DNA of 64,000 bases, from the sequence record NC_025447.1; one strand, given 5' to 3'. The notes beneath the pieces were generated by a model. That model saw only the letters and a program-made list of their open reading frames with translations. It did no database searches and was not told the origin of the DNA. This document shows, piece by piece, positions 1 through 64,000 of this stretch. How positions within the stretch are numbered: the stretch's first letter is position 1; each line of letters opens with the position of its first letter. This DNA comes from Escherichia phage 121Q. The translations under genes were made by a program, and so were the position numbers.

Positions 1-3000
1 AGCACTATTAAGTGTTGAGCTACCAGAAATATTAGCACTAGAAGCAGTAATAGTTCCAGAATCAACTTGTATACCACCAGCAACAACCTGAATTCCACCA
101 GCATTAACTGTTAGTTTACCAGCAGTATTCAATGTATTTGAAACTGTTGTTGCACCAGTTAAAGTTGTAGTGCCAGTTACACCTAAGTTACCAGAAATAG
201 ATGGACTACCTGTAATGTTACCAGTAGTTAGTATCAAATCAGTACCTACGGTAGTGGAGCCAGTACTTTCTAGTGTTACACCGACGATGTTTGCAGAACT
301 TAGGTTAATAGTACCATCAACAGTTAAGTTACCTTGAACGGTTGCATCACCTAGAGAAGTTAATGTCTTCACAGACACATCAGTTGTGCTAAGATCAATA
401 ACACCCGCAGTTAGTGTTCCAGATACTGCTAAATTACCAGTAATCGCGGTATTTTTAGTAATGGATACATTTTCTGCCGCTGAAGTAATAGAACCAACAG
501 TAAGTACACCACCAACAGTTGCGTTATTAGTTACATTTAGAGCAGTTCCAACACCAGATAGTGTTGCTGACCCACCAGTAATTGCACCTGAGATTGAAGC
601 TGTTGCTGCTGAAACATCACCAGAAACTACTGCATTTGTTGCATTTAGAGCAGACACTGTAACTTCAGTACTTTGAACTTTAGGTAGAACGTTGATACCT
701 TCTGCACTACTAACTGTAATAATACCAGTACTTGTTAGAGATTTAACAGATACATCAGCACCACTTAAATCAACTGTACCAGAAACAACAAGATCTCCAC
801 CAATATTTGCTCCAGCGGTAGTAGTAATGGATTTTGCACTTACATCAGTTGTGCTCAAATCAATTGCACCTGGTGTTACTGTACCAGAAACTGTTAGGTC
901 ACCAGTAATAGATGTATTATTGGAAATAGATACACCATCAACGTTACTAATTGTTGGGGTTTCTACAGAAACTGCTTTAACTTTACCTGAAGAAGTTACG
1001 TCAGCTACGGTAGATGCACCAGTAACATTCAAATTAGTAATATTTGCAGTTGTTGAACCAAGGGTTGCAATAGTTGCATCAGTACTTTGAAGTTTAGGTA
1101 GAACACTACTAATTGTGGATTCATTACTAACAATTGCACCAGTACTAGTTAAAGATTTGACAGTAACATCAGCCGTAGTAAGATCTACTGTACCATTAAC
1201 AGTTAGGTTACCACCAATAGTTGCACCAGCAGTAGTAGTAATGGATTTAGCATTAACATCAGTTGTTGCTAGATCGATAGAGCCTGGAATAACTGCACCA
1301 GTAACAGTTAGGTCACCAGTTACATTTGTATTATTGGAAATAGTGACACCACTTGCATTTGAAATGGTTGGGGTAACCAACGATGCAGTTGTAGTTTCAC
1401 CAGTTACAGTTAAAGTTGACCCAACTAGAACAGATGAGCTTGAGTAAATTGTACCCAAATTAGCAGATCCGGTAACAGTTATATCATCAGCATTAACAGT
1501 AGTTGCCGTTATGGTAGTACTATTAAGTACTGGAAGTACGTTAGCATTAACAAGATCATTACTTTTAACAATACCAGAAGTAGTTAATGATTTAACATTA
1601 AGGTCGGCTGCTGATAAATCAAAAGAGCCTTGAACTACTAAATCACCACCAATAGTTGCACCAGCAGTAGTAGTGATTGATTTAGCATTAATATCGGTAG
1701 TGCTCAAGTCTAGAGAACCAACAGTTAAGCTACCAGTAATATCAACATTTTCTGTAAAGTTAGTATTACCACTAATAGTTGGTGCAGTCAGAGTTGTTGC
1801 ACTAATATTAGTACCGTTAATTGTTTGCCCACTTACAGTTCCACTCGCAGTGATAGTAGGGGCCGTTACTTCAGTAGATGCACTAATTGTTGGTGCAGAT
1901 ACAGAAGTTGTACCAGTAATAGAACCAGAACTTACTGAACCAGCGGATAATGCACCAGAAAGAGTTGCAGTTGTACCAGCAATATCACCAGTAACAGTTA
2001 GTTTAGCACCCACGGTAGTGTTACCAGTACTTTCAAGTGTTGCACCTTTAATATTTGCTGCCGCGACAACAGAATTAGGTGTTAGATCCTGCCCACTAAC
2101 ATCAACAGTTAGTCCAGTTACTGTTCCAGTAAATTCAACATCATTAAGAATTGCTTTACCACCAACTTGTAGGAATGGTGTACCTGGAGCTTGTGTTTCG
2201 TTACCAGTAATAGTTAGGTAATCTAGTTTGTTTAGACCGTTACCAGTAATACCATAAGTGGAAAGAGAAGCGTTACCGAAAGTTGCTGTTTTAAGAACGT
2301 TCAATGTAGAAGGAGAAACGACTTCTGATTGAACTTCGTTAGGTAGAATAACTGTTGGGCGTTGACCTGGTGCAGTATATCCAAAACCTAGTTTCACTGC
2401 CGCATCTTGACTATTTTGACCTAAGCTGATAGCTTTAAAGGATGCAGTACTGTTATAACCAGTAATATTAGAACCAAGAGTAACACCACCAACTAATGAA
2501 GTTACACCAGTAACGTTCAAAGATACTGCATTAATATCGTCTAGTTGGAACGTTCCACCAAGAAGACCAGAAACATTAATGTTATTAAAATTAGCAGTAC
2601 CAGTACTTTCGATATTTGGAATAGTTGCAGTTCCGGTTACTTCAAAGTCAGCAACTTTAGTTTTTCCTTTTTGAACTTCTAATAGTGGTGTGTCTGGTGA
2701 TTGTGTATTGTTACCAGAAACTGTTAGATAATCTAATTTGTTTAGACCATTACCAGTAATACCATAAGAAGATAATGACGCATTACCAAAAGAAGCAGAG
2801 GTCAATACTGTCAAGTTTGCAGGTGACATTAGCTCGGACTGAATTTCGTTTTGTAGAATAACAGTTGGGCGTTTACCAGGAGCAGTGTAAGGGAAGCTTA
2901 ATCTGAAGGTTTGTGATTCAGAGTTAGAACCAATACGAATGTCTTTAAAAGTAGCAGTACTGTTAATACCAGTTACGTTAGCACCGAAAGTTACTGCACC

Positions 3001-3612
3001 TTGTTGGTTAGATGCACCAGTAACGTTCAATGTTACTGCATTTAAGTCAGATAGATTAAACTCACCACCAAGTGTACCACTAATTGTCACATCGTTAAAT
3101 GTAGCAGTACCAGTACTACTAATATCTGTTGTACTTACATTAGTAATTTCTGCGGTATTAGCAGTAATTTTATCAAATGCAGCAGTAGTCCCAACATCAG
3201 CAGTAATATTACCTTTAAATGCTGTTGTTTCAGCAACTTCTAAGTTTTTAACTTTAGTTGCTTGTAGAGTGGTTGTACCAGCAGTTTGTGTAAAATCAGA
3301 ACCAACTGATACAGTACCGTTAAAGGTAGCGTTTGAATTAATTGTTGCTGTATCAGACCCGACAACTGCACTACCGATTGTAGTATTACCCTCAACACCA
3401 AGACCACCAGAAAGTGTTGCTTTGCCACCTACATCTAAAGTAGATGTAATGTTGGCAGTTGATGATTCAATGGCAGTAAAAGTTGCATTTGCAAAAGTTA
3501 CAGTACCATTTACAGTTAGGTTATTGTTGAAAACAGCATTTCCTTTGACTAAAAGATCCTTACCAACCGTACCAGCACCAGTAATATCTAAGTCAGTTTT
3601 TATTGAGTACAT
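1..3612 (-). CDS. Long tail fiber protein, partial (3' end lies beyond the window start); Gly/Thr/Ser/Asn-rich with internal tandem repeats
   Basis: Minus-strand ATG at 3610-3612 preceded by GGAGG; my translation begins MYSIKTDLDITGAGTVGKDLLVKGNAVFNNNLTVNGTV and stays open as far as I read. Absent from the ORF track, presumably because it has no stop inside the window. The plus-strand ORFs 386-3682 are its antisense frames. Confidence 0.6.
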   Translation of the reverse strand, partial: MYSIKTDLDITGAGTVGKDLLVKGNAVFNNNLTVNGTVTFANATFTAIESSTANITSTLDVGGKATLSGGLGVEGNTTIGSAVVGSDTATINSNATFNGTVSVGSDFTQTAGTTTLQATKVKNLEVAETTAFKGNITADVGTTAAFDKITANTAEITNVSTTDISSTGTATFNDVTISGTLGGEFNLSDLNAVTLNVTGASNQQGAVTFGANVTGINSTATFKDIRIGSNSESQTFRLSFPYTAPGKRPTVILQNEIQSELMSPANLTVLTSASFGNASLSSYGITGNGLNKLDYLTVSGNNTQSPDTPLLEVQKGKTKVADFEVTGTATIPNIESTGTANFNNINVSGLLGGTFQLDDINAVSLNVTGVTSLVGGVTLGSNITGYNSTASFKAISLGQNSQDAAVKLGFGYTAPGQRPTVILPNEVQSEVVSPSTLNVLKTATFGNASLSTYGITGNGLNKLDYLTITGNETQAPGTPFLQVGGKAILNDVEFTGTVTGLTVDVSGQDLTPNSVVAAANIKGATLESTGNTTVGAKLTVTGDIAGTTATLSGALSAGSVSSGSITGTTSVSAPTISASTEVTAPTITASGTVSGQTINGTNISATTLTAPTISGNTNFTENVDITGSLTVGSLDLSTTDINAKSITTTAGATIGGDLVVQGSFDLSAADLNVKSLTTSGIVKSNDLVNANVLPVLNSTTITATTVNADDITVTGSANLGTIYSSSSVLVGSTLTVTGETTTASLVTPTISNASGVTISNNTNVTGDLTVTGAVIPGSIDLATTDVNAKSITTTAGATIGGNLTVNGTVDLTTADVTVKSLTSTGAIVSNESTISSVLPKLQSTDATIATLGSTTANITNLNVTGASTVADVTSSGKVKAVSVETPTISNVDGVSISNNTSITGDLTVSGTVTPGAIDLSTTDVSAKSITTTAGANIGGDLVVSGTVDLSGADVSVKSLTSTGIITVSSAEGINVLPKVQSTEVTVSALNATNAVVSGDVSAATASISGAITGGSATLSGVGTALNVTNNATVGGVLTVGSITSAAENVSITKNTAITGNLAVSGTLTAGVIDLSTTDVSVKTLTSLGDATVQGNLTVDGTINLSSANIVGVTLESTGSTTVGTDLILTTGNITGSPSISGNLGVTGTTTLTGATTVSNTLNTAGKLTVNAGGIQVVAGGIQVDSGTITASSANISGSSTLNSA
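676..1800 (-). repeat. Three tandem copies of a ~400-bp coding repeat inside the long fiber gene
   Basis: Blocks starting near 676, 1088 and 1520 share long near-identical stretches (for example accagcggtagtagtaatggattttgcacttacatcagttgtgctcaaatc versus accagcagtagtagtaatggatttagcattaacatcagttgttgctagatc); boundaries approximate. Confidence 0.5.
2219..3210 (-). repeat. Two tandem copies of a ~480-bp coding repeat inside the long fiber gene
   Basis: Copy 1 about 2219-2700 and copy 2 about 2729-3210, both starting taatcta(g/a)tttgtttagacc...accagtaataccataag; encoded units share ...PGxRPTVILxNExQSExxSP...FGNASLSxYGITGNGLNKLDYLT.... Boundaries approximate. Confidence 0.5.
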
Positions 3613-3706
3613 TTATACCCTCCATTATAACCTTGTTAATATGTATATATTTAGTTTTATTATGCTGTTATCCAACAATTAATATGTTATTTGACAAAAG
3701 CAAATA

Positions 3707-3749
3707 TAATAAAAACCAGACTTATTTAGAACAAGTCTGGTTAATTTTT
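3707..3749. terminator. Bidirectional terminator hairpin between two fiber genes
   Basis: Stem CCAGACTT/AAGTCTGG (3716-3740) flanked by an A-run and a T-run. Confidence 0.55.
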
Positions 3750-4646
3750 TTACTTACCAGAGATGACAATCTTACCACTGAAAGAAATATCAGAAGTGAA
3801 GATTACATCACCAGTACTACTAATTTGTGTATCAGTCACTACCAATTCAAATGGAGATGACGAAACACTCCCAGGTGTTTTATTTGCATAAATTGAAATA
3901 TACAAATTATCTGGTGTTTGATTGTGTTCAGATGCAGGAATAGTGATTGTAAAATCACCATCACTAGAAACCCAATCTGCTTGGTTTACCAATTTACTAT
4001 AAGGTACTGTCATTGTTGTTGCTCCTATAATGTTTACTTTAACACTTGCATAATCTGTGATTTGACCAATCACATCAATTGTTATATCCCCAATACCACT
4101 AACTGTTACTGTGGTTTGGAATACTGATTCCAATGCAACATTACCTGGGTCACCTTGTAGTTGGATCATAATATCAGAACCTCTACCATGAACTGATTCT
4201 GGTAGTGTGTAAGTATAATGATCAGTAGTATCTGGCACTAATGTAAATGCAGAAACAGGAACTATTTCAGTAGTTACATATGAGCTATCAGTCCCAGGTG
4301 AGCTACCTTTAAATGGTTTCCAAATACCAAGATCTTTAATATAAATTTGAAGAACATTAGTACTATCAACCAAAAAGTAAACGTCACCATCTAGACCGAT
4401 CGAATCGGATGGTGCTGTTGTTCCACGTAAGATACCAGAACTACCACCACCACTGTGTGCGTTTAAATATCCCAATGTAACCAAGTGTGTGTTTGCAGTT
4501 GGTTCACCTGCTGAAATTGGAAGAAGTTGTGTTCCTGAGTAGTTTTGAATTTGCACAACACTACCATTTGTGGTAATCTGTGCACCATTCTTCCCAAGAA
4601 TGAAGGACTTCTTCATGGTTCCTTCTAAATTAGAAAAAACTGCCAT
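3750..4646 (-). CDS. Receptor-binding / tail fiber protein with N-terminal module shared with the 4663-6804 gene
   Basis: 298 aa; N-terminus MAVFSNLEGTMKKSFILGKNGAQI nearly identical to the neighbouring gene; GGAG ribosome-binding site upstream; terminator hairpin immediately downstream. Confidence 0.55.
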   Translation of the reverse strand: MAVFSNLEGTMKKSFILGKNGAQITTNGSVVQIQNYSGTQLLPISAGEPTANTHLVTLGYLNAHSGGGSSGILRGTTAPSDSIGLDGDVYFLVDSTNVLQIYIKDLGIWKPFKGSSPGTDSSYVTTEIVPVSAFTLVPDTTDHYTYTLPESVHGRGSDIMIQLQGDPGNVALESVFQTTVTVSGIGDITIDVIGQITDYASVKVNIIGATTMTVPYSKLVNQADWVSSDGDFTITIPASEHNQTPDNLYISIYANKTPGSVSSSPFELVVTDTQISSTGDVIFTSDISFSGKIVISGK

Positions 4647-4662
4647 TTTAATATAATCTCCT

Positions 4663-6804
4663 TTATGGTAGGGTTATGTAAGTTACGGGTTGGGCAGCTT
4701 TTAATGCTGCACCAGCGGCAGTTGCTGTTATGATAGGATCTGCAATATCAATTCTATATACGTTGTTTACAACATACACTGCACGAGTTATATACGTTCT
4801 CAAATCACCACCATTTTCACCAGCACCGGATATAATGATCTCAGTACCAGCAGCTTTTGCATATTGGTTTTCACCCCATGACACACCCAATGCTTCTATG
4901 TATGTTTGTCCTGCTACCGTTTGTCTAATTGTGTCATATTTTCCGAAAAAAGAACCACCAACAGTTACAATATATTTTCCACCCGATTGTTTATGAATAA
5001 TCGTGCCTTCAGAGAAATAGCGTCCCCCAGGAAAAGTATCGTATGGAATATAATATTGCTCAACTACAGGTATCAGTACTGGGCCACGGTGACCTGTACC
5101 ATCGATTGCAGTTGTAACTTTAAAGTTATTAGATGATTGGTCTATTCTGTCTACATACATTTTAGAAAAACTATATTTTGAAACATTACAATCATCTTGA
5201 ACAACACAGTTAGTCCAATTAGTATAAGTATATTTAGAGCGAGTATAGATACCACCACCTTCGCCTTCGGTAGAGAGGTGTTGACCAATTACATCTAATT
5301 CTTTAGTTCTAATATCACTAAATTTAGATGATGATGGCAAACCACGCCAAAGGATTTTAGAACAAGTGATATTGCTCAATTCTGTATTATTTAACCAATT
5401 ATCAGAACCGGAAGTATAAACAAGTATAGAAGACTCTGGAATATAGAGATTAGAAATTTTAAAGTTTCTAGGTGGTCCAGCAAAACGACCAGAAGTTACA
5501 CCCCAGTTTATTGAAACCATTCTATTTGTGATAGAAGGATCATTAAGCAAATGACCAGTCAACCCATCAATAATGAATTCTTTCGAACCATAAGTTATAA
5601 CACCAGCAGTGGTTAATCCAGTACCAACAGAAACTAAAGATGATGGATAAACTTCATTATTAAGTATTTTAAAGTCCATTCCTAATTCAACGTGTATACA
5701 TTGTCTAACATTATATAGTCTGTTATTTTTAATAACAAAGTTTCTGACATATTGTGTATCTGGTGCATCTAAACCATAAGGACCAGAACCAGCAACGCCA
5801 ATACCAATGCCCCAGTTTGAAAGTGGGATTGGAGCGTTAGAACCATCAACGTTTTCAATTACGTTTCCTTCAATCACAAAACCATCAGGATAATGTGAGT
5901 TAATTACGTTTAGTTCAATTGCATCACCATAGATATCATGAATATGGTTATATGAATATCTACCAACCTTCATTTTCTCACCAGTACCTTGTTGAAGAAC
6001 ACCATACTTACATTGGGTCATTTCATTAAAGCAAAAATCTATTGTTCCTGGTTGTGTCATACCTTGCATTAAAAATGCAGCAGTACTTGTGATGTTTATA
6101 AATTTATTAAAATAAAACTTACCATCTCCACCGAAGAATTTTAAATAACATCCAGTAAGTGTTGCAAATTGTATTTGGGAATTAATAACAGATACCATAG
6201 TACCACCGTTACCAGTAATAGTTCCCCCAAACCAAGTTACATCTTCTAGGTATATTGCAGTTTTGATACGGTAATTACCACCAGCCTGAATTTGGATTTT
6301 ATTTTCTTTAGCATAAGCAGCACATAAATTTACAGCAGCAGTGTCATCAGTTTCGCCATCACCTTTAGCACCAAATTCTTCTGGTGTTATATAAAACTGG
6401 GCCTGTTGAACTGTACCTCCAGTAATAAGTCCGATGAAATCACCACCATTTTTACTGGATAGAACTTTTTTATTAATGTATAATGATTTTACCCATGTAC
6501 CATTACTTTTTGCAAAAATATCAACAATACCATCTTCATCAATTTGAAAATACGTATTATTGTTCTTTCCTACATCATCGGTAGGGGGTACAACACCAAA
6601 TAATGCATTAGGGTTATCTTCAAGATATTTTACGTTAACTGCTGAATTAGGGTCAGATGAAGTTCCTACCTTCAGTGGTAGGAACTGTTCTCCTAGATAA
6701 TCTTTTATAGAAACTGAATCATTGATAAAATTTATTGAAGCACCTTTTTTCCCCAATATGAATTTGGGCTGCATAGTTCCTTCAAAATTAGAAAATACTG
6801 CCAT
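4663..6804 (-). CDS. Tailspike-like protein with pectate-lyase-type beta-helix motif (putative polysaccharide depolymerase)
   Basis: 713 aa; shared N-terminus MAVFSNFEGTMQPKFILGKKGASI; GDGETDDTAAV motif (encoded 6340-6363) typical of pectate lyase 3 / tailspike beta-helix domains; GGGAGG ribosome-binding site. Confidence 0.6.
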   Translation of the reverse strand: MAVFSNFEGTMQPKFILGKKGASINFINDSVSIKDYLGEQFLPLKVGTSSDPNSAVNVKYLEDNPNALFGVVPPTDDVGKNNNTYFQIDEDGIVDIFAKSNGTWVKSLYINKKVLSSKNGGDFIGLITGGTVQQAQFYITPEEFGAKGDGETDDTAAVNLCAAYAKENKIQIQAGGNYRIKTAIYLEDVTWFGGTITGNGGTMVSVINSQIQFATLTGCYLKFFGGDGKFYFNKFINITSTAAFLMQGMTQPGTIDFCFNEMTQCKYGVLQQGTGEKMKVGRYSYNHIHDIYGDAIELNVINSHYPDGFVIEGNVIENVDGSNAPIPLSNWGIGIGVAGSGPYGLDAPDTQYVRNFVIKNNRLYNVRQCIHVELGMDFKILNNEVYPSSLVSVGTGLTTAGVITYGSKEFIIDGLTGHLLNDPSITNRMVSINWGVTSGRFAGPPRNFKISNLYIPESSILVYTSGSDNWLNNTELSNITCSKILWRGLPSSSKFSDIRTKELDVIGQHLSTEGEGGGIYTRSKYTYTNWTNCVVQDDCNVSKYSFSKMYVDRIDQSSNNFKVTTAIDGTGHRGPVLIPVVEQYYIPYDTFPGGRYFSEGTIIHKQSGGKYIVTVGGSFFGKYDTIRQTVAGQTYIEALGVSWGENQYAKAAGTEIIISGAGENGGDLRTYITRAVYVVNNVYRIDIADPIITATAAGAALKAAQPVTYITLP

Positions 6805-6818
6805 TATGACATCCTCCC

Positions 6819-7970
6819 TTAAATATTATCTTGAATCGGTTGGATAGGAGCTTGCCATGAAAGAGTACAAATAATTTCCATTTTTCCATAAGGACTGTTG
6901 TTAACAGAATCGTTGAATACACATGAAATAATTTCATCAACATCGGATGCTGCATGATTAGTTTCATTAACAATAAAACGCATCTGACGATTGATATCAA
7001 AGTAGGAAGTTGGTGCAATTACCGTCCCGCCAATATCTTCTTGTGCTTCACCACCAAAACGTACAAACATATCAGTTACTGGAAGAGAATAAGGTTGTAT
7101 AACGTTTACATCAATATTAGAAACTACATATCCAGCAGGACATGTACCAATAACTAATAGTGCGTTAGTCCATGAGCTATCTATGGTATTTCTAATAGAA
7201 ATTGTATCTTTACCTGGTGCACCTGGTTCGCCTTGTATACCTTGAATACCTTGCTGGCCTTCTTTACCACGGAATAGAATACCCTCACTCCACTCTTTTG
7301 AAGGAGGGGTAGTTGTAGTTACTTCATCAACATAATATAGTTTTCCATCAGTGTTGTTATAAAAACAATAATCAACTGGAAGATTTTCAATACTTGGAAA
7401 TTGATCACCACTGCTATCAATATGGAAACGACCACGCGGACCTTGTTCACCACGGAAAGGTATACCATCACTCCAAGTAGCAGTTACACTTTGATAGAAA
7501 TAAAGTTTACCATCTTGAGTATTATAAAATGTATAGTTATTAAAAAGACCAGTTGTTGGGAAAGTAGTTCCAGCACTATCAATGTGGAACGGCTTACCCG
7601 CTTCACCCGTATCACCTTTACCAAACTCAACACTAATCCATGTACTTGTCGGATCTTGTGCATCATTTGATTTAAAGTATAGAGTACTGGTATTGTTAGC
7701 CAAGCTTAAGTAGCACCACCCAAGTGGTTCACCAACTTTAAATTGTTCGGAAGGAATTTCAAAACCAATCTCATTAGGATAAAAGTTTTTACCATTCTCG
7801 CCATTCTGTCCTACAACAAGACCTAAATCTTGAATTGTGTTATCTGCATAGGTTACAATTAAATGCCCAGCACCATTAATAACTAGACTTTTGATGCCGG
7901 AGTTATTACATGAACCATTAAATGAAATTGTCATAATATTTCCCTTGTATGAGTTAATGTCATATACCAA
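6819..7970 (-). CDS. Tail fiber protein with collagen-like Gly-X-Y triplets
   Basis: 383 aa; GEQGPRGR and GKEGQQGIQGIQGEPGAPGKD collagen-like runs, each preceded by a duplicated ~60-aa unit (FHIDSAGTTFP... and FHIDSSGDQFP...). Confidence 0.5.
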   Translation of the reverse strand: MVYDINSYKGNIMTISFNGSCNNSGIKSLVINGAGHLIVTYADNTIQDLGLVVGQNGENGKNFYPNEIGFEIPSEQFKVGEPLGWCYLSLANNTSTLYFKSNDAQDPTSTWISVEFGKGDTGEAGKPFHIDSAGTTFPTTGLFNNYTFYNTQDGKLYFYQSVTATWSDGIPFRGEQGPRGRFHIDSSGDQFPSIENLPVDYCFYNNTDGKLYYVDEVTTTTPPSKEWSEGILFRGKEGQQGIQGIQGEPGAPGKDTISIRNTIDSSWTNALLVIGTCPAGYVVSNIDVNVIQPYSLPVTDMFVRFGGEAQEDIGGTVIAPTSYFDINRQMRFIVNETNHAASDVDEIISCVFNDSVNNSPYGKMEIICTLSWQAPIQPIQDNI

Positions 7971-8044
7971 TATTTATCAGTACAAAATACATTTCGTTAT
8001 CATTAATAAATAAATGAAAGTTCACTACTAAAAGGGCTTAAACA

Positions 8045-8542
8045 ATGGCATTAAGATCAAAAGACTTTCTCTTCAGAAGAAAAACAAAAGATGGTTCATG
8101 GCAAGATTTTCCTGAATCTGATAGCTGGTATCCAGCTAACTTGGATTATCACTGGAATGAACAAACGTTACCACTAGCAAGTGGTGGCTACTATGGCTGT
8201 ACTACAGGTTTACATACGATTTCATTTACACTACGTAATTTTATTGGTAGAATTTATGTGTTAGCTACATTAGCTAGTAATCCTACTGATGATGATTGGT
8301 TTCCAATTAAATTCACTGAAAGTTGTAATTATTATCTTGAATTTACTGATATGGTTATTTTAAATCCAAATGGTGGGGATTTAATTAGACAACAAGGAAC
8401 TACCGGAACATTTGCTGAAACAGTAACTGGTAATTTTACTTACCTTAAAGTTGGTATAGACCGTGATTATATTAGTAAGTATCCATCAGATGTCCAAAAA
8501 AGTTTAGCTGGGAAGTTAGAACAAATTTTAATTAACTACTAA
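8045..8542 (+). CDS. Hypothetical protein (first gene of plus-strand island)
   Basis: 165-aa ORF with AAGGG ribosome-binding site; no recognisable motif. Confidence 0.4.
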   Translation: MALRSKDFLFRRKTKDGSWQDFPESDSWYPANLDYHWNEQTLPLASGGYYGCTTGLHTISFTLRNFIGRIYVLATLASNPTDDDWFPIKFTESCNYYLEFTDMVILNPNGGDLIRQQGTTGTFAETVTGNFTYLKVGIDRDYISKYPSDVQKSLAGKLEQILINY

Positions 8543-8551
8543 GGATTAGAA

Positions 8552-9160
8552 ATGAAATTAGAAACAGAACAACCAAAACTATTTGTTAAAGGTCATGTCC
8601 TAATTACTGACGTTACTGATCCATCAAATCAAAAAATCGTTTTAGATAAATCTAACGCTATTCACCCTGAAAATATGAGTACTGCCATTGCTAATGCGTT
8701 AGCATATAATCAAGACAGTACTGGTATTCCTATTGGTTCTATTAGCGAGATGCGTTTTGGTAATGGTGGTACAGTAGTTTTAAGTACTGGGCGTGTTACT
8801 TATAAAAAACCACGTGTTACATCATTTGGTGGTTTGTATTCACAAACATATTTGAAAAAAATCAACCCAAGAATTACGGCTGGTATCGATTCACAATATA
8901 ATAATATTACGACTGTTCATATACCAGGTCAGTCCTATACTGATATTGTATGTATTTGTACTTTAGGCTTAGGTGAACCATCAGATCAAGGTGTGAGTTC
9001 AGGGACAAGCATGGACGGAACATATGTGTTTGATGAATTGGGATTATACACCGATGGTGATAGTGGTATTCCTTTAACACATATTATTTTCCACCCAGTT
9101 GAAAAAAGTGCAAACCGTGTTTTGCAAATTAAATACACTGTGCGTGTACAACTACAATAA
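8552..9160 (+). CDS. Hypothetical protein
   Basis: 202-aa ORF tightly packed after the previous gene; GGA ribosome-binding site. Confidence 0.4.
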   Translation: MKLETEQPKLFVKGHVLITDVTDPSNQKIVLDKSNAIHPENMSTAIANALAYNQDSTGIPIGSISEMRFGNGGTVVLSTGRVTYKKPRVTSFGGLYSQTYLKKINPRITAGIDSQYNNITTVHIPGQSYTDIVCICTLGLGEPSDQGVSSGTSMDGTYVFDELGLYTDGDSGIPLTHIIFHPVEKSANRVLQIKYTVRVQLQ

Positions 9161-9172
9161 TGGGGTCATATA

Positions 9173-10273
9173 ATGAGTGTTAACTATACAATTTATCGAA
9201 GTAATGGTAGTGTTTATGCTACCATTCCAAATAACGTTATTTTAGGTCCAAATCAGCCAGGTAGTAACCCAGTTCCATTAAATTTAGTTGGTAGAAACAA
9301 AGTAAGTTATGGTCAAGCATGGAATGAAAACTTTTTACATTTAGTTGAAAACTTCAGTTCAGCTTCAGCACCACGTGGTAACGTAAATGGTCAACTTTGG
9401 TATCGAAATACTGGAAGTACTGGTGAGTTATTAATATCATTAGTGGATAATGCTAGACAACCAGCAGATATGGTAAGTGAAGCGGAATGGGCTTCTATTC
9501 CAATGATAACCGTATTCAACACTGTACCAGATGGTGAAAACAGTGTTATGGGTCGTATGGTATTAACCAGCAATGGTGATTCACTTCGTGTTTTGATGAA
9601 AAACAAAGAATGGCGTGAAATTCAAACATCTCGACCAGAAAACAAAGAATATACATCATTATTAGATATTAACTATGATAATGGAAAAAAATACATAGAG
9701 TTTACACAAAGTAACAGTACTAAACCAATTGCGTATTTTAACTTAGGCGGTACTTCACAAGTAGATACAAATAACTGGACAACATTAACTAATGGTACTG
9801 GTGTATTTGAATTTGGTAGCAACTATTTCTATGAATTAAAAATTATGATTAGAGAAGTAAATGATTCTTCTGGTGAGATAGTTTCTCTTCCATATAATTC
9901 AAAAACCTTTTTTATAAAAGGGCAATTCTATGTAGATAATCAAGGAACTTTTGTTCCTGGTTCGGTTGGGGCAAGTCAAATGCCAGACCCACGTAGGATT
10001 ACACAATTAGAATCCATAAAAGATGTTATTACCAGTAGTCGCCCAAACTGGGACGTAAATATTGTTATTAATGGTGTAGATCCATCTATCCCAAATCCTA
10101 ATGGAACATCTAAAGCTGATTATGAAAATTGGGTTATCAATTCTCTAAACTCAAATAAAAATTTAGGTTTTCGAGTTGATGGTAGCATTAGTAATCTAAC
10201 TGCTGGTGAATCCGTTAAACTACAAGCATCCGTGTTGTTAAATATTACAGGTATTCCGATTATTGGAGTATAA
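9173..10273 (+). CDS. Hypothetical protein, possibly fiber or baseplate associated
   Basis: 366-aa ORF, Asn/Ser/Thr/Gly-rich like the neighbouring fiber proteins; followed by a terminator hairpin. Confidence 0.4.
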   Translation: MSVNYTIYRSNGSVYATIPNNVILGPNQPGSNPVPLNLVGRNKVSYGQAWNENFLHLVENFSSASAPRGNVNGQLWYRNTGSTGELLISLVDNARQPADMVSEAEWASIPMITVFNTVPDGENSVMGRMVLTSNGDSLRVLMKNKEWREIQTSRPENKEYTSLLDINYDNGKKYIEFTQSNSTKPIAYFNLGGTSQVDTNNWTTLTNGTGVFEFGSNYFYELKIMIREVNDSSGEIVSLPYNSKTFFIKGQFYVDNQGTFVPGSVGASQMPDPRRITQLESIKDVITSSRPNWDVNIVINGVDPSIPNPNGTSKADYENWVINSLNSNKNLGFRVDGSISNLTAGESVKLQASVLLNITGIPIIGV

Positions 10274-10304
10274 AAAAAGGAGCCATGTGGCTCCTTTTTG
10301 TTTT
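10272..10304. terminator. Bidirectional rho-independent terminator
   Basis: A-run, stem GGAGCC/GGCTCC (10279-10294), T-run; sits between convergent genes. Confidence 0.6.
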
Positions 10305-10767
10305 AATATCTATATGGTAAACTGTTGACAAACTGTGTACCTTCACGTATACTTTCCCATAGTGAGTAAAAATCTTTCATTAAGTTTGTGTTAAGTAAAG
10401 TATTTTTAGCACCAGGGTGTAATGGTTTAGGCCAAGAACCAATTCTAACCCAAGCATAACCAGAGCTTTCATGATTTAAAGTTGGTACAAATTCATTCTC
10501 AACTACAATAACAAATGAATAATATTTAAATTTACCATTTTTTGTACAAAATACATCAAACGGTATAATATCAATAATGTTAGGTATTGAGTTGCCCAAC
10601 TCTTCTTTAATTTCTCGCATCAGACCTTGTAGTGGTGTTTCGTTATGTTCAAGCTTTCCACCAACAAATGCCCAGTTGTTAGAATAGGTACTTCTTTCAG
10701 AACGCAAGTTTAACATCATATGTCCAGTACTTTTTGATAAAAATATAGCACCAACCGCTTCATTCAT
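10303..10767 (-). CDS. Nudix hydrolase
   Basis: 154 aa; perfect Nudix box GGKLEHNETPLQGLMREIKEELG (G-x5-E-x7-REUxEExGU). Confidence 0.8.
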   Translation of the reverse strand: MNEAVGAIFLSKSTGHMMLNLRSERSTYSNNWAFVGGKLEHNETPLQGLMREIKEELGNSIPNIIDIIPFDVFCTKNGKFKYYSFVIVVENEFVPTLNHESSGYAWVRIGSWPKPLHPGAKNTLLNTNLMKDFYSLWESIREGTQFVNSLPYRY

Positions 10768-10780
10768 AACAACACCTCCT

Positions 10781-12124
10781 TTATTTGTCAGTGAAAGTTA
10801 TTTTCCAATATCCCTGACGATACACAGGCATGATACTTTTATGCCATTTAAATTTGTCATTATATCTATAATAACCATTGTCTTCTTTATTATAAATGTA
10901 ATTTCGTACAGTAGATGGATCAATTAATTGTGCACCATCATTTGTAATTTTAAACAAATAATTTGATGGGATTTCGGTTTCTTTATAAATGATGTTATGT
11001 ATACTGTTATTTACATAATATTGTTCAGGTAATGCACTTGAAAGTACTGAATCTTTCTGCACAAACCCATGTATAGTGTAATCAACAGTATAATTGGTAT
11101 TATCAAGCTGTACTATAATTTTGTTGGCATCTTCATTTTCACCATACGACGCTATATGACCTTTTAGTGGGTTGTCTTCTTCAATAGATTGTTGAAATTT
11201 AATCCCTACTTTTTTGTCATCAAAATTTGGTTCTAGATATTTAAGATATTTTTCCCATGAATATATTCCACCGTTGGGAGAAACCGCAGATAGCGATTGG
11301 CTAACCAAGGTAAGTTGGTATGTATCAGGTAAATTATACTTGGAATTAGTAATTTCTTCAACTTTAATGCATAAATTCTTGGGTGTAAAAACATCTGTTA
11401 TTATATCTGAATAATTTCCCATTTCAAAATCAAATTCGTCACGAGCACCTTTAATATTTGTAGTAATCTGTTGGATTAATTTTGGTTTTTCAACAATAGC
11501 TGGTAAAGAAAACCATATTGTCGTTTCAAATGTTAAAACCATTATATCCAAATCTGGGTCAGTTCCTTGTGGAAAACCACGAGTAGAAAACTGACAATCT
11601 ATTAGTTCAACATCACTAAGCGATGTCCAATCTAACGGGTTATCAGATAATTGAAGTTGTATACTAGGTGCAAACAAAGTTGAGATTTGTTCGAATAATT
11701 CCATTTTAGTTTGAGTTTGAGTTACCCAAATATTCAAATCAAACGTAAAAGTCCAAGGTACTGGGTTATGTCTTACAATTTTGTATTGTGTGTCAAGATC
11801 TTTTGTGTACTCATTAATAGCAGGGGACTTGTTAGACCCCATTACTATAGTTTCGTTGGCATTAGAACGAATATTTTTACGATCCAACTTTAGTTGATTA
11901 ACACTTATGGTCATTATAGGTGCTGATGGGAGAACATTTTCACTATTCCCATTTATAATTGCTGCTGCCATTCTTGAAATATCGGCATAGCGACATGGAA
12001 CCTTTTTGTATTTTGGGTTTCCATTAGCATCAATACCATTTTGTACTTGAAATTCACCAAAAACTCTGATAAGATGTTTCAGTACTCTGCGAAATTGACC
12101 GTCATAATAATAATCTATTTTCAT
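10781..12124 (-). CDS. Hypothetical protein, likely structural
   Basis: 447-aa ORF; 4-nt overlap with the upstream gene suggests translational coupling. Confidence 0.4.
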   Translation of the reverse strand: MKIDYYYDGQFRRVLKHLIRVFGEFQVQNGIDANGNPKYKKVPCRYADISRMAAAIINGNSENVLPSAPIMTISVNQLKLDRKNIRSNANETIVMGSNKSPAINEYTKDLDTQYKIVRHNPVPWTFTFDLNIWVTQTQTKMELFEQISTLFAPSIQLQLSDNPLDWTSLSDVELIDCQFSTRGFPQGTDPDLDIMVLTFETTIWFSLPAIVEKPKLIQQITTNIKGARDEFDFEMGNYSDIITDVFTPKNLCIKVEEITNSKYNLPDTYQLTLVSQSLSAVSPNGGIYSWEKYLKYLEPNFDDKKVGIKFQQSIEEDNPLKGHIASYGENEDANKIIVQLDNTNYTVDYTIHGFVQKDSVLSSALPEQYYVNNSIHNIIYKETEIPSNYLFKITNDGAQLIDPSTVRNYIYNKEDNGYYRYNDKFKWHKSIMPVYRQGYWKITFTDK

Positions 12125-13614
12125 TCTGTGTCCTTATGTATGCGATAAACAGTATTAGGTTTAACTGCGTCATGTAATGGAACTTTGTTATCACTATTTA
12201 CAAACTGTGTAAGTGCTAAGTCTGCACCTTCCCACGGTTTTCTTCCACCATAATCAAAAATAACCCATGAATTCTTAGTTGCATTGAATTCCCATAACGT
12301 AACTGGAGTATAATCGGTGCGATAGAAATAGTCACCATCTACTGCATCAGTTGGGAACATATTTCCTTCAGGGACTGTACCTCGTGCTGGTGGAATTTTA
12401 GGACGATAATCTTGTTGCGAATCAATATTACCATATACACAATTGGACGTGAATGGTTCATTGACATAAGTTACCTTTGGTTCCCCCCACTTGTCATCAT
12501 TATACTGATAAATGTGTGGTTCTTTATAAAAAATACAAAAATCTTCCACATCTTCTGGTGGAACATCACTGGTAGTATATTCTACATCACAATTTAACCA
12601 TTTTTTAGCACTTTTATCATATTGATACAACGTATAACCTGTCACATCTGCGTCATTTTCTTTAAAGAAGAAGTCACCATCCATTGGTTTTCTGGGAAAG
12701 ATGGTTCCACGCTTGACTTCCACAGAAATCCATGTATCATTAACAAACTCTTTGAGTACTGGGTATGTTTTTTTCAAAAAATACATTCCATCGGCAGGTT
12801 CTTCTGGAAAATCATAACCGTTAAGCATATATTTTGATAAATCTACTGTATCAGGTCGATCATCATACAAATGTTCATTTGTATAATGAATATAGGGTAC
12901 TTCATCATCAGCTTGCATGATGATACGGTTCATGATATCCATTTCATTGCCATAGTTACTGTTTTCCGACGAACCATCATCGGTATTTCCATTACCATTA
13001 TTAGGGTCATCTGGATTATCAGGATAATTATTGTTACCGAGTAAATCGGAGTACTCAGGTGAGTCGGTTAGCGGTTTAACTCTAAGTTTATAAATGTGAT
13101 GTTGCCACGTAACCGAGTATCCCTCAGATGTACGAAATGCATCTTGGACGACATAGAAGCGGTTTAGACCTGTATCTTTACCCAATACATCAAAATCACG
13201 TAAATTTGGTAGTTCTATCACATCCCCTGGCATGATTTTTCTACCTAAACGCTGCATCATTGTATTATAATGGATTGTGATGTCCATAGTGTTGAAATTA
13301 AAGAACAATCCTGGGATTTTCAAGTCTGGAGTTGCTTCTTGAACTTGATAGACACAACTAAGTGTGATAGCTTCAAGGTTGTAGTTTCTGTTTGGTGTGT
13401 CACCAAAAATTAAATCGCCAATACTTGACACAACTGATCCTGAAGATGTATAATCACCTCCATAGGATAAGTCAGTGTTGTCAGCAACTTGTTTTGGACC
13501 GACATATGCATAAAGCCACATGTCAACTCCACCAATGTTGTATTGTTCAGCAATGGCAGAATCAATGAACTTGTAATCATTGGTTCTACCTTTTTTCCAC
13601 ATTCTATATGTCAT
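12121..13614 (-). CDS. Hypothetical protein with low-complexity Asn/Asp/Gly/Pro segment
   Basis: ORF track starts at a TTG (13626); I prefer the ATG at 13612-13614, which has GGAGA 5 nt upstream. Contains PDNPDDPNNGNGNTDDGSSENSNYGN. Confidence 0.4.
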   Translation of the reverse strand: MTYRMWKKGRTNDYKFIDSAIAEQYNIGGVDMWLYAYVGPKQVADNTDLSYGGDYTSSGSVVSSIGDLIFGDTPNRNYNLEAITLSCVYQVQEATPDLKIPGLFFNFNTMDITIHYNTMMQRLGRKIMPGDVIELPNLRDFDVLGKDTGLNRFYVVQDAFRTSEGYSVTWQHHIYKLRVKPLTDSPEYSDLLGNNNYPDNPDDPNNGNGNTDDGSSENSNYGNEMDIMNRIIMQADDEVPYIHYTNEHLYDDRPDTVDLSKYMLNGYDFPEEPADGMYFLKKTYPVLKEFVNDTWISVEVKRGTIFPRKPMDGDFFFKENDADVTGYTLYQYDKSAKKWLNCDVEYTTSDVPPEDVEDFCIFYKEPHIYQYNDDKWGEPKVTYVNEPFTSNCVYGNIDSQQDYRPKIPPARGTVPEGNMFPTDAVDGDYFYRTDYTPVTLWEFNATKNSWVIFDYGGRKPWEGADLALTQFVNSDNKVPLHDAVKPNTVYRIHKDTE

Positions 13615-13654
13615 GATTGTCTCCAAAATAAATCGGGTATATCTTTATTTACCT

Positions 13655-13684
13655 TGTAGACAAACCGTAAGAATGTGATATAAT
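13655..13684 (+). promoter_or_regulatory. Sigma70-type promoter candidate for the ClpA-like gene
   Basis: TTGTAGAC -35-like element, 17-nt spacer, TGATATAAT with TATAAT at 13679-13684. Confidence 0.4.
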
Positions 13685-13724
13685 GTTTATTAATTAGAGT
13701 GACGTGAATCACATAGGAGAATAC

Positions 13725-16013
13725 ATGAATCTTACTCAATTGTTCAAAAAAAGCGACGAACTGGCAACATCTCTAGGTCATACATTCTTGACTATTGACC
13801 ACGTAAGTGCCACAGTACTGACTATTGATAGCATCAAGAACGTATTTGAAGATATGAACATTGATGCAGACAAACTGCACAACCGCCTGATGAACTATCT
13901 TAAAAATACAACAGTTCCACATGCACCAAAAAGTGTTAAAGATGAAGACGCGAATCGAACTTCACTTCTAGTGAATCGCGTTGTACATGAGCTTTCTAAA
14001 AAATCAGTCATTGAACAACTAAAAAGTGATGATTTTTCGATTGATGCATATTTTGTTCTATTCGAATGTCTGTCTTTCCCTAACACAGCACTAGAAGCTG
14101 CGTTAAAAGAAGAAGGTGTTAGCTGTACTGAAGCTGCACGTGCATTACAGAAACACGTTGAGTCACTTGATAAGGGTATCAACTTACAAAGTATTAATGA
14201 CGAACCGATTGGAGATAAAAAAGTGGCCCAACAGCAGCAATCATCTAAACAAAAAGGTTTGGAAGACTATACAACGAATCTAACTGCTCTTGCAAAAGAA
14301 GGCAAACTAGATCCTATGATTGGTCGCCAGAAAGAATTGTCTGCATTGATTGAGACTCTTGCTCGCAAAACCAAAAAGAATGCTATTCTCACTGGTGAAG
14401 CTGGTGTAGGTAAAACACAAATCATCGACGGGCTTGCACAAGCTATTGCTGATGGTAACGTACCTGAACACCTGAAAGACGTTGAAATTCTTTCACTAAA
14501 TGTTGGTGCATTGACTGCTGGTACTAAGTATCGTGGTGAATTTGAAGAACGCATCGACAATTTGCTAAAAGAACTAAAGAAACGTGAAAATACTATTGTT
14601 TTCATTGATGAAATTCATATTATGGTTGGGGCTGGTTCCGCAAGTAATGGTTCTATGGACATGAGCAATATGCTTAAGCCAGCACTTTCACGTGGTGAGA
14701 TTCGTGTAATTGGTGCAACAACATATGATGAATATCGTAAAAATATCGAGAAAGATAGTGCATTAACTCGTCGTTTTATGAAAATTGACGTAGTTGAGCC
14801 GACAATTGATGAAACTCGTGCAATTGTTAATGGTTTGAAACCAACGTATGAAAAATTCCATAATGTTGAGTTCACATCTGATGCAATGGATGCTGTAATT
14901 TCTCTCAGTGATAAATTCCTGAAGAATAAGCACTTCCCAGATAAAGCAATTGATCTAATGGATGCTGCTGCGGCTAAAGTTCGTTCACGTGACAACAATA
15001 GTAAGCTAATTACTGCCAATTTGATTCAAGAAGTTGTTGCTGGTATTGCCAATTTGGATATCAACGTGGTTGCATGTACTGAAAGTGATCGTATGCGTAA
15101 TCTACCAGATGCACTACGCTCACGTGTATACGGTCAAGAGGAAGCTATTCAAAAATTAGTTGATAACGTGATGGTAGCTCGTGCAGGACTGCGTGACAAA
15201 TCTAGTGTTCAGGGTGCATTTATGTTTGTTGGACCATCTGGTACTGGTAAAACAGAAATTACCAAAGCATTAGCAGACGCAACTGGTGCGGAACTCATTC
15301 GCTTTGATATGTCAGAATTTTCTCAAGAACATACTGTTTCTAAACTAATTGGTTCACCTCCAGGTTATGTTGGTCATGATTCTGGTAACGGTTTACTGTT
15401 GGATAAAATTGAGCAGTTCCCTAATGCAGTACTGTTACTTGATGAAATTGAAAAAGCAGATCGTAAAGTACTACTAACCTTCCTACAGGTTTTGGATGAA
15501 GGTCGTCTGACTGGTTCTCAAGGTAAAACTGTATATTTTAATAACGTAACTGTTATTATGACTACAAACCTTGGTGCGGCTGATTCAACAAAGCGTAGCA
15601 TTGGTATGAGCGGTAGTGACACTGCACAGGACAAGGCAATTAAAGCATTCTTGCCACCAGAGTTTATTAACCGTATTGATAGTATCGTTACGTTTAAAGA
15701 CCTAAGCAGTGAAGCTATTGACAGCATCATTGATAAGTTCATGGGTGGTTTGAATGAACAAGTCAAAGACCGTAATGTTAAAGTTACATTAACAAAAGCT
15801 GCACGTGAATGGCTTGCGAAAAATGGGGTAAAAGTTGGTATGGGTGCACGTCCAATGAAACGTACCATTGAACAAAACATTCGTGTGCCACTAGCTAAAG
15901 AAATGTTGTGTGGTTCACTTGTGAATGGTGGTAACATTACATTTGATGTTATTGATGGTAAAATCGGTATTAAGCCGAAACGTACCAAAGCTGTAGATAA
16001 AGCACTAGTATAA
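13725..16013 (+). CDS. ClpA-like AAA+ unfoldase (two nucleotide-binding domains, ClpP-docking-type IGM loop)
   Basis: Walker [10 protein letters not shown] (domain 1) and GPSGTGKTE (domain 2); Walker B FIDEIH and LLLDEIEKA; segment [10 protein letters not shown]...[20 protein letters not shown] resembles the E. coli ClpA IGL-loop region. Start moved to the ATG at 13725 (AGGAGA 5 nt upstream); the ORF-track start is a GTG. Confidence 0.85.
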
Positions 16014-16049
16014 AAAAAGAAAAGGAGAGCATAATGCTCTCCTTTTTTT
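16012..16049. terminator. Bidirectional rho-independent terminator
   Basis: Stem GGAGAGC/GCTCTCC (16024-16042) flanked by A-run and T-run, between the convergent ClpA-like and giant genes. Confidence 0.65.
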
Positions 16050-16050
16050 A

Positions 16051-19000
16051 TTACTTAACTAATAATATATTTTTAATATCATTACCACTAACTTGTAGAC
16101 TATCAGTGTATACTGAAAGATCTATAGTGTAACTATTTTGTGTGTAACGTTTTAACATATCATAATTACCTAAATTAATTCCATTGAAAGAATATGTAGT
16201 ATTAAGTTTAAAATCATGTTCTGCACTATACATTACACCACGGAGTAAATTATTTGCATTTCTAACTTCAACTTTTTCATATCCAATCGATATAATATCA
16301 TTCATGTTTGCGGCTGAACCGGATAAAACATTATTTCTAATACTATAAGGACTTATTGATTTAGGTTGAGAAACATAGGTTGTATTTTCTTCACTAATGG
16401 TTGTGATGTTAGTAACAGTACCACCAACAACACCGATATACATACCGTCAACCATTGGGAATCCATAAACCCATATCCCTTCATTATTTCTAAACGGTTG
16501 AATAACACTTGAATCATATTCGATAACGTTGATTTCTAAACTATCAGTCATTTTAGTTCTTGCCAATTCACTAAGAACTCCCGCACCCGTAATTGGTAAG
16601 TTATAACCGTTATCGATAGTAATTCCATCAACATCAAATATTTCATTAGAGATTATCCAAACGTCAACGTCATCTGGTGTTATTCCGTCATTGTACTTAC
16701 CACCATTTAAAGTAGTATCGTAGAAAACATCATAATTAATTACATCAATGGTGTAATTTCTATTTTGTTCATACAATTTAATACCATTCTTGACAAATTC
16801 AGGGTCAGCAAATGTTCTAACACGAACAATGTTCAATGCTAGAGGCTGTACTGGCTCATTTTGTTGTGCAAGAGTGATGTTATCATAACGGAGAACTGCA
16901 CCAGTACTCTCATCAATCAATTCAATCGTTTCCTTACCTGTATTTCTTACAGTGAATAGGATCGGAGTTGTATTGTTTTTGATGTTAGATACACGCAAGA
17001 TTGTTTCCCATGTGTGATTTTGATATCTCACAAAATCTTCACCATCAGGAGTGAAAATCATCACCTTATCACCATCAGATAGGTCATTGTCAACTATTTC
17101 TGCTTCAGTTAAGCTATTAATAGATCTCACACGATAGAAATATTTTTCATCAAACTTCGATGTTGTTTTATTAATATCATTTTCAATCTTAGCATATGAA
17201 GGAATACTTACAATTGCTTCTGTATGTTTATATGGATTGATAATTGCCATACCTTCAGTTTGATATCTGCTGTTATCACGTAATTGTACAAGAGATACAT
17301 TGTCAAACCCATATCCATCAACTGTAAATCTAATTTGACCTACATCACGCCCAGAAGGGTTTATGTCAGATATATCCACAATATAAGGATCAACTTCATC
17401 ATCTTTAACTTCCCATTTTATTGAAGAAGTTTGAGATTCCAATGCTAGGTTATCAAATGCATTCATATCATTGAAGTACTTAGCTTCAGTAATACTATCA
17501 AGTATATATTGATAATCAGAATACATTGGATTATTTTGATCTAGTGGTAAATCATCAAGATTTATTTCAGCTAGTTCAACCATTTCACCATTTGTGATAA
17601 AATAATCTTCCATGAAATCATCAATACTTTGTTCATCAGGTATACTTTGATATACACCGTTAACATTTAAGTAAACATATTTTCGTGGAATCATTGTAAT
17701 TGCATAGATATCAATTGGGGTCTTACTAAGAATCTCTTCAGCTTTTTCGTACTTATCAGTAGCGTCTTTGTCGAATAACCCTCTCATACCTGCTAATACG
17801 TGAATAGCATCAGTATAGAAACGGGTATCACCACCTACTTCATCATAACGATAAACATATACACCATACTCAACTTCAAGTTTAACTTTTACTTCATAGT
17901 CTGATGCGTCAGGATTTTTATCTTTAATTAATGAAATGTATTTTTGATACAATTCACTGCTTATTTCAAAATATCCATAGTTATAATCATTACTAGAAGA
18001 AAAGCCTAATGGAAGTCTAGTACTAGGATTGTCATTATAAGTAAGTCCACTAAATCCACATCCAACTTCATCGTGAATTTTCTCATCACTTATATCTTTA
18101 TAAAGTTTCAAACGGTTTGCCAATGTGTTATACTGAACATATTGTCTAAGGTCAGTAAACATATCGTTATGCGTTGATTCTTTATAAACACGTTCCAATG
18201 TAGCAGTGAATTCATCAGTTGCTTCTAAATCTTCCGCATGGTCTTTATACCACTGGTTAACGCCATATGCTGTTCCTAGTGTTACATCCAATTCTGGATA
18301 GTAGATTTGCATTTGATAAGCAATAAGAAGATCGAAAGTTTCTTCACTATATTCTGGGAAAGAATATATATAACGTTGTAATTCATAGTTACTAACAGCA
18401 TCCTTTTCATTGGATTGATATTTGTTATTAACACTTACTAATTCATTTATGCTTGCCAAATCTTCATTTGGTTTACACTGAATATTATCATAATGCATAA
18501 TAATATCAATTTCTTGGAATCTTCTATTTGGTGTAACGAAATCACTTGGTAGTGAACCTACCTGTTCCCATTTTTGGGTAATTTCATTAAATTGAGCGTA
18601 CTCATAATCCCAAATATCTTTTTCAGTTTTGATCCAAGAACCGTCAACGAAAATATATCCATTAGGATCTAAATCATTACATAGACCTTTTATTAAATCA
18701 TCATCAGATGTCTTTTGCTCTATTTGTGAACGAATTTTAGTTCTATAAGGTTTAACTTCTTCAAAATATTCAACAATTTGATTAATCAAATTATCGTTTG
18801 AATAGTTTTGAACTAATGATTGTTCCAAACCAACAATATAGATATATGATGTTTTAAATACCCAATCCACAACACTTTGTTCAACATGTACATATTTGAC
18901 CATATCAAAAACAATTTCGCTTTGATGTAAATCGAAAGAATTTTTGAGTAAAGCTAGTGCTTTACGAACGTTGATTTCACGATTGCTTAGTGATCCATTA

Positions 19001-22000
19001 TCATTATGAACACTATAATCTGCGTAAAGCATATCATTGAGTTCAACTGTACTGTTTTCACGACCAATCGCTTTCCAATAAATTGAATCGCGTGATTGTG
19101 ATTTAATATACAATGTCCAAATGTTTTCACTATCGGTAACTCTGATAATATCGCCAACTTGGTAGTTTTTAGTATTAGCATCTTCTAAGCTTGACTCTTG
19201 TGTATAAGTCGTGTTACTATCATACCCAACATCATACCAATCAGCATATGACCAGTACTGAGTCATGTCCAATGAAGTTCCCAGTGATTCAACATAATCA
19301 GATTGTTTAATCATTTTATGTTGACCCTCACCTTTGTTCTCTAACGTTATAGTAACAACACTACCCGCGTTTGCTGGACTATTCATTAACTGAATATATC
19401 CATTTTCGTCGAAGTGAATAAAATAAACAGCACTAGAAGTTAATGGATTTGGTAGATATCCACTAGTACTTAAAATAACAGCGTCATTTTCTTTAAATTT
19501 ATCACTTTCAACTGCAATAACTAATTCATTATTGTAAGACAATACACGGAAAGAAACTTCATTCGGATTAACTTCAGTGGTTTTAACATTAAACACATCT
19601 TCCATAACAACACTATTAGTGGTTATGTTTTGTGACCTATAATAATTATTAGCACTTTCTACAAAGTTTCTACGAGCTTCTATAACATTTTGGAACCAAG
19701 TTTTGTTTGAACCTAAACCGTTATCAACATCTGGATATAATAAATTAATCACAGAACCTGATTCAGTTGTTTCTTGACCAATTAGTGAGTTCCACATTGA
19801 ATCCCAAATTAGTGGGTTAAAGTTATAGCTGTCACCTTCTTTACATAGTTGATACTGGTCATGTTTAACAACTTCAGTACTATCCATGTAATAAGAAACA
19901 GTTAAAATACTGGTATCATCATTCACTTTAAATTGCATATTACTAAGAATAAACGAGTTTTCATTGATTGGAGCGAACCAAGGAATGTTTAGCTGTGTTG
20001 GATCTTTAATAATACGAGCAATGTCAGTACATGATTTTGTTCTGGTATGTAGTGGTGGTACATAAATTGTATCACGTACCCAGAAATAGTATTTTGTCAC
20101 ATAACTATCAGTTGAACTATCATATTCCAAAAATGTACTATAATTATCTTCAAGTGCAGTTCCACTTGGTAGATACATAGTATTATTTTTGTTTTTCTTA
20201 GCAACATCTTTACAGTATTTGTCCCAGTTATATGGCTCAACTGGTGAACAAACCCACTCTAACACATCAATTGTACTATGTGGTAATAAACGACCCCAGT
20301 TGTAACGTTTGTATTCATTGGTTGCATCAATATCAACATTACCGTCTGCGTCATAAATTGCACGAGTATAATCCAAATAAAATGCAGTGCTAGTGTTCCA
20401 CCATACTTGACCAACTTTATCAGCACCCCAAGCCTGGATTAACTCTCCATTACTATTATACTGTGCAGGATCAACTGGTGAAGTATATGTTACGTTTTGC
20501 ATAGCCGCACCTGGAATAACACCATTAATTGGGTCATAAACGTTTAGATATAGCTCAGTAATGTTAGTACGTTCATCATATGTCGTTGGACGATCAAATA
20601 AAGTACTTTGTGGTGCTTTAAAACTATATTTCTTGTCAATGTAAGCTTGACGTTCATCAGTACTGGCAAAACGTGATACATAACGATACAAACGTGGACG
20701 TGTATCTGGATCAGTAAATTCAATATCAATAGAAGTGTCAAATGGAACTACCATAACTTTAGGATCAGAACCAGCAGTATAATATTGACTTTCTACTGTT
20801 AAAGTATCTGGCATAAAGTTAGTTTCATCAACAAAATAATAATAATCACCATCTTCAAGTGGTACATTATCAGTTAAAGTTACTTTACAAAATTGTTCAG
20901 CATACACATCGGTATTTTCAATAGGTGTTATAGAAACCATTTGCACATTAGTATCAACCAATTCAAAAATGTTCCACAAACCATTACCGTCTTTAAACAT
21001 CCACACAGATTCAGGATTTTCACCTTTACCATTAGTATAAGTTATGCGGTCATTATATGCAGTACTGAAATCTTTTGTTGTGTACGATACTTCATCCAAT
21101 GTTACTGGACCAATATCTGGAAGTTGGATGTTTTCACTTCTTCCACTACGCATTGGGAATGAGAACTTACCATTTGGACGTGTAATCCAACGAGGATCTT
21201 TACCCTGCTCACCGAAGTATACAATATGATTACCATTACCATTTGAAGTTGCATTTACATCAAAAGAAACCATTTGAGGTTGTTGTTTAAATTGGTCATT
21301 GATTAGTTTAAATTGAAGGTTTTTCTTACCATCAATATTACCATATGTACCAATTTTAAATGCCCATTCTTGTAATGCTTTATATTCATCAGTGTCATAT
21401 GATTTAGAAACACGAAGTACACGTTCTAAAACTTGGTTAGTACCTTTATCGTGAATGAATCCTTTATAGAAATCAACACGACTAACATCACTGCTAATCA
21501 TACGCTGTAGATAATCACGAGATTGATAACCAATCAAATGGTTTGACAACTCTTGTAATTGTACATCACTTACTGGAGTTTCACTATCATAATAATGTTG
21601 GAAATCCGACACTAATTTTTCAAATGATGGTAGTGTTCCAGCTTCCAAGATAATAAATCCAGGAGCTTGTAGGCGACCAGTCCATGAACCAGTAATATAT
21701 CCATACATTTTAATTAGTTCTTGAATAGAACCATATGTTGGCTGATAAATGTAATCACCAAAAATAGTTTTATCATCAAAAATAACAGCATGTTCATATG
21801 AACACAAACTTAAACGAATCAATGCAATGCGTTTATTAGATTCTAAAGTTCTAACAGTGAAGATATTTCCAATACGAGAAGTTTCAATTTCATATTGGCG
21901 AATACCTTGGTTATTATCATCAAGTAATGACCATACACCACCATTATTTTGCGTAATAGATTGTACTGAACCAAAGTCTGCCCCAAATTTAGCGTTTGCA

Positions 22001-25000
22001 GCACTTGGGGTACAAGAAATAAATTCACCAGTTACTAGAGAATTCTGACTCCAGATCACGAAATCTTTAGCAATAGTGTTCCAATCTTGTTGAGCACCAC
22101 TATCATTTACATCTTCAAAAATCCAACCATGTTCTTTAAGATATTCACCATATCCACAAATAAAAGTATAAACTTCTTGGTAACTATTGAAAACTTTACC
22201 ATATTCAATTGAAGCTTCAGACTTCCATTCATTATAATGAACAACATTACGGTTTTCCAATTTAAGAGTTACTTTTCTACCATTTTTTACGGGAAGTTTA
22301 TATTTAAATTTAGCACCAACTAGATCATATCCATCAATCTGATATGCACTACCATTCCAAGTAATTTTGATCGCACTCATTTGCTCATCACGGATATTAT
22401 TAGAACGAACAAGACCAATGGTTTGGTTTTCTTGTGAAATAAGACCGAAAGATTTAGCATTGAATGTTAGCTGATCTGCTTTAGTAAATCCTCCAATTTT
22501 ATGACCAACATTTATATAAGAAGAACGAACTACATCCCCATACTTGGTGGTAATATTTTTATTTTGATACATCAAATGGTCACTTACAAACATTTGATAA
22601 CCAATTGTTCTTGTGCTATTTTCACCATGAACTACTGTATTTTTATCAAAATTAATACGCTTACGTGTATCACCATAAAGGAATTGTGAACCATCAGTGA
22701 ATACTTCTTTTAAGTTATCATTGCGGGTATCCCAGAAATAGTTAGCAAATTGTGCTGGTTTAGCTTTATACAAAAGCATCATTTGGTCATATGCAAACAA
22801 TGTAGTGTTCATGTATGTAAATTCCATGTCACCCATATCACCATATGTCCAAGGTTCTGCTCTATGATTTAAAGATCCAGACACTAAACCTAAAATTTCA
22901 GGTGCAATATATTCAACCACACAAATATCAATACCAGAAGATGTTTTATTTCCAGTTTTTGTAATTTTGAATGGCTGTACACCAAATCTTTTATATTTGT
23001 CATATTGACCACGACGATCACCAAATAAAATAGTTCCAGTACTGCTATCGCCAATAGTTCCGTCAATATCCCAAAGACCACTAGGAACTAAATCACCTTG
23101 CTCATTCATAACAAGTGCTTCATATACATATACAACATCACTATCACGTTCACCAACTTGAACAGCCGTTGGTTCGTATTCTTGGTTCCACCAAGTTGGA
23201 CGTTGTGTAAAGCCAAACATTTCCCACGGATGGGTAGCTGGGCGATATGTACCATATTGGTCAGTGTAAATGGCACGCCATGAACCACGTGCAGGAATTT
23301 CAGTACTTTGACCATTAACTACATAATAAGTGCCAGTATAGTTCCAAGTTCTCCAATTGTTAGGATCATAATCATGTGTACTATTACTGATACCATTAGT
23401 TGCGGTGAAGTTAATGTATCCACGTAGTAATAATGTTTGTTTCTCTTCAGCACTATATTCAGTTTTAGTGAAATATGGTGTAGGGAAAAGGTCATCACTA
23501 TTCAATACTGGTACGTAATCAACATCTTTGAATTTATTATCAATACTATTAAAAATTCTATTTTCTAATTCATATACAACATCATCCATTTTATCAACAC
23601 CATTGATAACACGGTATGCTTTGGAAATAATACCAGTATGACTGATGTTATAACAGCTTGGTTTACTACCAGCAGTGAGGAATGTCGCTTTTTCTGGTAC
23701 ATATGCTTGAAGAATACCTAAGAACTGTGGTGTTGGTGGTATAAATGCACGAATGAATCCAGAAGTACTTCCAACATTATCATAATAGAATGGGAATGAA
23801 CTATCACGTCCCATATTAATAGTAGTTAAAATTGCATCAACAATGTTTGCAGCACTATTTTGTAAAAAGTCTGATGGATTTTCATCATACATACGAAGCA
23901 TTTGTGTATTAAATTTATTAATGAATCTAAAATATTCAGATTGCATAAACATAGTTGCTTCAAATAAATCAATATCTTCATTTGCAGTATGTGCCATCAA
24001 TGGAAGCATAGATGCTTCATTTTGGATAATTTTAGTACCTACGCCATTATTAACCAATCCTTTAGCCAAACGTTCTTCATAGTCATTGAAATCATCAGAA
24101 GAACCACGTGTAATGTTCTTTTGAATAATATCCTGAAAATGTAAAGTGTAGTCACCTTGGTTAATGTATATAATATTGGAATTGTATGGGTTATTTTGTA
24201 AGTTAATTGGAACTTCATATGCACCTAATTCTTTATTAGGAGTTACAGTACTGCTATAAGTTCTAATTTGAATAACTGAATCTTCATCCAAATCTACAGT
24301 GCTATCTAAGGTGATACTTTGAACTTGACCTTTTGATACATTTTTGGTATATTTTGATACATCAACACCATCAACAACAACTTCAATTATGTCAGAATCA
24401 TTATCTAAAACTTTTTGTGCTAATTCGAATGTGTGGTCATATTTTACAATCTGAACACCATCACCAGTGATTGGATGCCAGTCTAGATAAGTTTCGCGGT
24501 CTGCTTTATAGTACTGATAGGTTCTATCAACTTCAATAACATATGCATACATACCATCAACTGGTTCTTTAAAAACTTCCATATCATAAACAGTACTGAA
24601 TACACGATACATATCAGTACGTTTGACTTGTGGAGTTTGTTTTACAAATTGTTTAGAGTACTCTTCTGAACGAACCCAATCGGTTTGAAGATTCATTTCA
24701 TTATTTTCATCAATAATGTTATAATAGTATAAACCATCAATTTCAACTTCTTTTCCAAGATGGTCATAGGTATAACGTTGGGATTGTAAAAAGTTTTCAT
24801 AAATGTAATAATTATAATCACCAAGTTCAATGTTATATCCATATACACTATCAGTTGCATAGTTGTAATTTATTTTAAAACCAAACAACTCTGAACCTTT
24901 AAAGTTACTGGATGGATATGTAGTACTGTTGTCAAGTTTGATACCATTACGATCATAAAGTTGGAATTTAGGGAATATGTTAACACTAGTTTTTGATTGT

Positions 25001-26052
25001 GCACGAACCCACAAAGAACCATTCCAGTACATAGAACTGTTACCATACTCATTACCTTTGGTGATTAGAACAACATCACCATCTTGAGGTTCACCACTTG
25101 GGCGTGATTCGGTTTCTTCTTCTGGATCTAATGCCAAACCATAAACACGAGTACCATCCTGCATTTTTTTGACATATACATTATAAATTCTATTATTTTC
25201 ACCATTGTTACCAATACTGGTGAATAGAATACGCATACCATCTTGTGGAATAATACCATCAATACGGATGCCACTATTAATATCTTTTTGTACGATATCT
25301 TCAGGTTTGATTATATCTGAGAATAGATCGACAGTTCCACGGAATTTTGTACCGTAGTTAATTAGTTCAATATTTTTATTATATTCGATAATTGGAGCAC
25401 GGGCACGAATAAAGCGAGAATCTTGCATTAATTCTTCAGTTAAAATTGAACCATCTTCTAAAGTTTCACCTAAAGTATACCAAAAGTTTTGTAGTGACCA
25501 TGTATTACCATTAAGTGCACCACGTTCCATTACAATGTAATCAGGTGAAGTAATATTATAAGAGTTTTTAGTATCCCAAAGATATGAGCTAAAATTGTTC
25601 ATTTTATTTGGGTTAATAGCTGGAGTCCATGCATAAAACTTACCGTTGAACAAACGGCTTTCATTATCGGTTAGTGCTCCATAATGATTCATGTATCCAA
25701 CTAGATCATCATAAAATTGAATTGAACGAATTGTCGAATCATCATTTTTTGAGACGTAAGCAGTGGACAACTGATAAAGTTGACGTGCTACAGTACTTTC
25801 ATGTAAGAAGATATTACCAGCAGCGGCAGGAGAACCCATATCACCAATATAGCCGTCAACTAATTCGTTTTCAGCCGGATTAAACCATTGTTGAATAACA
25901 TCATCACTGACTTTTTGAATATCTTCTAAGCCTTGCATCCACTCAGGCAATCTTTTAATAAAAAGCTTCTTCTGTACTGCTTCAGCCATCTGTGTAGGTT
26001 GAAACTTAAAATTATTAGTCATTTTTGGACTCCATATAATTCGTTCATTCAT
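16051..26052 (-). CDS. Giant virion structural protein (3333 aa), probably baseplate or fiber associated
   Basis: Uninterrupted 10-kb ORF directly downstream of the gpJ/gp6-like gene in the same operon; no enzymatic motif recognised. Start is ambiguous: ATG at 26052 has no Shine-Dalgarno, the in-frame ATG at 26022 has GGAG upstream. Confidence 0.6.
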   Translation of the reverse strand: MNERIIWSPKMTNNFKFQPTQMAEAVQKKLFIKRLPEWMQGLEDIQKVSDDVIQQWFNPAENELVDGYIGDMGSPAAAGNIFLHESTVARQLYQLSTAYVSKNDDSTIRSIQFYDDLVGYMNHYGALTDNESRLFNGKFYAWTPAINPNKMNNFSSYLWDTKNSYNITSPDYIVMERGALNGNTWSLQNFWYTLGETLEDGSILTEELMQDSRFIRARAPIIEYNKNIELINYGTKFRGTVDLFSDIIKPEDIVQKDINSGIRIDGIIPQDGMRILFTSIGNNGENNRIYNVYVKKMQDGTRVYGLALDPEEETESRPSGEPQDGDVVLITKGNEYGNSSMYWNGSLWVRAQSKTSVNIFPKFQLYDRNGIKLDNSTTYPSSNFKGSELFGFKINYNYATDSVYGYNIELGDYNYYIYENFLQSQRYTYDHLGKEVEIDGLYYYNIIDENNEMNLQTDWVRSEEYSKQFVKQTPQVKRTDMYRVFSTVYDMEVFKEPVDGMYAYVIEVDRTYQYYKADRETYLDWHPITGDGVQIVKYDHTFELAQKVLDNDSDIIEVVVDGVDVSKYTKNVSKGQVQSITLDSTVDLDEDSVIQIRTYSSTVTPNKELGAYEVPINLQNNPYNSNIIYINQGDYTLHFQDIIQKNITRGSSDDFNDYEERLAKGLVNNGVGTKIIQNEASMLPLMAHTANEDIDLFEATMFMQSEYFRFINKFNTQMLRMYDENPSDFLQNSAANIVDAILTTINMGRDSSFPFYYDNVGSTSGFIRAFIPPTPQFLGILQAYVPEKATFLTAGSKPSCYNISHTGIISKAYRVINGVDKMDDVVYELENRIFNSIDNKFKDVDYVPVLNSDDLFPTPYFTKTEYSAEEKQTLLLRGYINFTATNGISNSTHDYDPNNWRTWNYTGTYYVVNGQSTEIPARGSWRAIYTDQYGTYRPATHPWEMFGFTQRPTWWNQEYEPTAVQVGERDSDVVYVYEALVMNEQGDLVPSGLWDIDGTIGDSSTGTILFGDRRGQYDKYKRFGVQPFKITKTGNKTSSGIDICVVEYIAPEILGLVSGSLNHRAEPWTYGDMGDMEFTYMNTTLFAYDQMMLLYKAKPAQFANYFWDTRNDNLKEVFTDGSQFLYGDTRKRINFDKNTVVHGENSTRTIGYQMFVSDHLMYQNKNITTKYGDVVRSSYINVGHKIGGFTKADQLTFNAKSFGLISQENQTIGLVRSNNIRDEQMSAIKITWNGSAYQIDGYDLVGAKFKYKLPVKNGRKVTLKLENRNVVHYNEWKSEASIEYGKVFNSYQEVYTFICGYGEYLKEHGWIFEDVNDSGAQQDWNTIAKDFVIWSQNSLVTGEFISCTPSAANAKFGADFGSVQSITQNNGGVWSLLDDNNQGIRQYEIETSRIGNIFTVRTLESNKRIALIRLSLCSYEHAVIFDDKTIFGDYIYQPTYGSIQELIKMYGYITGSWTGRLQAPGFIILEAGTLPSFEKLVSDFQHYYDSETPVSDVQLQELSNHLIGYQSRDYLQRMISSDVSRVDFYKGFIHDKGTNQVLERVLRVSKSYDTDEYKALQEWAFKIGTYGNIDGKKNLQFKLINDQFKQQPQMVSFDVNATSNGNGNHIVYFGEQGKDPRWITRPNGKFSFPMRSGRSENIQLPDIGPVTLDEVSYTTKDFSTAYNDRITYTNGKGENPESVWMFKDGNGLWNIFELVDTNVQMVSITPIENTDVYAEQFCKVTLTDNVPLEDGDYYYFVDETNFMPDTLTVESQYYTAGSDPKVMVVPFDTSIDIEFTDPDTRPRLYRYVSRFASTDERQAYIDKKYSFKAPQSTLFDRPTTYDERTNITELYLNVYDPINGVIPGAAMQNVTYTSPVDPAQYNSNGELIQAWGADKVGQVWWNTSTAFYLDYTRAIYDADGNVDIDATNEYKRYNWGRLLPHSTIDVLEWVCSPVEPYNWDKYCKDVAKKNKNNTMYLPSGTALEDNYSTFLEYDSSTDSYVTKYYFWVRDTIYVPPLHTRTKSCTDIARIIKDPTQLNIPWFAPINENSFILSNMQFKVNDDTSILTVSYYMDSTEVVKHDQYQLCKEGDSYNFNPLIWDSMWNSLIGQETTESGSVINLLYPDVDNGLGSNKTWFQNVIEARRNFVESANNYYRSQNITTNSVVMEDVFNVKTTEVNPNEVSFRVLSYNNELVIAVESDKFKENDAVILSTSGYLPNPLTSSAVYFIHFDENGYIQLMNSPANAGSVVTITLENKGEGQHKMIKQSDYVESLGTSLDMTQYWSYADWYDVGYDSNTTYTQESSLEDANTKNYQVGDIIRVTDSENIWTLYIKSQSRDSIYWKAIGRENSTVELNDMLYADYSVHNDNGSLSNREINVRKALALLKNSFDLHQSEIVFDMVKYVHVEQSVVDWVFKTSYIYIVGLEQSLVQNYSNDNLINQIVEYFEEVKPYRTKIRSQIEQKTSDDDLIKGLCNDLDPNGYIFVDGSWIKTEKDIWDYEYAQFNEITQKWEQVGSLPSDFVTPNRRFQEIDIIMHYDNIQCKPNEDLASINELVSVNNKYQSNEKDAVSNYELQRYIYSFPEYSEETFDLLIAYQMQIYYPELDVTLGTAYGVNQWYKDHAEDLEATDEFTATLERVYKESTHNDMFTDLRQYVQYNTLANRLKLYKDISDEKIHDEVGCGFSGLTYNDNPSTRLPLGFSSSNDYNYGYFEISSELYQKYISLIKDKNPDASDYEVKVKLEVEYGVYVYRYDEVGGDTRFYTDAIHVLAGMRGLFDKDATDKYEKAEEILSKTPIDIYAITMIPRKYVYLNVNGVYQSIPDEQSIDDFMEDYFITNGEMVELAEINLDDLPLDQNNPMYSDYQYILDSITEAKYFNDMNAFDNLALESQTSSIKWEVKDDEVDPYIVDISDINPSGRDVGQIRFTVDGYGFDNVSLVQLRDNSRYQTEGMAIINPYKHTEAIVSIPSYAKIENDINKTTSKFDEKYFYRVRSINSLTEAEIVDNDLSDGDKVMIFTPDGEDFVRYQNHTWETILRVSNIKNNTTPILFTVRNTGKETIELIDESTGAVLRYDNITLAQQNEPVQPLALNIVRVRTFADPEFVKNGIKLYEQNRNYTIDVINYDVFYDTTLNGGKYNDGITPDDVDVWIISNEIFDVDGITIDNGYNLPITGAGVLSELARTKMTDSLEINVIEYDSSVIQPFRNNEGIWVYGFPMVDGMYIGVVGGTVTNITTISEENTTYVSQPKSISPYSIRNNVLSGSAANMNDIISIGYEKVEVRNANNLLRGVMYSAEHDFKLNTTYSFNGINLGNYDMLKRYTQNSYTIDLSVYTDSLQVSGNDIKNILLVK

Positions 26053-26070
26053 TTGATTTATTTATGATAT

Positions 26071-26094
26071 AAAAAAGGCGTTCCGAAGAACGCC
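26071..26094 (-). terminator. Intra-operon terminator or attenuator hairpin
   Basis: Minus strand reads GGCGTTC-TTCG-GAACGCC followed by TTTTTT, between the stop of the 1153-aa gene and the giant gene start. Confidence 0.5.
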
Positions 26095-26101
26095 CGTTAT
26101 A

Positions 26102-29100
26102 TTAAGAACCGATATTAATATTACTTTTAGCTAGTGAGTTAACAATTTGAACATTTTCAACAGATGCAGTACTCAAAAATATTTGGTCTGAACGTGAAGG
26201 GATTTCAAATAGAGAACCAAATTTTGAATTTGGATTTTGTGCAACTATAACAATAGTACTAATATGTCTACCTAACTGTGAGTGTATGTAAGTACACAAA
26301 TCAGTATAATAGAAACTTTCACCGAAATCCCAGTTATCAACATTGAAGTATTCATTAGTTAATGCTATGACATTTTGACGAATTTCATCATCACTCATTG
26401 TGCTGTTTGGTAATTTCACTACTTTAAAATCAGCTTTGTAATCTTCAGCAGCACTGTTTCCAAATAAAGGTAAGTACTCAGCACTATGCCAAATGATACT
26501 ATCACTAATGACTATTTTTTGTTCAACATCTTTGAACATATCTTTTAATTCAACCGATGTTGGTGGTTTAGGAATACTACCAACAGCATTATTTTTCAAC
26601 CAAACGTCAACTTCAGTTTTATATGAATTGGTTAATACATACATATCAATTAAGTTTGTTCTACTAGGATCAATGCGATTGTCGTCAGGTGCATAGTGTT
26701 TCCAATGGAAGTCTATACTAGTACGTGCATTAGTTTTAACAGTGTACTGTGAAGTAACATCTTTGTATCCATAATAATCTAGCTTCTGATTCTCGTCAGC
26801 ATTAGTTCCCATGTTATTAATTGCACGATAAAAAGCCAATTCAGGACTAACAGTGCCAGTATCATCGGAATAAGTTAAATTACTAATTAGTTGTCCCAAA
26901 CGATCATTGTTATTGCCAACTGTTTGTTCAATAAAATAATATTTACCATCATAGTTAAAACCAACTAAAAATCCAGAACCTTTACTATATAATCCACTCA
27001 ATGTGGTTGAACGAATTGCGTTATTTCTAACAAATTCAGTTCTTTTATATGCATTCGGCTCTGCCAAAGCTTGTTCCATTGTATAAGACCACGATGAATC
27101 AAGAAGTGTGAAGGTATCATTTGGTAACGACAGTACTGATATAGTGAAATCACTATTTTCCTGAAATACCAAAATACCACCATATTTTAATGCATCGGTT
27201 CCAGTCCAAGTAGGAACAATTTCTTTAAATTGGTTTGGTTCCAATGGTATACCATTACTATCTACTTTCCTAGATGTAACAATAACACGAGAACCATCTA
27301 GATAGCCATTCTCTTGTTGAATTGTGTCATAAATTTGAAAATCTATATTACTTGTCAATCCTGAATTACTACTACTAGTAGTGTTAGATGATAAAATTTC
27401 AATCTTATCACTTTGAACTGTACCAGTACTTATATCAGTAATTTTTTTAGATGATACAAAGTAAAATCTTACTTTTTCTCCACCCACAAAAATATATTCA
27501 ATACCGTTAGCATCAAATTCCCAAGTTTCTGCTGTATATTTTACATTTATTATAATTAAAACTTCATTACCATTATACACAATAGTATCGTCATTAGTAC
27601 TTGCTTCGATTGGAACCCATGAAGTTGTTTCTTTATCATGTACAATTACAAAATCGGTTTTTTTATCCAACATAGCAGAAATAGACTGAACTTCAACTGT
27701 GTTAAATCTAGTTCTATATGGTAATATGTACTCTATTGCTTGCATTCCACTAGGAACAGATGTGCTTAGTACATAAAAACCATTATCTAACACACTTACA
27801 ACACTTGCCCATATCGTAGTACCAGAATTAGAAAATTTAATAAGAGTACCTACCTGATACGAACCATACACTGTTCCAGACGAACCCAAAATTCTGCCAT
27901 ATGTATTGGTTGTGTAATTTGAATTGTACACTGGAGTCCATGCTTGTTGTATTTCAATACCAATTGTATTGGATGGATACGCTTGGTAACGTTGTATTAC
28001 TGCATTTTCCCCAATCAATGGTTGAATATTGTCAATAACAATACTAGCATTTGTTTTTGTAGTTGGGAGCAATAACGATCTATTAAATTGCGTGTTTTCT
28101 TGATATAATGCACCATCATCACTAAAAACGTCGGTATTCTGATACTTACCAGTAGGATCATTGATATCAATGAACCTTGATTGACCACTATAAATTCTAT
28201 TAATAGCTTTAGATTTAAGTACTGTATTTCCTAAACTAAGTGGTGCTATATTATAATCTTCACCATTGACAAAACGGTTTTGGGTATAGTACATTTGTGG
28301 TGCACGTGCTTTAATCTGCTCAATAGTTTCAGCACTTTGTGCACGGTCGGATTCATATTGTAATGAAAAACGTATATCCAATGTACTAGATTCATAACTT
28401 GACTGTGTTTTTGTACGATATGTATATTTTACGCTTTTGTTTTGAATTTCAGAAGTTTTAATGTTATATGTTTTACCATTACTAACACGATACCATACAC
28501 GGAACGTCCCACGGGGAACAACACCACTTCTTGAGTCTGGGTACTTAATTGTTATTTGGTCTTTATCACGAGTAGTAACAGCAAAAATTGTTTTTAATTG
28601 ACGATTAACAGTGTTATATGCAATACTTTCCATTGATGGAACTTTTGTCCATTTGGTACGAACAATACCATCTTCATTTATTTCTTGAACCCATACATCA
28701 GTTTCGTTGATATTATCAACGTTAATATCTTGTATACGGTTCTCTTCACGGATAGCATATTGATAATCTTGATATGTTAATGTACCTTGTACGAAATATA
28801 CAAAAAACCCAGTATTTGGTGAGCTAAATCCATTACCATCATTTTGATAAACAATATATTTTTGCTCTTGTGGTTCTGGATGTCGTTCTTCAACACCAAC
28901 AGACGTAATATCAGGATTCACTACTTCAAATGTCATAGATTCACCATTGACAGTTGCAATAAATGGAATACTGGGTGCTGTCATTGGGATGGTGTTCATT
29001 CGATATAGTTGACGGGAGACACCATTAACATCAATACGCTTGACTGGATTACCAAATTGGTTAGTACTGACAAATGAACTGTTCATTACTAGAATAAAGT

Positions 29101-29563
29101 TTTCATACCAGTTAGCATCCATCGGGTCATTCCAACGAATAATTTTATCTTTTAATGATTCATTAAAACTATTACGAACATCTTGGTTTGTTTTAATTTC
29201 GGTTAATTTAGCAACTGCACGACCTGGATATGAGCGGCGTGGTGAGTAAGAAATCATTTTAGCTAGTTTTAGTACTGACGCACGACGAGTTGCAGTATCT
29301 AAAAAGTTTTCACGCGTGTTCAAATCCATACGAAATGCCAAGTTTTGTCCTAGCATAGAAATCGTATCTAAAATAAAAATAAACTGGTCGTTTTCGATCC
29401 AGTCGTTAAATGAATCTGGGTAAGTTGCACGTAGATAATCAATCATACTCTGACGGATAGTGTCGAAGTCATAAGCTGTTAGATTGATTTTATAAAAACT
29501 TTCATATACTTGAGTCCAATCCTCACCACTATATAAATTAGACTGTCTTTTTTGTTGTGACAT
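26102..29563 (-). CDS. Baseplate wedge protein, gpJ/gp6-like N-terminus
   Basis: 1153 aa; N-terminal region (DFDTIRQSMIDYLRATYPDSF...ATRRASVLKLAKMISYSPRRSYPGRA) resembles the baseplate J family as I recall it; position after the gp25-like gene matches the usual spike-W-J order. Confidence 0.5.
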   Translation of the reverse strand: MSQQKRQSNLYSGEDWTQVYESFYKINLTAYDFDTIRQSMIDYLRATYPDSFNDWIENDQFIFILDTISMLGQNLAFRMDLNTRENFLDTATRRASVLKLAKMISYSPRRSYPGRAVAKLTEIKTNQDVRNSFNESLKDKIIRWNDPMDANWYENFILVMNSSFVSTNQFGNPVKRIDVNGVSRQLYRMNTIPMTAPSIPFIATVNGESMTFEVVNPDITSVGVEERHPEPQEQKYIVYQNDGNGFSSPNTGFFVYFVQGTLTYQDYQYAIREENRIQDINVDNINETDVWVQEINEDGIVRTKWTKVPSMESIAYNTVNRQLKTIFAVTTRDKDQITIKYPDSRSGVVPRGTFRVWYRVSNGKTYNIKTSEIQNKSVKYTYRTKTQSSYESSTLDIRFSLQYESDRAQSAETIEQIKARAPQMYYTQNRFVNGEDYNIAPLSLGNTVLKSKAINRIYSGQSRFIDINDPTGKYQNTDVFSDDGALYQENTQFNRSLLLPTTKTNASIVIDNIQPLIGENAVIQRYQAYPSNTIGIEIQQAWTPVYNSNYTTNTYGRILGSSGTVYGSYQVGTLIKFSNSGTTIWASVVSVLDNGFYVLSTSVPSGMQAIEYILPYRTRFNTVEVQSISAMLDKKTDFVIVHDKETTSWVPIEASTNDDTIVYNGNEVLIIINVKYTAETWEFDANGIEYIFVGGEKVRFYFVSSKKITDISTGTVQSDKIEILSSNTTSSSNSGLTSNIDFQIYDTIQQENGYLDGSRVIVTSRKVDSNGIPLEPNQFKEIVPTWTGTDALKYGGILVFQENSDFTISVLSLPNDTFTLLDSSWSYTMEQALAEPNAYKRTEFVRNNAIRSTTLSGLYSKGSGFLVGFNYDGKYYFIEQTVGNNNDRLGQLISNLTYSDDTGTVSPELAFYRAINNMGTNADENQKLDYYGYKDVTSQYTVKTNARTSIDFHWKHYAPDDNRIDPSRTNLIDMYVLTNSYKTEVDVWLKNNAVGSIPKPPTSVELKDMFKDVEQKIVISDSIIWHSAEYLPLFGNSAAEDYKADFKVVKLPNSTMSDDEIRQNVIALTNEYFNVDNWDFGESFYYTDLCTYIHSQLGRHISTIVIVAQNPNSKFGSLFEIPSRSDQIFLSTASVENVQIVNSLAKSNINIGS

Positions 29564-29567
29564 TATT

Positions 29568-30332
29568 TTAATCCTTTAATAATATGTTAAAATTATCATA
29601 AAAGTACTTTTTTAGTACCGAAATATAGTCTTCATTATACTTCAATCGAAGTAAATTTATTCCATTCTCGGTGCAGTACGTGTTTTTAATTTTATCATTG
29701 TGTTGAGTTTGTTTTAGTGATTTTGTTCCACCCCAATGCTCTGAACATTGAAAATGTTGTTCACCATCATATTCGATACACAAGTTTAAATCTTCAATAT
29801 AAAAATCAAATGGCAATGTTAAAATATTCTTACAATTATCAAATCTCTTTTCTCTAACATATTTAAATGAAGATAATATATTTTCTATATCTGATACTGC
29901 CTTGGATTGAGTACTATCTCTCATACATTTTTCACACCCGTATCTACTATTCAAGTGATTATCAGGTCGCTGGTAGAATATACCATGTATTGGACAAATT
30001 ATTGATATATGTGTTTTATTATTAACATAATTAGCCATACTATAATCAAATTTATTTTTAAATTTAAAATTGGCTTTTTTCTTGAAATTTAAAAAATTAT
30101 GTGGACTTTTTTGCCTATTTGTATTATATTCAATAGAACATTTCATGCATCCTTTGCCACATGTATGGTCATTTGGTGTTTGTAGAAAAAATCCATGTTT
30201 TGCACAGCCAATCCATACTTTTGTTTTAGCATTATGATATTTAACCATACTATAGTCATATCGTATACCATGAACTTTTATCGCATTGGTTACAAATTTA
30301 TATTTTGTCGATCTAGTGGTTGCATATTTCAT
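29568..30332 (-). CDS. Homing-endonuclease-like protein: two zinc-ribbon repeats plus C-terminal PD-(D/E)XK-like motif
   Basis: 254 aa; repeats KVWIGCAKHGFFLQTPNDHTCGKGCMKC and HISIICPIHGIFYQRPDNHLNSRYGCEKC; C-terminal FDFYIEDLNLCIEYDGEQH. Inserted between baseplate genes. Confidence 0.5.
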   Translation of the reverse strand: MKYATTRSTKYKFVTNAIKVHGIRYDYSMVKYHNAKTKVWIGCAKHGFFLQTPNDHTCGKGCMKCSIEYNTNRQKSPHNFLNFKKKANFKFKNKFDYSMANYVNNKTHISIICPIHGIFYQRPDNHLNSRYGCEKCMRDSTQSKAVSDIENILSSFKYVREKRFDNCKNILTLPFDFYIEDLNLCIEYDGEQHFQCSEHWGGTKSLKQTQHNDKIKNTYCTENGINLLRLKYNEDYISVLKKYFYDNFNILLKD

Positions 30333-30367
30333 ACATCACTCCATGATTTATATAGAAATATTTATTC

Positions 30368-30394
30368 AAAAAGAAAAGCACTCCGAAGAGTGCT
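30368..30394 (-). terminator. Rho-independent terminator
   Basis: Stem AGCACTC/GAGTGCT (30377-30394) followed on the minus strand by a T-run. Confidence 0.5.
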
Positions 30395-30401
30395 TTTGTA
30401 A

Positions 30402-30797
30402 TTATAAAGACGATACTGAATATGTTGCCATTCTGTTATTACTTCTTGCATCGAATACAATAGTAAGTTCTTCTAATGTATCCAATACTACGTACTGTAA
30501 TACAATATTCATTTGGTATCCATATTCTATTCTTGAAATTTGTAATTTTTTAAGATTTAAACGTGGGTCTAAGCTAATTATTCTACGGGCATCTGCTTCT
30601 AAAAGGTTGATAGTATTATAACCTTCCAATTCAAATAGCAAATCCCATGCAATAAACCCATAGTCAGCATCAAATGCTCGTTCACCTTTTTTTGTATTGA
30701 AATGATTCATTAAATCTTGGCGAACCAATTCACTATCATACAATGTTTCAGTTCTACCAACTACAGGGGTAGAAAACCCTTTAAAAACAACTGCCAT
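30402..30797 (-). CDS. Baseplate wedge protein, gp25/gpW-like
   Basis: 131 aa; TKKGERAFDADYGFIAWDLLFE matches my recollection of T4 gp25 TRKGSRPFDPEFGCDLSDQLFE. Confidence 0.6.
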   Translation of the reverse strand: MAVVFKGFSTPVVGRTETLYDSELVRQDLMNHFNTKKGERAFDADYGFIAWDLLFELEGYNTINLLEADARRIISLDPRLNLKKLQISRIEYGYQMNIVLQYVVLDTLEELTIVFDARSNNRMATYSVSSL

Positions 30798-30812
30798 TGT
30801 CTATTTCCTTTA

Positions 30813-31301
30813 TTATACGGATTCAACGATACGTGCCATCTTTTCCGCTCGTGAAGTGGTTTGTTTATACCATGTACTATCACGCAATTCTTTACCAGCA
30901 GTTTTGTAATCAGCTTTACCTAATGCGGTCATTGCTTTTTTAAATTTCAAAACTTTGGTTTTTCCCATTTGGAATACCATTAACCATAATACACGTTGTA
31001 CCTGTACTGGTGCGGTCATACCGAATTGTTCATAAATTGATTTTGCATCATTGTACGCAGTTTGAGCATCTTTGAGAAGAAGTTGGTCAGCTTGAGCTTC
31101 GGTCAAACCATTCTTGAAATTTTCACCAGGAAGAACTAGATGACCATAACCAATAGTATCAAGACCTAAACTGTCTTTATATACCCAAAACTTATCATTT
31201 TTAAAATAACCAAGTTTTTTCTGATAAGCAATAGTTCCTTCAAATTCTTTAATTTCCTTAAAAAATTGCTCATCTGTATTTTTAATTTCCCATTTACTCA
31301 T
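30813..31301 (-). CDS. Endolysin, T4-lysozyme-like (GH24)
   Basis: 162 aa; FEGTIAY...LDTIGYGHL and VLWLMVFQMGKTKVLKFKKAM...WYKQTTSRAEKMARIV parallel T4 lysozyme (MVFQMG, WYNQTPNRAKRV). Confidence 0.85.
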   Translation of the reverse strand: MSKWEIKNTDEQFFKEIKEFEGTIAYQKKLGYFKNDKFWVYKDSLGLDTIGYGHLVLPGENFKNGLTEAQADQLLLKDAQTAYNDAKSIYEQFGMTAPVQVQRVLWLMVFQMGKTKVLKFKKAMTALGKADYKTAGKELRDSTWYKQTTSRAEKMARIVESV

Positions 31302-31337
31302 AAAGATATCCTCGTTTTATTTATAGTGCTAAAATAT

Positions 31338-34001
31338 TTATTGACATGCCTCCAAACGACGAGCCATTAACTCCGCACGGCGTGTGGTTTGGCGATACCA
31401 AGCAGAATTGCGGATTTGTGCCGCTGCTTGTTTATAATTACCTTTTGCCATTTCTGATAACATAGTTTTAAATTTCAATACACCACCTTTACCCATCTGA
31501 AATACCATTTGGCATAGTACTTGTTGAGCAAGATAAGGAGTTTTCATGTTATATGAAGCATAAATTGATTTGGCATCATAAATTGCTTTACTACTATCAC
31601 GAACTAACATATCATTTGCTTGTTGTTCAGTTATTCCATCAGAGAAGTTTTCACCGCTAACAATTAAGTGACCGTAACCAATAGTTGGATATCCACGACT
31701 ATCTAAATAACGCCAGAACTTACCATTACGATAATATCCCTTTGCTTGTTGATATTGTAATGTACCCTCATATTCTTTTAATTCAGAAATAAACTGAGCA
31801 TCACCTGGAACAACTTTCCAATCTATGGCTGTTTTATCAACATTACCTATATTATAAGTTGGTTGCTCAACTGGCGTAGTTGAAACACCACTTCTTTGTG
31901 TTCTTCTTCGACGAGGAACATGTCGTGAACCACGTTGTGAATAACCTGTACCAATTGTTTTAATTTTTGTAGTAACTACTAATTCATCACTATCAACAGA
32001 AGGTTGCACTACTGCTTGAGGTGCAGATTGATTGGTTGCTTTTCCTGCAATTAATGTTTTATTGGCTGCGTCAGAACCAGTACCAGTTTGAGATGCATAA
32101 AATAGACCCGGATCAACTGAACCGCTAAAACCAAGCACGTTAGCTGATGTAACACGTATTTCAAACTGTATAACACCATTTGCTTTACCAACAACTTGGC
32201 CTTTTTGAACAACATCTTTGTTTAATAAATCAGATTGAATATTATAAAATACAGATTTATATCCTGACTTATGTTGTATTAACAGTGCACCATTAGTAAT
32301 TACTATTACACCACCATCGGGTGCAACTATGTCACCTTTACATTGTATTTCCCATCCAGAACGATCTGACTTCCCACCACTTTGTGTTGGAACACCTTTC
32401 CCCCAATAACCATATTGGCGAATAGTACCACTACATGGCATGAACATATGTAAACCTTCATATGTAATACTATATCCAGTCATCCCAGGGTCAGATGTCA
32501 TTAAATCTTGAGATTGCACTTGTTCAGTTTCTGATGTATAGTTAACAAACTGAACAGCTTCAGTGTCTTGTGCTACGGGTAATTCTGGTGATACATCATT
32601 TGCTGGTTGTGGTTGTACTGGTGATTCACTAGAACCACTTCCACCACCTTGTCTTGGTGGTTCAACATAACTACCATGATTTTCAGCGTTAACCCATGCA
32701 GCAATATCATGAATGTGTTCATTAAGACCAGCAGATGGTGTTCTAAAGTTTGGTGCAGTAAATTCAGCAGTACCGCTATTACCACCACTATTAACTGTTA
32801 ATGTTTGTCCACCACCACTAATAATTGCTGATGATGATCCAATTAGGTTTGCAGATGTTGCGGCAGAAATAGAAGCATTTGAACCAGCCGTAATATCAGT
32901 ACTGCTACCACTTTGCATACGTAATGATGCAGCAGTAACTAAACGAAGGTCTGCCCCAGAATTAACAACAACTTGTCCACCAACTTTTGCATCAAGAGCA
33001 CCAATTAGATCTAATTTAGTATTTGCACCAACTCGTGCATTGAAATCTTGTCCGGTTTCAATATTATATGAACGTCCAGCAGTAATATTAATATCTTGAC
33101 CAGCACGAATATTAATATTCTTATCACAGTGCATGTCAATATCACCTTCACCAGTGAATTTTATACGTGCAGTGCCATCACGGTTAATTAAAAGAACATC
33201 ACCAGTAGCTTCTGATAAAAGAAGTTGTGCACCACTACGTGTTTTTATTACGACACCTTCATTTTTACGAGAACCAACACGTGTATCGTTTACTGGGTTA
33301 TTAAATTGTGTATCTTGATATCCATCTGGGTCTTGATCCCACGTTGGTGCTGTTAATTCCTCTTCAGTATATCCATCATCAATAATAAAACTATTACCAC
33401 GTGGCGAAGACATACCATATACAGTACTGGTGGTTTGTCGAGTACTACTACGATTCGCCAACCCAGCTTCTTCGTCATATAAAAGGTTTTGCTTTTTAAG
33501 ACCTGCGATAATTGGAACGTTAGCATATTTGTCTTGCATATCGGTAGTGATAGTGTTACGATCATAGTCAGTAACAGGAAGTGGCATATCAGTTCCACCA
33601 TAATTACTTACTTCAGTTGCCATGCCTGGAACCATAGTATTCATACGCTGGTCATATACACAACCAATCCAATATGCTTGGAATGTACGGGCTTGTGCAA
33701 AAATTACAACAACTGTACACCCTACATCTGGTGGTACTGCCCAAAAACCGTATCCTTTTGGATATTGACCATATGCATCAGCACTTGGAATACCTGGTGT
33801 TTTACCAGCAAAAGGAGACATGTAAGATGCTTCTATCCATGATTCTTTTGAGTTTTTATCACTTTGAGAACCTTGTATCCAAACTTTCAGTTTTCCTGAT
33901 TTAGTTGGATCTCTGTTATCCATAACAGTTGCTAACTGCGGATAAGATGGGTCAAAACGACCCAACTGCTGTTGTGCATACTTTTTACTTGTATCTGCCA
34001 T
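31338..34001 (-). CDS. Baseplate central spike: gp5-like N-terminus, beta-helical repeats, degenerate M23/LytM-like domain, C-terminal T4-lysozyme-like domain
   Basis: 887 aa; repeat region INIRAGQDINITAGRSYNIETGQDFNARVGANTKLDLIG...; M23-like GDIVAPDGGVIVITNGALLIQHKSGYKSVFYNI...VQKGQVVGKANGVIQFEIRV with the HxH motif replaced by QFE; C-terminal EYEGTLQY...PTIGYGHL...MVFQMGKGGVLKF lysozyme domain (about 31338-31829). Confidence 0.7.
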   Translation of the reverse strand: MADTSKKYAQQQLGRFDPSYPQLATVMDNRDPTKSGKLKVWIQGSQSDKNSKESWIEASYMSPFAGKTPGIPSADAYGQYPKGYGFWAVPPDVGCTVVVIFAQARTFQAYWIGCVYDQRMNTMVPGMATEVSNYGGTDMPLPVTDYDRNTITTDMQDKYANVPIIAGLKKQNLLYDEEAGLANRSSTRQTTSTVYGMSSPRGNSFIIDDGYTEEELTAPTWDQDPDGYQDTQFNNPVNDTRVGSRKNEGVVIKTRSGAQLLLSEATGDVLLINRDGTARIKFTGEGDIDMHCDKNINIRAGQDINITAGRSYNIETGQDFNARVGANTKLDLIGALDAKVGGQVVVNSGADLRLVTAASLRMQSGSSTDITAGSNASISAATSANLIGSSSAIISGGGQTLTVNSGGNSGTAEFTAPNFRTPSAGLNEHIHDIAAWVNAENHGSYVEPPRQGGGSGSSESPVQPQPANDVSPELPVAQDTEAVQFVNYTSETEQVQSQDLMTSDPGMTGYSITYEGLHMFMPCSGTIRQYGYWGKGVPTQSGGKSDRSGWEIQCKGDIVAPDGGVIVITNGALLIQHKSGYKSVFYNIQSDLLNKDVVQKGQVVGKANGVIQFEIRVTSANVLGFSGSVDPGLFYASQTGTGSDAANKTLIAGKATNQSAPQAVVQPSVDSDELVVTTKIKTIGTGYSQRGSRHVPRRRRTQRSGVSTTPVEQPTYNIGNVDKTAIDWKVVPGDAQFISELKEYEGTLQYQQAKGYYRNGKFWRYLDSRGYPTIGYGHLIVSGENFSDGITEQQANDMLVRDSSKAIYDAKSIYASYNMKTPYLAQQVLCQMVFQMGKGGVLKFKTMLSEMAKGNYKQAAAQIRNSAWYRQTTRRAELMARRLEACQ

Positions 34002-34014
34002 AATATTTTATTCC

Positions 34015-36264
34015 TTAATCAACTATACTATCGTGACGTTTGAGTGCACGAATTACAATTGCAGCTTGAATTTGTTGTGTAAAAGAACCACCTGCACCAA
34101 AATCATGAACAATTTTATTAACACGATAAATTGTTTGGTTAAATGTGGTTGGTGTATTAATATCCAAAACACCAGTGTTATCATTTATTGATATTACTGG
34201 TTGTAATTTTAGTAATAGATACGCTTCAGATGTTATATAATTTGCTACATGATAATCATCTGGGTTAATTTCCATATCTTCACCATTAATTACTTGTTCT
34301 AGATATTGTAAGTAAGAGTAATCACTCCACCCTAACCAGTACGGGTCGCCTACTACACGCATATCGAGTTTACACAAAAAAGGTCTATTGTAATAGTTGT
34401 CACGTATTTTACGTCTATCCATTTCATATGTGCTGCTGTTATCGTTTAACGAAGCGGATAAAGTTGTTTCATTGTTAGTTGCTTCGGTTGGCATTGTGAA
34501 CACTTCACCATAACGGTGACCAACACCATCAGTACCGCCATCGTTTTCTTCATAAGTGGTTACATAATCTTCAATATATTGAGGTAAAACATTGACTTGA
34601 TAGTTATTATAACGGTCTTGTTCTTCTGCGTTACCAACCTGCATTTGATTTTTTGCTAAAGTTTCAACTTCAGTTAACAATTGTTGTTGGGCTTGTGTTA
34701 ACATCCCTCCTAAATCACGAGTTACACGTAAATCACTTGTTTTTGCCCATGCGTCTGGTATACTATTGTATTGTACACCTTGAATATTGAGTTCTTGGGA
34801 TGTATGTGTACCTGCATGGTTCGCTACATCTTGTATCGGACCAGGGTTACGTGTAGTGGCTACGAAAAATTGCTGATCAAATTTCAAATCCAAATCAAGT
34901 ATCTCACTATTAAGCCCACTAAATTGATAATTATAAGTTTTCATGTTTATTTTTGGTTTTTGATCATTAGGATCTACGTATTTTTCTGCGTTCTCAAAAA
35001 AGTACTCAAATGTGAAATTTTCAGGTTGTAAATCCGATTCATGAACAATATCACCTATTTTAAATCTAACAATATAAAAAATTACTTTATAAACAGAAGT
35101 ATTACGATAATTATCAAAACCAACGTATTGTTTAACTGGTATAATGTTTACAAATTGACGCACACTAGTACTATCATCGGCTTGTACAGTACATGTATCA
35201 ATAACGTCATCAATAATTCGAGATATAGGAGTACTTGGGTTCCATGAAAAGTTTTTAGAACCTTGTGCACCACTTTTAGTTGTTCCGGCCTCTGCCATTT
35301 GTTTAGAATCATAGTTTATAAACAAATCTTGCAAATCAGGTGCTACTTTAAATTCGAAAAATTTACCTTCGGATAATTCACCAAATTTATATCTAAGATA
35401 ACCATATTGTTGGTCAGCCATCTGATTTAATTTATCTTCTAAATCAAAGCAGAAGTCACCAAAGTTTTCAGCAGTACAATTGAATGGTTCTTTTAAGGTC
35501 CATTCAATGTTATCAACTAAAGCTGCTCTATTATGAACTAAGTTCATAGTATACATCATAGTACTACCACTTTGTGAAGCACTTGCAGTAACACTATTAA
35601 TTTTAACTGACCAGCGTCTTGTTGTTTCTGGGATAATTTCAGGTATTCCATTTTTATTAAAGCCAATAAACTTTAATTCCAAGATCAATGGCAAGTCCAT
35701 AAATTTATGATATCTAAGTTTGTTACTTAACGAAATTAATTCATCATATAGACTCATACTATTATTTTCAGACATATTAAGTACTGCTGTATTAAAACAA
35801 TAGTTTGTTGTCATTCCTGGTGTTGAAGGTCCAGCTTGTGTCATTTGTACACTAGTGATATTATATTTGCCAGTAACACCACTTTCTGATATCACATGTC
35901 GTTGCACTTCTGCATCTGGGTAAAGCCAAAAGTTTTTAAAATCATCTTTATCTAAGGCAAATAAACAAAAGTGCCAAGTTGGGTTATCATATTTCAATAA
36001 TTTATTGTCATACGGTATTACAAACTGACTTAAATCGAGATCTTCATAAACTTGATCAACACTAGCACTTTGTTTTGGTAATGATACTACATTACTTACA
36101 TTTGCTTTGTAATTATTTTTTGTAATAGTTTTTACATCATTTTGTAATGTATTTGCTGTAGCTTTCAAACTATCAAGTGCATTAGATGTGGTGGTTTTAG
36201 CCTTACCAGTAATACTTGTAATATCATTTTGAAAATTATCAACTGTACTTCGTAAATCTGCCAT
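34015..36264 (-). CDS. Hypothetical baseplate or tail protein (749 aa)
   Basis: ORF immediately upstream of the spike gene in the same operon; coiled-coil-like N-terminus; function not determinable from sequence. Confidence 0.4.
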   Translation of the reverse strand: MADLRSTVDNFQNDITSITGKAKTTTSNALDSLKATANTLQNDVKTITKNNYKANVSNVVSLPKQSASVDQVYEDLDLSQFVIPYDNKLLKYDNPTWHFCLFALDKDDFKNFWLYPDAEVQRHVISESGVTGKYNITSVQMTQAGPSTPGMTTNYCFNTAVLNMSENNSMSLYDELISLSNKLRYHKFMDLPLILELKFIGFNKNGIPEIIPETTRRWSVKINSVTASASQSGSTMMYTMNLVHNRAALVDNIEWTLKEPFNCTAENFGDFCFDLEDKLNQMADQQYGYLRYKFGELSEGKFFEFKVAPDLQDLFINYDSKQMAEAGTTKSGAQGSKNFSWNPSTPISRIIDDVIDTCTVQADDSTSVRQFVNIIPVKQYVGFDNYRNTSVYKVIFYIVRFKIGDIVHESDLQPENFTFEYFFENAEKYVDPNDQKPKINMKTYNYQFSGLNSEILDLDLKFDQQFFVATTRNPGPIQDVANHAGTHTSQELNIQGVQYNSIPDAWAKTSDLRVTRDLGGMLTQAQQQLLTEVETLAKNQMQVGNAEEQDRYNNYQVNVLPQYIEDYVTTYEENDGGTDGVGHRYGEVFTMPTEATNNETTLSASLNDNSSTYEMDRRKIRDNYYNRPFLCKLDMRVVGDPYWLGWSDYSYLQYLEQVINGEDMEINPDDYHVANYITSEAYLLLKLQPVISINDNTGVLDINTPTTFNQTIYRVNKIVHDFGAGGSFTQQIQAAIVIRALKRHDSIVD

Positions 36265-36275
36265 ACGTTACTCCA

Positions 36276-36590
36276 TTAGCCTATGTTTCGAGTACCATTA
36301 AGATAATTCTGTACTCTTTGATTTGCTGGTATTCTAATTGTTACTCCACTTTTAAAATTATATATAGGATCTTCTCCTAGTATGTCTGGATTTAACAATG
36401 CGAAAATATAATATAAGCGTTCATTACCATACATTTCGTATGCTAAACGCCAAGGTTGATATTCATATTTCAATGGGATCTCATAAAAATCATCAGTATC
36501 AGCCGGAACAATATCACGTGGTAAATTATACCCAAGATACCATGTTTGTTTCACCTTAGCGTAAGGTGAGTATTGACTATAGTTGGACAT
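36276..36590 (-). CDS. Small tail protein with possible LysM-like segment
   Basis: 104 aa; LYYIFALLNPDILGEDPIYNFKSGVTIRIP loosely resembles a LysM motif; 1-nt overlap with the upstream gene. Confidence 0.35.
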   Translation of the reverse strand: MSNYSQYSPYAKVKQTWYLGYNLPRDIVPADTDDFYEIPLKYEYQPWRLAYEMYGNERLYYIFALLNPDILGEDPIYNFKSGVTIRIPANQRVQNYLNGTRNIG

Positions 36591-37321
36591 TAAATGAATC
36601 CTCCTTTACGTAATAGTTCACCACGTTTGAATGCATTGAGGTTGAACGTTTTAGTCATATAATCCGATGTTGGTTGTTCTTCAAGTTGTAACATAACTGA
36701 GATTTTTTGTGGAACCCAAACTTCATCTTGTGGGTTCATATATCCAGTACTTCTAAGTTGTTCGAAGAATTTTCTACTATCCATGTCGGATAAATTAAAA
36801 GTACTATCGCTACTATTCAACGGAACTTGAATATAAGAAACATCATTTGGGTAAGTAAAATTATAAGATTTTAAAATAACAGGAATATCATTATATGTAT
36901 AACGACCATATCCACTTAGAAGTAAGATTGGTGGTGGTGCACCTGCAATTGCGAGTTCGGGGTTATTAGCCGAAGCAGCTTGTCTACCAAAATCCATCAA
37001 TGAAACAGAACGTATAAAATGAACACATGCCAACGCATACATAGCTTCTGCTGCTGTATTTGCATAAAATTCACCCTGAATAGTGAAAACTGTATTAGTA
37101 GTGTTCTTATAGTTGTTATAGTTACTGTTGGTATGTATAGGAGACTGTGTTTCATACTGAATTGACCTTTGTTCAGTAATTGTTGGTGTTACAGTCCAAA
37201 CCAACCCATTAGTTGGACGCAGAAACGAAAGTAGTGTTGGTTCGGAGCTATCCCCGAAATCACCATATACATAGTTAGCACCTGCGGCTTTAGGTCGTAA
37301 TCGAATTCTACGATCAATCAT
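36590..37321 (-). CDS. Hypothetical tail or baseplate protein
   Basis: Start moved to the ATG at 37319-37321 (GGAGAA 8 nt upstream, downstream of a TATAAATA late promoter); the ORF-track start at 37411 has no ribosome-binding site. Confidence 0.4.
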   Translation of the reverse strand: MIDRRIRLRPKAAGANYVYGDFGDSSEPTLLSFLRPTNGLVWTVTPTITEQRSIQYETQSPIHTNSNYNNYKNTTNTVFTIQGEFYANTAAEAMYALACVHFIRSVSLMDFGRQAASANNPELAIAGAPPPILLLSGYGRYTYNDIPVILKSYNFTYPNDVSYIQVPLNSSDSTFNLSDMDSRKFFEQLRSTGYMNPQDEVWVPQKISVMLQLEEQPTSDYMTKTFNLNAFKRGELLRKGGFI

Positions 37322-37356
37322 CTTTTTGATTCTCCATAATAAGGGAACATTTGATG

Positions 37357-37364
37357 TATTTATA
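37357..37364 (-). promoter_or_regulatory. T4-type late promoter TATAAATA
   Basis: Minus strand reads TATAAATA about 36 nt upstream of the ATG at 37321. Confidence 0.45.
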
Positions 37365-37366
37365 CG

Positions 37367-37395
37367 TGGGACAAAATGCTTTTTGGTGCTATAAT
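37367..37395 (+). promoter_or_regulatory. Sigma70-type promoter (TGGGAC-N17-TATAAT) for the sigma-like gene
   Basis: TGGGAC 37367-37372, 17-nt spacer, GGTGCTATAAT with TATAAT at 37390-37395; same motif as at 42068 and 63957. Confidence 0.5.
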
Positions 37396-37452
37396 AACAT
37401 TGATGGTACAAGGATTGTACCTATTGGATTTAAACATGGAGAGTAAAATACA

Positions 37453-38292
37453 ATGACAAATAGACCAAAGCGTAAAAAGTATCTCAATAATGCTGATTTA
37501 CTTCGTGAAATACAAAAAAGTAAGATTTCATACTGCTGGTTATTAGACAAATCATATAGTATGTATGATTATATTGTTTTTCATGAGTCAGAAATTACTG
37601 CTGAGTTACTTGAAAAAGCCAAAGCAGCACGAATCAAACGACTAAACAATGAAATGCTTGATAGTATTCGTGAAAAGGAAAGTATGAGTGCTAAAAAAGC
37701 TAAAGAATATGCAGATGAAAATAATTTAGTTATCACTGATGTTCCAATCGATGAAGTTGTTATTCGTGTTATCACTGATGAACATATTCCACCCGACACT
37801 AGAGTTAACTTTGAACCATTCAAGCATTACATTGTAGATAATGAAGGAATTCTCTATGAAGTATGTCGTTCTCATTGGAAAGGAGATCTTGAAACTGGTG
37901 AATTCAGTACTGTTCATGGTAAAATTACAAATGAACTAGGGAAGATGTTCATTAAACTTGCTGAGGAAATCTCTCATAAATCTAATTACAGAAACTATAC
38001 ATACTTAGATGAAATGATGGGTGATGCAAGAATACAATTAGTTAAAAACGCACTTCTCTTTAAAGAGAGCATTCTTTATAAAAAAGATAAACCAGCAGTT
38101 CAGCTAAATCCTTTCTCTTACTATACATCATTCGTAAACAATAGTTTTCGTTCTATATTGAATAGTGAGAAAAATGTTCGAAATATACGTGATGATTTAC
38201 TTGAAATGCATGGCTTTACGCCATCACATACACGTCAAATTGAAATTGAATTGAACATGATTGAAAGGAAAAATGAAGATGGCTCTGTTTGA
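37453..38292 (+). CDS. Putative late-transcription sigma factor, gp55-like
   Basis: N-terminus PKRKKYLNNADLLREIQKSK resembles my recollection of T4 gp55 (PKYNYVNNKELLQAII); adjacent to the gp47/gp46 homologs as in T4; TATAAATA motifs occur upstream of structural genes. Longer than T4 gp55, so tentative. Confidence 0.45.
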   Translation: MTNRPKRKKYLNNADLLREIQKSKISYCWLLDKSYSMYDYIVFHESEITAELLEKAKAARIKRLNNEMLDSIREKESMSAKKAKEYADENNLVITDVPIDEVVIRVITDEHIPPDTRVNFEPFKHYIVDNEGILYEVCRSHWKGDLETGEFSTVHGKITNELGKMFIKLAEEISHKSNYRNYTYLDEMMGDARIQLVKNALLFKESILYKKDKPAVQLNPFSYYTSFVNNSFRSILNSEKNVRNIRDDLLEMHGFTPSHTRQIEIELNMIERKNEDGSV

Positions 38293-39310
38293 TAAAGCAA
38301 TTACATTCACTGATATTCACTTAGGTTTAAAGAATAACAGCAAGCAACACAATGAAGATTGTTTAAACTTCATTAAATTCATGATTGATGTAGCTAAAAA
38401 AAATAATATCAAAGTTTGTGTTTTTATGGGAGATTATTTTCATAATAGAAGTAATATCAATATTCAAACACTAAACTATGGTTTACAAATTCTTCAATTA
38501 TTAAATGATAATTTTGAAAAAGTATATTTTTTAGTAGGCAACCATGATATGTATCATAAAAACAAACGTGATATAACAAGTATCAATATGGCTCAAGTTT
38601 ATGAAAATATAGAATTCATTAATGAAATTACAACCTTTGATGATTGTACTTTCATTCCATTTATGATTGAAGATGAATATAAGTTGTTACCTCAACTAAA
38701 AAGTAAGTATGTTTTTGGTCACTTAGAGTTACCAGGTTACTTGCTTAACAAGATGGTAGAAATGCCTGATCATGGAAAAGAAACAGAAGGTTCTTTTGGT
38801 GGATGTGAGTATGTTTTTAGTGGACATTTTCATAAACGACAGTCAAAAACAACTTCAAAAGGAACTCGTGTAGTTTATACTGGTAATTGTTTTCCACATA
38901 ATTTTTCCGATACATGGGATGATGCAAGAGGTGTGATGATTCTTGAACATGGCAAAGAACCTATTTTCAAGTCATGGGATAATGCACCAAAATATAGAAC
39001 ATTCACACTTTCTGAATTGTTGACTGATCCAAGCTATTATCTACAAGATAACACAATATCAAAAGTTCAAGTTGATATATCAATAACAACTGATGAGATT
39101 AGTTTTATTCGTGATACATTTACTAAACTTTATAACATTAGGGAGTTTAATGTTGTAACTAGCAAGCAAAGTATTTCAGAATTAATCGAAGATGGTGTTA
39201 GTTTTGAAAGTACTGAATCAGTTGATGAGATAGTTTTACAGCAAATTATGGAAATTGATTCACCAATGTTTGATAAAAATCTTCTAATCCAAATTTACAG
39301 ATCGTTATAA
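38279..39310 (+). CDS. Mre11/SbcD-like recombination nuclease (T4 gp47-like)
   Basis: Calcineurin-like phosphoesterase motifs TDIHLG, GDYFH, GNHD, GHLE and GHFH. Start set to the ATG at 38279 (AAAGGA 9 nt upstream); the ORF-track start is a TTG. Confidence 0.8.
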   Translation: MALFDKAITFTDIHLGLKNNSKQHNEDCLNFIKFMIDVAKKNNIKVCVFMGDYFHNRSNINIQTLNYGLQILQLLNDNFEKVYFLVGNHDMYHKNKRDITSINMAQVYENIEFINEITTFDDCTFIPFMIEDEYKLLPQLKSKYVFGHLELPGYLLNKMVEMPDHGKETEGSFGGCEYVFSGHFHKRQSKTTSKGTRVVYTGNCFPHNFSDTWDDARGVMILEHGKEPIFKSWDNAPKYRTFTLSELLTDPSYYLQDNTISKVQVDISITTDEISFIRDTFTKLYNIREFNVVTSKQSISELIEDGVSFESTESVDEIVLQQIMEIDSPMFDKNLLIQIYRSL

Positions 39311-39318
39311 GGGACTAT

Positions 39319-41466
39319 ATGCTAAACATTACACGTATATCTATGAGGAACTTCTTTTCATTTGGTAATGCACCACAATCAATTGATTTGAATGGTTCCG
39401 ACATTTCATTAGTACTGGGTCAAAATAATGATGCAGTTATTGAAGGTGGTGACAGTACCGGACGTCGAAATGGTGTAGGGAAAAGTGCTATTATTCAAGG
39501 ATTAGTTTTTGGATTATTTGGTAAAAGTATTGGTAATGATATTAAAATTCCGAACCTAGTCAATAAAACTAATGGCAAAAATTGTGAAGTAGTTGTAGAG
39601 TTTGAAAAAGATGGTGTACAATATCTGGTTGAACGTGGGAGAAGTCCCACGTATTTCAATTTTGTTACTTTAGGGAAAGATAATAAAATTGAAGATGAAT
39701 CAAGGGGAGAAAAGAAAGACACACAAGAAGATTTGAATGAAATTCTTGGTATATCTCAATTATTATTTGAACATATTGTAGTACTGAATGCTAACGTTGA
39801 ACCTTTCTTAGCTTTATCCACACAAAAACAACGTGATATGATAGAAGAACTTCTTGGAATAACACAGTTGACGGAAAAAGCTGAAATGCTAAAGGAGATG
39901 TATAAGGATACTAAACGTTTAGCCGAACAAGAAAAGTTCAAAAATGAAACTGTAGCTGCAAGTAATGAACGTATTCAAAAAAGTATTGAGGCACTACAAG
40001 AACAGGCAAACCAGTTTGAAATTGATAAAAATAATAGAGTATCTAAGTTAAATGAAGAGTTGAATATATATAAAACTTTAGACTTTAATGACCTCTATGA
40101 AGCTGCTGACATAAAAGAGAAAGCTCTTATTCATAACGCAAAGCGTGGTGAAATCGAACGCCGTGTACAAGAGTTGGCTTTAAAATTTGATGCATATGAC
40201 CGTGAACTTGAAAGATCTAAAAGAGCATTAAATCTAAGCATTGATAAGCTAAAAACTATTGATATTAGTGCAGAATTGGAAAATCATAATGAGTTGGAGA
40301 TATGGAAACAGTTAGAGGGTATTCTAAAAGAGAATAATAACCAAAAACGTTTCAAAGAACAAAAACTAAACTCACTAAAAATAGCTTTAAAAGGATATGA
40401 ATGTTCAATTAATGCTGAAATTGACAAATTATCAACAGTTGAAAACAGCAAATGTCCACTTTGTATGTCTGAATTGGAACATAACGAACATACTTCTTCA
40501 ATTAAAGACAAAATCCAAAGTACTATTAATGATCTTCGAGCTAAAATTGATAGTTCTTCTTCTGAAATTGAAACATTACTTCAAGAAATTGATAGTATTG
40601 AGATTTTTGATATGCCACCTAAACCTGTGACATATTATAATACACTTTCGGAAGCACAAATGCATGAACATAAGCTTCAAGAATTGGTCAGAAAGAGTGA
40701 AGAAGAACCAATAAACATCTATGCAAATGAACTTATGTCATCATATGATGAACTTAACTCATATGAACTAATGGAAGTTCCAGATACATTAAACAAATAT
40801 GAAGTTAAAGAGTTAGAAATGACTGTAAATTCATTATCACAGCAATTAGATCGTGAATTGAAGACTACTAACACATTTATTAGCCAAATTAATACTCTGA
40901 AGACTGATTCTTTAGTACCAATCGATTATAGCGACTATAATAATCTTGATAAAATGTCAAATCACCAAGATTTCTTGGTTAAATTACTTTTAAACAAGGA
41001 TTCTTATGTCCGTAAACGTATTATTGAGCAAAATATCTCATATTTGAATACACGTCTCCAGTACTATATCGATATGTGCGGTTCTGAGCATAATGTTGTG
41101 TTTTTGAATGATTTGAGTGTTGAAATTGAGAAGAGTGGACAGTACTTTGACTATAAACAGCTTAGTAGAGGTGAGCGTACAAGGGTAAACATCGCATTAT
41201 CTTGTGCTTTCCGTGATACATATGAGTCATTATACCAAAGTATTAATATTCTTATCATTGATGAGATGATTGACCAAGGTCTTGACTCAAGTGGTGTTCT
41301 ACGTGTGTGGTCTATCTTCCAAGATATGGCTGCTGTACGTGGTAAGAACGTTTATGCTATTTCCCACAGAGAAGAGTTACTATCTAAGACTGAAAAAATC
41401 CTCAAAGTTGTTAAAGAGGACGGTTTCAGTACTGTTGAATATGCAACCCTTGACGATGTTTTCTAA
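39319..41466 (+). CDS. Rad50/SbcC-like ATPase (T4 gp46-like)
   Basis: 715 aa; P-loop GRRNGVGKSA, long coiled-coil middle with CxxC zinc hook (NSKCPLC), signature LSRGERTRVNIALSCA, Walker B ILIIDE. Confidence 0.8.
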   Translation: MLNITRISMRNFFSFGNAPQSIDLNGSDISLVLGQNNDAVIEGGDSTGRRNGVGKSAIIQGLVFGLFGKSIGNDIKIPNLVNKTNGKNCEVVVEFEKDGVQYLVERGRSPTYFNFVTLGKDNKIEDESRGEKKDTQEDLNEILGISQLLFEHIVVLNANVEPFLALSTQKQRDMIEELLGITQLTEKAEMLKEMYKDTKRLAEQEKFKNETVAASNERIQKSIEALQEQANQFEIDKNNRVSKLNEELNIYKTLDFNDLYEAADIKEKALIHNAKRGEIERRVQELALKFDAYDRELERSKRALNLSIDKLKTIDISAELENHNELEIWKQLEGILKENNNQKRFKEQKLNSLKIALKGYECSINAEIDKLSTVENSKCPLCMSELEHNEHTSSIKDKIQSTINDLRAKIDSSSSEIETLLQEIDSIEIFDMPPKPVTYYNTLSEAQMHEHKLQELVRKSEEEPINIYANELMSSYDELNSYELMEVPDTLNKYEVKELEMTVNSLSQQLDRELKTTNTFISQINTLKTDSLVPIDYSDYNNLDKMSNHQDFLVKLLLNKDSYVRKRIIEQNISYLNTRLQYYIDMCGSEHNVVFLNDLSVEIEKSGQYFDYKQLSRGERTRVNIALSCAFRDTYESLYQSINILIIDEMIDQGLDSSGVLRVWSIFQDMAAVRGKNVYAISHREELLSKTEKILKVVKEDGFSTVEYATLDDVF

Positions 41467-41477
41467 TTAAAGATAAA

Positions 41478-41500
41478 GGGAGCCTTAGCTCCCTTTTTTT
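41478..41500 (+). terminator. Rho-independent terminator (between convergent genes)
   Basis: Stem GGGAGC/GCTCCC with CTTA loop (41478-41493) then a T-run; overlaps the stop of the minus-strand gene. Confidence 0.6.
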
Positions 41501-41976
41501 ATATCAACCATATTTAATTTACCGTCCTTAATCAGCTTTCTAGCTTGCTTTACACGAGCAGTAGTGTTACTACCAGGGACAACTCCTAACCCTTCCAGAA
41601 TCGCGTTTTGCTGTGTTGCTGGAAGCCTTTTAAACTTATTAACATCCACAGTTAGTGCAGTGTGATGTATAACTTGTTCATCGTCAGGAATGCTGTTATT
41701 ACGCTCTAAGTAATCAGCAAGATTTCTGAGTACCTCATATAATGGTTTATCAGTTAAGTGCTTCATATATCGATTGAAGCTGTTTTGTACCTTTCCTTCC
41801 CAAGCATTGACTTCATTTTGAAGAACTTGTCTACAATGTTGGTTTCCATAGTGGTAGTGATCCAGTACTGGTTTAGTTATTGGTTCTTTAATTATAGGAT
41901 CTATTCCATTTTGTTTCTTTAGTAATTCGTTTCGATAGTTTGCAGCATCCTTACTATCTTTTAATCTTTTTTTCAT
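41485..41976 (-). CDS. Endonuclease VII-like protein (junction resolvase or homing-endonuclease-like)
   Basis: 163 aa; VLDHYHYGNQHCRQVLQNEVNAWEGKVQNSFNRY resembles the T4 endonuclease VII core (HLDHDHELNG...AAEGQMKHKFNR) as I recall it; minus-strand TATAAATA at 42007-42014 upstream. Confidence 0.5.
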   Translation of the reverse strand: MKKRLKDSKDAANYRNELLKKQNGIDPIIKEPITKPVLDHYHYGNQHCRQVLQNEVNAWEGKVQNSFNRYMKHLTDKPLYEVLRNLADYLERNNSIPDDEQVIHHTALTVDVNKFKRLPATQQNAILEGLGVVPGSNTTARVKQARKLIKDGKLNMVDIKKGS

Positions 41977-42006
41977 AATTCCTCACCAAACTATTTGTTA
42001 TCAAAA

Positions 42007-42014
42007 TATTTATA
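42007..42014 (-). promoter_or_regulatory. T4-type late promoter TATAAATA
   Basis: Minus strand reads TATAAATA about 30 nt upstream of the ATG at 41976. Confidence 0.45.
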
Positions 42015-42067
42015 GATTAGTTATTTGCAATATTTTAAGTACTTAATGAATATTTTTATAAAAATAG

Positions 42068-42096
42068 TGAGACAACTTTAAAGTTTGTGCTATAAT
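42068..42096 (+). promoter_or_regulatory. Sigma70-type promoter (TGAGAC-N17-TATAAT) with no downstream ORF
   Basis: TGAGAC 42068-42073, 17-nt spacer, TGTGCTATAAT with TATAAT at 42091-42096. Confidence 0.5.
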
Positions 42097-42102
42097 GTTT
42101 GT

Positions 42103-42557
42103 TGTAGTAATGACAATCCTGTTGAATGCAGAAATGCATATAAATTAGAACCTGATCCTATCGAAAATGTAGATGGCAGATGAGCAGTTCAACAGTGCGA
42201 TGAGCAAAAGAAACCCGTTAGATGTGGGCATAGTTTGAACCCCTCACGGCAATGCGGCTCAATAAAGAACTCCGATAAGCATACAGAGAGTTCCTCGATA
42301 GACATATAAGGATCGCACCTTACCAGATTTGCTAAGGGAGTTTATTAAGTGATTTTAATAAACAGCCTGAAGTTTGATTGTATAGACTTTCAGGTGAGTG
42401 TCAGGATGATTAAGACTGACGACCGTTGCACATGACTGCGATAGAGAGAAACAGAGCAACCCGCTTTCGTTCTTAATATATTTTTAAGAAATTCGCAATA
42501 CAATAAATGCTGAAACCATCAGCGTCAAGAAATAGAGACTTCATTGTCTCTTTTTTA
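42103..42557 (+). ncRNA. Candidate structured non-coding RNA (~450 nt), function unknown
   Basis: Bracketed by the promoter at 42068-42096 and the terminator at 42534-42557; no ORF of 60 aa or more on either strand; visibly more GC-rich than its surroundings; several local hairpins (CCTGAA/TTCAGG, GTCAG/CTGAC, GTTGC/GCAAC, CCTTA/TAAGG). No tRNA T-loop signature found. Confidence 0.4.
42534..42557 (+). terminator. Rho-independent terminator
   Basis: AGAGAC-TTCATT-GTCTCT followed by TTTTTT. Confidence 0.6.
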
Positions 42558-42773
42558 TTGTCTTCATTCCCCTGCGGGGGGATGAAAATGTCCTCAACAA
42601 ATCCCGTCAAGTATTAAATCTTTTAAAGTTCTTTATAATTAATTTAATTAAATGAATATGAGTTACGTAGTAACGAATATTCTTCAGCTAACGAATGAAA
42701 TGAGTTAGATGAATCCAATAATATTAAAATTAATCCTTTCATAATTCAATTCAAATAATTCTGTAGTTTAAAA

Positions 42774-42801
42774 CCAAAAAAAACCAGCAACAATGTGCTG
42801 G
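42774..42801 (-). terminator. Rho-independent terminator of the minus-strand operon ending at 42813
   Basis: Stem CCAGCA/TGCTGG (42784-42801); the plus-strand A-run 42774-42783 is a T-run on the minus strand. Confidence 0.55.
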
Positions 42802-42812
42802 CTATATGAAAA

Positions 42813-43022
42813 TTAGTGCTTCTCGTTTTGTTTTTTAATTTTTTTATTAAAAGACTTAACTAATAAGTCTCTATCTATTAATGGCATATTAAGGAGTGTT
42901 CCATAGTCAATGTTATCCATATATACAGAACATTCCATTAGTGCATTTTTGATTTCTGACTTATTCAGTTCTATCTCCTTCAGTACTTCTTGTATTTCTT
43001 CAGGAGATGACTGGAGAAGCAT
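42813..43022 (-). CDS. Hypothetical small protein
   Basis: 69-aa ORF with 1-nt overlap to the upstream gene; charged, coiled-coil-like. Confidence 0.35.
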   Translation of the reverse strand: MLLQSSPEEIQEVLKEIELNKSEIKNALMECSVYMDNIDYGTLLNMPLIDRDLLVKSFNKKIKKQNEKH

Positions 43023-43858
43023 TACTCGAAAAAATGACTAGGATCATATTTTAGTCCATCAATTTCCCATTGATGATTACATCCATCACATTCTACTTCC
43101 ATACTATGTGATACTCCAATTTCAAGTACTTCATCCATTTTTTCACGAATTAGTTTAAGTACTCCCTTCGATTGTTGTCCAAGCCATTCATTAATAAATT
43201 CTTTTTCAACTACTTCATCACCATCTGGTGTTATAATTTTTGCAATAACTCCACCGATCATGTCGAAGTTAAGTTGAGCCATGTTTTCAAATACTTCAGA
43301 AAATATTTTTACTTTTTCATCTTTATCAATATCAGCAGTTTCAAGAAACTTAGTCTTCTGTTGCTCACTGAACATGCGTTCAGCAAACGATGAATATTCT
43401 TTCCATGTCAGTGGTCTAAATTCTAAACGGAGTCCATTATCTAAATCAATTGATGGGATTTCTTCAAATGCTTGTGCAGTTTCAAGAAGATATGATAGAT
43501 TACGCTCAAATCGACCTTCTTTTTCACATTCAGGACATACAACGTTAATATCATATGTTTCTTCTTTAGAAGCAACTTTAATAGCAATAAGAAGCATTTC
43601 AACGTCATTTACATACAACTCATCAGCGTCAATTACATTAGGAACACAGTTTTCAATAACACGGGATACTGCATCTCCGTTTAGTAACATATCGGGGGTA
43701 TTAAGTGTCATTTCATCACGTGCACTACGTGCACAAACTCCACATTTGACACCTTTTGGACCTAGAACTCCTTCTTTATAAGGAATAACGCCGTTTGTAA
43801 CTAACTTAGTACTGATCTCTTCAATTTTAGTGTACTTAGCAAGTGGATTCATAGCCAT
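43022..43858 (-). CDS. Hypothetical Cys-rich, probably zinc-binding protein
   Basis: 278 aa with three CxxC pairs (CGVC, CPEC, CDGC); function not assigned. Confidence 0.45.
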   Translation of the reverse strand: MAMNPLAKYTKIEEISTKLVTNGVIPYKEGVLGPKGVKCGVCARSARDEMTLNTPDMLLNGDAVSRVIENCVPNVIDADELYVNDVEMLLIAIKVASKEETYDINVVCPECEKEGRFERNLSYLLETAQAFEEIPSIDLDNGLRLEFRPLTWKEYSSFAERMFSEQQKTKFLETADIDKDEKVKIFSEVFENMAQLNFDMIGGVIAKIITPDGDEVVEKEFINEWLGQQSKGVLKLIREKMDEVLEIGVSHSMEVECDGCNHQWEIDGLKYDPSHFFE

Positions 43859-43988
43859 TTTATTAAATCTCCATGTAATAAATGTGTTTTAGTATTTATA
43901 AGACCAAAAAAGATTAAATTAAACTAATTTTTATATTCTCTATAGTTTCATAAATATTTCTATAATACATCTATTAAAAGGGAATGTT

Positions 43989-46193
43989 ATGGCTGGAAAT
44001 ACAAGTGATTACCTACTCCAGCAGTTGGTTAATCAAACTAAAGATAACAACGATAGTTTGAGTGCTATACGTGAGTTATTGGCTGAAAATATAAAAAATG
44101 ATAGAAAGAAATCCGGTTCTAAAAGTGGAAAACGTAATGGAAGTAATTCATCAAGTACTGGAAACCGTGGCTCTCGAACAAATAACAAAGCTGATGATGG
44201 TAAAGAATTTGGAAAAATATTTAAATCATTATCATCTGAAGTATCGAATGTCGGCAAAACTATGATGAGTACGTCTGCAAACGTTAGCAATGTTGTAAAC
44301 TCACTAGGAATGAGTGCATCTTCATTTGCTGGTTCATTAGCAATGATCCCAGGTCCAGTTGGTGCAGCAGCATCTGCCTTCAAATTGGTTGCTGACGCTG
44401 GTTTAGCAGTTTATAATGTGTTAAATGCACAGCTTGAAGTTTATAATAGAATAAACAGTGCTGGTGTCGCTCTATCTGAAGGTTACGGCTCCATATTAAA
44501 AGGTGCTGGTGCATCAATGATGAGTATTGATGCATTTGGTGAAGCATTACAAACTCATAGTGCCGTTGTTGCACAATTAGATGGTGCATATGGTGATGGT
44601 GTTTCTACATTTGGTAAATTATTGGGTACTGTGCAACAAGCACAAAATCAATTAGGTTTATATGGTGTTTCTCAAAAAACATTAACTGATTTAACTGCAC
44701 GTAATATTAAATTCCAAAAGCAATTTGGTGGAAGAGAAATGTTACGTAGTATGGATCAAGCAAAAAGTACTGAACAGTTTATCATGAGCATGACTAAGTT
44801 CAGTAAAAGCATGGGTGAGTCAGTTGATGCACTATTAAATAAAACACAAAACTTAGATAAATCATTAGACACACGTTCAATGCAAATCGCATTACAAAAC
44901 TATTCTGGATTATCTAGTAAAGCAGCAGTTGCAACATCAAAAGCATTTAACGAAGCGGCTGCCAGTATGGGTGATGCTGGTGCAGATTTTCTACGTTTAA
45001 TTTCACATCGTTTAACTATTGGTGGAGTACCAGATGATTTATTGACTCCAGTACTGAACCAATTTGCTGATTTAGGTGAGAACTTGGTACGTAGTGGTGT
45101 TACTGATTCACAAGAAATTCGCCGTCAACAATTGGAATTTGTTAAAAAGAACAAAGAACTAATAAAGCAAGATTTATTAAATCAGATACAATTAGGAAAC
45201 ACTACGGCAGCAACCTTCAACCAACAACTACTTGATATGGAAGCTGCGATTAATGATCCTAAGAGTCAACCAGCAGATAAACTAACACAATTCACTGATA
45301 GATTCAATAGATGGATTAGTAAAGAATTTACTGAACCATTTAATAAAATGTATGCAGATACACAAAATTCTATTGCGGATTACCTTACTGATATTGCAGA
45401 CCGTACTGATGGTGCATGGGAATTTATCGGAGAGTTAGCACTTGATGGTTTTGGTTTGGTTCCTATTGCGAAAGATGCAGTTGCGTATTTGGATAGGATT
45501 GGTGGTGAGTTTGAGCAGTGGTTAGAAGGGTTAGGTACTGAAATTTTTGGTAGTGGATATAATAAAGTTTCAGAAGCATTTGATAGCTTTATGAATAACC
45601 TAATGGATCTTCCTGGTAAACTTTGGGATTCTGTTAAAGGTTGGTTTGGTGGTTCAGACGACAAAGTAAAAGTAGAAAACAATTCTGTTACCGATGGTGC
45701 AGAAAAAGTTAATAATTATTTTGAAGAAAAAATGAATTCATTTGGTGATTATATTTCTAGTTCATTTGATGGTTTTTTAAAATGGAATTCAAGTAGAAAC
45801 TTTAAACAACCAAAACCCCTTGATGAATCAGTTGCTGAAAAACTTATTAGTAGTGGTCTTGAAAATAAGCCAAGAGCAACTGCGAGAATCGAAAAATCTG
45901 AACATGTTGCACCATATGTTACCATAACTCCAAAAACTTTTGATAAATCAGCATGGGGTCCAAATGAACCACCAATTCAAGCTGAACCGGACGATTATGA
46001 GGCCATGAAAGCGATGATAAATAGTGGTAGTAGTATGGCAAATGCTAATAATAATGCCACAATATCAGAAGACATGAAAGAGTTACTTAAAAAACTTGCT
46101 GATGTTAATGAGCAATCTCTATCTGCTGTGCAACAGACAAATAACTATCTAAGAACTATCTCTGAAAACACTCAAGGTGAGAGAAACAGTTAA
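43989..46193 (+). CDS. Hypothetical virion protein with Gly/Ala/Ser-rich hydrophobic segments
   Basis: 734 aa; basic Ser/Gly-rich N-terminal region, hydrophobic stretch LAMIPGPVGAAASAFKLVADAGLAVYNVL; sits directly upstream of the portal gene. Confidence 0.4.
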   Translation: MAGNTSDYLLQQLVNQTKDNNDSLSAIRELLAENIKNDRKKSGSKSGKRNGSNSSSTGNRGSRTNNKADDGKEFGKIFKSLSSEVSNVGKTMMSTSANVSNVVNSLGMSASSFAGSLAMIPGPVGAAASAFKLVADAGLAVYNVLNAQLEVYNRINSAGVALSEGYGSILKGAGASMMSIDAFGEALQTHSAVVAQLDGAYGDGVSTFGKLLGTVQQAQNQLGLYGVSQKTLTDLTARNIKFQKQFGGREMLRSMDQAKSTEQFIMSMTKFSKSMGESVDALLNKTQNLDKSLDTRSMQIALQNYSGLSSKAAVATSKAFNEAAASMGDAGADFLRLISHRLTIGGVPDDLLTPVLNQFADLGENLVRSGVTDSQEIRRQQLEFVKKNKELIKQDLLNQIQLGNTTAATFNQQLLDMEAAINDPKSQPADKLTQFTDRFNRWISKEFTEPFNKMYADTQNSIADYLTDIADRTDGAWEFIGELALDGFGLVPIAKDAVAYLDRIGGEFEQWLEGLGTEIFGSGYNKVSEAFDSFMNNLMDLPGKLWDSVKGWFGGSDDKVKVENNSVTDGAEKVNNYFEEKMNSFGDYISSSFDGFLKWNSSRNFKQPKPLDESVAEKLISSGLENKPRATARIEKSEHVAPYVTITPKTFDKSAWGPNEPPIQAEPDDYEAMKAMINSGSSMANANNNATISEDMKELLKKLADVNEQSLSAVQQTNNYLRTISENTQGERNS

Positions 46194-46204
46194 GGACGAA
46201 AATA

Positions 46205-47944
46205 ATGAGTTGGAAACGACATATGACAGTGGGAAGGTCTAAACTATCGACCATCCCAAATCAGTCCAGTAATAGCAATAAATCAACAGGAACGAAAACA
46301 AATTTCGCTTCCTATCTTCCTGTTGTATATAATGGATTGGCAAACCGTACTGAGCGTTATAGTCAGTATGAGCAAATGGACCAAGATCCTGAAATTAGAA
46401 CTGCATTGAATATAATTGCTGACTTTTGTACCCAAAGTACTGAAGATTTTGGTTTACCATATAAAATCAAATATAAAGATGATATTGGTGATACTGAAGT
46501 AACGACTATTGAAGATCGTTTAGATGCATGGACTGAACAAAATGATTTTAAAACACGAATGTATGAAATTATGCGTGGTCTTCTGAAATATGGTGATCAA
46601 TTTTTCATTCGAGATCCAGAAACATTCGATTGGTATTGGGTAAGTCCCAAAAATGTTGAGCAAGTATTTGTTAACGAAGCCACTGGTAAAACACCAGTAA
46701 TTTATTATATACGTGACGTATCATTAAATTTGAAAGATAAAGTTTTTAGTAACCTTCAAGTAGGATTTGATAAAACCGCTTATCCAGGAGCTATTCCGAC
46801 AACAATGGGTGGTGGTGGTTCAGTAGCTGCGGGTGGTGCATCTGGTTTTACAAGTCAAGGAAATACTGCTGATCCATTCAGTACTAACGGTCAATTAGAC
46901 GTTATTCCTGTTGGTGCAGAACACGTAATTCATCTAACGCTAAATACAGGACAAGATGGGGTATGGCCTTTTGGTACTAGTATACTTGAGGACGTATTTA
47001 AAGTCTATAAGCAAAAAGAACTTCTGGAAGATAGTATCATAATTTATCGTGTACAACGTGCACCTGAGCGTCGTGTATTTAAAATTGATGTTGGTGATAT
47101 GCAAGCACACCAAGCAATGGCTTATGTTGAAAGATTTAAAAATGAAATCCACCAGCGTAGAATACCTTCAAACAAAGGTGGAAGTACTTCATTAATGGAT
47201 GCAGCATATAATCCATTAAGCATTTTAGAAGACTACTTTTTCCCACAAACTTCTGAAGGTCGTGGTTCAGATGTTCAAACATTACCAGGCGGTGATAACT
47301 TAGGACAAATTGATGACTTACGTTATTTCAATAATAAATTGATTCGTGGTCTTCAAATACCAGCTTCTTATCTACCACAAGGTCCAGATGATGGTGGTGT
47401 TTCATTATTTGGTGATGGTGCTACACAAGCTATGGCAAGTGAATTGCGATTCAATAATCAATGTATGCGTTATCAACGTTTAGTTGCAAAACATTTTGAT
47501 GCTGAATTCAAAAGATTTATGGTTAAAAATGGATATAACATTAGTACTTCATCTTTTGAAGTTATTATGAATCCACCTATTAACTTAGCTTCTTATCGTA
47601 AAGCTGAACTAGATGCTAAACTAATTAATACATATCTTCCTCTTAATGACTTGCCTTATATGGCGAAACAAACAATTCTTGAAAAAATGGGCTTTTCTAA
47701 AGCTGATATTGTTAAGAATGAACAAATGTGGTTACAAGAGAATCCACAAGATGGTTCCCAACCTTCTGGTGGTGAAGAAGATTCCGCAGGATTACAGTCT
47801 GTTGGTATTGATGCTCCAAATGATCCTGGAATGGATCTTGGTATTGATGGAGAAGGTAATTTGGAAAGTGCTGATGCCGAATACCAAGAGCAACAGAGTG
47901 GAAGTGGTGGTTTCAACCCTAATAATTTAGGCAATTCTTTTTAA
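46205..47944 (+). CDS. Portal protein (T4 gp20-like)
   Basis: LEDSIIIYRVQRAPERRVFKIDVGDM...TLPGGDNLGQIDDLRYFNNKLIRGLQIP aligns with T4 gp20 [26 protein letters not shown]...[28 protein letters not shown] as recalled. Confidence 0.85.
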   Translation: MSWKRHMTVGRSKLSTIPNQSSNSNKSTGTKTNFASYLPVVYNGLANRTERYSQYEQMDQDPEIRTALNIIADFCTQSTEDFGLPYKIKYKDDIGDTEVTTIEDRLDAWTEQNDFKTRMYEIMRGLLKYGDQFFIRDPETFDWYWVSPKNVEQVFVNEATGKTPVIYYIRDVSLNLKDKVFSNLQVGFDKTAYPGAIPTTMGGGGSVAAGGASGFTSQGNTADPFSTNGQLDVIPVGAEHVIHLTLNTGQDGVWPFGTSILEDVFKVYKQKELLEDSIIIYRVQRAPERRVFKIDVGDMQAHQAMAYVERFKNEIHQRRIPSNKGGSTSLMDAAYNPLSILEDYFFPQTSEGRGSDVQTLPGGDNLGQIDDLRYFNNKLIRGLQIPASYLPQGPDDGGVSLFGDGATQAMASELRFNNQCMRYQRLVAKHFDAEFKRFMVKNGYNISTSSFEVIMNPPINLASYRKAELDAKLINTYLPLNDLPYMAKQTILEKMGFSKADIVKNEQMWLQENPQDGSQPSGGEEDSAGLQSVGIDAPNDPGMDLGIDGEGNLESADAEYQEQQSGSGGFNPNNLGNSF

Positions 47945-47965
47945 ACATAAATAACAGTGTATAAG

Positions 47966-47991
47966 AATGAGGGTTTATTTTTACCCTCATT
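47966..47991 (+). other. Perfect 9-bp stem-loop after the portal gene
   Basis: AATGAGGGT-TTATTTTT-ACCCTCATT, followed by TATAAT. Confidence 0.4.
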
Positions 47992-48017
47992 TATAATGCA
48001 TATTTCAAGGAGATCAA

Positions 48018-48245
48018 ATGTTAAAGGACATCTTTGAATCTAGCAGTGATTCAATGTACGACCCTGAAGATGATCAGAACGTATATAAAATTACTGATTC
48101 CAGAAAACCGAAACTAACATTACAAGTATTAAACAACTTAAGAAAGTACCGTGAATTTAAAGCACATGAAGAACAACGCCGCAAAAATGTGGTTGCAGTT
48201 GTTTATGCCGCTGCACCAACTGGTGACGGTTCTGGGTTAATGTAA
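48018..48245 (+). CDS. Small head-module protein (hypothetical)
   Basis: 75-aa ORF with AAGGAG ribosome-binding site between portal and core genes. Confidence 0.35.
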   Translation: MLKDIFESSSDSMYDPEDDQNVYKITDSRKPKLTLQVLNNLRKYREFKAHEEQRRKNVVAVVYAAAPTGDGSGLM

Positions 48246-48334
48246 ATCAAAAATCGCACTTTTTAAAGCTTTTAAAAAAGGCGATTTTATTCAGTACTAA
48301 ATAATATCATACTTTATACGAATGTAATATATCT

Positions 48335-49195
48335 ATGGAGGATATAATGGCGAATTTAAAACTACTACAAGAAGCAATTGCGGCGTTTGCAAATGGCGAA
48401 CAAGATATTGCTGATAAAAAAATGCGTAAGTATTTCGTTGAGCAAGCTCAAGAAATTAACAAACAACTAGAAGAAAGCATGGAAGATGAAGACGACGATG
48501 AAGATTGTGAAGTCGAAGTTAAAGTCAAAGATGAAGAAAAGCTTGACGAAGATTTTGATGTACAACCAGACGAAGGTCTAAATGCTGAAATCGAATACAC
48601 CCTTGGTGAAGAAGATGAAAGTGCAGAAGAAGAAGTTGAATTCTCTGCTGATGCAGATGGTGACGGTGAAGACGATGTTGACGTTGAAGTGAAAGCTGAT
48701 GCTGATGTTCCTTCCGAAGACCAATGGGAATCAATCCAAGATGCTTTCCGTGGCCTACAACAAATGTTTGATGAAATCGGTGACGGTGAAGTTGATCTAG
48801 ATTCTGAAGAAGAAGTAGAAGATAGCGAAGAAGAAGTTGGCGTTGACGGTGACGACGAATTTGCTGATGTTGAATTCGGTGATGAAAAATTCGGTGAATC
48901 CTTCAAACTAGAAAAAGTTGCTCCAGTTGATAAGAAAGAAAAAGCTGGCACTCATTCCAAATCTCCAGTAGCACCAGAAGCTAAATCTCCAGTAGCAGGA
49001 GCAGAGCCAGTTAAATTCGCTAAGAAAACTGACCAAGCACCACTACTAGACCTAGATGATAAATCTGTTCTACCAAAAGATAGTCTAGATCTTGGTAAAA
49101 ATGCTCGCGGTGAAATGAAAGATGTTAAAGCACCAAAAACTACTGCATCTAATTCTAAATCACCACTAAGCAAAGCACAACCTAAACTAAAATAA
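48335..49195 (+). CDS. Highly acidic prohead core or scaffold-like protein
   Basis: 286 aa with long Asp/Glu-rich runs (EDEDDDEDCEVEVKVKDEEKLDEDFD...); GGAGGA ribosome-binding site; located between portal and protease genes. Confidence 0.5.
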   Translation: MEDIMANLKLLQEAIAAFANGEQDIADKKMRKYFVEQAQEINKQLEESMEDEDDDEDCEVEVKVKDEEKLDEDFDVQPDEGLNAEIEYTLGEEDESAEEEVEFSADADGDGEDDVDVEVKADADVPSEDQWESIQDAFRGLQQMFDEIGDGEVDLDSEEEVEDSEEEVGVDGDDEFADVEFGDEKFGESFKLEKVAPVDKKEKAGTHSKSPVAPEAKSPVAGAEPVKFAKKTDQAPLLDLDDKSVLPKDSLDLGKNARGEMKDVKAPKTTASNSKSPLSKAQPKLK

Positions 49196-49215
49196 ATATC
49201 TGAAAGGAGATCATT

Positions 49216-49839
49216 ATGAGTAGTATGATTCGTGAATGGTCTTCATTCAATGATTCTAAAGTTGTTTTGGAACATCGTGATAATGGATTTGGTGGGCGTG
49301 ACTGCTATCTTCGTGGTATTGCTATTCAAGCCGACCAACGAAATTTGAACGAGAGAATTTACCCTTTATCTGAAATTACAAGGGCAGTAAATAACATGAA
49401 CCAGCGTTTAGCTAAAGGTGAAAGCATTCTTGTTGAATGTGACCATCCAGAAACACTAACTATTAACCTAGACCGAGTAGCAGCAATGATTACTAAGGTT
49501 TGGATGGAAGGTGCTAATGGTATGGCAGAAATCAAACTACTTGATACTGCACATGGTCAAAATATCCGTAAAATGCTAGAGGCTGGTGTAAAACTTGGTG
49601 TAAGTTCTCGCGGTTCCGGTAACGTTGATTATAATGGAATAGTTTCTGATTTTGAAATTATCACTATTGATATTGTTGCTCAACCTAGTGCTCCAGAAGC
49701 ATACCCAACAGCGGTATTTGAATCTCTGATGAGTAAGTACGGATCACCTTGTAATAGTTCTAAAAAAATCACTGAATCTAAAAAAGTAAATAATTTAGAT
49801 TCTGAAATATACGATTTTTTCAAGAAATTAAAAGGTTAA
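49216..49839 (+). CDS. Prohead protease (T4 gp21-like)
   Basis: 207 aa; VECDHPE and GVSSRGSGNV segments consistent with the prohead serine protease family; position upstream of the scaffold and major capsid genes. Confidence 0.7.
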   Translation: MSSMIREWSSFNDSKVVLEHRDNGFGGRDCYLRGIAIQADQRNLNERIYPLSEITRAVNNMNQRLAKGESILVECDHPETLTINLDRVAAMITKVWMEGANGMAEIKLLDTAHGQNIRKMLEAGVKLGVSSRGSGNVDYNGIVSDFEIITIDIVAQPSAPEAYPTAVFESLMSKYGSPCNSSKKITESKKVNNLDSEIYDFFKKLKG

Positions 49840-49850
49840 CATTTTAAAAA

Positions 49851-49858
49851 TATAAATA
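49851..49858 (+). promoter_or_regulatory. T4-type late promoter TATAAATA upstream of the scaffold gene
   Basis: TATAAATA at 49851-49858, about 48 nt upstream of the ATG at 49906; overlapped by an inverted repeat at 49856-49881. Confidence 0.45.
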
Positions 49859-49905
49859 TCTGTATGTTGAAGTACAGATATTTCAGTACTTAAAGGAGAG
49901 AACGA

Positions 49906-51021
49906 ATGTCTAAATTAGAAAAGCTTCTAAAAGAATCATCTCTTTCTGATGAGGCAAAACAGCTAATTCAGGAAGCATGGAATGAAGAAAAGAATACACT
50001 AGCCGCAGAGATGCGTGAAGAAATGAAAGGCCGTTATCAGCAAGATTTGGCTGAACTAACCGAAGGTTTGAACACTATGGTTACTCAAGTCATTGCTGAA
50101 GAAATGGGTGCTGTATATGAAGAGAAAAAACGTCTCGTTGAAGATCGTGTAACTCTACGTAAAACACTAAGCAATTTCTCTGCGTTTTCAAACTCTGTTT
50201 TGGCTGAAGAAGTTAAACAAATGCGTAAAGAACGTAAGCATCTTCATGAATGCATGGGTAAATTCGTTAATTTTTCTAACGGTATCCTAGCAGAAGAGCT
50301 AAAAGAATTCCACACTGAAAAACGCCAACTAGTAGAAACTCGCGTTAAACTACTTGCTGAAGGTTCACGTCAAATTGCTGAAGCTCGTAATAACTTCATC
50401 AAACGTACATCTGAAAGTGCTGCTAAATATATTGCAGAAACCACTCAGAAGAATCTATATGCGTTGAAACAAGATCTAGTGGAAGCAAAACAAAATATGT
50501 TTGGTCGTAAAATCTTTGAAGCATTTGCTCAAGAGTTTAATGTCAAACAATTTAATGAAAACTCATTGCTACGTTCCCTAACTGAATCAATTAAATCTAA
50601 AGAAGATGAAATTGCTCAAGTTAAGCAAGAACTACATGAAACTGCTAATGCCGTTAAAGCTGCTAAAACCAAACTACGTATTATGGAAGATGCACAAGCA
50701 CGTAATGCGATTATGTCTGAACTAGTAAAACCACTAACTGCACAGCAAAAACAAATTATGGAATCCCTTCTAGCTACTTCACCTACTGAAAAGCTTAAAG
50801 AAGATTTCAGCAAGTACCATAAGTCAGTACTTAACGGTACTAAAGTAAATGAATCTGCTACCACTCGTCAAGCAGTTCAGTCTTCCGCTAAGAAAACTCT
50901 TGCAGAAGGTAAAGTAATCACTGGCAACCGTCAGGCTATTGTTGAAAGCGAAGAAATGACCGCTGACGATATGGCATTCCTAAAAGAACTAGATGTTCTT
51001 TCAGGTATCAATAAAAAATAA
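49906..51021 (+). CDS. Prohead scaffold protein (T4 gp22-like)
   Basis: 371 aa, Glu/Lys/Ala/Leu-rich and predicted alpha-helical; sits between the protease and major capsid genes. Confidence 0.6.
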   Translation: MSKLEKLLKESSLSDEAKQLIQEAWNEEKNTLAAEMREEMKGRYQQDLAELTEGLNTMVTQVIAEEMGAVYEEKKRLVEDRVTLRKTLSNFSAFSNSVLAEEVKQMRKERKHLHECMGKFVNFSNGILAEELKEFHTEKRQLVETRVKLLAEGSRQIAEARNNFIKRTSESAAKYIAETTQKNLYALKQDLVEAKQNMFGRKIFEAFAQEFNVKQFNENSLLRSLTESIKSKEDEIAQVKQELHETANAVKAAKTKLRIMEDAQARNAIMSELVKPLTAQQKQIMESLLATSPTEKLKEDFSKYHKSVLNGTKVNESATTRQAVQSSAKKTLAEGKVITGNRQAIVESEEMTADDMAFLKELDVLSGINKK

Positions 51022-51059
51022 ACATTTTAAAGCATTTTAATAATCAAATTTTTCAGTTC

Positions 51060-51067
51060 TATAAATA
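51060..51067 (+). promoter_or_regulatory. T4-type late promoter TATAAATA upstream of the major capsid gene
   Basis: TATAAATA at 51060-51067, 45 nt upstream of the ATG at 51113; the extended motif TAAATAATATCATACT recurs upstream of 48335. Confidence 0.5.
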
Positions 51068-51112
51068 ATATCATACTGAAAAACGAATATAACATCTTTA
51101 AGGAGATATATA

Positions 51113-52288
51113 ATGTCACAACTACTAAATGAATCCAAATGGGTAGCAGTAAAAGAGAAACTAGTTGAAGGTCTACAGGGTACTCGTAAGTCTGTAATGG
51201 AAACTGTTCTTGATAACCATCGTAAAGTTATGCTAACTGAATCCGCAACTTCTGGTGCAACTACCGCTGGTAACATCGCTACTCTAAACAAAGTGATTCT
51301 ACCAATTATGCGTCGTGTAATGCCAACCGTTATTGCTAACGAAATCATCGGTGTTCAACCTATGACTGGTCCAGTTGGTCAGATCCACACCCTACGTGTA
51401 CAATATGCTGATAACGCACCTGGTGTAATCGCTGGTGAAGAAATGCTTTCTCCATACAAAATCGCTAAATCTTACTCTGGTGATCTAAATGCGGATAATA
51501 GCAACCCACAAGCTGCTCCTACTAGCCAACTAGAAGGTACTATGGGTCGTCGCGTTAACATCCGTATTCTACGTGAAACTGTTGAAGCGAAATCTCGTCG
51601 TCTATCTGCACGTTGGACTGTTGAATCTGCACAAGATGCTCAATCCCAACATGGTGTTGACGTTGAAGCAGAACTAATGGCTGCAATCGCTCAAGAAGTT
51701 ACTGTAGAAATCGACCAAGAGCTACTAAGCCGTCTACGTGCACTACCTGGTGCTGCTGCTGTAACTTATGACCAATCTAAAGTTACTGGTGTTGCAACCT
51801 TCGTTGGTGATGAGCACGCTGCTCTAGCTACTCTAATTAACCGTCAAGCAAACGAAGTTGCTCGTCGTACTAAGCGTGGTGCTGCAAACTGGGCTGTTGT
51901 TTCCCCAACTGCACTAACCATTCTACAATCTGCTACTACTTCTAGCTTTGCACGTACCACTGAAGGTACTTTTGAAGCACCAACTAACGTTAAGTTTGTA
52001 GGTACTCTAAACAGCACTATGCGTATTTTCGTTGATACCTATGCTAGTGATGCAGAAGATATTCTAATTGGTTATAAAGGAAATGCGGAAACTGATGCTG
52101 GTGTATTCTATTGCCCATACATCCCACTAATGGCTTCCGGTACTGTAATGGACCCTAACACTGGGGAACTCGTTACAACTTTCTTAACCAGATACGGGTA
52201 TGTTCAGTTGACCGATAGCACCAGTTCACTAGGTAACGCTGCGGACTACTACAGCAAAATCGCTATCAAAAACGTTACTTTCATGTAA
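51113..52288 (+). CDS. Major capsid protein (T4 gp23-like)
   Basis: RVMPTVIANEIIGVQPMTGPVGQIHTLRVQY and RILRETVEAKSRRLSARWTVESAQDAQSQHGVDVEAEL align with T4 gp23 (RRAIPNLIAFDICGVQPMNSPTGQVFALRAVY; RIDKQVIEAKSRQLKAAYSIELAQDLRAVHGMDADAEL) as recalled. Confidence 0.9.
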   Translation: MSQLLNESKWVAVKEKLVEGLQGTRKSVMETVLDNHRKVMLTESATSGATTAGNIATLNKVILPIMRRVMPTVIANEIIGVQPMTGPVGQIHTLRVQYADNAPGVIAGEEMLSPYKIAKSYSGDLNADNSNPQAAPTSQLEGTMGRRVNIRILRETVEAKSRRLSARWTVESAQDAQSQHGVDVEAELMAAIAQEVTVEIDQELLSRLRALPGAAAVTYDQSKVTGVATFVGDEHAALATLINRQANEVARRTKRGAANWAVVSPTALTILQSATTSSFARTTEGTFEAPTNVKFVGTLNSTMRIFVDTYASDAEDILIGYKGNAETDAGVFYCPYIPLMASGTVMDPNTGELVTTFLTRYGYVQLTDSTSSLGNAADYYSKIAIKNVTFM

Positions 52289-52333
52289 TTGTAATAGATT
52301 TAAAAGATTTAATCAAAAAAAATAAAAACAAAA

Positions 52334-52360
52334 GGGACTCTTCGGAGTCCCTTTTCTTTT
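52334..52360 (+). terminator. Rho-independent terminator after the major capsid gene
   Basis: GGGACTC-TTCG-GAGTCCC followed by a T-run. Confidence 0.7.
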
Positions 52361-52434
52361 TATTAAAAAACCCTTTACACAATGTTCTGGAATGTATATA
52401 ATACGCACATACACGAAAATAAAGAGACAAAATT

Positions 52435-53532
52435 ATGCCAAACGTAAGTATCAACAAAGAAGAGTTTATCAGCAAAATGACTGCTAAGTATGGTGAATTT
52501 GATTTCAGTACTTTAGTATTCAAAGCAAGTAAAACAACTGTGAAATGTAACAAGTGTGGAAAAGAAAACATAAAATCTGCACTTCGTCACATTGCATGTA
52601 CATGTGCATCATGTTATTCAAACATGTCGCAACGTTCAAACAACGACACATTCATCAGCACGGTAGAAAATAAATTTGGTAAAGATAAATTCAAATTTGA
52701 TAAACTAAATTACACTAACGCTATAACAAAAGTAACACTCTTTTGCACTGATGAAGAGCACAACGATTACTTTGAAATAACACCAAACAAATTTCTTTCT
52801 GGTAAGGGATGTCCTGTGTGTAATAAAAATGAAGCATACAGTACTGAATCATTCACTGCAAAAGTAAAAGAAAACTATGGTGATGCATTGGATTTGACAA
52901 ATACTGTTTATGTCAATCAGAAAACTAAAGTAACGGTTCATTGCACAAAAGGACATCACGACTGGACAGTAGATCCAAAAACTTTAATCGTCGGTAAAAC
53001 TGGCTGTGGTACATGCTCTGGTAAAGGTGGACGAAGTACTGAGCGTTTCATTGAACTAGTATCACCAATTCATAACCATAAGTATGATTATAGCTTGGTG
53101 GATTATACAACAAGTGAGAAGTATGTGGATATTGTGTGTCCGACGCATGGTGTTTTTTCCCAACAACCAAAAGCACATATGGCGGGTAAAGGATGTCCAT
53201 CATGTGGTGAATATGGATATCAACCATCAAAACCTGGATATTTCTATGTTCAAAAACTAACTAACAATGACAAGACGGTGTACAAATATGGAATCACTGG
53301 TGATATGAAACGCCGTGTAAACGAACAAAGTCGTAATTCTGGGTTCGAACATGAAGTACTAGTAGAACGCTACTTTGAAGATGGAAATCAACCATTACTG
53401 TTGGAAAAGTTCATAAAGAAATACATTGAAAGTGGAGTAGTAAGTACTGAAGAGTTGCCGTCAGGATTTACTGAAACGTTTGATGAAAAGTATCTAAAAT
53501 CTGTACTGGAAATTGTAAATAACTTTAAGTAA
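52435..53532 (+). CDS. Homing-endonuclease-like protein: three zinc-ribbon repeats plus C-terminal GIY-YIG/T5orf172-like domain
   Basis: 365 aa; repeats ...CTDEEHNDYFEITPNKFLSGKGCPVC, ...CTKGHHDWTVDPKTLIVGKTGCGTC, ...CPTHGVFSQQPKAHMAGKGCPSC; C-terminal GYFYVQKLTNNDKTVYKYGITGDMKRRVNEQ. Confidence 0.5.
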   Translation: MPNVSINKEEFISKMTAKYGEFDFSTLVFKASKTTVKCNKCGKENIKSALRHIACTCASCYSNMSQRSNNDTFISTVENKFGKDKFKFDKLNYTNAITKVTLFCTDEEHNDYFEITPNKFLSGKGCPVCNKNEAYSTESFTAKVKENYGDALDLTNTVYVNQKTKVTVHCTKGHHDWTVDPKTLIVGKTGCGTCSGKGGRSTERFIELVSPIHNHKYDYSLVDYTTSEKYVDIVCPTHGVFSQQPKAHMAGKGCPSCGEYGYQPSKPGYFYVQKLTNNDKTVYKYGITGDMKRRVNEQSRNSGFEHEVLVERYFEDGNQPLLLEKFIKKYIESGVVSTEELPSGFTETFDEKYLKSVLEIVNNFK

Positions 53533-53546
53533 ACAATCTAAAGGAG

Positions 53547-53906
53547 TTGACACGGATGTTAACTGTATACAAATTTAATAGAGAAGAGTACTTAAAGAGT
53601 CAGTACTCAAACATAGAAATAAATGTTCCTTATGGGACATTAGTTGGTTATGATGAATCCACCGAAACTTTATATTATAATGATGATAGATTGGATTATA
53701 GTTTAGATTCTTTTATAGAAGATATACTAAACACACATACTGAAGATATGTTATATGAAGAATACATAGATCATTATAGGGAACGTATGTCACAATTACA
53801 CTCGGACGCTCCAGTACTAAACATTACACAAGAACCTTCTGAATTTCAGCCCCATAATCCTTTTCAACGTTTAATAGATATTGGTTTGAAATTCACTATT
53901 AGTTGA
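53547..53906 (+). CDS. Hypothetical protein
   Basis: 119-aa ORF with GGAG ribosome-binding site inside the endonuclease island. Confidence 0.35.
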   Translation: MTRMLTVYKFNREEYLKSQYSNIEINVPYGTLVGYDESTETLYYNDDRLDYSLDSFIEDILNTHTEDMLYEEYIDHYRERMSQLHSDAPVLNITQEPSEFQPHNPFQRLIDIGLKFTIS

Positions 53907-53927
53907 TAGATAAATATCTCCATATTA

Positions 53928-54254
53928 ATGATGGAGATTGAATCTATGTCACAGATATGTTATGTTATAATAAATTCTGCATGGCCTGAGTATGTTAAAA
54001 TTGGTTTTACTTCAAAATCAGAAATGACAGAACGTCTAAGAACGTATCAGACTGCTACACCATTTCGTGACTTTGAAGTATATCATGAAGTTCATTTTGA
54101 TGACGCACGTTTAGCTGAAAAAGAGATACATAAAAGGCTTAAACAAATGAATGCAACTAGACAACCAAACACGGAGTGGTTTAAAATGTCTAAAAAGATA
54201 GCAGCAAACATCATTGATTCTGTGTGGGATGATATGGATAACGACTTGCTATAG
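53928..54254 (+). CDS. GIY-YIG/T5orf172-like domain protein
   Basis: 108 aa; CYVIINSAWPEYVKIGFTSKSEMTERLRTYQT fits the pattern of a hydrophobic strand, then KIG-T, then a conserved Arg. Confidence 0.45.
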   Translation: MMEIESMSQICYVIINSAWPEYVKIGFTSKSEMTERLRTYQTATPFRDFEVYHEVHFDDARLAEKEIHKRLKQMNATRQPNTEWFKMSKKIAANIIDSVWDDMDNDLL

Positions 54255-54294
54255 GAATAAATATAGTATATATTAATCATAAAGGGATTTATAC

Positions 54295-55905
54295 ATGAGC
54301 ATAAGTTTTAATAACCCATTGGATACAATGACCAGTACTGGTGCTAATGGATCTTTAGAACTAATAGTGCTTGGTGGTACACCAACTAACCCAAGACCTA
54401 TTCGTTTTAATTCGTCATCAGTTATTATACCAGTACAAACGTTACCTACTGGTGAACAAGGTGCAATGGTTTTTGATCGAAACGAATTAGTTTTGAAGTA
54501 TCATAACGGTACAAGTTGGATTGCAGTATACGATACTGATACTATTTTGGAACCAATTAGAATTTCATTAGATGAAGTAAACAGAAAATTAAATTTAAAA
54601 GTAGAAAGTGTAACATACAGTAGTAGTACTGTTCCTAGTGCAAGTATTAGTGGAACAAACTTAAACATTGTATTCCCTACTGCTTCTAGTGGTGGTTCTG
54701 GTCCAACTGGTCTTTACACTTCACTTAAACCAGGTGCTATTACACAATATTCATTGACTTCTGGTCAATCTGTTGCTAGTATACGTGAACAAATGTCAGG
54801 ACAATCGAATGGACAAAGTGGGAGAAACGGTTCACAAGGTGCTCCGTGGAAAACGTCTGACGGTTGGTGTTTTGCTGATGGTATGTGGTGGCAATGGGAG
54901 GGGGAAAATGGTACAATTACCAAACAAGTACCAAACCTTAACCAAAACGCGTACTTAAAAGGGATATCCACATCAGGTGTAACTAAAACTGATAGTGTTA
55001 TTGGTAGTAGCGGTAATATTAGCGGCACAGTATTAAGTGTTGCCCAATTACCATCACACTCATTTAGTTTTAGTGGGACCACAGGGGCTGCTGGTCGTCA
55101 TGGTCATAGTCAAGCACTAAAAGGTATGGACCGTAGTGGTCTAAATGCGTTAACTTCAAGTAATGATAACGGTATACCAACTGTAATCAATAACATTAAC
55201 GAAGCACCAGACCACATTCACTCATTTAGTGGAAACACTAACACACTTGGTGGAAACCAACCACACTATCATGGTATTAGTAACATTGATGTGGAACACT
55301 TTAACGTTGCATATCTATATAACATTGCTGAATCTAACGTCGCATTGAGTGAAAAAGTTGCAAACACTCGTTATGTACTAAAAACTGGTGATACAATGAC
55401 TGGTTCATTGACTATTGCAAACAGTGCGTCAATTAAGTCAAATGATACATCATTAGTTCTATATTTCCGTAACGCAAGCGGTGGTGAGCGTGCGGCAGTG
55501 TATCATAACTCTTCAAATAATACATTGAGATTACGTTCCGGTGGAGCAGAAGTTACTGTAAACTCTTCTGGTACTTTAGCTGCTCCATCATTAACTGTTT
55601 CTAACAACTCAGCTACTGTTGGTGGTAAAAATATTGTTCGTTCAATTAACGGTACTGCTGCTGATGCTAGTGGCAACGTTACTTTGCAAATTAGTACTAA
55701 TAACGTACAAAGTATTCGTTTGAGTGCACGTATTGAAACAAGTAAAATACCTGATTCTTCATGGACATATACACCAGAAGGTGCATTTATGGATGGCGTA
55801 TGGATTTCTGTTAATGGTAGTTCAGGCACTCACTTAGAACGAATTAGTTATCGCTATGTTCAAATGCAAATAAATGGTAACTGGGAAACAGTACGTCAAC
55901 AATAA
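54295..55905 (+). CDS. Tail-fiber-like protein with His-rich (HxH) motifs
   Basis: 536 aa, Ser/Thr/Gly/Asn-rich; SHSFSFSGTTGAAGRHGHS and DHIHSFSGNTNTLGGNQPHYHGIS resemble metal-binding HxH motifs of T4 fiber tips. Confidence 0.45.
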   Translation: MSISFNNPLDTMTSTGANGSLELIVLGGTPTNPRPIRFNSSSVIIPVQTLPTGEQGAMVFDRNELVLKYHNGTSWIAVYDTDTILEPIRISLDEVNRKLNLKVESVTYSSSTVPSASISGTNLNIVFPTASSGGSGPTGLYTSLKPGAITQYSLTSGQSVASIREQMSGQSNGQSGRNGSQGAPWKTSDGWCFADGMWWQWEGENGTITKQVPNLNQNAYLKGISTSGVTKTDSVIGSSGNISGTVLSVAQLPSHSFSFSGTTGAAGRHGHSQALKGMDRSGLNALTSSNDNGIPTVINNINEAPDHIHSFSGNTNTLGGNQPHYHGISNIDVEHFNVAYLYNIAESNVALSEKVANTRYVLKTGDTMTGSLTIANSASIKSNDTSLVLYFRNASGGERAAVYHNSSNNTLRLRSGGAEVTVNSSGTLAAPSLTVSNNSATVGGKNIVRSINGTAADASGNVTLQISTNNVQSIRLSARIETSKIPDSSWTYTPEGAFMDGVWISVNGSSGTHLERISYRYVQMQINGNWETVRQQ

Positions 55906-55915
55906 GGAATGTGTA

Positions 55916-56431
55916 ATGCAACTAACAAATTTTAAGATGTATGAAAAAGAAGGTGGTAATCCTAATTCTTTGTATATGATGTCCGATGAAGGTATGGATT
56001 GGTATGAATCTCGTGAATTGTTTGACATTAATAAAGCAAAATTTATGTATGATACTAATGGTTTAATTGTTTCAGCATCATATAACATTTATGATCTAGT
56101 ACCTTTAGGTTTTAGTGTTTCTGAAATTGAATATGATGGTGATATTAACAAACTTTATGGTATGGTTTACGATGGAAATACTATTCATGACTATATTGAA
56201 ACTAAAGAAGAAAAAATTGAACGCCTAAAAAATGAATTATCTAATTTGAAATACATTGCAATTCAAGAACTTGGACACTTAAAAACTGCTATGGATCTTG
56301 AGTTAGCAACTGATGAAGAAGCTGTATTGTTTGTAAAATTGAAAGATTATGTAACGCAATTGAATTCAATCAAACCAGCAGACATGATCAAGAAAACATT
56401 TTCATTTCCAGTTAAACCGGAAAAAAAATGA
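55916..56431 (+). CDS. Putative tail fiber assembly chaperone
   Basis: Immediately downstream of the fiber-like gene; start set to the ATG at 55916 (AAGGA 7 nt upstream). Assignment is by position and size only. Confidence 0.35.
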   Translation: MQLTNFKMYEKEGGNPNSLYMMSDEGMDWYESRELFDINKAKFMYDTNGLIVSASYNIYDLVPLGFSVSEIEYDGDINKLYGMVYDGNTIHDYIETKEEKIERLKNELSNLKYIAIQELGHLKTAMDLELATDEEAVLFVKLKDYVTQLNSIKPADMIKKTFSFPVKPEKK

Positions 56432-56464
56432 GACAACACGTAAAGACGTGATACAATTAAGTCA

Positions 56465-56497
56465 TCTCACCGATTGTGGTGAGGTGGCATTTTTTTT
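56465..56497 (+). terminator. Rho-independent terminator candidate
   Basis: CTCACC-GATTGT-GGTGAG hairpin followed within a few bases by an 8-nt T-run. Confidence 0.45.
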
Positions 56498-56522
56498 GAA
56501 AACACACATGGAGAAATACAAA

Positions 56523-56825
56523 ATGGCTAAATCTAAAAAAGAAGTTAAAGTTGAAATTCGTGATCTAAACGATGAACAACGTAAACGTCTCGGTGATGCA
56601 CTGAACAACATTGTCGTACAACTAACTTTCATTGATGATACCAAAGCATCCTTATCTGATTTTGTTTCTAGTGTTTCTGATGAACTTGGTATCGATGCAT
56701 CTGATATCAAGCAAGCTGCACAACGTATGTACAAAGGTGATTACTTTGACAAACAAAATAAACTCGATAATATCGAAACTATTCTTAGTGTTACTAATAA
56801 TCTTCCACAAGCAGATGATTACTAA
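56523..56825 (+). CDS. Hypothetical protein
   Basis: Start set to the ATG at 56523 (GGAGAA 7 nt upstream); the ORF-track start runs through the terminator hairpin. Confidence 0.4.
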   Translation: MAKSKKEVKVEIRDLNDEQRKRLGDALNNIVVQLTFIDDTKASLSDFVSSVSDELGIDASDIKQAAQRMYKGDYFDKQNKLDNIETILSVTNNLPQADDY

Positions 56826-56847
56826 TTAGTACTAAAATATATTAAAT

Positions 56848-56876
56848 AGCCTCCAATGACGGAGGCTTTCTTTTTA
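56848..56876 (+). terminator. Rho-independent terminator
   Basis: AGCCTCC-AATGAC-GGAGGCT followed by a T-rich run. Confidence 0.6.
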
Positions 56877-56904
56877 ACTTAATAAACGTAAGGGAATACA
56901 AACG

Positions 56905-59900
56905 ATGTATATCGATGCTTATATGGAACGTAAACGTACTGGTGATATTCTTCATGTAGTTGAACGTAAGAATGGTAAACGTATTCTACGCGAATTAGAT
57001 CCAGTATATGAATATTATGTTGAATCCCCACAAGGAACACATAAAACTGTTTATGGTACAATGGCTAAACATTTTGAGTTTCAAACTCAAGCTCAAATGA
57101 ATAAAAGTGTAGAGCAACACAAAAGTGAAGGTCTACGTATTTTTGAAAGTGATTGTAACATTACATTTAAAACATTAGCTAAAGAATATATGGGAAAAGG
57201 TTCACCCGATTTGAACATCGTGTTCTTCGATATCGAGACTGATTTCCATAAGAAATTTGGTTATGCTCCACCATCAGACCCGTTTAACCGAGTAACCGCT
57301 ATTTCTCTATATCAATCATGGACTGGAAAGGATTATGTACTTACTTTACCACCTGCTGATATGGAAATTTATGAAGCACAAGATATTGTTCGCCAACTAA
57401 ATGAAGAAACAAACGATCCTAACAGTACTGTAATTTTATATACAGACGAAAAGGAAATGTTTATGGAATTCTTTAGTTTAATTGATGATTCTGATGTTAT
57501 TTCAGGATGGAATAGTGAATTCTTTGATATTCCATATATGATCAATCGAACTAAAAAAATCTTCAATGAAGCAACAACTGCTCGTTGGTGTTTATGGAAT
57601 AAAAAACCAAATTCACGTGAAGCAGACAACTTTGGTAAAACTGTTCAAACATATGATCTGGTAGGTCGCGTCCATCTTGATTATTTGGCTTTGTATAAGA
57701 AACATGCTGGTCAAGTTGAACAATCTTATAAACTAGATTATATTGCTGAAAAAGTAACTAAAGAAAATAAAGTATCATATGAAGGTTCATTGGATAAACT
57801 TTACAGAGAGGATTACATTACTTTCTTGCGTTATTCTAAACAGGATAGTATTCTTCTTAAAAAGATTGATGCTAAATGTGACTATATCAACCTACACAAT
57901 CGACTTGCACACAAAGAATGTGTACTTATCAGTACAACAATGGGTTCAGTAGCACTAATCGACACTGCTATTATCAACTTAGCACATACTCGTGGTGAAG
58001 TTGTTTTCAACAAAGCACCGAAAGATGATCTTGAGTTTGATCCAGAAATGGAATATTATGGTGAAGATGGTGAAGATGAAGATGAGAAAATTAGTGCAAA
58101 AGCAGCAGGTGCATGGGTACAAGATCCAGTACTAGGACTTGTAAGTGACCTTGGGTGTACTGACTTTAACTCTCTTTACCCTACTGTTCTACGTACTTTG
58201 GGTATGAGTACTGAATGTATTCTTGGTCAATTACGTCAAGATTACACCGATGCGTATCTTGCAGCTAAAATCCAAGAACAGAAGAACAAATCTAAATCTA
58301 AATCATTTGAACCAGATTGGACTGCGGCATGGCATGGTTTATTTGCTGCTGTTGAATTTACAATGGTTCATGAAAAGTCAGAAGAAACATTGATTGTTGA
58401 TTTAGAAGATGGGAGTTCTTTTAAAGCAACGGGCAAAGAGCTATATGATATTATTTTTGCAGAAGATAGTACTATTGTACTTAGTGCAAACGGAACACTT
58501 TTTGATAAGTCTAAGTCTGGTGTAATTCCTGACATTCTAACTCAATGGTATTCTGAACGTAAAGCACAGCAAAAAATGGTCATTGACTACAAACATATGT
58601 ATACTGATGGTTGGGAGTTTAATGGCTATGAAAAAGTCGAACCACTACTATCAAACTATACCCCTGGTACAATGTTTAGAACTAATATTCATGATAATGA
58701 TCCTGTATACTTACTTCGTAAAGAAATTGGTAAAGGACAGTGGGATGAAGTTGCTAAGTTGATTGTAGAAAACGGATTAGTACTAAAAGATGGTCGTATT
58801 TTCTGTCCTAAAGAAGAAAAAGATTACTTCAAACAACGTAGTGCTTTCTGGAAACAGAACCAACAGATTCGTAAGATTCTTCTAAACAGTCTATATGGTG
58901 CACTATTGAACAAAGGTTCTCGTTTTTTTGACAAACGTTTAGGTCAATCCGTAACATTAACTGGACGTTCTATGACCAAACATATGGCAAGTCGTATCAA
59001 TGAAATTACTACTGGTGTATATAACCACCAAGGTGGTTCAGTAATTTATGGTGATACTGACTCAGTTTACTTTAGTGTAACTCATTATCTGAAAGAACAA
59101 GGTATTCCATATAATCTATCTAAAGAAGAGATTGTTGATATGTATATTAAAATTGGTGAAGAAGTTGGTGAATCTTTCCCATCATTTATGCATGAGATGT
59201 TCAACACTGGTATTGAAAAAGGTAAGATTGTTGGTGCAGACCTTGAGATGGTTGGTTCGCGTGGCCTATTCTTGAAGAAAAAACGTTATGCAATTCTGAA
59301 GTACTGGGAAGATGGGTTCCGTAAAGATATTGATGGTAAACCAGGTGAAATCAAAGCGATGGGTCTTGAAATTAAACGCTCAGACACGCCAAAATACATC
59401 CAGAACTTCCTAGAAGAGACTCTAATCGCATTACTGGTAGGTGAGAGTGAACAACAGCTAAAACAGCGTGTACGTGAGTTTAAGGACGTATTTAAGGATA
59501 TGCCTGTACATGAAAAAGGTTCACCAAAAACTGTAAAAAACTACACTAATTTAGAGGCTGAATATCAGCTAACTGGTAAGTGTAAAGTTGGTCACGTTCT
59601 TGCTGGTATCCAATGGAACCGTCTACGTGAAGTTTATGATGATAAATCTGTTCCAGAAGTAACAGATGGAACAAAAGTAATTGTCTGTAACTTAAAAGAT
59701 AATCCTATGGGAATTAAAGCAGTTGGTTATCCAATTGACTGTGTTGAGTATCTTCCAGAATGGTTCTTGGAACTACCATTTGATACTGAAAAAATGGAAG
59801 AGATTGTTCTAACTAAAAAATTAGAGAATATTTTTGGTATTTTGGATATGGATATTGGTATTCATGAAAAAAGTACTGCGTCAGTAAACAATGGATTCTT

Positions 59901-59910
59901 CACTTGGTAA
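56905..59910 (+). CDS. Family B DNA polymerase (T4 gp43-like)
   Basis: 1001 aa; exonuclease motif VFFDIETDF; polymerase motif A DFNSLYPTVL; motif C YGDTDSVYF. Confidence 0.9.
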   Translation: MYIDAYMERKRTGDILHVVERKNGKRILRELDPVYEYYVESPQGTHKTVYGTMAKHFEFQTQAQMNKSVEQHKSEGLRIFESDCNITFKTLAKEYMGKGSPDLNIVFFDIETDFHKKFGYAPPSDPFNRVTAISLYQSWTGKDYVLTLPPADMEIYEAQDIVRQLNEETNDPNSTVILYTDEKEMFMEFFSLIDDSDVISGWNSEFFDIPYMINRTKKIFNEATTARWCLWNKKPNSREADNFGKTVQTYDLVGRVHLDYLALYKKHAGQVEQSYKLDYIAEKVTKENKVSYEGSLDKLYREDYITFLRYSKQDSILLKKIDAKCDYINLHNRLAHKECVLISTTMGSVALIDTAIINLAHTRGEVVFNKAPKDDLEFDPEMEYYGEDGEDEDEKISAKAAGAWVQDPVLGLVSDLGCTDFNSLYPTVLRTLGMSTECILGQLRQDYTDAYLAAKIQEQKNKSKSKSFEPDWTAAWHGLFAAVEFTMVHEKSEETLIVDLEDGSSFKATGKELYDIIFAEDSTIVLSANGTLFDKSKSGVIPDILTQWYSERKAQQKMVIDYKHMYTDGWEFNGYEKVEPLLSNYTPGTMFRTNIHDNDPVYLLRKEIGKGQWDEVAKLIVENGLVLKDGRIFCPKEEKDYFKQRSAFWKQNQQIRKILLNSLYGALLNKGSRFFDKRLGQSVTLTGRSMTKHMASRINEITTGVYNHQGGSVIYGDTDSVYFSVTHYLKEQGIPYNLSKEEIVDMYIKIGEEVGESFPSFMHEMFNTGIEKGKIVGADLEMVGSRGLFLKKKRYAILKYWEDGFRKDIDGKPGEIKAMGLEIKRSDTPKYIQNFLEETLIALLVGESEQQLKQRVREFKDVFKDMPVHEKGSPKTVKNYTNLEAEYQLTGKCKVGHVLAGIQWNRLREVYDDKSVPEVTDGTKVIVCNLKDNPMGIKAVGYPIDCVEYLPEWFLELPFDTEKMEEIVLTKKLENIFGILDMDIGIHEKSTASVNNGFFTW

Positions 59911-59921
59911 GGAGTAATAAT

Positions 59922-60071
59922 ATGGTTATTGTAAATGAAATTGAACTAAACTATGACGAAGTAAACGATACTTTCACTAATGAGATGTTGAATCTTACTG
60001 AAGAAAGTGTAAATGAGGCATGGGAAAAATATGTAGAATGGACTTCATTACAAGGTAAAAATGATGAGTAA
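59922..60071 (+). CDS. Small ORF (49 aa) translationally coupled to the next gene
   Basis: ATG at 59922 preceded by AAGGAG; my translation is MVIVNEIELNYDEVNDTFTNEMLNLTEESVNEAWEKYVEWTSLQGKNDE; its end overlaps the start of the 60061 gene. Below the 60-aa cutoff of the ORF track. Confidence 0.35.
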   Translation: MVIVNEIELNYDEVNDTFTNEMLNLTEESVNEAWEKYVEWTSLQGKNDE

Positions 60072-60360
60072 TATATATAAGCGTATTGGTGAAGTATTAG
60101 AAGGTAATGGTATCATTAATTCTGTACTAGCGTATGATAATGATGAAGAAGTAGTTCTAATTGGTGCGGGTTTTACTCGCACTGGTTCCGTGGAAGTTGA
60201 CGGAGAGATTGCTGATGTTTACACTCTTGTGAAAAAGCGTAAAGTTGTTTTTGTCGATGATGTACATACATTAAAAGACTTGAAAAAATTACGCGATAAA
60301 ATTGGCATGAGTTCTACAATTGATAAGCCTTATCTTCAACGTTGGAATACAAAATACTGA
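60061..60360 (+). CDS. Hypothetical protein
   Basis: 99-aa ORF. Confidence 0.4.
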   Translation: MMSNIYKRIGEVLEGNGIINSVLAYDNDEEVVLIGAGFTRTGSVEVDGEIADVYTLVKKRKVVFVDDVHTLKDLKKLRDKIGMSSTIDKPYLQRWNTKY

Positions 60361-60462
60361 TAAAAAATTGAGACAAGCATCATTTTTGAGATATAATGGT
60401 GCTTGTAGTAATCTTACATAAAAAAACATTTTTGATTAACAAATAAAACGGAGAATTATATA

Positions 60463-61194
60463 ATGGATCTACGCAACGTACTACGTGACCTCGTAAACAC
60501 AACCAGCGGTATTGACTTCTCTTGTATTGCAGTAAGCAGTGAAGACCGTGGTGAAGGACAACGTGTATATCTAGAAGCGTACACGGATGACCGAACTCTT
60601 GTAATGCGAGCATATACTAAAGAAGATGTTCCTGAAGTTCAGGGTCGTTTTGGTTTAGGTAATCTAGGTCTTCTTCAGGGTCTAATGTCTCTAAAAACAT
60701 ACAGTACTGAAGGAACCACAATCACATCAAATGTTAAAGATGGTTCAGTTAAAAGTCTGGCATTTAAATCTGAAGATGCAAGCACTACATTTATGGTACA
60801 AGCTGAAAAACTTATTCCAGTTCAACCACGTTTCCATGAACAACCATATGACGTACAGGTTATTCCTAGTGCAGCAAAAGTTCAGGAACTAAAGAGTTTT
60901 TCTGGCGTATTTAAATCTTTTAGTTCTCTTGTAACTCCATATACTGAAGGTGACACCCTATACTTTCACGTTGGTGAGAAAAACAAAAGCAACCACGTTG
61001 GTTCTCTAGCTTTTTCTAAAACTGAAGGTGAATTAGGTCTTGGTTTTGGTTATAATATTGATCGCGTACTTCAAGCATTATCTCGCGTATCCAATGCCGA
61101 ATCAGTATCACTTGGTATTACTAAAACTGGTATGCTAAATGTAACACTAGATACTGGAATTGCAGTATACAAATTTTACGTAACAGGCTGCTAA
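60463..61194 (+). CDS. Putative sliding clamp (T4 gp45-like)
   Basis: 243 aa (T4 gp45 is 228 aa); LRDLVNTTSGIDF and GLGNLGLLQGLMSL loosely match recalled gp45 segments (LKNFATINSGIML; YDLNGFLGILSLV); downstream of the polymerase. Confidence 0.4.
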   Translation: MDLRNVLRDLVNTTSGIDFSCIAVSSEDRGEGQRVYLEAYTDDRTLVMRAYTKEDVPEVQGRFGLGNLGLLQGLMSLKTYSTEGTTITSNVKDGSVKSLAFKSEDASTTFMVQAEKLIPVQPRFHEQPYDVQVIPSAAKVQELKSFSGVFKSFSSLVTPYTEGDTLYFHVGEKNKSNHVGSLAFSKTEGELGLGFGYNIDRVLQALSRVSNAESVSLGITKTGMLNVTLDTGIAVYKFYVTGC

Positions 61195-61258
61195 TATAAA
61201 TAACGGGGAACATAGTGTTCCCCAAATTGGTTTGATTTAAAAAGTAAAGGAATACAAA

Positions 61259-61465
61259 ATGCCATTATATACATATCGTTGTGAAAAAGAAGAATGCAAA
61301 CATAGCATGGAAAAAATTGTTAAAATTGCAAACCGTGATGAACCTCATGATTGTCCTAAATGTAATGGTGAAAAAACTATGAAGTTGGAAGTATTCACTC
61401 CAGGTGATAAGGGTGCTAATCTTTATTTCCGTGGAAAATGGTTTGCAAATACTGGAGGTTACTAA
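61259..61465 (+). CDS. Zinc-ribbon protein (FmdB-like)
   Basis: 68 aa; MPLYTYRCEKEEC ... CPKCNG gives two CxxC pairs. Confidence 0.5.
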   Translation: MPLYTYRCEKEECKHSMEKIVKIANRDEPHDCPKCNGEKTMKLEVFTPGDKGANLYFRGKWFANTGGY

Positions 61466-61466
61466 T

Positions 61467-61766
61467 ATGAAAATTAAAATGATTAATGATTACGTTCTTG
61501 TTCGACAAATTGAAGCACAGAATAAAAGTACTGGTGGTATTATTCTAGGTAATGTTGAACCACCATGTATTGGGATGGTAATTTCCGTTGGTCCAGGTAA
61601 AATTCTTCCGAACGGACAACTTGCAGAACATAATATTAAAGAAGGTGATATGGTTGTGTTTGGTCGTTCATCTTTGAACACACCTCTGACTGAAGATCTT
61701 GGTGGTGGTGAAGATACATATTATGTAATGAAAATCGAAGAGATTTTTGGTAAGAAAAATGGCTAA
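61467..61766 (+). CDS. GroES-like co-chaperonin (Cpn10)
   Basis: MKIKMINDYVLVRQIEAQNKSTGGIILGN...GMVISVGPGKILPNGQ...IKEGDMVVF parallels E. coli GroES ([25 protein letters not shown]...GEVLAVGNGRILENGE...VKVGDIVIF). Start set to the ATG at 61467 (GGAGG upstream). Confidence 0.75.
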   Translation: MKIKMINDYVLVRQIEAQNKSTGGIILGNVEPPCIGMVISVGPGKILPNGQLAEHNIKEGDMVVFGRSSLNTPLTEDLGGGEDTYYVMKIEEIFGKKNG

Positions 61767-62484
61767 AAAGAAATTTATTCCATTTTGGATGGTCCCTGCT
61801 CACTGGGGACTTTCTGGAAAGGCAAAAGAGATAGCTAAAGCATACTACTACAATGATGATTATGAAGCTGATATGAAAGTTGCTGAATTGACATATCTAA
61901 CTCCATATGAAGTTGAACTGGCCCAATTGGATATTAAAAAGAAATATAGCGTAATTGGAGATTTGGAATATCTAATTACAGTACTTGATGTTGAACTAAA
62001 ATATTCTAAAATTACTCGTGAACAGTATAATGTTAAAGTTCTTGATGCAAAACTAAGTACTGGTTCTATTACTGAAAAAGAATATGATATGGAAATCATT
62101 GAGTTAATGCCAGACGGTGATGAAAAAAGGCTTAAGGCTATAGAATTTGCATATCGTTATGAAGAAATCACTCAAAGTGAATATTCAAAGGAGATATATA
62201 CACTTCGAAAAGAGCCTTGGATTGATTTGGATGTGGTTCTTGATCCTGAAACAAATGAAGTTGAGTTTGTTTTTGACTATAACGAATATTTCTGGAAAAA
62301 GTTGAAAGCCGAAGGTCATCCAGGTAATGATGAAGAAGAAATCATAGATAACTTTGTTAGAGACTTGGGGCGTAAACTTGCTACGGATGATTTCAGTGAT
62401 GATTACGACACAAAGCTAGTGAGTGCGAACGAAGGATTAGACAAGCTACCTGGTTTACCTGAAGGATTTCGTTCATATAGATAA
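61747..62484 (+). CDS. Hypothetical protein
   Basis: 245-aa ORF overlapping the end of the GroES-like gene; Glu/Lys/Tyr-rich. Confidence 0.4.
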   Translation: MVRKMAKKKFIPFWMVPAHWGLSGKAKEIAKAYYYNDDYEADMKVAELTYLTPYEVELAQLDIKKKYSVIGDLEYLITVLDVELKYSKITREQYNVKVLDAKLSTGSITEKEYDMEIIELMPDGDEKRLKAIEFAYRYEEITQSEYSKEIYTLRKEPWIDLDVVLDPETNEVEFVFDYNEYFWKKLKAEGHPGNDEEEIIDNFVRDLGRKLATDDFSDDYDTKLVSANEGLDKLPGLPEGFRSYR

Positions 62485-62494
62485 AAATAAAAAA

Positions 62495-62520
62495 GGAGAG
62501 CATTTGCTCTCCTTTTCTTT
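62495..62520. terminator. Bidirectional rho-independent terminator
   Basis: Stem GGAGAGC/GCTCTCC with ATTT loop, flanked by A-run and T-run; the stem is nearly identical to the one at 16024-16042. Confidence 0.65.
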
Positions 62521-62529
62521 TGTAAAATA

Positions 62530-63219
62530 TTAAACCAATGCTGGGATGTATTGGAAAAGTTTAACACCGAAATCCCCTGCTGCATCAGCAGACTGGGAAC
62601 GTAGATAAACTTCAGTAACACCATCTTTAGCAAGTAGCGGAACACCAGTTAGATCATCAATTAGTAGACGGCCTTCTTCGGATTCAGTACTTGGTACACC
62701 TTGTGGTGATTTAAGATCTTTGTTAAAGACACCAGCACGTTCAACTAGGAAGGTTACAACGGAAGCATCAGCAATACTAACTGAACCTGCACTCAATACA
62801 CCATCAGGTGCGTTGGTGAAACCAGTAACTGGAAATACTTCAAGACCATTACCTGCGATGTTAGAGGTAGCGATGATAACCGCACGTTGTTGAACAACAT
62901 CGACAATACGTTTAACGTTAGTTTGTGCTGCATAAGATGCATTGTAATCAGCTTCTAGTGTGCCAAGAACAAATGCAGTTCCATCAATACGTTTGATACC
63001 TTTATCATTTAGATATGCTAGAATTTCTTCTGGAATATCAGTGTTTAGAAAACGTTGTAGACCAGCATAAGAAGAAACTGCACCAGTAACTAGAACGTTT
63101 ACGTTTCCTAGCTTACTGATAGCAATGGATGCTAGGGCGTTAGTGCCACAAAAGTAACCTAGAATACGTTCAAAGGAATAACCATTGATACGTTCAAAAG
63201 AAGTATTAGTATATGACAT
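62530..63219 (-). CDS. Hypothetical protein, paralog of the 63234-63833 gene
   Basis: 229 aa; shares a central block (QQRAV..., FL/FICER..VFNKD/Q) with the neighbouring gene. Confidence 0.45.
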   Translation of the reverse strand: MSYTNTSFERINGYSFERILGYFCGTNALASIAISKLGNVNVLVTGAVSSYAGLQRFLNTDIPEEILAYLNDKGIKRIDGTAFVLGTLEADYNASYAAQTNVKRIVDVVQQRAVIIATSNIAGNGLEVFPVTGFTNAPDGVLSAGSVSIADASVVTFLVERAGVFNKDLKSPQGVPSTESEEGRLLIDDLTGVPLLAKDGVTEVYLRSQSADAAGDFGVKLFQYIPALV

Positions 63220-63233
63220 AATCTATCCTCCTA

Positions 63234-63833
63234 TTATAGTTGAACAGGAAGAGCAGCACGTACTTTAATTGCTACAGCAGTAGATGCACCTGCATCACCA
63301 ACACCATCAGTACCTTGACTTACGAAAGTTTTGGTACGGAAAACTTTAGCTTGAGCGATAGACTTAGCTAGGTCAACAGTTGGATCAACTGGAGCAGGAC
63401 ATGCTGAACCAGGACGAACTTCTTGCTTGTTAAATACGTCTTGACGTTCACAGATGAAAGTCAATGCAACAGAATTAGCACCACCTGCTACATCAGCACC
63501 ACTAGTACCGAACGCAACTACGTTTGGATTAGCATTTTTGAAATCAGCAGGAATAACAACTTCTGAATCAAGAGCTAGTAGAGAGGTAGTAACTAGAACT
63601 GCACGTTGTTGTAGTAGTTGGGTAACCATGAATAGGTTATATTGAGCATTACTTAGAGCAGTTTGATACGCTTCAGCTTGAACATCAGAACCGTCAGAAG
63701 TAACTTTGGTAGTACCTAGTTCAACATCAGTTGGTAGATCGATTACGATGGTAACGAAACCGTTATTACCACCCCACCATTCGCGAGCAACGCTAGACAT
63801 ACCATAGTTACGGTTAAAAGAATTAAGACTCAT
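63234..63833 (-). CDS. Hypothetical protein, paralog of the 62530-63219 gene
   Basis: 199 aa; shared QQRAVLVTTS...TFICERQDVFNKQ block; Ala/Val/Gly-rich. Confidence 0.45.
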   Translation of the reverse strand: MSLNSFNRNYGMSSVAREWWGGNNGFVTIVIDLPTDVELGTTKVTSDGSDVQAEAYQTALSNAQYNLFMVTQLLQQRAVLVTTSLLALDSEVVIPADFKNANPNVVAFGTSGADVAGGANSVALTFICERQDVFNKQEVRPGSACPAPVDPTVDLAKSIAQAKVFRTKTFVSQGTDGVGDAGASTAVAIKVRAALPVQL

Positions 63834-63956
63834 GAAAATCTCCTTGTCAAATTTTGTGCAGGTATATCCTGCTTAAAGTTATTTATCAAAAAATATCACT
63901 AGCATTTAAATTTACTGAGATATTTAATGAATTTCTATGATATTATTTATCAAATC

Positions 63957-63985
63957 TGGGAAAGTGATTCAAGATGTGCTATAAT
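63957..63985 (+). promoter_or_regulatory. Sigma70-type promoter (TGGGAA-N17-TATAAT) reading out of the window
   Basis: TGGGAA 63957-63962, 17-nt spacer, TGTGCTATAAT with TATAAT at 63980-63985. Confidence 0.45.
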
Positions 63986-64000
63986 TATCAATGAAAATCA

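What the first reader, a model, noticed from the sequence alone, without database searches (positions are those of the whole stretch)
29568..30332. Second repeat-containing endonuclease-like gene inserted within the baseplate operon
It has the same zinc-ribbon repeat architecture as the 52435 gene but a different C-terminal module (FDFYIEDLNLCIEYDGEQH, PD-(D/E)XK-like). Shared DNA-binding repeats with different nuclease domains suggest modular shuffling among the mobile endonucleases of this phage.
Basis: partly seen in the sequence, partly recalled or inferred. Interest (0 to 1): 0.5.

Follow-up and report, generated by a model that had tools for sequence, protein, structure and literature searches.

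The report
Zinc-finger/Vsr-like homing endonuclease in baseplate operon
This is an intact selfish "homing endonuclease" gene sitting between two baseplate genes of an E. coli jumbo phage; its type (zinc-finger DNA-binding repeats plus a Vsr-like nuclease) has already been described, so it is a well-documented but ordinary example.

Summary
Window 29568-30332 (- strand) is an intact 254-aa ORF. It has two tandem ~60-aa DUF723/CapR-type zinc-finger units and a ~115-aa C-terminal nuclease domain. The units are homologous to the four units of the 52435 gene. The C-terminal domain has a Vsr-like fold, a branch of the PD-(D/E)XK superfamily, and is related to the EDxHD nuclease of I-Bth0305I. It is not an HNH nuclease, although GenBank and PHROG label it so.

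The gene behaves as a free-standing homing endonuclease gene:
- Among about 35 related Asteriusvirus genomes, only JP4 and JNE01 carry it.
- Phage TH47 has a different, GIY-YIG-type endonuclease gene at the same spot.
- The five closest metagenomic homologues (46-64% identity, two or three fingers) lie at the same gp25|gp6 junction.
- Sequence exchange clusters in the ~100 nt of the gp6-like gene next to the insert.
- dN/dS of about 0.1 shows a maintained protein.

This architecture was described in 2025 as a large outgroup of EDxHD/Vsr homing endonucleases, so this is a new member of a known kind. "Modular shuffling" holds only at deep family level. The two genes share no nucleotide similarity, so nothing points to recent exchange within this phage.

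The parts
29568..30332 (-). Free-standing homing endonuclease gene, 254 aa, stop codon included
   Evidence: ORF. PHROG 559 at E 1.6e-57. 97% identical to a JP4 protein and 83% to a JNE01 protein. dN/dS 0.09-0.12.
30135..30296 (-). Zinc-finger unit 1 (residues 13-66; C43-x2-H46 ... C62-x2-C65)
   Evidence: AF2 model shows helix, beta-hairpin, short helix. C43, C62 and C65 are invariant in 42 homologues.
29922..30095 (-). Zinc-finger unit 2 (residues 80-137; C113-x2-H116 ... C133-x2-C136)
   Evidence: Pfam DUF723 at E 4e-6, above the gathering score..
29571..29921 (-). Vsr-like (EDxHD-related, PD-(D/E)XK superfamily) nuclease domain, residues 138-254
   Evidence: AF2 pLDDT 90.6, pTM 0.83. Foldseek hits to Vsr, RAP domains, TnsA and PvuRts1I. 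BFVD hits. Pfam DUF2726, DUF5889, DUF559 and PvuRts1I_N across homologues.
29754..29810 (-). Catalytic core motif FDFYIEDLNLCIEYDGEQH (D176, E187, D189, H193). D213, K216 and R229 follow downstream.
   Evidence: These residues are invariant in 42 homologues. hhalign places DFY/IExDG on I-Bth0305I DFYL/IEVNG.
30333..30373 (-). Short leader of the endonuclease gene: late-promoter-like TATAAAT and a GGAG ribosome-binding site (30339-30342)
   Evidence: Read directly from the sequence. The promoter assignment is an inference.
30374..30397 (-). Intrinsic terminator hairpin after the gp25-like gene, conserved in genomes with and without the insert. Marks the upstream edge of the insertion site.
   Evidence: alignments.
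29462..29567 (.). 5' end of the gp6-like gene plus its ribosome-binding site. A patch of clustered sequence exchange next to the insert, and the predicted region of the cleavage or recognition site.
   Evidence: 12 of 23 JP4/PBECO4 differences and 27 JNE01/Turkey5 differences fall here. JNE01 is 98.4% identical to the window in 29500-29563 against ~80% in the flanks.
29596..29625 (-). 3'-terminal coding stretch (..SVLKKYFYD..) that is homologous to the AGTACT-N5-AGTACT hairpin kept in 'empty' sites
   Evidence: Local alignment against shuffles; sequence listing.
26102..29563 (-). gp6-like baseplate wedge gene, immediately downstream. Its start codon lies 4 nt after the endonuclease stop codon, and its Shine-Dalgarno sequence lies inside the last endonuclease codons.
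30402..30797 (-). gp25-like (GPW/gp25) baseplate wedge gene, immediately upstream
   Evidence: Pfam GPW_gp25 in the syntenic loci.
52435..53532 (+). Comparison gene: four homologous zinc-finger units plus a T5orf172/GIY-YIG-clan C-terminus. Also variably present among relatives.

Best explanation
The ORF is an active, free-standing homing endonuclease gene. Two DUF723/CapR-type zinc-finger units would bind a specific DNA sequence. The C-terminal Vsr-like nuclease (D176, E187/D189, H193, D213), probably Mg2+-dependent, would cut the allele that lacks the gene. The cut site is most likely at or within ~100 bp of the gp25|gp6 junction, in the 5' end of the gp6-like gene. During co-infection, repair of the break from a genome carrying the gene copies the gene and a short flanking tract into the recipient.

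The gene sits after the gp25 terminator and ends 4 nt before the gp6 start codon, with the gp6 ribosome-binding site inside its last codons, so gp6 expression is preserved.

Shown here: the ORF, repeat homology, the fold, sporadic distribution, same-site orthologues, clustered exchange and purifying selection. Inferred: cleavage activity, location of the target, and the homing itself.
For: Architecture:
- Two repeat units homologous to DUF723/DUF4379/CapR fingers.
- High-confidence models (pLDDT 91.9 and 90.6).
- The C-terminal domain matches Vsr (prob 0.93-0.98, TM 0.50-0.56), Vsr-like RAP domains, TnsA and PvuRts1I.
- 169 viral structures match at E<=1e-3, including 'homing endonuclease', 'group I intron protein', DUF2726 and DUF559 proteins.
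- The I-Bth0305I catalytic fragment and this domain both hit the same region of PHROG 559 best (5.9e-10 and 6.2e-34). hhalign gives E 8e-4 and aligns DFY and IExxG.
- D176, E187, D189, H193, D213, K216 and R229 are invariant in 42 homologues.

Mobility signatures:
- The gene is present in only JP4 and JNE01 among about 35 Asteriusvirus records.
- TH47 has a different HEG (PHROG 314 'homing endonuclease', GIY..YIG start) at the same site.
- P0004, P0014, P0017, P0022 and P0063 (46-64% identity) all lie between gp25-like and gp6-like genes.
- JP4 is 99.6-99.9% identical to PBECO4 in the flanks, yet 12 of their 23 differences lie in 29468-29571, where 0.6 would be expected.
- JNE01 and Turkey5 are 98% identical in the flanks but show 27 differences in 29462-29571.

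Function maintained: dN/dS is 0.12, 0.09 and 0.19 against JP4, JNE01 and L011.

Literature:
- The architecture is described as an outgroup of EDxHD/Vsr HEGs (PMC12350094).
- Zinc-finger repeat arrays are described as HEG DNA-binding modules (PMC10448857).
- Co-conversion next to free-standing HEGs is established (PMC2988022).
Against: - No cleavage or homing experiment exists for this protein or for any close relative.
- Foldseek E-values against solved structures never drop below 1e-3. Sequence and profile searches of the PDB find nothing. hhalign probability against I-Bth0305I is only 24%.
- The first acidic residue of the EDxHD motif (Vsr E25 / I-Bth0305I E170; 'SKGE' in the wider family) is Val147 here, and is missing in the whole gp25|gp6-site clade.
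- Synonymous divergence of the gene between the window and JNE01 (pS 0.60) equals that of the backbone (pS 0.66). Long vertical residence with repeated loss is therefore as compatible with the data as recent transfer.
- phAPEC6 lacks the gene but carries the haplotype linked to it.
- A Vsr-type domain is a nickase on its own, so a double-strand cut would need dimerisation. That is untested.
Confidence: 0.8

Rival explanations
1. It is an HNH endonuclease, as annotated in phage JP4 and in the PHROG 559 label.
For: The JP4 annotation reads 'HNH endonuclease'. PHROG 559 is described as 'HNH endonuclease'. The zinc fingers carry Cys/His motifs that can be mistaken for an HNH zinc site.
Against: No HNH-family Pfam model matches even at E<=1. 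The protein covers only positions 194-408 of the 607-position PHROG profile, and the Vsr-like I-Bth0305I domain matches that same region. The structure searches return Vsr-like and PD-(D/E)XK folds only.
Confidence: 0.03
2. It is a resident, vertically inherited gene that has been lost in most relatives. It may be retained for a benefit to the phage, such as excluding co-infecting relatives or attacking satellites, and is not currently homing.
For: Gene and backbone are equally diverged between the window and JNE01 (pS 0.60 vs 0.66). 'Empty' sites keep a stretch homologous to the gene's 3' end, which fits deletion from an ancestor that carried it. Purifying selection is strong. Domestication of zinc-finger HEG relatives is documented in ICP1 (PMC10448857).
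Against: JP4 vs PBECO4 and JNE01 vs Turkey5 are near-identical backbones that differ by the gene plus a ~100-nt patch, which indicates recent exchange exactly at this site. Another HEG family occupies the same site in TH47. Marker exclusion is itself the usual consequence of homing (PMC2988022), so this rival overlaps the main explanation.
Confidence: 0.12
3. It is a decaying or inactive endonuclease remnant, or a DNA-binding regulator that has lost catalysis.
For: The conserved Glu of the N-terminal helix ('SKGE') is replaced by Val147. There are only two fingers, against three to five in most relatives.
Against: The ORF is intact in three phages with dN/dS ~0.1, including the nuclease domain on its own (0.13). 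All other invariant active-site residues are kept. The same Glu loss is shared by the whole same-site clade, which is itself under constraint.
Confidence: 0.05

Closest known systems
CapR/DUF4379/DUF723-like repeat + EDxHD/Vsr-like homing endonucleases described in phage group I/II introns (PMC12350094, NAR 2025)
   Same: Same two-part architecture: tandem ~60-aa zinc-finger domains followed by a ~100-aa Vsr-like nuclease domain. That paper notes thousands of unannotated relatives.
   Different: The described cases are intron-encoded with three to five fingers. This gene is free-standing and intergenic, has two fingers, and sits in a structural-gene operon.
I-Bth0305I (EDxHD family prototype; PDB 3R3P; PMC3239194)
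   Same: Vsr-like catalytic domain. Asp, His and Asp (D196/H213/D222) correspond to D176/H193/D213. The D-to-H spacing of 17 residues is the same. Both match the same region of PHROG 559.
   Different: I-Bth0305I binds DNA with NUMOD/HTH motifs and is intron-encoded in recA. Its core reads IEVNGxxWH, against IEYDGxxH here. The family's first Glu is absent here (Val147). There is a 10-residue insertion between H193 and D213.
Hef and Hef-like free-standing endonucleases of T4-related phages (e.g. F-LimIII of LIMEstone1, upstream of a baseplate wedge gene; PMC3296691)
   Same: Free-standing genes with a Vsr-like core, inserted next to conserved structural or replication genes.
   Different: Only a weak core match (BLASTP E 0.15). 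F-LimIII is 547 aa with DUF7487 and no DUF723 fingers.
T5orf172 (GIY-YIG clan) homing endonucleases with CapR/DUF723 finger arrays, as in ICP1 and in the window's own 52435 gene (PMC10448857)
   Same: Same kind of repeated zinc-finger DNA-binding array. Variable presence, and location beside essential genes.
   Different: Different nuclease superfamily at the C-terminus.
T4 seg/mob free-standing homing endonucleases (e.g. SegG)
   Same: Intergenic insertion between conserved genes, sporadic distribution, and co-conversion of adjacent markers.
   Different: GIY-YIG or HNH catalytic domains and different DNA-binding modules.

Membership tests
EDxHD / Vsr-like homing endonucleases (I-Bth0305I type) | Vsr-like alpha/beta nuclease fold | tested here: met
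   AF2 C-terminal model has pLDDT 90.6. Foldseek to 1vsr gives prob 0.93 and TM 0.56/0.50, and to 1cw0 prob 0.98. Vsr-like RAP domains score prob up to 1.0. E-values are modest (>=4e-3).
EDxHD / Vsr-like homing endonucleases (I-Bth0305I type) | Conserved Asp (Vsr D51), His (Vsr H69) and Asp (Vsr D97) | tested here: met
   D176, H193 and D213 are invariant in 42 homologues and aligned to I-Bth0305I and Vsr by hhalign.
EDxHD / Vsr-like homing endonucleases (I-Bth0305I type) | Conserved N-terminal Glu (Vsr E25 / I-Bth0305I E170) | tested here: not met
   The aligned position is Val147. The wider family has 'SKGE', but the window clade has SKAV/SKPI. D148 and E150 lie nearby.
EDxHD / Vsr-like homing endonucleases (I-Bth0305I type) | Detectable sequence homology to the I-Bth0305I catalytic domain | tested here: inconclusive
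   Both have PHROG 559 as best hit in the same profile region (5.9e-10 vs 6.2e-34). hhalign gives E 8e-4 but probability only 24%. No direct PDB sequence hit.
EDxHD / Vsr-like homing endonucleases (I-Bth0305I type) | NUMOD/HTH N-terminal DNA-binding region | tested here: not met
   The N-terminus is two DUF723 zinc-finger units.
CapR-like zinc-finger repeat + EDxHD/Vsr-like HEG outgroup (PMC12350094) | Tandem ~60-aa CapR/DUF4379/DUF723-like domains followed by a ~100-aa Vsr-like domain | tested here: met
   Two units plus a 117-aa nuclease domain. The paper describes three to five units; close relatives here have two to five.
Free-standing homing endonuclease gene (operational definition) | Sporadic presence at a fixed site between conserved genes in otherwise collinear genomes | tested here: met
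   and 53-57.
Free-standing homing endonuclease gene (operational definition) | Co-conversion of flanking sequence with the gene | tested here: met
   Differences cluster in 29462-29571 in two independent backgrounds. The interpretation as co-conversion is an inference.
Free-standing homing endonuclease gene (operational definition) | Site-specific cleavage of the gene-less allele and super-Mendelian inheritance | not testable with these tools
   Needs biochemistry and phage crosses.
HNH endonucleases (database label) | HNH / beta-beta-alpha-metal catalytic motif | tested here: not met
   No HNH Pfam family matches at E<=1, and no HNH fold appears among the structure hits.
Canonical PD-(D/E)XK nucleases | D ... 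(D/E)-x-K motif on the core beta-strands | tested here: inconclusive
   The core reads D176 ... E187-Y-D189, with His193 and a distal K216 in place of the canonical Lys. This is the Vsr-like variant of the superfamily.

The most novel reading that the evidence does not exclude
This is one lineage of zinc-finger/Vsr-like endonucleases that has tracked a single target, the gp25|gp6 baseplate junction, across jumbo phages whose copies are 46-64% identical. Along the way it has gained or lost a finger (two vs three). 'Empty' alleles keep a relic of the gene's 3' end, and a ~130-nt conversion patch marks the cut site. If true, this is a natural series for reading how finger number and sequence set target specificity. 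The clade-wide loss of the first EDxHD glutamate might also point to altered catalysis.
Probability: 0.4. Interest if true: 0.4.

Novelty: new member of a known kind. Interest (0 to 1): 0.28.

Why it matters
Practical value:
- It corrects a propagated misannotation: 'HNH endonuclease' should read Vsr-like/EDxHD-related.
- It flags the gp25|gp6 junction of Asteriusvirus-type jumbo phages as a homing hotspot used by at least two endonuclease families.

Value to specialists:
- Near-isogenic pairs that differ by the gene (JP4/PBECO4 and JNE01/Turkey5), together with same-site orthologues carrying two or three fingers, give a ready-made system. It could be used to map a target and to test how DUF723/CapR finger arrays read DNA.
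- No member of this very large group has been characterised biochemically.

It does not reveal a new kind of element.

Tried and rejected
- Sequence (phmmer) and profile (hmmsearch) searches of the PDB with the protein and with a 42-sequence alignment found nothing useful.
- NCBIfam found nothing.
- hhalign of the C-terminal profile against the single E. coli Vsr sequence was insignificant (prob 0.14), although it paired DF with DF correctly.
- The Sandegren 2005 Hef paper is not held. I used a Hef-like protein of LIMEstone1 instead, and it showed only a weak core match.
- Exact-pattern scans of IMG/VR for the two gp6 5' haplotypes found no contigs, so the haplotype/gene association rests on GenBank phages only.
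- Recent domain shuffling between the two window genes is rejected: there is no nucleotide similarity.
- HNH identity is rejected.
- A simple deletion between the 7-nt ATATTTC direct repeats was considered as the origin of the empty site. It is rejected because the empty-site sequence does not fit that junction.

Full report
**The observation**

Window 29568..30332 on the - strand is an ATG-to-TAA ORF of 254 aa. It contains the quoted motif FDFYIEDLNLCIEYDGEQH at residues 175-193.

It holds two units with the spacing C-x2-H ... C-x2-C, at residues 13-66 and 80-137. The ORF at 52435..53532 holds four such units.

The units are homologous on formal alignment:
- BLASTP of residues 13-136 against residues 140-257 of the 52435 protein gives E 9e-16 at 30% identity.
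- A six-unit alignment keeps an invariant Phe, one Cys and the C-x2-C pair.
- Pfam DUF723 is above its gathering score for unit 2, and DUF4379 ('probable treble clef zinc finger') is a weak hit for unit 1.
- A repeat HMM finds no other ORF in the window. That HMM was built from these same six units, so it is not an independent detection test.

**The genome and the site**

The window is an Asteriusvirus, a PBECO4/121Q-like E. coli jumbo phage. Two genes flank the ORF:
- upstream, a GPW/gp25-family baseplate wedge gene (30402..30797);
- downstream, a 1153-aa gp6-like baseplate wedge gene (26102..29563).

An intrinsic terminator hairpin (30374-30397) follows the gp25-like gene. Next come a TATAAAT element and a GGAG ribosome-binding site, then the ORF. 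The ORF stops 4 nt before the gp6 ATG, and the gp6 Shine-Dalgarno sequence lies in its last codons. The insert therefore leaves expression of the essential downstream gene intact.

**The nuclease domain**

AlphaFold models are confident: the full protein has pLDDT 91.9, and the C-terminal 117 aa alone has pLDDT 90.6 and pTM 0.83.

Foldseek against solved structures returns only Vsr-like and PD-(D/E)XK folds:
- E. coli Vsr: 1vsr prob 0.93-0.96 with TM 0.50-0.56, and 1cw0 prob 0.98;
- RAP-type Vsr-like domains of mitoribosomal proteins, prob up to 1.0;
- TnsA, PvuRts1I and AbaSI.

The E-values are modest (>=4e-3). Against predicted viral structures there are 169 matches at E<=1e-3, with TM up to 0.86. 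They are named DUF2726, DUF559, 'homing endonuclease', 'group I intron protein' and 'restriction endonuclease'.

Across 28 homologous C-termini, Pfam finds DUF2726 (22 of 28), DUF5889 (21), DUF559 (13) and PvuRts1I-like_N (8, best 7e-6).

I recovered the catalytic fragment of I-Bth0305I (PDB 3R3P) from an alignment to Vsr. Its best PHROG hit is PHROG 559, profile positions 313-403, E 5.9e-10. That is the same family and region that this domain matches at 6.2e-34. hhalign aligns DFY(I/L) and IE(Y/V)(D/N)G with E 8e-4, but with probability only 24%.

In 42 homologues D176, E187, D189, G190, H193, D213, K216 and R229 are invariant. D176, H193 and D213 correspond to I-Bth0305I D196, H213 and D222, that is Vsr D51, H69 and D97 (PMC3239194).

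One defining residue is missing. The family's N-terminal Glu ('SKGE', Vsr E25) is Val147 here, and is absent from the whole same-site clade.

No HNH model matches. The 'HNH endonuclease' label in JP4 and in PHROG 559 is therefore a misnomer for this part of the profile.

**Evidence for mobility**

1. *Sporadic distribution.* Of about 35 Asteriusvirus records, only JP4 (97% protein identity) and JNE01 (83%) carry the gene. The others align in two pieces and lack ~740 bp.

2. *Site shared with another endonuclease family.* TH47 carries a different 235-aa ORF at the same place. It begins ..YGFIYQWEDSTNGIKYIGS.., matches PHROG 314 'homing endonuclease' at 1.9e-14, and has weak GIY-YIG and I-TevI DNA-binding Pfam hits.

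3. *Same-site orthologues.* The five closest metagenomic homologues all lie between a gp25-family gene and a ~1150-aa gp6-like gene. They are P0004 (64% identity, two fingers) and P0014, P0017, P0022 and P0063 (46-49%, three fingers). This is a site-specific lineage whose finger number varies.

4. *Clustered exchange next to the insert.*
   - JP4 and PBECO4 are 99.6% and 99.9% identical in the left and right flanks. Yet 12 of their 23 differences lie in 29468-29571, where 0.6 would be expected by length.
   - JNE01 and Turkey5 are 98% identical in the flanks but have 27 differences in 29462-29571. They have none in the 149 nt before that patch, and none in the first ~35 nt upstream of the insert, the nearest being two substitutions in the terminator-hairpin loop (30385, 30387).
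   - In JNE01, a patch from about 29490 to 29618 is 94-98% identical to the window, while the gene body and the gp6 gene on either side are ~70-80% identical.
   - This one-sided patch spans the gene's 3' end and the gp6 5' end. Break repair near this junction would leave exactly such a trace (inference; principle in PMC2988022).
   - Within the PBECO4-like group, 16 gene-less phages share one haplotype across 29462-29563 (93.1% identical to the window). Only gene-carrying JP4 and gene-less phAPEC6 share the window haplotype. The differences are five synonymous changes plus S12A in gp6.

5. *A relic in 'empty' sites.* All six empty sites examined keep CAGTACTGAACTAGTACTTTACTGAT upstream of the gp6 ribosome-binding site.
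   - Its best local match in the gene is the syntenic 3' end (..TCAGTACTAAAAAAGTACTTTTATGAT..). Only 7 of 2000 shuffles reach that score.
   - The same holds for the L011 and L015 orthologues, but not for L012.
   - That stretch encodes part of the last helix of the nuclease domain and is conserved in the clade. It therefore looks like a remnant of the gene, or a shared functional hairpin, and not a chance match.

**Is the protein maintained?**

dN/dS is 0.12 against JP4, 0.09 against JNE01 and 0.19 against L011, and 0.13 for the nuclease domain alone. The protein is under purifying selection.

Synonymous divergence between the window and JNE01 copies (pS 0.60) equals that of gp6 (pS 0.66). 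The gene has therefore been resident for a long time in both lineages. The data fit a gain/loss cycle, not a single recent invasion.

**Comparison with what is known**

- Zinc-finger repeat arrays (CapR, DUF723, DUF4379) as modular DNA-binding parts of phage homing endonucleases are described for T5orf172 enzymes, with evidence of domain exchange (PMC10448857).
- The exact combination found here was described in 2025 for intron-encoded phage enzymes. [quoted passage not shown]
- tblastn finds relatives in 996 phage records.
- Hef-like free-standing endonucleases share only the nuclease core.

The gene is thus a new, free-standing, two-finger member of a known kind.

The two window genes do share a homologous DNA-binding module joined to different nuclease superfamilies: a Vsr-like domain here, and a weak T5orf172/GIY-YIG-clan domain in the 52435 gene.

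But the repeats are ~30% identical in protein and show no nucleotide similarity. Each gene's nearest relatives share its own full architecture. The shuffling is ancient and at family level, and did not happen in this phage.

**Verdict**

The element is an ordinary, already-described kind of mobile gene. Its modest interest lies in the well-resolved insertion site, in the near-isogenic pairs that differ by the gene, and in the same-site orthologues with different finger numbers.

Noticed in passing
L004:2067-2774 (Escherichia virus TH47, MT446416), syntenic with window 29568-30332: A different 235-aa GIY-YIG-type homing endonuclease ORF occupies the same gp25|gp6 junction. It ends at the same TAA just upstream of the gp6 start codon. 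It matches PHROG 314 at 1.9e-14 and has a weak I-TevI DNA-binding domain hit.
   Followed up: partly
window 52435-53532 and 53928-54254: The four-finger T5orf172-type gene downstream of the major capsid gene is also variably present: full in 11 records, partial in about 8, and absent in about 14, including PBECO4. A stand-alone 108-aa T5orf172/MUG113 ORF (Pfam E 7e-13) lies just after it and appears to persist where the larger gene is absent, judging from the PBECO4 annotation under the match.
   Followed up: partly
empty gp25|gp6 sites, e.g. L001:2065-2165 (PBECO4); window equivalent 29596-29625: All gene-less relatives examined keep an AGTACT-N5-AGTACT hairpin that is homologous to the 3' end of the endonuclease gene. 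It could be a relic of an ancestral copy or a functional element upstream of gp6. Because it is palindromic, it is also a candidate recognition site.
   Followed up: partly
L006 (phAPEC6, MK817115), equivalent of window 29529-29546: This phage lacks the endonuclease gene but carries the gp6 5' haplotype otherwise seen only with the gene (AGACAGTCT..TATAGTGG). It may be a cleavage-resistant allele that lost the gene, or the ancestral donor background.
   Followed up: no
L010:3294-4186 (Klebsiella phage Muenster, MT708547): Two small opposite-strand ORFs (140 and 152 aa, no Pfam hit) are inserted between the lysozyme gene and the gp5-like hub gene of the same baseplate operon in this related Alcyoneusvirus.
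   Followed up: partly
window 29568-30332; JP4 CDS0680; PHROG 559: The 'HNH endonuclease' label attached to this family by PHROG-based annotation is wrong for the region matched here. The I-Bth0305I Vsr-like domain maps to the same profile positions.
   Followed up: yes
window 29892-29894 (Val147) and homologues P0004, P0014, P0017, P0022, P0063: The whole same-site clade has lost the conserved Glu of the 'SKGE' helix (equivalent to Vsr E25). An acidic residue two positions later (D148) is mostly conserved, which may mean the metal ligand has moved.
   Followed up: no

Follow-up and report, generated by a model that had tools for sequence, protein, structure and literature searches.

Escherichia phage 121Q (NC_025447.1) encodes a free GH24 lysozyme of 162 aa and, in the adjacent gene, a central spike of 887 aa that ends in a second GH24 domain. 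The two copies are probably parts of a single history, in which the spike domain would serve as a tail lysozyme, the free protein as a soluble lysozyme made late, and both would descend from one old duplication that was independent of the T4 e/gp5 duplication. The phage belongs to Asteriusvirus and is a Rak2-like jumbo myovirus of E. coli with ~96% identity to phAPEC6. Since the RaK2 (2013) and CBB (2017) papers had already described the lysozyme trio of these phages, the likeness between its free and spike members and the unusual order of the spike domains, the core of this finding is not new. We add a more complete map of the spike domains, in which an HxH apex-like motif lies internally and a degenerate LytM domain precedes the lysozyme, and a clearer evolutionary statement of the duplication as independent of that in T4.

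The analysis concerned a window of 64 kb, meaning the whole stretch of DNA examined, and the genes, domains and motifs of the lysozyme locus described here lie on its minus strand. The gene for the central spike, or tail-associated lysozyme (31338..34001; Pfam PF04717, DUF2345 and PF00959), is directly adjoined on the same strand by the free lysozyme gene (30813..31301; PF00959 at 37 bits) across a 36-nt spacer, and the gene for a gp25-like baseplate wedge protein (30402..30797; PF04965 at 35.1 bits; PHROG 43) begins 15 nt past the lysozyme stop codon. The transcription unit ends with this gp25-like gene, immediately 3' of which is a terminator-like hairpin (30374-30397). In order, the unit encodes a 243-aa protein, a 104-aa wedge protein, a 749-aa protein, the spike, the free lysozyme and the gp25-like protein, which matches the annotation of PBECO4; the order of spike, free lysozyme, gp25-like and wedge genes is kept in K64-1, SE_PL, XbC2, pEa47 and Yen9-04, representing five other genera. 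An HNH homing-endonuclease gene is situated just downstream of the unit in the source phage, and is extra relative to the RaK2, CBB and phAPEC6 systems.

Rak2-like genomes each have GH24 in three places: the spike domain, the adjacent free protein and a distant protein composed of TM, LysM and GH24 parts (TM+LysM+GH24). The third paralog (gp293 and gp293c in phAPEC6) is encoded outside the 64-kb window and is kept in 72/72 related genomes. Its N-terminal segment is weakly hydrophobic, as is typical of SAR endolysins, its expression has been reported to be toxic, and the CBB paper predicts that this protein is the endolysin (PMC5259590). The RaK2 paper recorded 66% similarity between the lysozyme domains of ORF073 and ORF078 and remarked on the unusual domain composition (PMC3622015), while the CBB paper named all three lysozymes and contrasted the domain order with that of T4 gp5 (PMC5259590).

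The free protein is a lone soluble GH24 catalytic domain with no docking module. Membership of GH24 was defined by the PF00959 gathering score of 22.3 bits, which both the free protein and the spike domain (44.5 bits) exceed, and phmmer searches of the PDB with either copy matched T4 lysozyme and the gp5 lysozyme domain (E~1e-9 to 1e-11). The equivalents of the catalytic Glu11, Asp20 and Thr26 of T4 lysozyme are E21, D43 and T49, and these are conserved in all 77 of 77 free lysozyme orthologs. An AF2 model (pLDDT 94.9, pTM 0.88) has the two-lobed fold of T4 lysozyme, to which all of the best Foldseek matches belong (TM 0.65-0.73). Neither a signal peptide nor a TM segment was found in the protein, the maximum Kyte-Doolittle value of any 19-mer being 0.89. 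It is 100% identical to phAPEC6 gp242, and the primers used to clone LysUE1, the ortholog from phage UE-S1, match the gene of the source phage. LysUE1, from a phage closely related to the source phage, is muralytic in vitro, causing a fall in turbidity and CFU that is stronger with EDTA, and was previously purified as an antibacterial agent (PMC12805682).

The free gene is preceded by TATAAATA, the T4-type late-promoter consensus, at 31318..31325. This site is within the 36-nt spacer past the spike stop codon, 16 nt 5' of the lysozyme ATG and followed by the RBS GAGGA; transcription from it would leave a leader of only 16 nt. A further copy (37357..37364, minus strand) lies 35 nt 5' of the gene for the 243-aa protein, with which the baseplate unit opens; a gene for a gp55-like late sigma factor occupies 37453..38292. 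All seven of the TATAAATA sites in the window are intergenic, each being 16-56 nt 5' of an ATG on the same strand, against a background of ~93% coding sequence. Upstream of the free lysozyme the motif is present in phAPEC6, PBECO4 and K64-1 and absent from SE_PL, XbC2, pEa47, Yen9-04 and CBB, so it is not conserved there outside Asteriusvirus and Alcyoneusvirus. From its sequence and position we infer that TATAAATA is a putative late promoter.

The spike starts with an OB fold (residues 23-116; 33654..33935; PF04717 Phage_base_V at 29.8 bits, cut-off 23.8) and continues into a VgrG/gp5-like triple beta-helix (residues ~250-420; 32742..33254; DUF2345 at 34.9 bits), and the Pfam scan gave no lysozyme signal in the intervening residues 117-250. 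With a profile of the N-terminal 470 residues, T6SS VgrG spikes were matched in the PDB (E=2e-5 to 1e-4), and no sequence match of this profile to gpV or gp138 was obtained. Directly after the helix comes H429-I-H431 (32709..32717; translation checked), a putative histidine-cage or Apex-like HxH motif with 456 residues beyond it, and neither histidine varies among 47 spike homologs. The Apex domains of P2 gpV-type spikes are diagnosed by such an HxH (bioRxiv 10.1101/2023.02.25.529910).

Residues ~514-654 (32040..32462) form a LytM or peptidase-M23-like domain that scores 19.6 bits against PF01551, under the cut-off of 28.7, and the same family has also been precomputed on several spike orthologs. 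A profile of this domain matched LasA (9e-6), SpoIIQ, DipM and EnvC in the PDB. The core of its AF2 model has a pLDDT of ~90 and is closest in Foldseek to the LytM domains of DipM, PrgK and EnvC (E~1e-6), LytM-fold matches (DipM, EnvC, LytM) spanning E 1e-6 to 1e-4. None of the positions of the M23 zinc ligands (HxxxD/HxH) and catalytic His is conserved in 20 homologs. The M23 HxH reads 'IQF' (in 'IQFEIR') and 'YxHL' reads 'YNIQ', and the sole His conserved in at least 90% of these homologs is H577, in an 'ITH' strand. We class the domain as degenerate, not as an active M23 peptidase, because the zinc-binding and catalytic residues are missing and PF01551 falls under its cut-off; the middle domain is predicted to have the LytM fold and to be catalytically dead.

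At the junction of the LytM-like domain and the lysozyme is a conserved basic linker, QRGSRHVPRRRR (residues 689-700; 31902..31937; translation checked), in which all of 47 spikes have G691 and P696 and at least 90% of them have S692, and for which AF2 confidence is low. We would guess that QRGSRHVPRRRR is a candidate hinge or processing site. The GH24 domain itself (residues 726-887 and stop; 31338..31826; PF00959; translation checked) has E745, D767 and T773 as catalytic residues and is kept in 86/86 spike-family proteins. Glu and Asp are conserved in 91 of 92 spike copies, and Thr in 65 of 92, with Asp in its place in 20. The complete order is OB fold, beta-helix, HxH, Gly/Ser/Pro linker, dead LytM-like domain, basic linker and GH24 with an intact active site. 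The first-pass annotation had stated that the domain order departs from that of T4 gp5, and it does: an OB fold, a beta-helix and further domains come before a C-terminal lysozyme. The RaK2 and CBB papers appear to leave the regions flanking the beta-helix unassigned (PMC3622015, PMC5259590); the present analysis assigns to them the HxH apex-like motif and the degenerate LytM domain. Orthologs of the spike have been found in virions by MS, as phAPEC6 gp241 (7 peptides; PMC7247149) and CBB_240 (3 peptides; PMC5259590), and the RaK2 spike, gp078, was undetected by virion MS (PMC3622015).

The same annotation, covering the free gene and the spike GH24 domain (30813-31829), held that these are paralogs with motifs in common, and both points are upheld. 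BLASTP paired free residues 4-161 with spike residues 728-885 at 82/158 identities (52%) and 70% positives with 0 gaps (E=7e-57), much more than chance would give, the two belong to one GH24 subfamily, and E.EG, GY.TIGYGHL, MVFQMGK..VLKFK and WY.QTT.RAE.MAR are all found in the alignment. Among the PHROG matches of the free protein the spike family is best (1.7e-63), followed by the TM type (1.5e-24) and generic endolysins (5e-15). Median phmmer scores from the free protein are 157 to the spike, 132 to prophage lysozymes of ~150 aa, 69 to the TM type and 39 to T4; from the spike they are 184 to the free copy versus 117 to the prophage type. By these similarity scores the free and spike copies appear to be each other's nearest relatives, a ranking that rests on scores and not on a resolved tree, because bootstrap values for their monophyly reached only 10-21%. 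These values come from neighbour-joining trees on ~160 columns, built for sets of 32 and 223 sequences; the smaller tree gives the clade of spike domains a bootstrap of 90%.

That the similarity reflects recent duplication, or ongoing gene conversion between adjacent copies, we regard as scarcely credible. The copies do share a strand with only 36 nt between them, and free-spike identity is 57-64% in Mimasvirus and Eneladusvirus versus 51% in Asteriusvirus. However, the DNA of the two copies is just 58% identical, and 47% at third codon positions, with a longest identical run of 13 nt, which indicates an old duplication and not a recent repeat or assembly artefact. The DNA comparison revealed no conversion tract between them, and both orthologous groups are kept across genera. 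For the source phage, recent duplication or conversion was rejected on this divergence and on within-genome identity that is no higher than cross-genome identity, the free copy being 50.6% identical to its own spike domain versus 52.5% to that of XbC2. A much older origin, in one ancient duplication shared with T4 e and gp5, with later shuffling of the spike domains, is very improbable, even if Rak2-like phages have T4-like gp25-like and wedge genes and a gp55-like late sigma factor, and the two systems run parallel in function. No Rak2-type copy falls inside the cluster formed by T4 e and gp5, which has bootstraps of 100% (32 sequences) and 76% (223 sequences); the two score 116 bits against each other, whereas no other sequence, Rak2-type copies included, gives either of them more than 66 bits. 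T4 e and gp5 share indels, including a long loop, that are absent from all Rak2-type copies, and they do not have a 15-residue insertion after the catalytic Glu that is present in the free, spike, TM and prophage-type copies. Furthermore, the N-terminal half of the Rak2 spike is like the VgrG/gpV type with HxH, and not like gp5. Sequence comparison thus places the Rak2-type free/spike duplication apart from the T4 e/gp5 duplication as an independent event. An earlier suggestion of 'independent or rearranged' domain capture survives in its first half, given the separate clade and indels of the T4 pair, and the same evidence speaks against rearrangement.

The role of the free protein is the weakest link in this explanation. 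Its initial designation as a 'free endolysin' proved to be an assumption, since the third GH24 paralog is the predicted endolysin (PMC5259590) and the 162-aa gene belongs to a baseplate operon. Like soluble, holin-dependent endolysins of the T4 e type, it would be cytoplasmic without a secretion signal, but it does not share their link to holin or spanin genes: none adjoins the 162-aa gene, whose neighbours encode the spike, gp25-like and wedge proteins, and the RaK2 paper identified no holin for Rak2-like phages (PMC3622015). Many database records annotate the 162-aa protein as a baseplate or tail lysozyme. It most likely acts from within at lysis, together with or redundantly to the TM+LysM+GH24 paralog. 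A less likely alternative, which we still take seriously, is that it is a low-copy baseplate-associated or assembly-time enzyme used at infection and that the TM+LysM+GH24 paralog lyses the cell alone. The strict placement of the gene between the spike and gp25-like genes in all genera examined, its shared orientation and short spacers of 36 and 15 nt, and the existence of a SAR-like, universally kept and toxic third paralog would all suit a baseplate enzyme. Against this, the protein is a catalytic domain with nothing for docking, each virion already has three lysozyme domains from its spike, and the closest relatives of the protein outside jumbo phages are prophage lysozymes encoded where endolysins typically are, in the late region after tail genes and beside small ORFs. 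The free ortholog was also undetected in the two independent virion proteomes that contained the spike, those of phAPEC6 (PMC7247149) and CBB (PMC5259590), but this absence is weak evidence because the gp25-like protein, a genuine low-copy baseplate component, was missed in both proteomes (PMC7247149, PMC5259590), as was the RaK2 spike in its own. The muralytic activity of LysUE1 and the TATAAATA directly 5' of the gene speak for action at lysis, but the leader of 16 nt and the lack of a conserved motif beyond Asteriusvirus and Alcyoneusvirus speak against it.

In our preferred account, an ancestral gene of a distinct GH24 subfamily, marked by the 15-residue insertion after the catalytic Glu and by absence of the T4 loop, would have been duplicated before the Rak2-like genera split, and one duplicate would have become, by fusion, the C-terminal end of a gpV/VgrG-type spike. 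The spike, a virion component in relatives by MS, would then cut peptidoglycan locally as the tail penetrates the envelope. Expression of the free lysozyme would be late, as part of the baseplate transcription unit and perhaps with extra output from its own TATAAATA promoter, and the enzyme would work at lysis from inside, either in concert with the membrane-anchored TM+LysM+GH24 paralog or as a redundant second enzyme.

Among known systems, the nearest are those of RaK2 (gp078, an 886-aa spike; gp073, free; gp029, TM-type), CBB (CBB_240, CBB_239, CBB_187) and phAPEC6 (gp241, gp242, gp293), all of them orthologous sets that match the source phage in the three paralogs, gene order and spike architecture and do not differ from it in kind. 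The middle domain of the spike shares its LytM fold with the degenerate LytM factors EnvC, NlpD, DipM and SpoIIQ and has no metal-binding or catalytic histidines; in bacteria these factors regulate cell-wall amidases or act as scaffolds for them, whereas the spike is a phage protein. With P2 gpV, phi92 gp138 and R-pyocin PA0616 the spike has in common an OB fold, an intertwined beta-helix and an HxH right after the helix. In gpV-type spikes, however, the HxH belongs to an iron-binding Apex ~12 residues from the C-terminus that forms the piercing tip, whereas here 456 residues follow the apex-like motif.

'Evolved' VgrG spikes of the T6SS bear C-terminal effectors, as in Vibrio cholerae VgrG-3, whose C-terminal domain degrades peptidoglycan and is not GH24. 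The source spike likewise joins a beta-helix to cell-wall-degrading cargo on a linker in one polypeptide, but it does not have the gp27-like N-terminal module of VgrG, and it is a virion component and not part of a secretion system; the likeness is one of mechanism and not of family membership. It is a tentative and rather doubtful idea that the Rak2-type spike is a phage counterpart of an evolved VgrG, a gpV-like piercing spike with cargo tethered past its tip and the free lysozyme as the 'spare' of that cargo. Were this so, three dead LytM and three active lysozyme domains would hang on flexible linkers beyond the apex, and the free lysozyme would perhaps be an evolutionary spare and not a classical endolysin. 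The domain map then raises the structural question of how a spike with cargo past its tip pierces a membrane: such cargo should blunt piercing, and would therefore have to lie folded against the helix or be cleaved at the conserved QRGSxxVPRR linker, in which case the LytM and lysozyme parts would be carried or released separately. We found no description in the literature of cargo beyond the apex for phage spikes.

In T4 too a soluble GH24 lysozyme of ~160 aa has a paralogous GH24 domain in the spike, identity within each pair is ~47-52%, and the Glu/Asp/Thr triad and the N-terminal OB fold of the spike are common to both systems. In gp5 the OB fold is followed by the lysozyme and then by a C-terminal beta-helix, which ends the chain and is capped by the PAAR protein gp5.4; in the source spike the helix (~250-420) is not the chain end and the lysozyme is C-terminal, after the LytM-like domain. 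T4 e is outside the baseplate operon, whereas the free lysozyme gene is inside it, and T4 has no third TM+LysM paralog, as Rak2-like phages do. The Rak2-like phages would provide a second, independent case of a phage lysozyme duplicated into the tail spike, which suggests that this solution is easily reached.

The free lysozyme, a 162-aa GH24 protein (30813..31301, minus strand), and the 887-aa spike protein (31338..34001, minus strand) are encoded by co-oriented genes 36 nt apart. BLASTP aligns residues 4-161 of the former with spike residues 728-885 without a gap (82/158 identities, 52%; 70% positives; E=7e-57), and both proteins match PF00959 (Phage_lysozyme) in Pfam above threshold. Because of this alignment and these matches, the likeness and the coordinates reported by the first-pass annotation are correct, and translation confirms the domain boundary. 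A tblastn search of the window for a third GH24 paralog found only the two known copies. The finding itself is already known, since papers on RaK2 and CBB describe this exact set. The RaK2 paper (2013) lists three lysozymes, ORF029, ORF073 and ORF078, finds the free and spike domains 66% similar, and presents the spike as a tail lysozyme of unusual size, whose beta-helix has unassigned regions on either side and whose lysozyme is C-terminal (PMC3622015); the CBB paper (2017) repeats this description and contrasts the domain order with that of gp5 (PMC5259590). To these accounts we add evidence that the two copies arose independently of the T4 pair (free lysozyme e and the spike-borne lysozyme of gp5), the age of the duplication, and domains for two previously unassigned regions of the spike.

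Free, spike and TM-type copies (the last carried by a third protein with transmembrane, LysM and GH24 parts), at six representatives per group, were aligned by MAFFT with ~150-aa prophage lysozymes, T4 e and the gp5 lysozyme domain. An insertion of ~15 residues that immediately follows the catalytic Glu (AYQKKLGYFKNDKFW in the window) is present in the free, spike, TM-type and ~150-aa prophage lysozymes and absent from T4 e and gp5, while a long loop common to T4 e and gp5 is missing from all four other types. In a neighbour-joining tree (159 columns, 500 bootstraps), T4 e and gp5 are united at 100%, the TM-type clade is recovered at 100% and the spike-domain clade at 90%, and the pairing of free and spike copies receives 21%. 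Mean identity is 53% between free and spike copies, 46% between free and prophage-type, 32% between free and TM-type, and 30% between free and T4 lysozymes. A larger neighbour-joining tree aimed at free-plus-spike monophyly (223 domains, 161 columns, 200 bootstraps) gives bootstrap values of 76% for the T4 pair and 100% for the TM type and does not support that monophyly, its backbone standing at 10-21%; these trees, all distance-based on ~160 columns, do not resolve the branching order of free, spike and prophage-type lysozymes. Score distributions and indels were used instead because of this backbone. With the window's spike domain as phmmer query, median scores are 184 for free copies and 117 for the prophage type; with the free protein as query they are 157 for spike domains, 132 for the prophage type, 69 for the TM type and 39 for T4. 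The score between T4 e and gp5 is 116, and neither exceeds 66 against any other sequence. The best PHROGs family for the free protein is the spike family (1.7e-63). Alignment and score comparison alongside T4 e and gp5 uphold the proposed paralogy, the spike domain scoring highest to free copies, and the T4 pair is separate.

The nucleotide sequences of the two window copies agree at 58% of positions overall and at 47% of third codon positions, their longest identical run is 13 nt, and free-spike identity within one genome is not above that across genomes. Concerted evolution or recent conversion of the two copies was rejected on the lack of any within-genome excess and of any long identical DNA run. 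From these sequence comparisons we conclude that the duplication is old, preceding the divergence of the Rak2-like genera, that the copies have undergone no recent gene conversion, and that T4 e and gp5 stem from a separate, independent event. The spike lysozyme domain of Salmonella phage SE_PL is the most divergent, with 40% identity to its own free copy.

The surrounding 3.7-kb region has matches in 42 related records and is 95.9% identical to Escherichia phage phAPEC6 and 95.5% to PBECO4, both members of Asteriusvirus, Rak2-like jumbo myoviruses of ~350 kb; phAPEC6 gp242 is 100% identical to the 162-aa protein. The baseplate gene run comprises genes for a 243-aa structural protein, a 104-aa wedge protein, a 749-aa structural protein, the spike, the small lysozyme, a gp25-like protein and a large wedge protein, and the order spike, free lysozyme, gp25-like, wedge is identical in the five other genera compared. 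Klebsiella phage K64-1 has a 1.8-kb insertion between its spike and free lysozyme genes (L012:2711-4494, in a stretch of its genome), which holds two ORFs on the opposite strand (160 and 140 aa) and probably corresponds to RaK2 ORF074-077; K64-1 retains TATAAATA, the T4-type late-promoter consensus, upstream of the free lysozyme gene. In the window a 254-aa HNH/homing-endonuclease gene (29568-30332, minus strand; PHROG 559 at 1.6e-57, Pfam DUF723) lies between the gp25-like and large wedge genes. It occupies the same site in only 2 of 22 related phage records, JP4 (97.8%) and JNE01 (83%), phAPEC6 and PBECO4 having only ~100 bp there, and looks like a mobile element.

With the 162-aa protein as tblastn query, three separate GH24 places were found per Rak2-like genome (Asteriusvirus, Klebsiella K64-1/RaK2, Salmonella SE_PL, Xanthomonas XbC2, Erwinia pEa_SNUABM_47 and Yersinia fHe-Yen9-04). 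The third paralog, phAPEC6 gp293c (~308 aa; L003:15101-16027), lies ~60 kb away, outside the window, and carries, from N to C terminus, a hydrophobic segment, a LysM motif and a GH24 domain; it is kept in all 72 related records. A search beside it for a holin or spanin in phAPEC6, RaK2, SE_PL and XbC2 identified no lysis cassette. The adjoining ORFs are without TM segments, the exception being a 43-aa ORF two genes upstream in phAPEC6, and the upstream neighbour has a 2H-phosphoesterase-type look, with two H-x-T/S motifs. Some 80-100 nt upstream of the paralog's start codon is a ~25-nt element, GTAGAAAGTCCaaAGnGaCTTTgTGCA, possibly an RNA hairpin or promoter element, that is conserved across genera while its flanks diverge (L003, L017-L021).

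Seven TATAAATA sites occur in the window, at 31318, 37357, 42007 and 43893 on the minus strand and 49851, 51060 and 61195 on the plus strand. Overall they show no enrichment, 11 being expected by chance, and their significance lies only in their placement: all seven are intergenic, 16-56 nt upstream of a same-strand ATG, in a window that is ~93% coding. A gene for a gp55-like late sigma factor lies at 37453-38292 (plus strand), and the sequence suggests that the sites are putative T4-style late promoters in 121Q. Such a promoter at the free lysozyme gene would permit an excess of lysozyme over the three-copy spike. A sigma-70 scan around the genes was uninformative (42 promoter-like sites against 41.8 expected). 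The sole notable result of the terminator scan was a strong terminator-like hairpin directly after the gp25-like gene (30374-30397, minus strand; 10-bp stem, then a T-run), which suggests that the baseplate transcription unit may end there, one gene past the free lysozyme.

T4 Glu11/Asp20/Thr26 correspond to E21/D43/T49 in the free protein and to E745/D767/T773 in the spike. Glu and Asp are kept in 77/77 free and 91/92 spike homologs; in an alignment including spike homologs P0121-P0206, the Thr is present in all 77 free copies and in 65 of 92 spike domains; another 20 of the 92, SE_PL included, have Asp. Every full-length spike homolog (86/86) keeps the GH24 domain. The AF2 model of the free protein (pLDDT 94.9; all structure predictions are of monomers) superposes on T4 lysozyme at TM 0.65-0.73. 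Purified LysUE1, an ortholog from phage UE-S1, lyses E. coli, an effect that EDTA strengthens (PMC12805682), and the primers used to clone it match both ends of the window's free lysozyme gene.

The in-vivo roles of all three lysozymes are ones that we infer. The first-pass annotation named the 162-aa protein a free endolysin, which is too firm: given the baseplate setting, with no holin or spanin near the gene, we only lean towards action at lysis. A baseplate-linked role appears rather unlikely, although the gene lies inside the baseplate unit in all genera. The protein is a soluble catalytic domain alone, with no signal or TM segment, and virion proteomics of phAPEC6 and CBB detected the spike but not this protein (PMC7247149, PMC5259590); mass spectrometry, however, missed the gp25-like protein too, and in RaK2 the spike itself. 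Its closest non-jumbo relatives are prophage lysozymes encoded after tail genes and beside small ORFs, a typical endolysin position. The TATAAATA site 16 nt before its ATG fits a putative T4-type late promoter, but the 16-nt leader is unusually short and five other genera lack the site ahead of the gene. The CBB authors, moreover, took as endolysin the TM+LysM+GH24 paralog, which is SAR-endolysin-like and toxic on expression (PMC5259590). PA5oct gp173, a virion-detected lysozyme of a related jumbo phage, was dropped as evidence of small-lysozyme packaging because its BLASTP match (E=0.005 over 41 residues) does not make it an ortholog.

The spike was mapped from an alignment of 47 homologs and by domain-wise searches; sub-alignments were needed because the full-length profile search against PDB was swamped by T4 lysozyme mutants. 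An OB fold (residues 23-116, PF04717) is followed by a beta-helix of the VgrG-type family DUF2345 (residues ~250-420), and a profile of the N-terminal 470 residues matches T6SS VgrG structures in PDB (E=2e-5). Directly after the beta-helix is an HxH motif, H429-x-H431 (32709-32717, minus strand), invariant among the 47 homologs and often HxHxH in relatives. HxH is the signature by which the iron-binding Apex domains of P2 gpV-type spikes are recognised (bioRxiv 10.1101/2023.02.25.529910). The spike motif matches this histidine-cage/Apex signature, by analogy with which it may bind metal, but stands mid-protein, with 456 residues after it. Beyond a Gly/Ser/Pro-rich linker comes a LytM/M23-like domain (residues ~514-654; 32040-32462, minus strand), conserved across the spike family, with a sub-threshold match to PF01551, PDB profile matches to LasA, SpoIIQ, DipM and EnvC, and an AF2 core of pLDDT ~90 whose best Foldseek matches are DipM, PrgK and EnvC LytM domains. 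Its metal-binding and catalytic histidines are gone in all spike homologs; the LytM domains of DipM and EnvC, among its best structural matches, are likewise non-catalytic. The basic linker QRGSRHVPRRRR (residues 689-700; 31902-31937, minus strand), with invariant Gly and Pro and the family consensus QRGSxxVPRR, stands just before the GH24 domain (residues 726-887) and may serve as a processing site or a hinge. As to how the cargo might be reconciled with membrane piercing, our guesses are that it folds back or that the basic linker is cleaved. In T4 gp5 the lysozyme separates the OB fold from a terminal helix, whereas in the 121Q spike OB fold, beta-helix, HxH motif and LytM-like domain all precede a C-terminal lysozyme; the architecture is therefore unlike that of gp5, in agreement with the different domain order first proposed, and looks like that of a gpV/VgrG-type spike that carries cargo past its apex motif.

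What the first reader, a model, noticed from the sequence alone, without database searches (positions are those of the whole stretch)
31338..34001. Spike protein combining a degenerate LytM/M23-like domain with a C-terminal T4-lysozyme domain
Unlike T4 gp5, where lysozyme is central, this spike carries the lysozyme domain at the C-terminus (about 31338-31829) after a basic RRRR linker. Upstream (about 32142-32369) is an M23-like block in which the expected metal ligands are substituted (CKGD in place of HxxxD, and QFE in place of HxH). Degenerate LytM domains in bacteria act as regulators rather than peptidases, so this domain may bind peptidoglycan or modulate the lysozyme.
Basis: partly seen in the sequence, partly recalled or inferred. 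Interest (0 to 1): 0.6.

Follow-up and report, generated by a model that had tools for sequence, protein, structure and literature searches.

The report
Phage spike carrying inactive LytM, lysozyme
This gene encodes the cell-puncturing tail spike of a PBECO4/RaK2-type jumbo phage; behind the spike tip it carries a peptidase-like (LytM/M23) domain that has lost all its catalytic residues, followed by an intact-looking lysozyme. The layout was already published, and the dead catalytic site is the only new detail.

Summary
The 887-aa ORF at 31338..34001 (-) is real. It is the central baseplate spike of an Asteriusvirus (PBECO4-like, RaK2 group) jumbo myovirus.

Domain order: gp5/VgrG-type OB-fold, then a beta-helix ending near aa 425, a conserved HxH, a low-complexity linker, a LytM/M23-fold domain (aa ~515-655), a second linker, and a GH24 T4-type lysozyme (aa 726-887).

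The M23 relationship is invisible to Pfam on the full-length protein. It is clear on the isolated domain:
- PF01551 hits 10/10 orthologues.
- All 44 Foldseek hits at E<=1e-3 are LytM/M23 structures.

On proper alignment, all five canonical catalytic positions are substituted and vary among 18 orthologues, so the domain is degenerate. The RRRR run is not conserved.

The domain is under strong purifying selection (dN/dS about 0.04). It most likely acts as a non-catalytic binding or regulatory partner of the adjacent muramidase, as shown for PrgK and DipM.

The unusual architecture was published in 2013 (RaK2) and the M23 hit in 2017 (CBB). Only the degeneracy is new, so interest is modest.

The parts
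31338..34001 (-). Central baseplate spike gene, 887 aa (96 kDa), orthologue of PBECO4 gp534 / RaK2 gp078 / CBB_240 / phAPEC6 Gp241
   Evidence: ORF list. phrog_13211 matches end to end, 1815 bits. 95% nt identity to PBECO4-like phages. [quoted passage not shown]
33648..33947 (-). gp5/VgrG-type OB-fold domain (aa ~19-118)
   Evidence: Pfam Phage_base_V at aa 23-116, 29.8 bits against a cut-off of 23.8. Aligns to the OB-fold of T6SS VgrG 9jg8, residues 364-449.
33252..33647 (-). Highly conserved region of unknown fold (aa 119-250) between the OB-fold and the beta-helix
   Evidence: 56-100% identity across orthologues, among the highest of all regions. Shared with the short PA5oct-type spike. AF2 pLDDT is only 22-38 in the monomer model.
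32727..33251 (-). Triple-stranded beta-helix region (aa ~251-425), VgrG/DUF2345 type
   Evidence: Pfam DUF2345, 34.9 bits against a cut-off of 30.7. A profile of aa 340-447 aligns colinearly with the last ~90 residues of P. aeruginosa VgrG1 (4uhv E 3.5e-6; 4mtk 1.6e-3), whose native chain ends where window aa ~425 aligns.
32664..32726 (-). Post-helix segment with a conserved HxH (E428-H-I-H-D432); possible metal-binding spike apex
   Evidence: H431 is invariant and H429 is >=90% conserved in 12 orthologues. HxH is also present in P0004-P0008. The assignment as an iron-binding apex (P2 gpV / phi92 gp138 type) rests on my own knowledge and was not tested.
32460..32663 (-). Linker 1 (aa 447-514), acidic, rich in Gly/Ser/Pro/Gln, with conserved GGG and PANDV
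   Evidence: Lowest conservation together with linker 2. pLDDT <50. pI 4.05.
32037..32459 (-). Degenerate LytM/M23-fold domain (aa ~515-655). Canonical positions are R547, E551, N587, V610 and Q612.
31827..32036 (-). Linker 2 (aa 656-725), basic. It contains the conserved motif IGTGYSQRGSRHVP (31914-31946 plus flanks) and the lineage-specific RRRR (31902-31913).
   Evidence: Alignment and distant orthologues. pLDDT <50. pI 10.5. Coordinates.
31338..31826 (-). C-terminal GH24 (T4-type) lysozyme domain, aa 726-887, plus stop codon. Putative catalytic residues are E745 and D767 (T773 at the T4L Thr26 position).
   Evidence: Pfam Phage_lysozyme, 44.5 bits. PDB hits to the gp5 lysozyme domain and T4L, E 1e-11 to 1e-8. 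E745 and D767 are invariant in 12 orthologues. E745 directly follows the N-terminal helix 735-744, as in the T4L topology.
30813..31301 (-). Free-standing 162-aa GH24 lysozyme, paralogue of the spike's C-terminal domain, encoded immediately downstream
   Evidence: 52% identity over 159 aa with no gaps, E 2e-63. Conserved at this position in PBECO4, A4, Yen9-04, CBB, GAP32, 7t3, Kae01, XaC1 and Hallingskeid. Displaced in RaK2. Absent next to the spike in Vibrio phage 2.275.O.
31318..31325 (-). T4-late-promoter-like TATAAATA in the 36-nt gap between the spike stop codon and the free-standing lysozyme ATG
   Evidence: Pattern search. This is a consensus match only; its function was not tested.

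Best explanation
The gene encodes the trimeric cell-puncturing spike of a RaK2/PBECO4-type jumbo myovirus.

Architecture. Residues 1-~425 form a gp5/VgrG-like OB-fold plus beta-helix needle. Everything beyond that point is C-terminal cargo tethered by two flexible linkers, as in 'evolved' VgrG spikes. The cargo is a LytM/M23-fold domain followed by a T4-type (GH24) lysozyme. This part is shown.

State of the two cargo domains. The lysozyme keeps its catalytic Glu/Asp, so it is presumably the enzyme that opens the peptidoglycan once tail contraction has driven the spike through the outer membrane (inferred). The LytM domain cannot be a zinc endopeptidase, because all five canonical ligand or catalytic positions are substituted and vary freely in every orthologue (shown). 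It is nevertheless maintained by strong purifying selection (shown). It therefore works by binding rather than cutting.

Proposed mechanism (inference by analogy). The LytM domain is most likely a cis-acting partner of the neighbouring muramidase. It would either dock on the lysozyme or on the conserved linker motif to restrain or time its activity, and/or hold the enzyme on peptidoglycan stem peptides. This is the role reported for PrgK, where the degenerate LytM and CHAP domains together restrain the fused muramidase, and for the DipM LytM groove, which binds glycan-cleaving autolysins.
For: Spike identity: Pfam OB-fold and DUF2345 both above their cut-offs; VgrG matches in the PDB; baseplate neighbours gp25-like, gp6-like wedge and gp53-like; virion MS detection of orthologues (phAPEC6 Gp241; CBB_240; Kae01 annotation).

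Cargo topology: the VgrG1 C-terminus aligns to aa ~425. The related PA5oct-type spike is only 477 aa, is homologous over aa 23-403, and has no LytM or lysozyme domain. Both linkers are poorly conserved and have low pLDDT.

LytM fold.

Degeneracy: among 18 orthologues the five canonical positions read R/H/S/N, E/I/T/D, N/D/G/Y/S, V/I/N/S/T/G/K and Q/E/D/K/R/I/Y/L. No orthologue has more than one canonical residue. The only invariant His/Glu/Asp (H577, E614, D630) are fold-conserved positions. H577 and E614 are also present in catalytically dead EnvC/NlpD, and D630 matches the C-terminal DP motif of zoocin A.

Selection: against PBECO4 the domain shows 41 synonymous versus 7 non-synonymous differences, dN/dS 0.036. 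Its conservation is similar to that of the lysozyme domain and higher than that of the linkers.

Lysozyme: PF00959 at 44.5 bits; E745 and D767 invariant.

Against: No biochemical or structural data exist for this protein. I had no access to model coordinates and could not run a complex prediction, so no contact between the LytM groove and the lysozyme or the linker was shown.

The positions that replace the catalytic residues are variable, so a conserved binding groove is not evident from sequence alone.

In PrgK the down-regulation was not seen on Gram-negative sacculi.

The domain's pI ranges from 5.0 to 9.2 among orthologues, which argues against a simple electrostatic peptidoglycan-binding role.
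Confidence: 0.55

Rival explanations
1. Structural or assembly role. The dead LytM domain is a protein-protein interaction module for virion assembly or cargo packing. For example, it could dock the three lysozyme-bearing arms against the beta-helix, the hub or the tape-measure tip, with no direct effect on peptidoglycan hydrolysis. SpoIIQ and Csd2 use their degenerate LytM domains purely for protein binding in this way.
For: SpoIIQ (3uz0/3tuf) and Csd2 (5j1l) are strong profile and fold hits. The domain is conserved across the whole lineage together with the flanking conserved linker motif. Roughly 45 kDa of cargo per chain hanging from a membrane-piercing tip would need to be stowed somewhere.
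Against: The related PA5oct-type spike assembles without this domain. The domain always occurs together with the lysozyme, which suggests a functional pair. No partner has been identified.
Confidence: 0.2
2. Hijacking of host autolysins. The spike-tip LytM domain mimics EnvC/NlpD/DipM. Once in the periplasm, it would dock the regulatory helix of host amidases (AmiA/B/C) or of lytic transglycosylases and switch them on locally to widen the hole made by the lysozyme.
Against: Sequence identity to EnvC is only ~18%, and active M23 enzymes score nearly as well. The groove-equivalent positions are not conserved among orthologues. From my own knowledge, T4-type lysozyme needs peptide-substituted MurNAc, so amidase activation would remove its substrate. 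No interaction test was possible.
Confidence: 0.1
3. Cryptic enzyme. The domain is still a peptidoglycan peptidase that uses a non-canonical active site or an unusual H(x)nD spacing.
For: The M23 family tolerates variable H(x)nD spacing: H(x)7D in phi29 gp13 and H(x)12D in LasA (PMC9662197). RaK2 and P0004 have a His at the first position, and P0008 has an Asp at the second.
Against: No conserved His lies upstream of strand 2, and no HxH is present in any orthologue. The loop that carries HxH is shortened. The only invariant His/Glu/Asp are fold-conserved residues, two of which (H577, E614) are also present in catalytically dead EnvC/NlpD.
Confidence: 0.05
4. Vestigial spacer. The domain is the decaying remnant of a once-active M23 peptidase and has no present function beyond separating the lysozyme from the spike.
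For: All catalytic residues have been lost, and the replacement residues drift freely.
Against: 26 of ~154 positions are invariant between orthologues that share only 32% identity. dN/dS is 0.036 across a stretch where dS reaches 0.6. The domain is retained in every one of 71 phage records and in 7 metagenomic representatives. It is clearly better conserved than the true linkers.
Confidence: 0.03

Closest known systems
T4 gp5 (baseplate central spike with tail lysozyme)
   Same: It has an N-terminal OB-fold, a triple beta-helix needle and a GH24 lysozyme domain paralogous to a free-standing phage lysozyme. It is encoded in the baseplate gene cluster next to a gp25-like gene.
   Different: The domain order differs: in gp5 it is OB-lysozyme-helix, and here OB-helix-LytM-lysozyme. 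This protein has an extra conserved 130-aa region after the OB-fold and an extra degenerate LytM domain. It is 887 aa, against about 575 aa for T4 gp5 (literature; 1k28 chain A is 584 residues). The difference in order was already noted for RaK2 gp078 and CBB_240.
'Evolved' T6SS VgrG spikes with C-terminal effector domains (e.g. V. cholerae VgrG-3 with a peptidoglycan hydrolase; my own knowledge)
   Same: The OB-fold and beta-helix are homologous to VgrG. The enzymatic cargo is appended after the end of the beta-helix.
   Different: This is a phage protein rather than a T6SS protein. It lacks the gp27-like N-terminal half of VgrG. The cargo has two domains, one of which is non-catalytic.
PrgK of the pCF10 type IV secretion system (degenerate LytM + muramidase + CHAP)
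   Different: The PrgK muramidase has an SLT-type fold, not GH24. PrgK has a third (CHAP) domain, is membrane-anchored in a Gram-positive donor cell, and is not attached to a spike.
LytM factors EnvC, NlpD, DipM and ActS (catalytically inactive LytM regulators of autolysins)
   Different: They are bacterial periplasmic proteins with coiled-coil or LysM modules that act on the cell's own amidases or lytic transglycosylases. Partner binding by the phage domain has not been shown, and its groove positions are not conserved.
phi29 gp13 and lactococcal Tal2009 (tail-tip proteins with an active M23 peptidase)
   Different: Their M23 domains keep H(x)nD and HxH and are active endopeptidases. They infect Gram-positive hosts, and they are not gp5/VgrG-type spikes.

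Membership tests
Peptidase M23 / LytM fold (Pfam PF01551) | Significant sequence-profile match to PF01551 | tested here: met
   There is no hit on the full-length protein at E<=1. The isolated domain hits PF01551 in 10/10 orthologues, best E 9e-7. The window copy scores E 3.4e-4, 21.2 bits, below the 28.7-bit cut-off. Orthologue P0004 passes the cut-off at 30.1 bits. The reverse profile search retrieves about 100 further proteins at E<=1e-3 from 1.84 billion sequences; the six inspected are M23/LytM proteins.
Peptidase M23 / LytM fold (Pfam PF01551) | LytM beta-sandwich fold | tested here: met
Active M23 metallopeptidase | H(x)nD zinc-ligand motif | tested here: not met
   The aligned positions are R547 and E551. 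Among 18 orthologues they read R/H/S/N and E/I/T/D, and no orthologue has both His and Asp.
Active M23 metallopeptidase | HxH motif (catalytic His plus zinc ligand) | tested here: not met
   The motif aligns to V610-I-Q612. There is no His at either position in any of the 18 orthologues, and the loop is shortened.
Active M23 metallopeptidase | Third catalytic His (YxH; LytM His260 from my own knowledge) | tested here: not met
   It aligns to N587; orthologues have N/D/G/Y/S.
Degenerate LytM regulators (EnvC/NlpD/DipM/PrgK-LytM type) | LytM fold with loss of metal ligands, yet under purifying selection | tested here: met
   dN/dS is 0.036, and 26 positions are invariant at 32% pairwise identity.
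Degenerate LytM regulators (EnvC/NlpD/DipM/PrgK-LytM type) | The groove binds and regulates a peptidoglycan hydrolase | not testable with these tools
Precedents come only from the literature.
gp5/VgrG-type central spike | OB-fold (Phage_base_V) followed by a triple-stranded beta-helix | tested here: met
   PF04717 scores 29.8 bits (cut-off 23.8) and PF10106 scores 34.9 bits (cut-off 30.7). VgrG PDB matches at E 1e-5 and 3.5e-6.
gp5/VgrG-type central spike | Encoded in the baseplate module and present in virions | tested here: met
   The neighbours are a gp25-like gene, a gp6-like wedge and a gp53-like gene. Orthologues were detected by virion MS in phAPEC6, CBB and Kae01 but not in RaK2. The window phage itself has not been examined.
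T4 gp5 sensu stricto | Domain order OB-fold, lysozyme, beta-helix | tested here: not met
   The lysozyme is at aa 726-887, after the beta-helix (aa 251-425).
GH24 T4-type lysozyme | PF00959 match above the cut-off | tested here: met
   44.5 bits against a cut-off of 22.3, aa 765-882. The gp5 lysozyme domain and T4L match at E 1e-11 to 1e-8.
GH24 T4-type lysozyme | Catalytic Glu and Asp (T4L E11, D20) | tested here: inconclusive
   D767 aligns to the catalytic Asp and is invariant. E745 is invariant and sits at the end of the N-terminal helix, as E11 does. However, a ~13-residue insertion between Glu and Asp prevented a direct alignment, and MAFFT mis-paired it. Activity was not tested.

The most novel reading that the evidence does not exclude
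The spike-tip LytM domain could be a virus-delivered mimic of EnvC/NlpD/DipM. Once injected into the periplasm, it would dock the autoinhibitory or interaction helix of host amidases or lytic transglycosylases and switch the host's own autolysins on at the penetration site. That would make it a virion protein that breaches the wall by activating host enzymes rather than by its own catalysis.
Probability: 0.1. Interest if true: 0.8.

Novelty: new variant of a known kind. Interest (0 to 1): 0.35.

Why it matters
Tail spikes with muralytic domains are well known, and this family's odd layout was described in 2013 and 2017. What this analysis adds is threefold. The central 'M23 peptidase' is catalytically dead in every member of a large jumbo-phage lineage. 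It is kept under strong selection. It sits with the lysozyme beyond the end of the needle.

If the domain tunes or targets the lysozyme, it would be a phage counterpart of the self-regulating muramidase PrgK. That would extend the 'LytM factor' concept from bacterial cell division to virus entry.

It also has a practical consequence. Database annotations, and any enzybiotic design that treats this protein as a dual lysozyme/endopeptidase, would be wrong.

Tried and rejected
(1) Pfam on the full-length protein found no M23 hit even at E<=1. This would have wrongly refuted the finding. Scanning the isolated domain and its orthologues recovered the hit.

(2) The search for homologous proteins with aa 468-700 returned only one fragment, P0001, a 159-aa 'Morganella morganii' partial protein that is 99% identical to aa 355-513. 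The word-indexed search was uninformative, so I used tblastn against phages and the exhaustive representative search instead.

(3) The full-length AF2 monomer model was poor (pLDDT 52, pTM 0.28). It served only for domain boundaries, linker disorder and secondary structure. No coordinates were available, so groove geometry and inter-domain contacts could not be analysed.

(4) I tried to map the EnvC residues needed for amidase activation onto the phage domain. The primary paper (Peters et al. 2013) is not held, and the residue numbers I recalled do not appear in the papers I could read, so I abandoned this.

(5) The profile alignment of the HxH segment to VgrG1 4uhv runs into that construct's His-tag. 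I rejected it as evidence for an apex metal site. Only the colinear beta-helix part is used.

(6) The sigma-70 promoter scan was at chance level: 48 sites found against 49 expected.

(7) I considered that the divergent tract was co-converted with the adjacent homing endonuclease. Phage JP4 carries the same endonuclease at 97.6% identity, yet its spike as a whole is only 95.0% identical to the window's, like PBECO4's. The link is therefore not supported.

(8) I examined the upstream 749-aa protein as a possible gp27-like hub. It has no PDB or Pfam match.
Full report
WHAT IS THERE. The window holds an 887-aa ORF at 31338..34001 on the minus strand. [quoted passage not shown] It is 95% identical in DNA to the orthologous gene of about 20 PBECO4-like Asteriusvirus jumbo phages. 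In PBECO4 the orthologue is gp534, flanked by a 749-aa structural protein and a gp53-like gene upstream, and by a 162-aa lysozyme, a gp25-like gene and a gp6-like wedge downstream. The window has the same neighbours. Orthologues were found in virions by mass spectrometry in phAPEC6 (Gp241, 95.9 kDa, 7 peptides; PMC7247149) and CBB (CBB_240; PMC5259590). The GenBank annotation of Kae01 says the same. RaK2 gp078 was not detected (PMC3622015).

DOMAIN MAP. On the full-length protein, Pfam gives three hits, all above their cut-offs:
- Phage_base_V OB-fold, aa 23-116.
- DUF2345 (VgrG beta-helix), aa 278-329.
- Phage_lysozyme, aa 765-882.

The N-terminal 470 aa match the OB-fold and beta-helix of T6SS VgrG structures. 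A profile of aa 340-447 aligns colinearly with the last ~90 residues of P. aeruginosa VgrG1, whose native chain ends where window aa ~425 aligns. The extra match to that construct's His-tag is an artefact and I disregard it. Right after this point every orthologue has an HxH (H429, H431). From my own knowledge this recalls the iron-binding apex of P2 gpV and phi92 gp138, but I did not test that. The related PA5oct-type spike (vB_Pa-PAC2, 477 aa) is homologous over aa 23-403 and stops there, with no LytM or lysozyme domain. So aa ~447-887 is cargo added to a complete spike, as in 'evolved' VgrGs. It consists of linker 1 (acidic, low complexity), the LytM-like domain, linker 2 (basic) and the lysozyme. 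Both linkers are the least conserved parts and have pLDDT <50 in a full-length model.

DEGENERACY. Profile alignments to zoocin A, NlpD and a mixed set of active and inactive M23 proteins agree on the register:
- HxxxD corresponds to R547-S-G-W-E551.
- The YxH histidine corresponds to N587.
- HxH corresponds to V610-I-Q612.

Across 18 orthologues (12 phage genomes and 6 metagenomic representatives, down to 30% identity), these five positions vary freely, and no protein has more than one canonical residue. The M23 family tolerates variable H(x)nD spacing (PMC9662197). Even so, there is no conserved His anywhere upstream, and no HxH at all. The invariant H577, E614, R616 and D630 are fold-conserved positions. 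The first three are also present in catalytically dead EnvC and NlpD, and D630 matches the C-terminal DP motif of zoocin A. The domain is therefore a degenerate LytM domain throughout the lineage, and the loss is ancient.

IT IS NOT JUNK. 26 of ~154 positions are invariant between domains that share only 32% identity. The domain is about as conserved as the lysozyme and clearly more conserved than the linkers. A natural experiment is available. Relative to PBECO4, the window is ~100% identical from 32600 to 37500 but only 83-98% identical from 30346 to 32550. As a result, spike codons 1-514 have dS 0.01-0.07, whereas codons 515-887 have dS 0.55-1.1. In that divergent tract the LytM domain shows 41 synonymous against 7 non-synonymous differences (dN/dS 0.036), and the lysozyme shows 0.021. 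No phage record is more than 89.5% identical to this tract.

THE LYSOZYME. The C-terminal domain matches PF00959, the T4 gp5 lysozyme domain and T4L. D767 aligns with the catalytic Asp and is invariant. E745 is invariant and sits at the end of the N-terminal helix, as E11 does in T4L. A family-specific ~13-residue insertion separates the two, so MAFFT could not pair the Glu directly. The domain looks catalytically competent, but that is an inference. The next gene (30813..31301) is a free-standing paralogue: 52% identical, gap-free, with the same insertion. It is conserved at this position in most orthologous loci. A TATAAATA late-promoter-like motif lies 17 nt upstream of its ATG.

HOW IT PROBABLY WORKS.
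- Shown: a VgrG/gp5-type needle carries two peptidoglycan-related domains on flexible tethers beyond the end of its beta-helix. One is an apparently active muramidase. The other is a LytM fold that cannot coordinate zinc in the canonical way but is under strong constraint.
- Inferred: on contraction the needle crosses the outer membrane and the lysozyme cuts glycan strands. The LytM domain acts by binding.

Every characterised degenerate LytM domain works through its groove as a binding module:
- EnvC binds the amidase interaction helix (PMC10268282).
- DipM binds and stimulates the lytic transglycosylase SdpA and the amidase AmiC (PMC10336132).
- PrgK of the pCF10 T4SS is the closest analogue. 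It carries a degenerate LytM domain fused to a muramidase in a DNA-translocating machine. The LytM and CHAP domains down-regulate the muramidase, and both were earlier reported to be able to bind peptidoglycan (PMC11323569).

I therefore favour a cis-acting regulatory or targeting role for the neighbouring lysozyme (confidence ~0.55 for the whole statement). The rivals are a purely structural or assembly role (0.2), an EnvC-like activator of host autolysins (0.1), a cryptic non-canonical peptidase (0.05) and a vestigial spacer (0.03; contradicted by the selection data).

THE RRRR LINKER. RRRR (aa 697-700) is real but not conserved. What is conserved, even in marine relatives, is the preceding motif I-x-[ST]-x-[YFL]-x-x-[RS]-G-x4-P (window IGTGYSQRGSRHVP). 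Its role (docking strand, cleavage site) is unknown. The published MS tables list the full predicted mass and carry no information on cleavage.

COMPARISON AND NOVELTY. The unusual order with a C-terminal lysozyme was reported for RaK2 gp078 in 2013 ('very unusual domain composition'). The central M23 hit (pfam01551, E 6.5e-4) was reported for the CBB orthologue and other RaK2-like phages in 2017. I found no paper that notes the M23 domain is degenerate. M23 domains are common in phage tape-measure, hub, internal and lysin proteins, and active examples at tail tips are well known (phi29 gp13, Tal2009). A degenerate LytM domain fused to a muramidase has a 2024 precedent in PrgK. The finding is therefore a new variant of known kinds and is of modest interest. 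The one reading that would be really surprising, host-autolysin activation by a virion protein, remains possible but unsupported.

Noticed in passing
window 30346-32550 versus 32600-37500: There is a sharp mosaic boundary relative to PBECO4. The upstream region is ~100% identical in DNA. From ~32550 downstream identity is only 83-98%; this tract covers the spike's LytM domain, linker and lysozyme, plus the free-standing lysozyme and the gp25-like gene. Spike codons 1-514 have dS 0.01-0.07, and codons 515-887 have dS 0.55-1.1 with dN/dS 0.01-0.04. No phage record exceeds 89.5% identity over 31338-32550. The breakpoint falls just upstream of the LytM domain, which suggests that the enzymatic cargo module was exchanged by recombination with an unsampled lineage.
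   Followed up: partly
window 29568-30332 (-): A 254-aa HNH homing-endonuclease ORF (phrog_559, E 1.6e-57) is inserted between the gp25-like gene and the gp6-like wedge gene. It is absent at this site in PBECO4 and present at what appears to be the same site in phage JP4 (97.6% identity). JP4's spike as a whole is only 95.0% identical to the window's, like PBECO4's, so the endonuclease is not obviously linked to the divergent tract.
   Followed up: partly
window 31318-31325 (-) and 37357-37364 (-): T4-late-promoter-like TATAAATA motifs. One lies in the 36-nt gap between the spike stop codon and the free-standing lysozyme ATG. The other lies just upstream of the start of the first gene of this baseplate block, taking the start as annotated in PBECO4. 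There are only 7 copies in 64 kb, against ~11 expected by chance.
   Followed up: no
window 30374-30397 (-): A 10-bp-stem hairpin followed by a T-run lies immediately after the gp25-like gene's stop codon and ahead of the homing-endonuclease ORF. It looks like an intrinsic terminator.
   Followed up: no
window 33252-33647 (-), spike aa 119-250: This is among the most conserved segments of the spike across orthologues (56-100% identity) and is shared with the short PA5oct-type spike. It has no Pfam or PDB match and is essentially unmodelled by AF2 (pLDDT 22-38). It may fold only in the trimer or against the hub.
   Followed up: no
window 32706-32720 (-), spike aa 428-432: An HxH (EHIHD) is conserved in all orthologues and sits directly after the point where the VgrG1 beta-helix ends. 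It may be a metal-binding apex like those of P2 gpV and phi92 gp138 (my own knowledge). If so, the cargo emerges from the very tip of the needle.
   Followed up: partly
L015 3414-4847 (Pseudomonas phage vB_Pa-PAC2, PA5oct-like): [quoted passage not shown] The annotation is inherited and misleading.
   Followed up: yes
window 30813-31301 (-): The free-standing 162-aa lysozyme paralogue of the spike's C-terminal domain shares the family-specific insertion between the catalytic Glu and Asp. According to the CBB paper its orthologue was not confirmed as a virion protein, and the predicted endolysin is a different gene, so its role is open.
   Followed up: partly
P0001 (NCBI 'Morganella morganii' partial protein, 159 aa, 479-nt contig): This fragment is 99% identical to spike aa 355-513. 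An Asteriusvirus spike fragment is therefore sitting in a bacterial assembly record, probably through phage carry-over or contamination.
   Followed up: no
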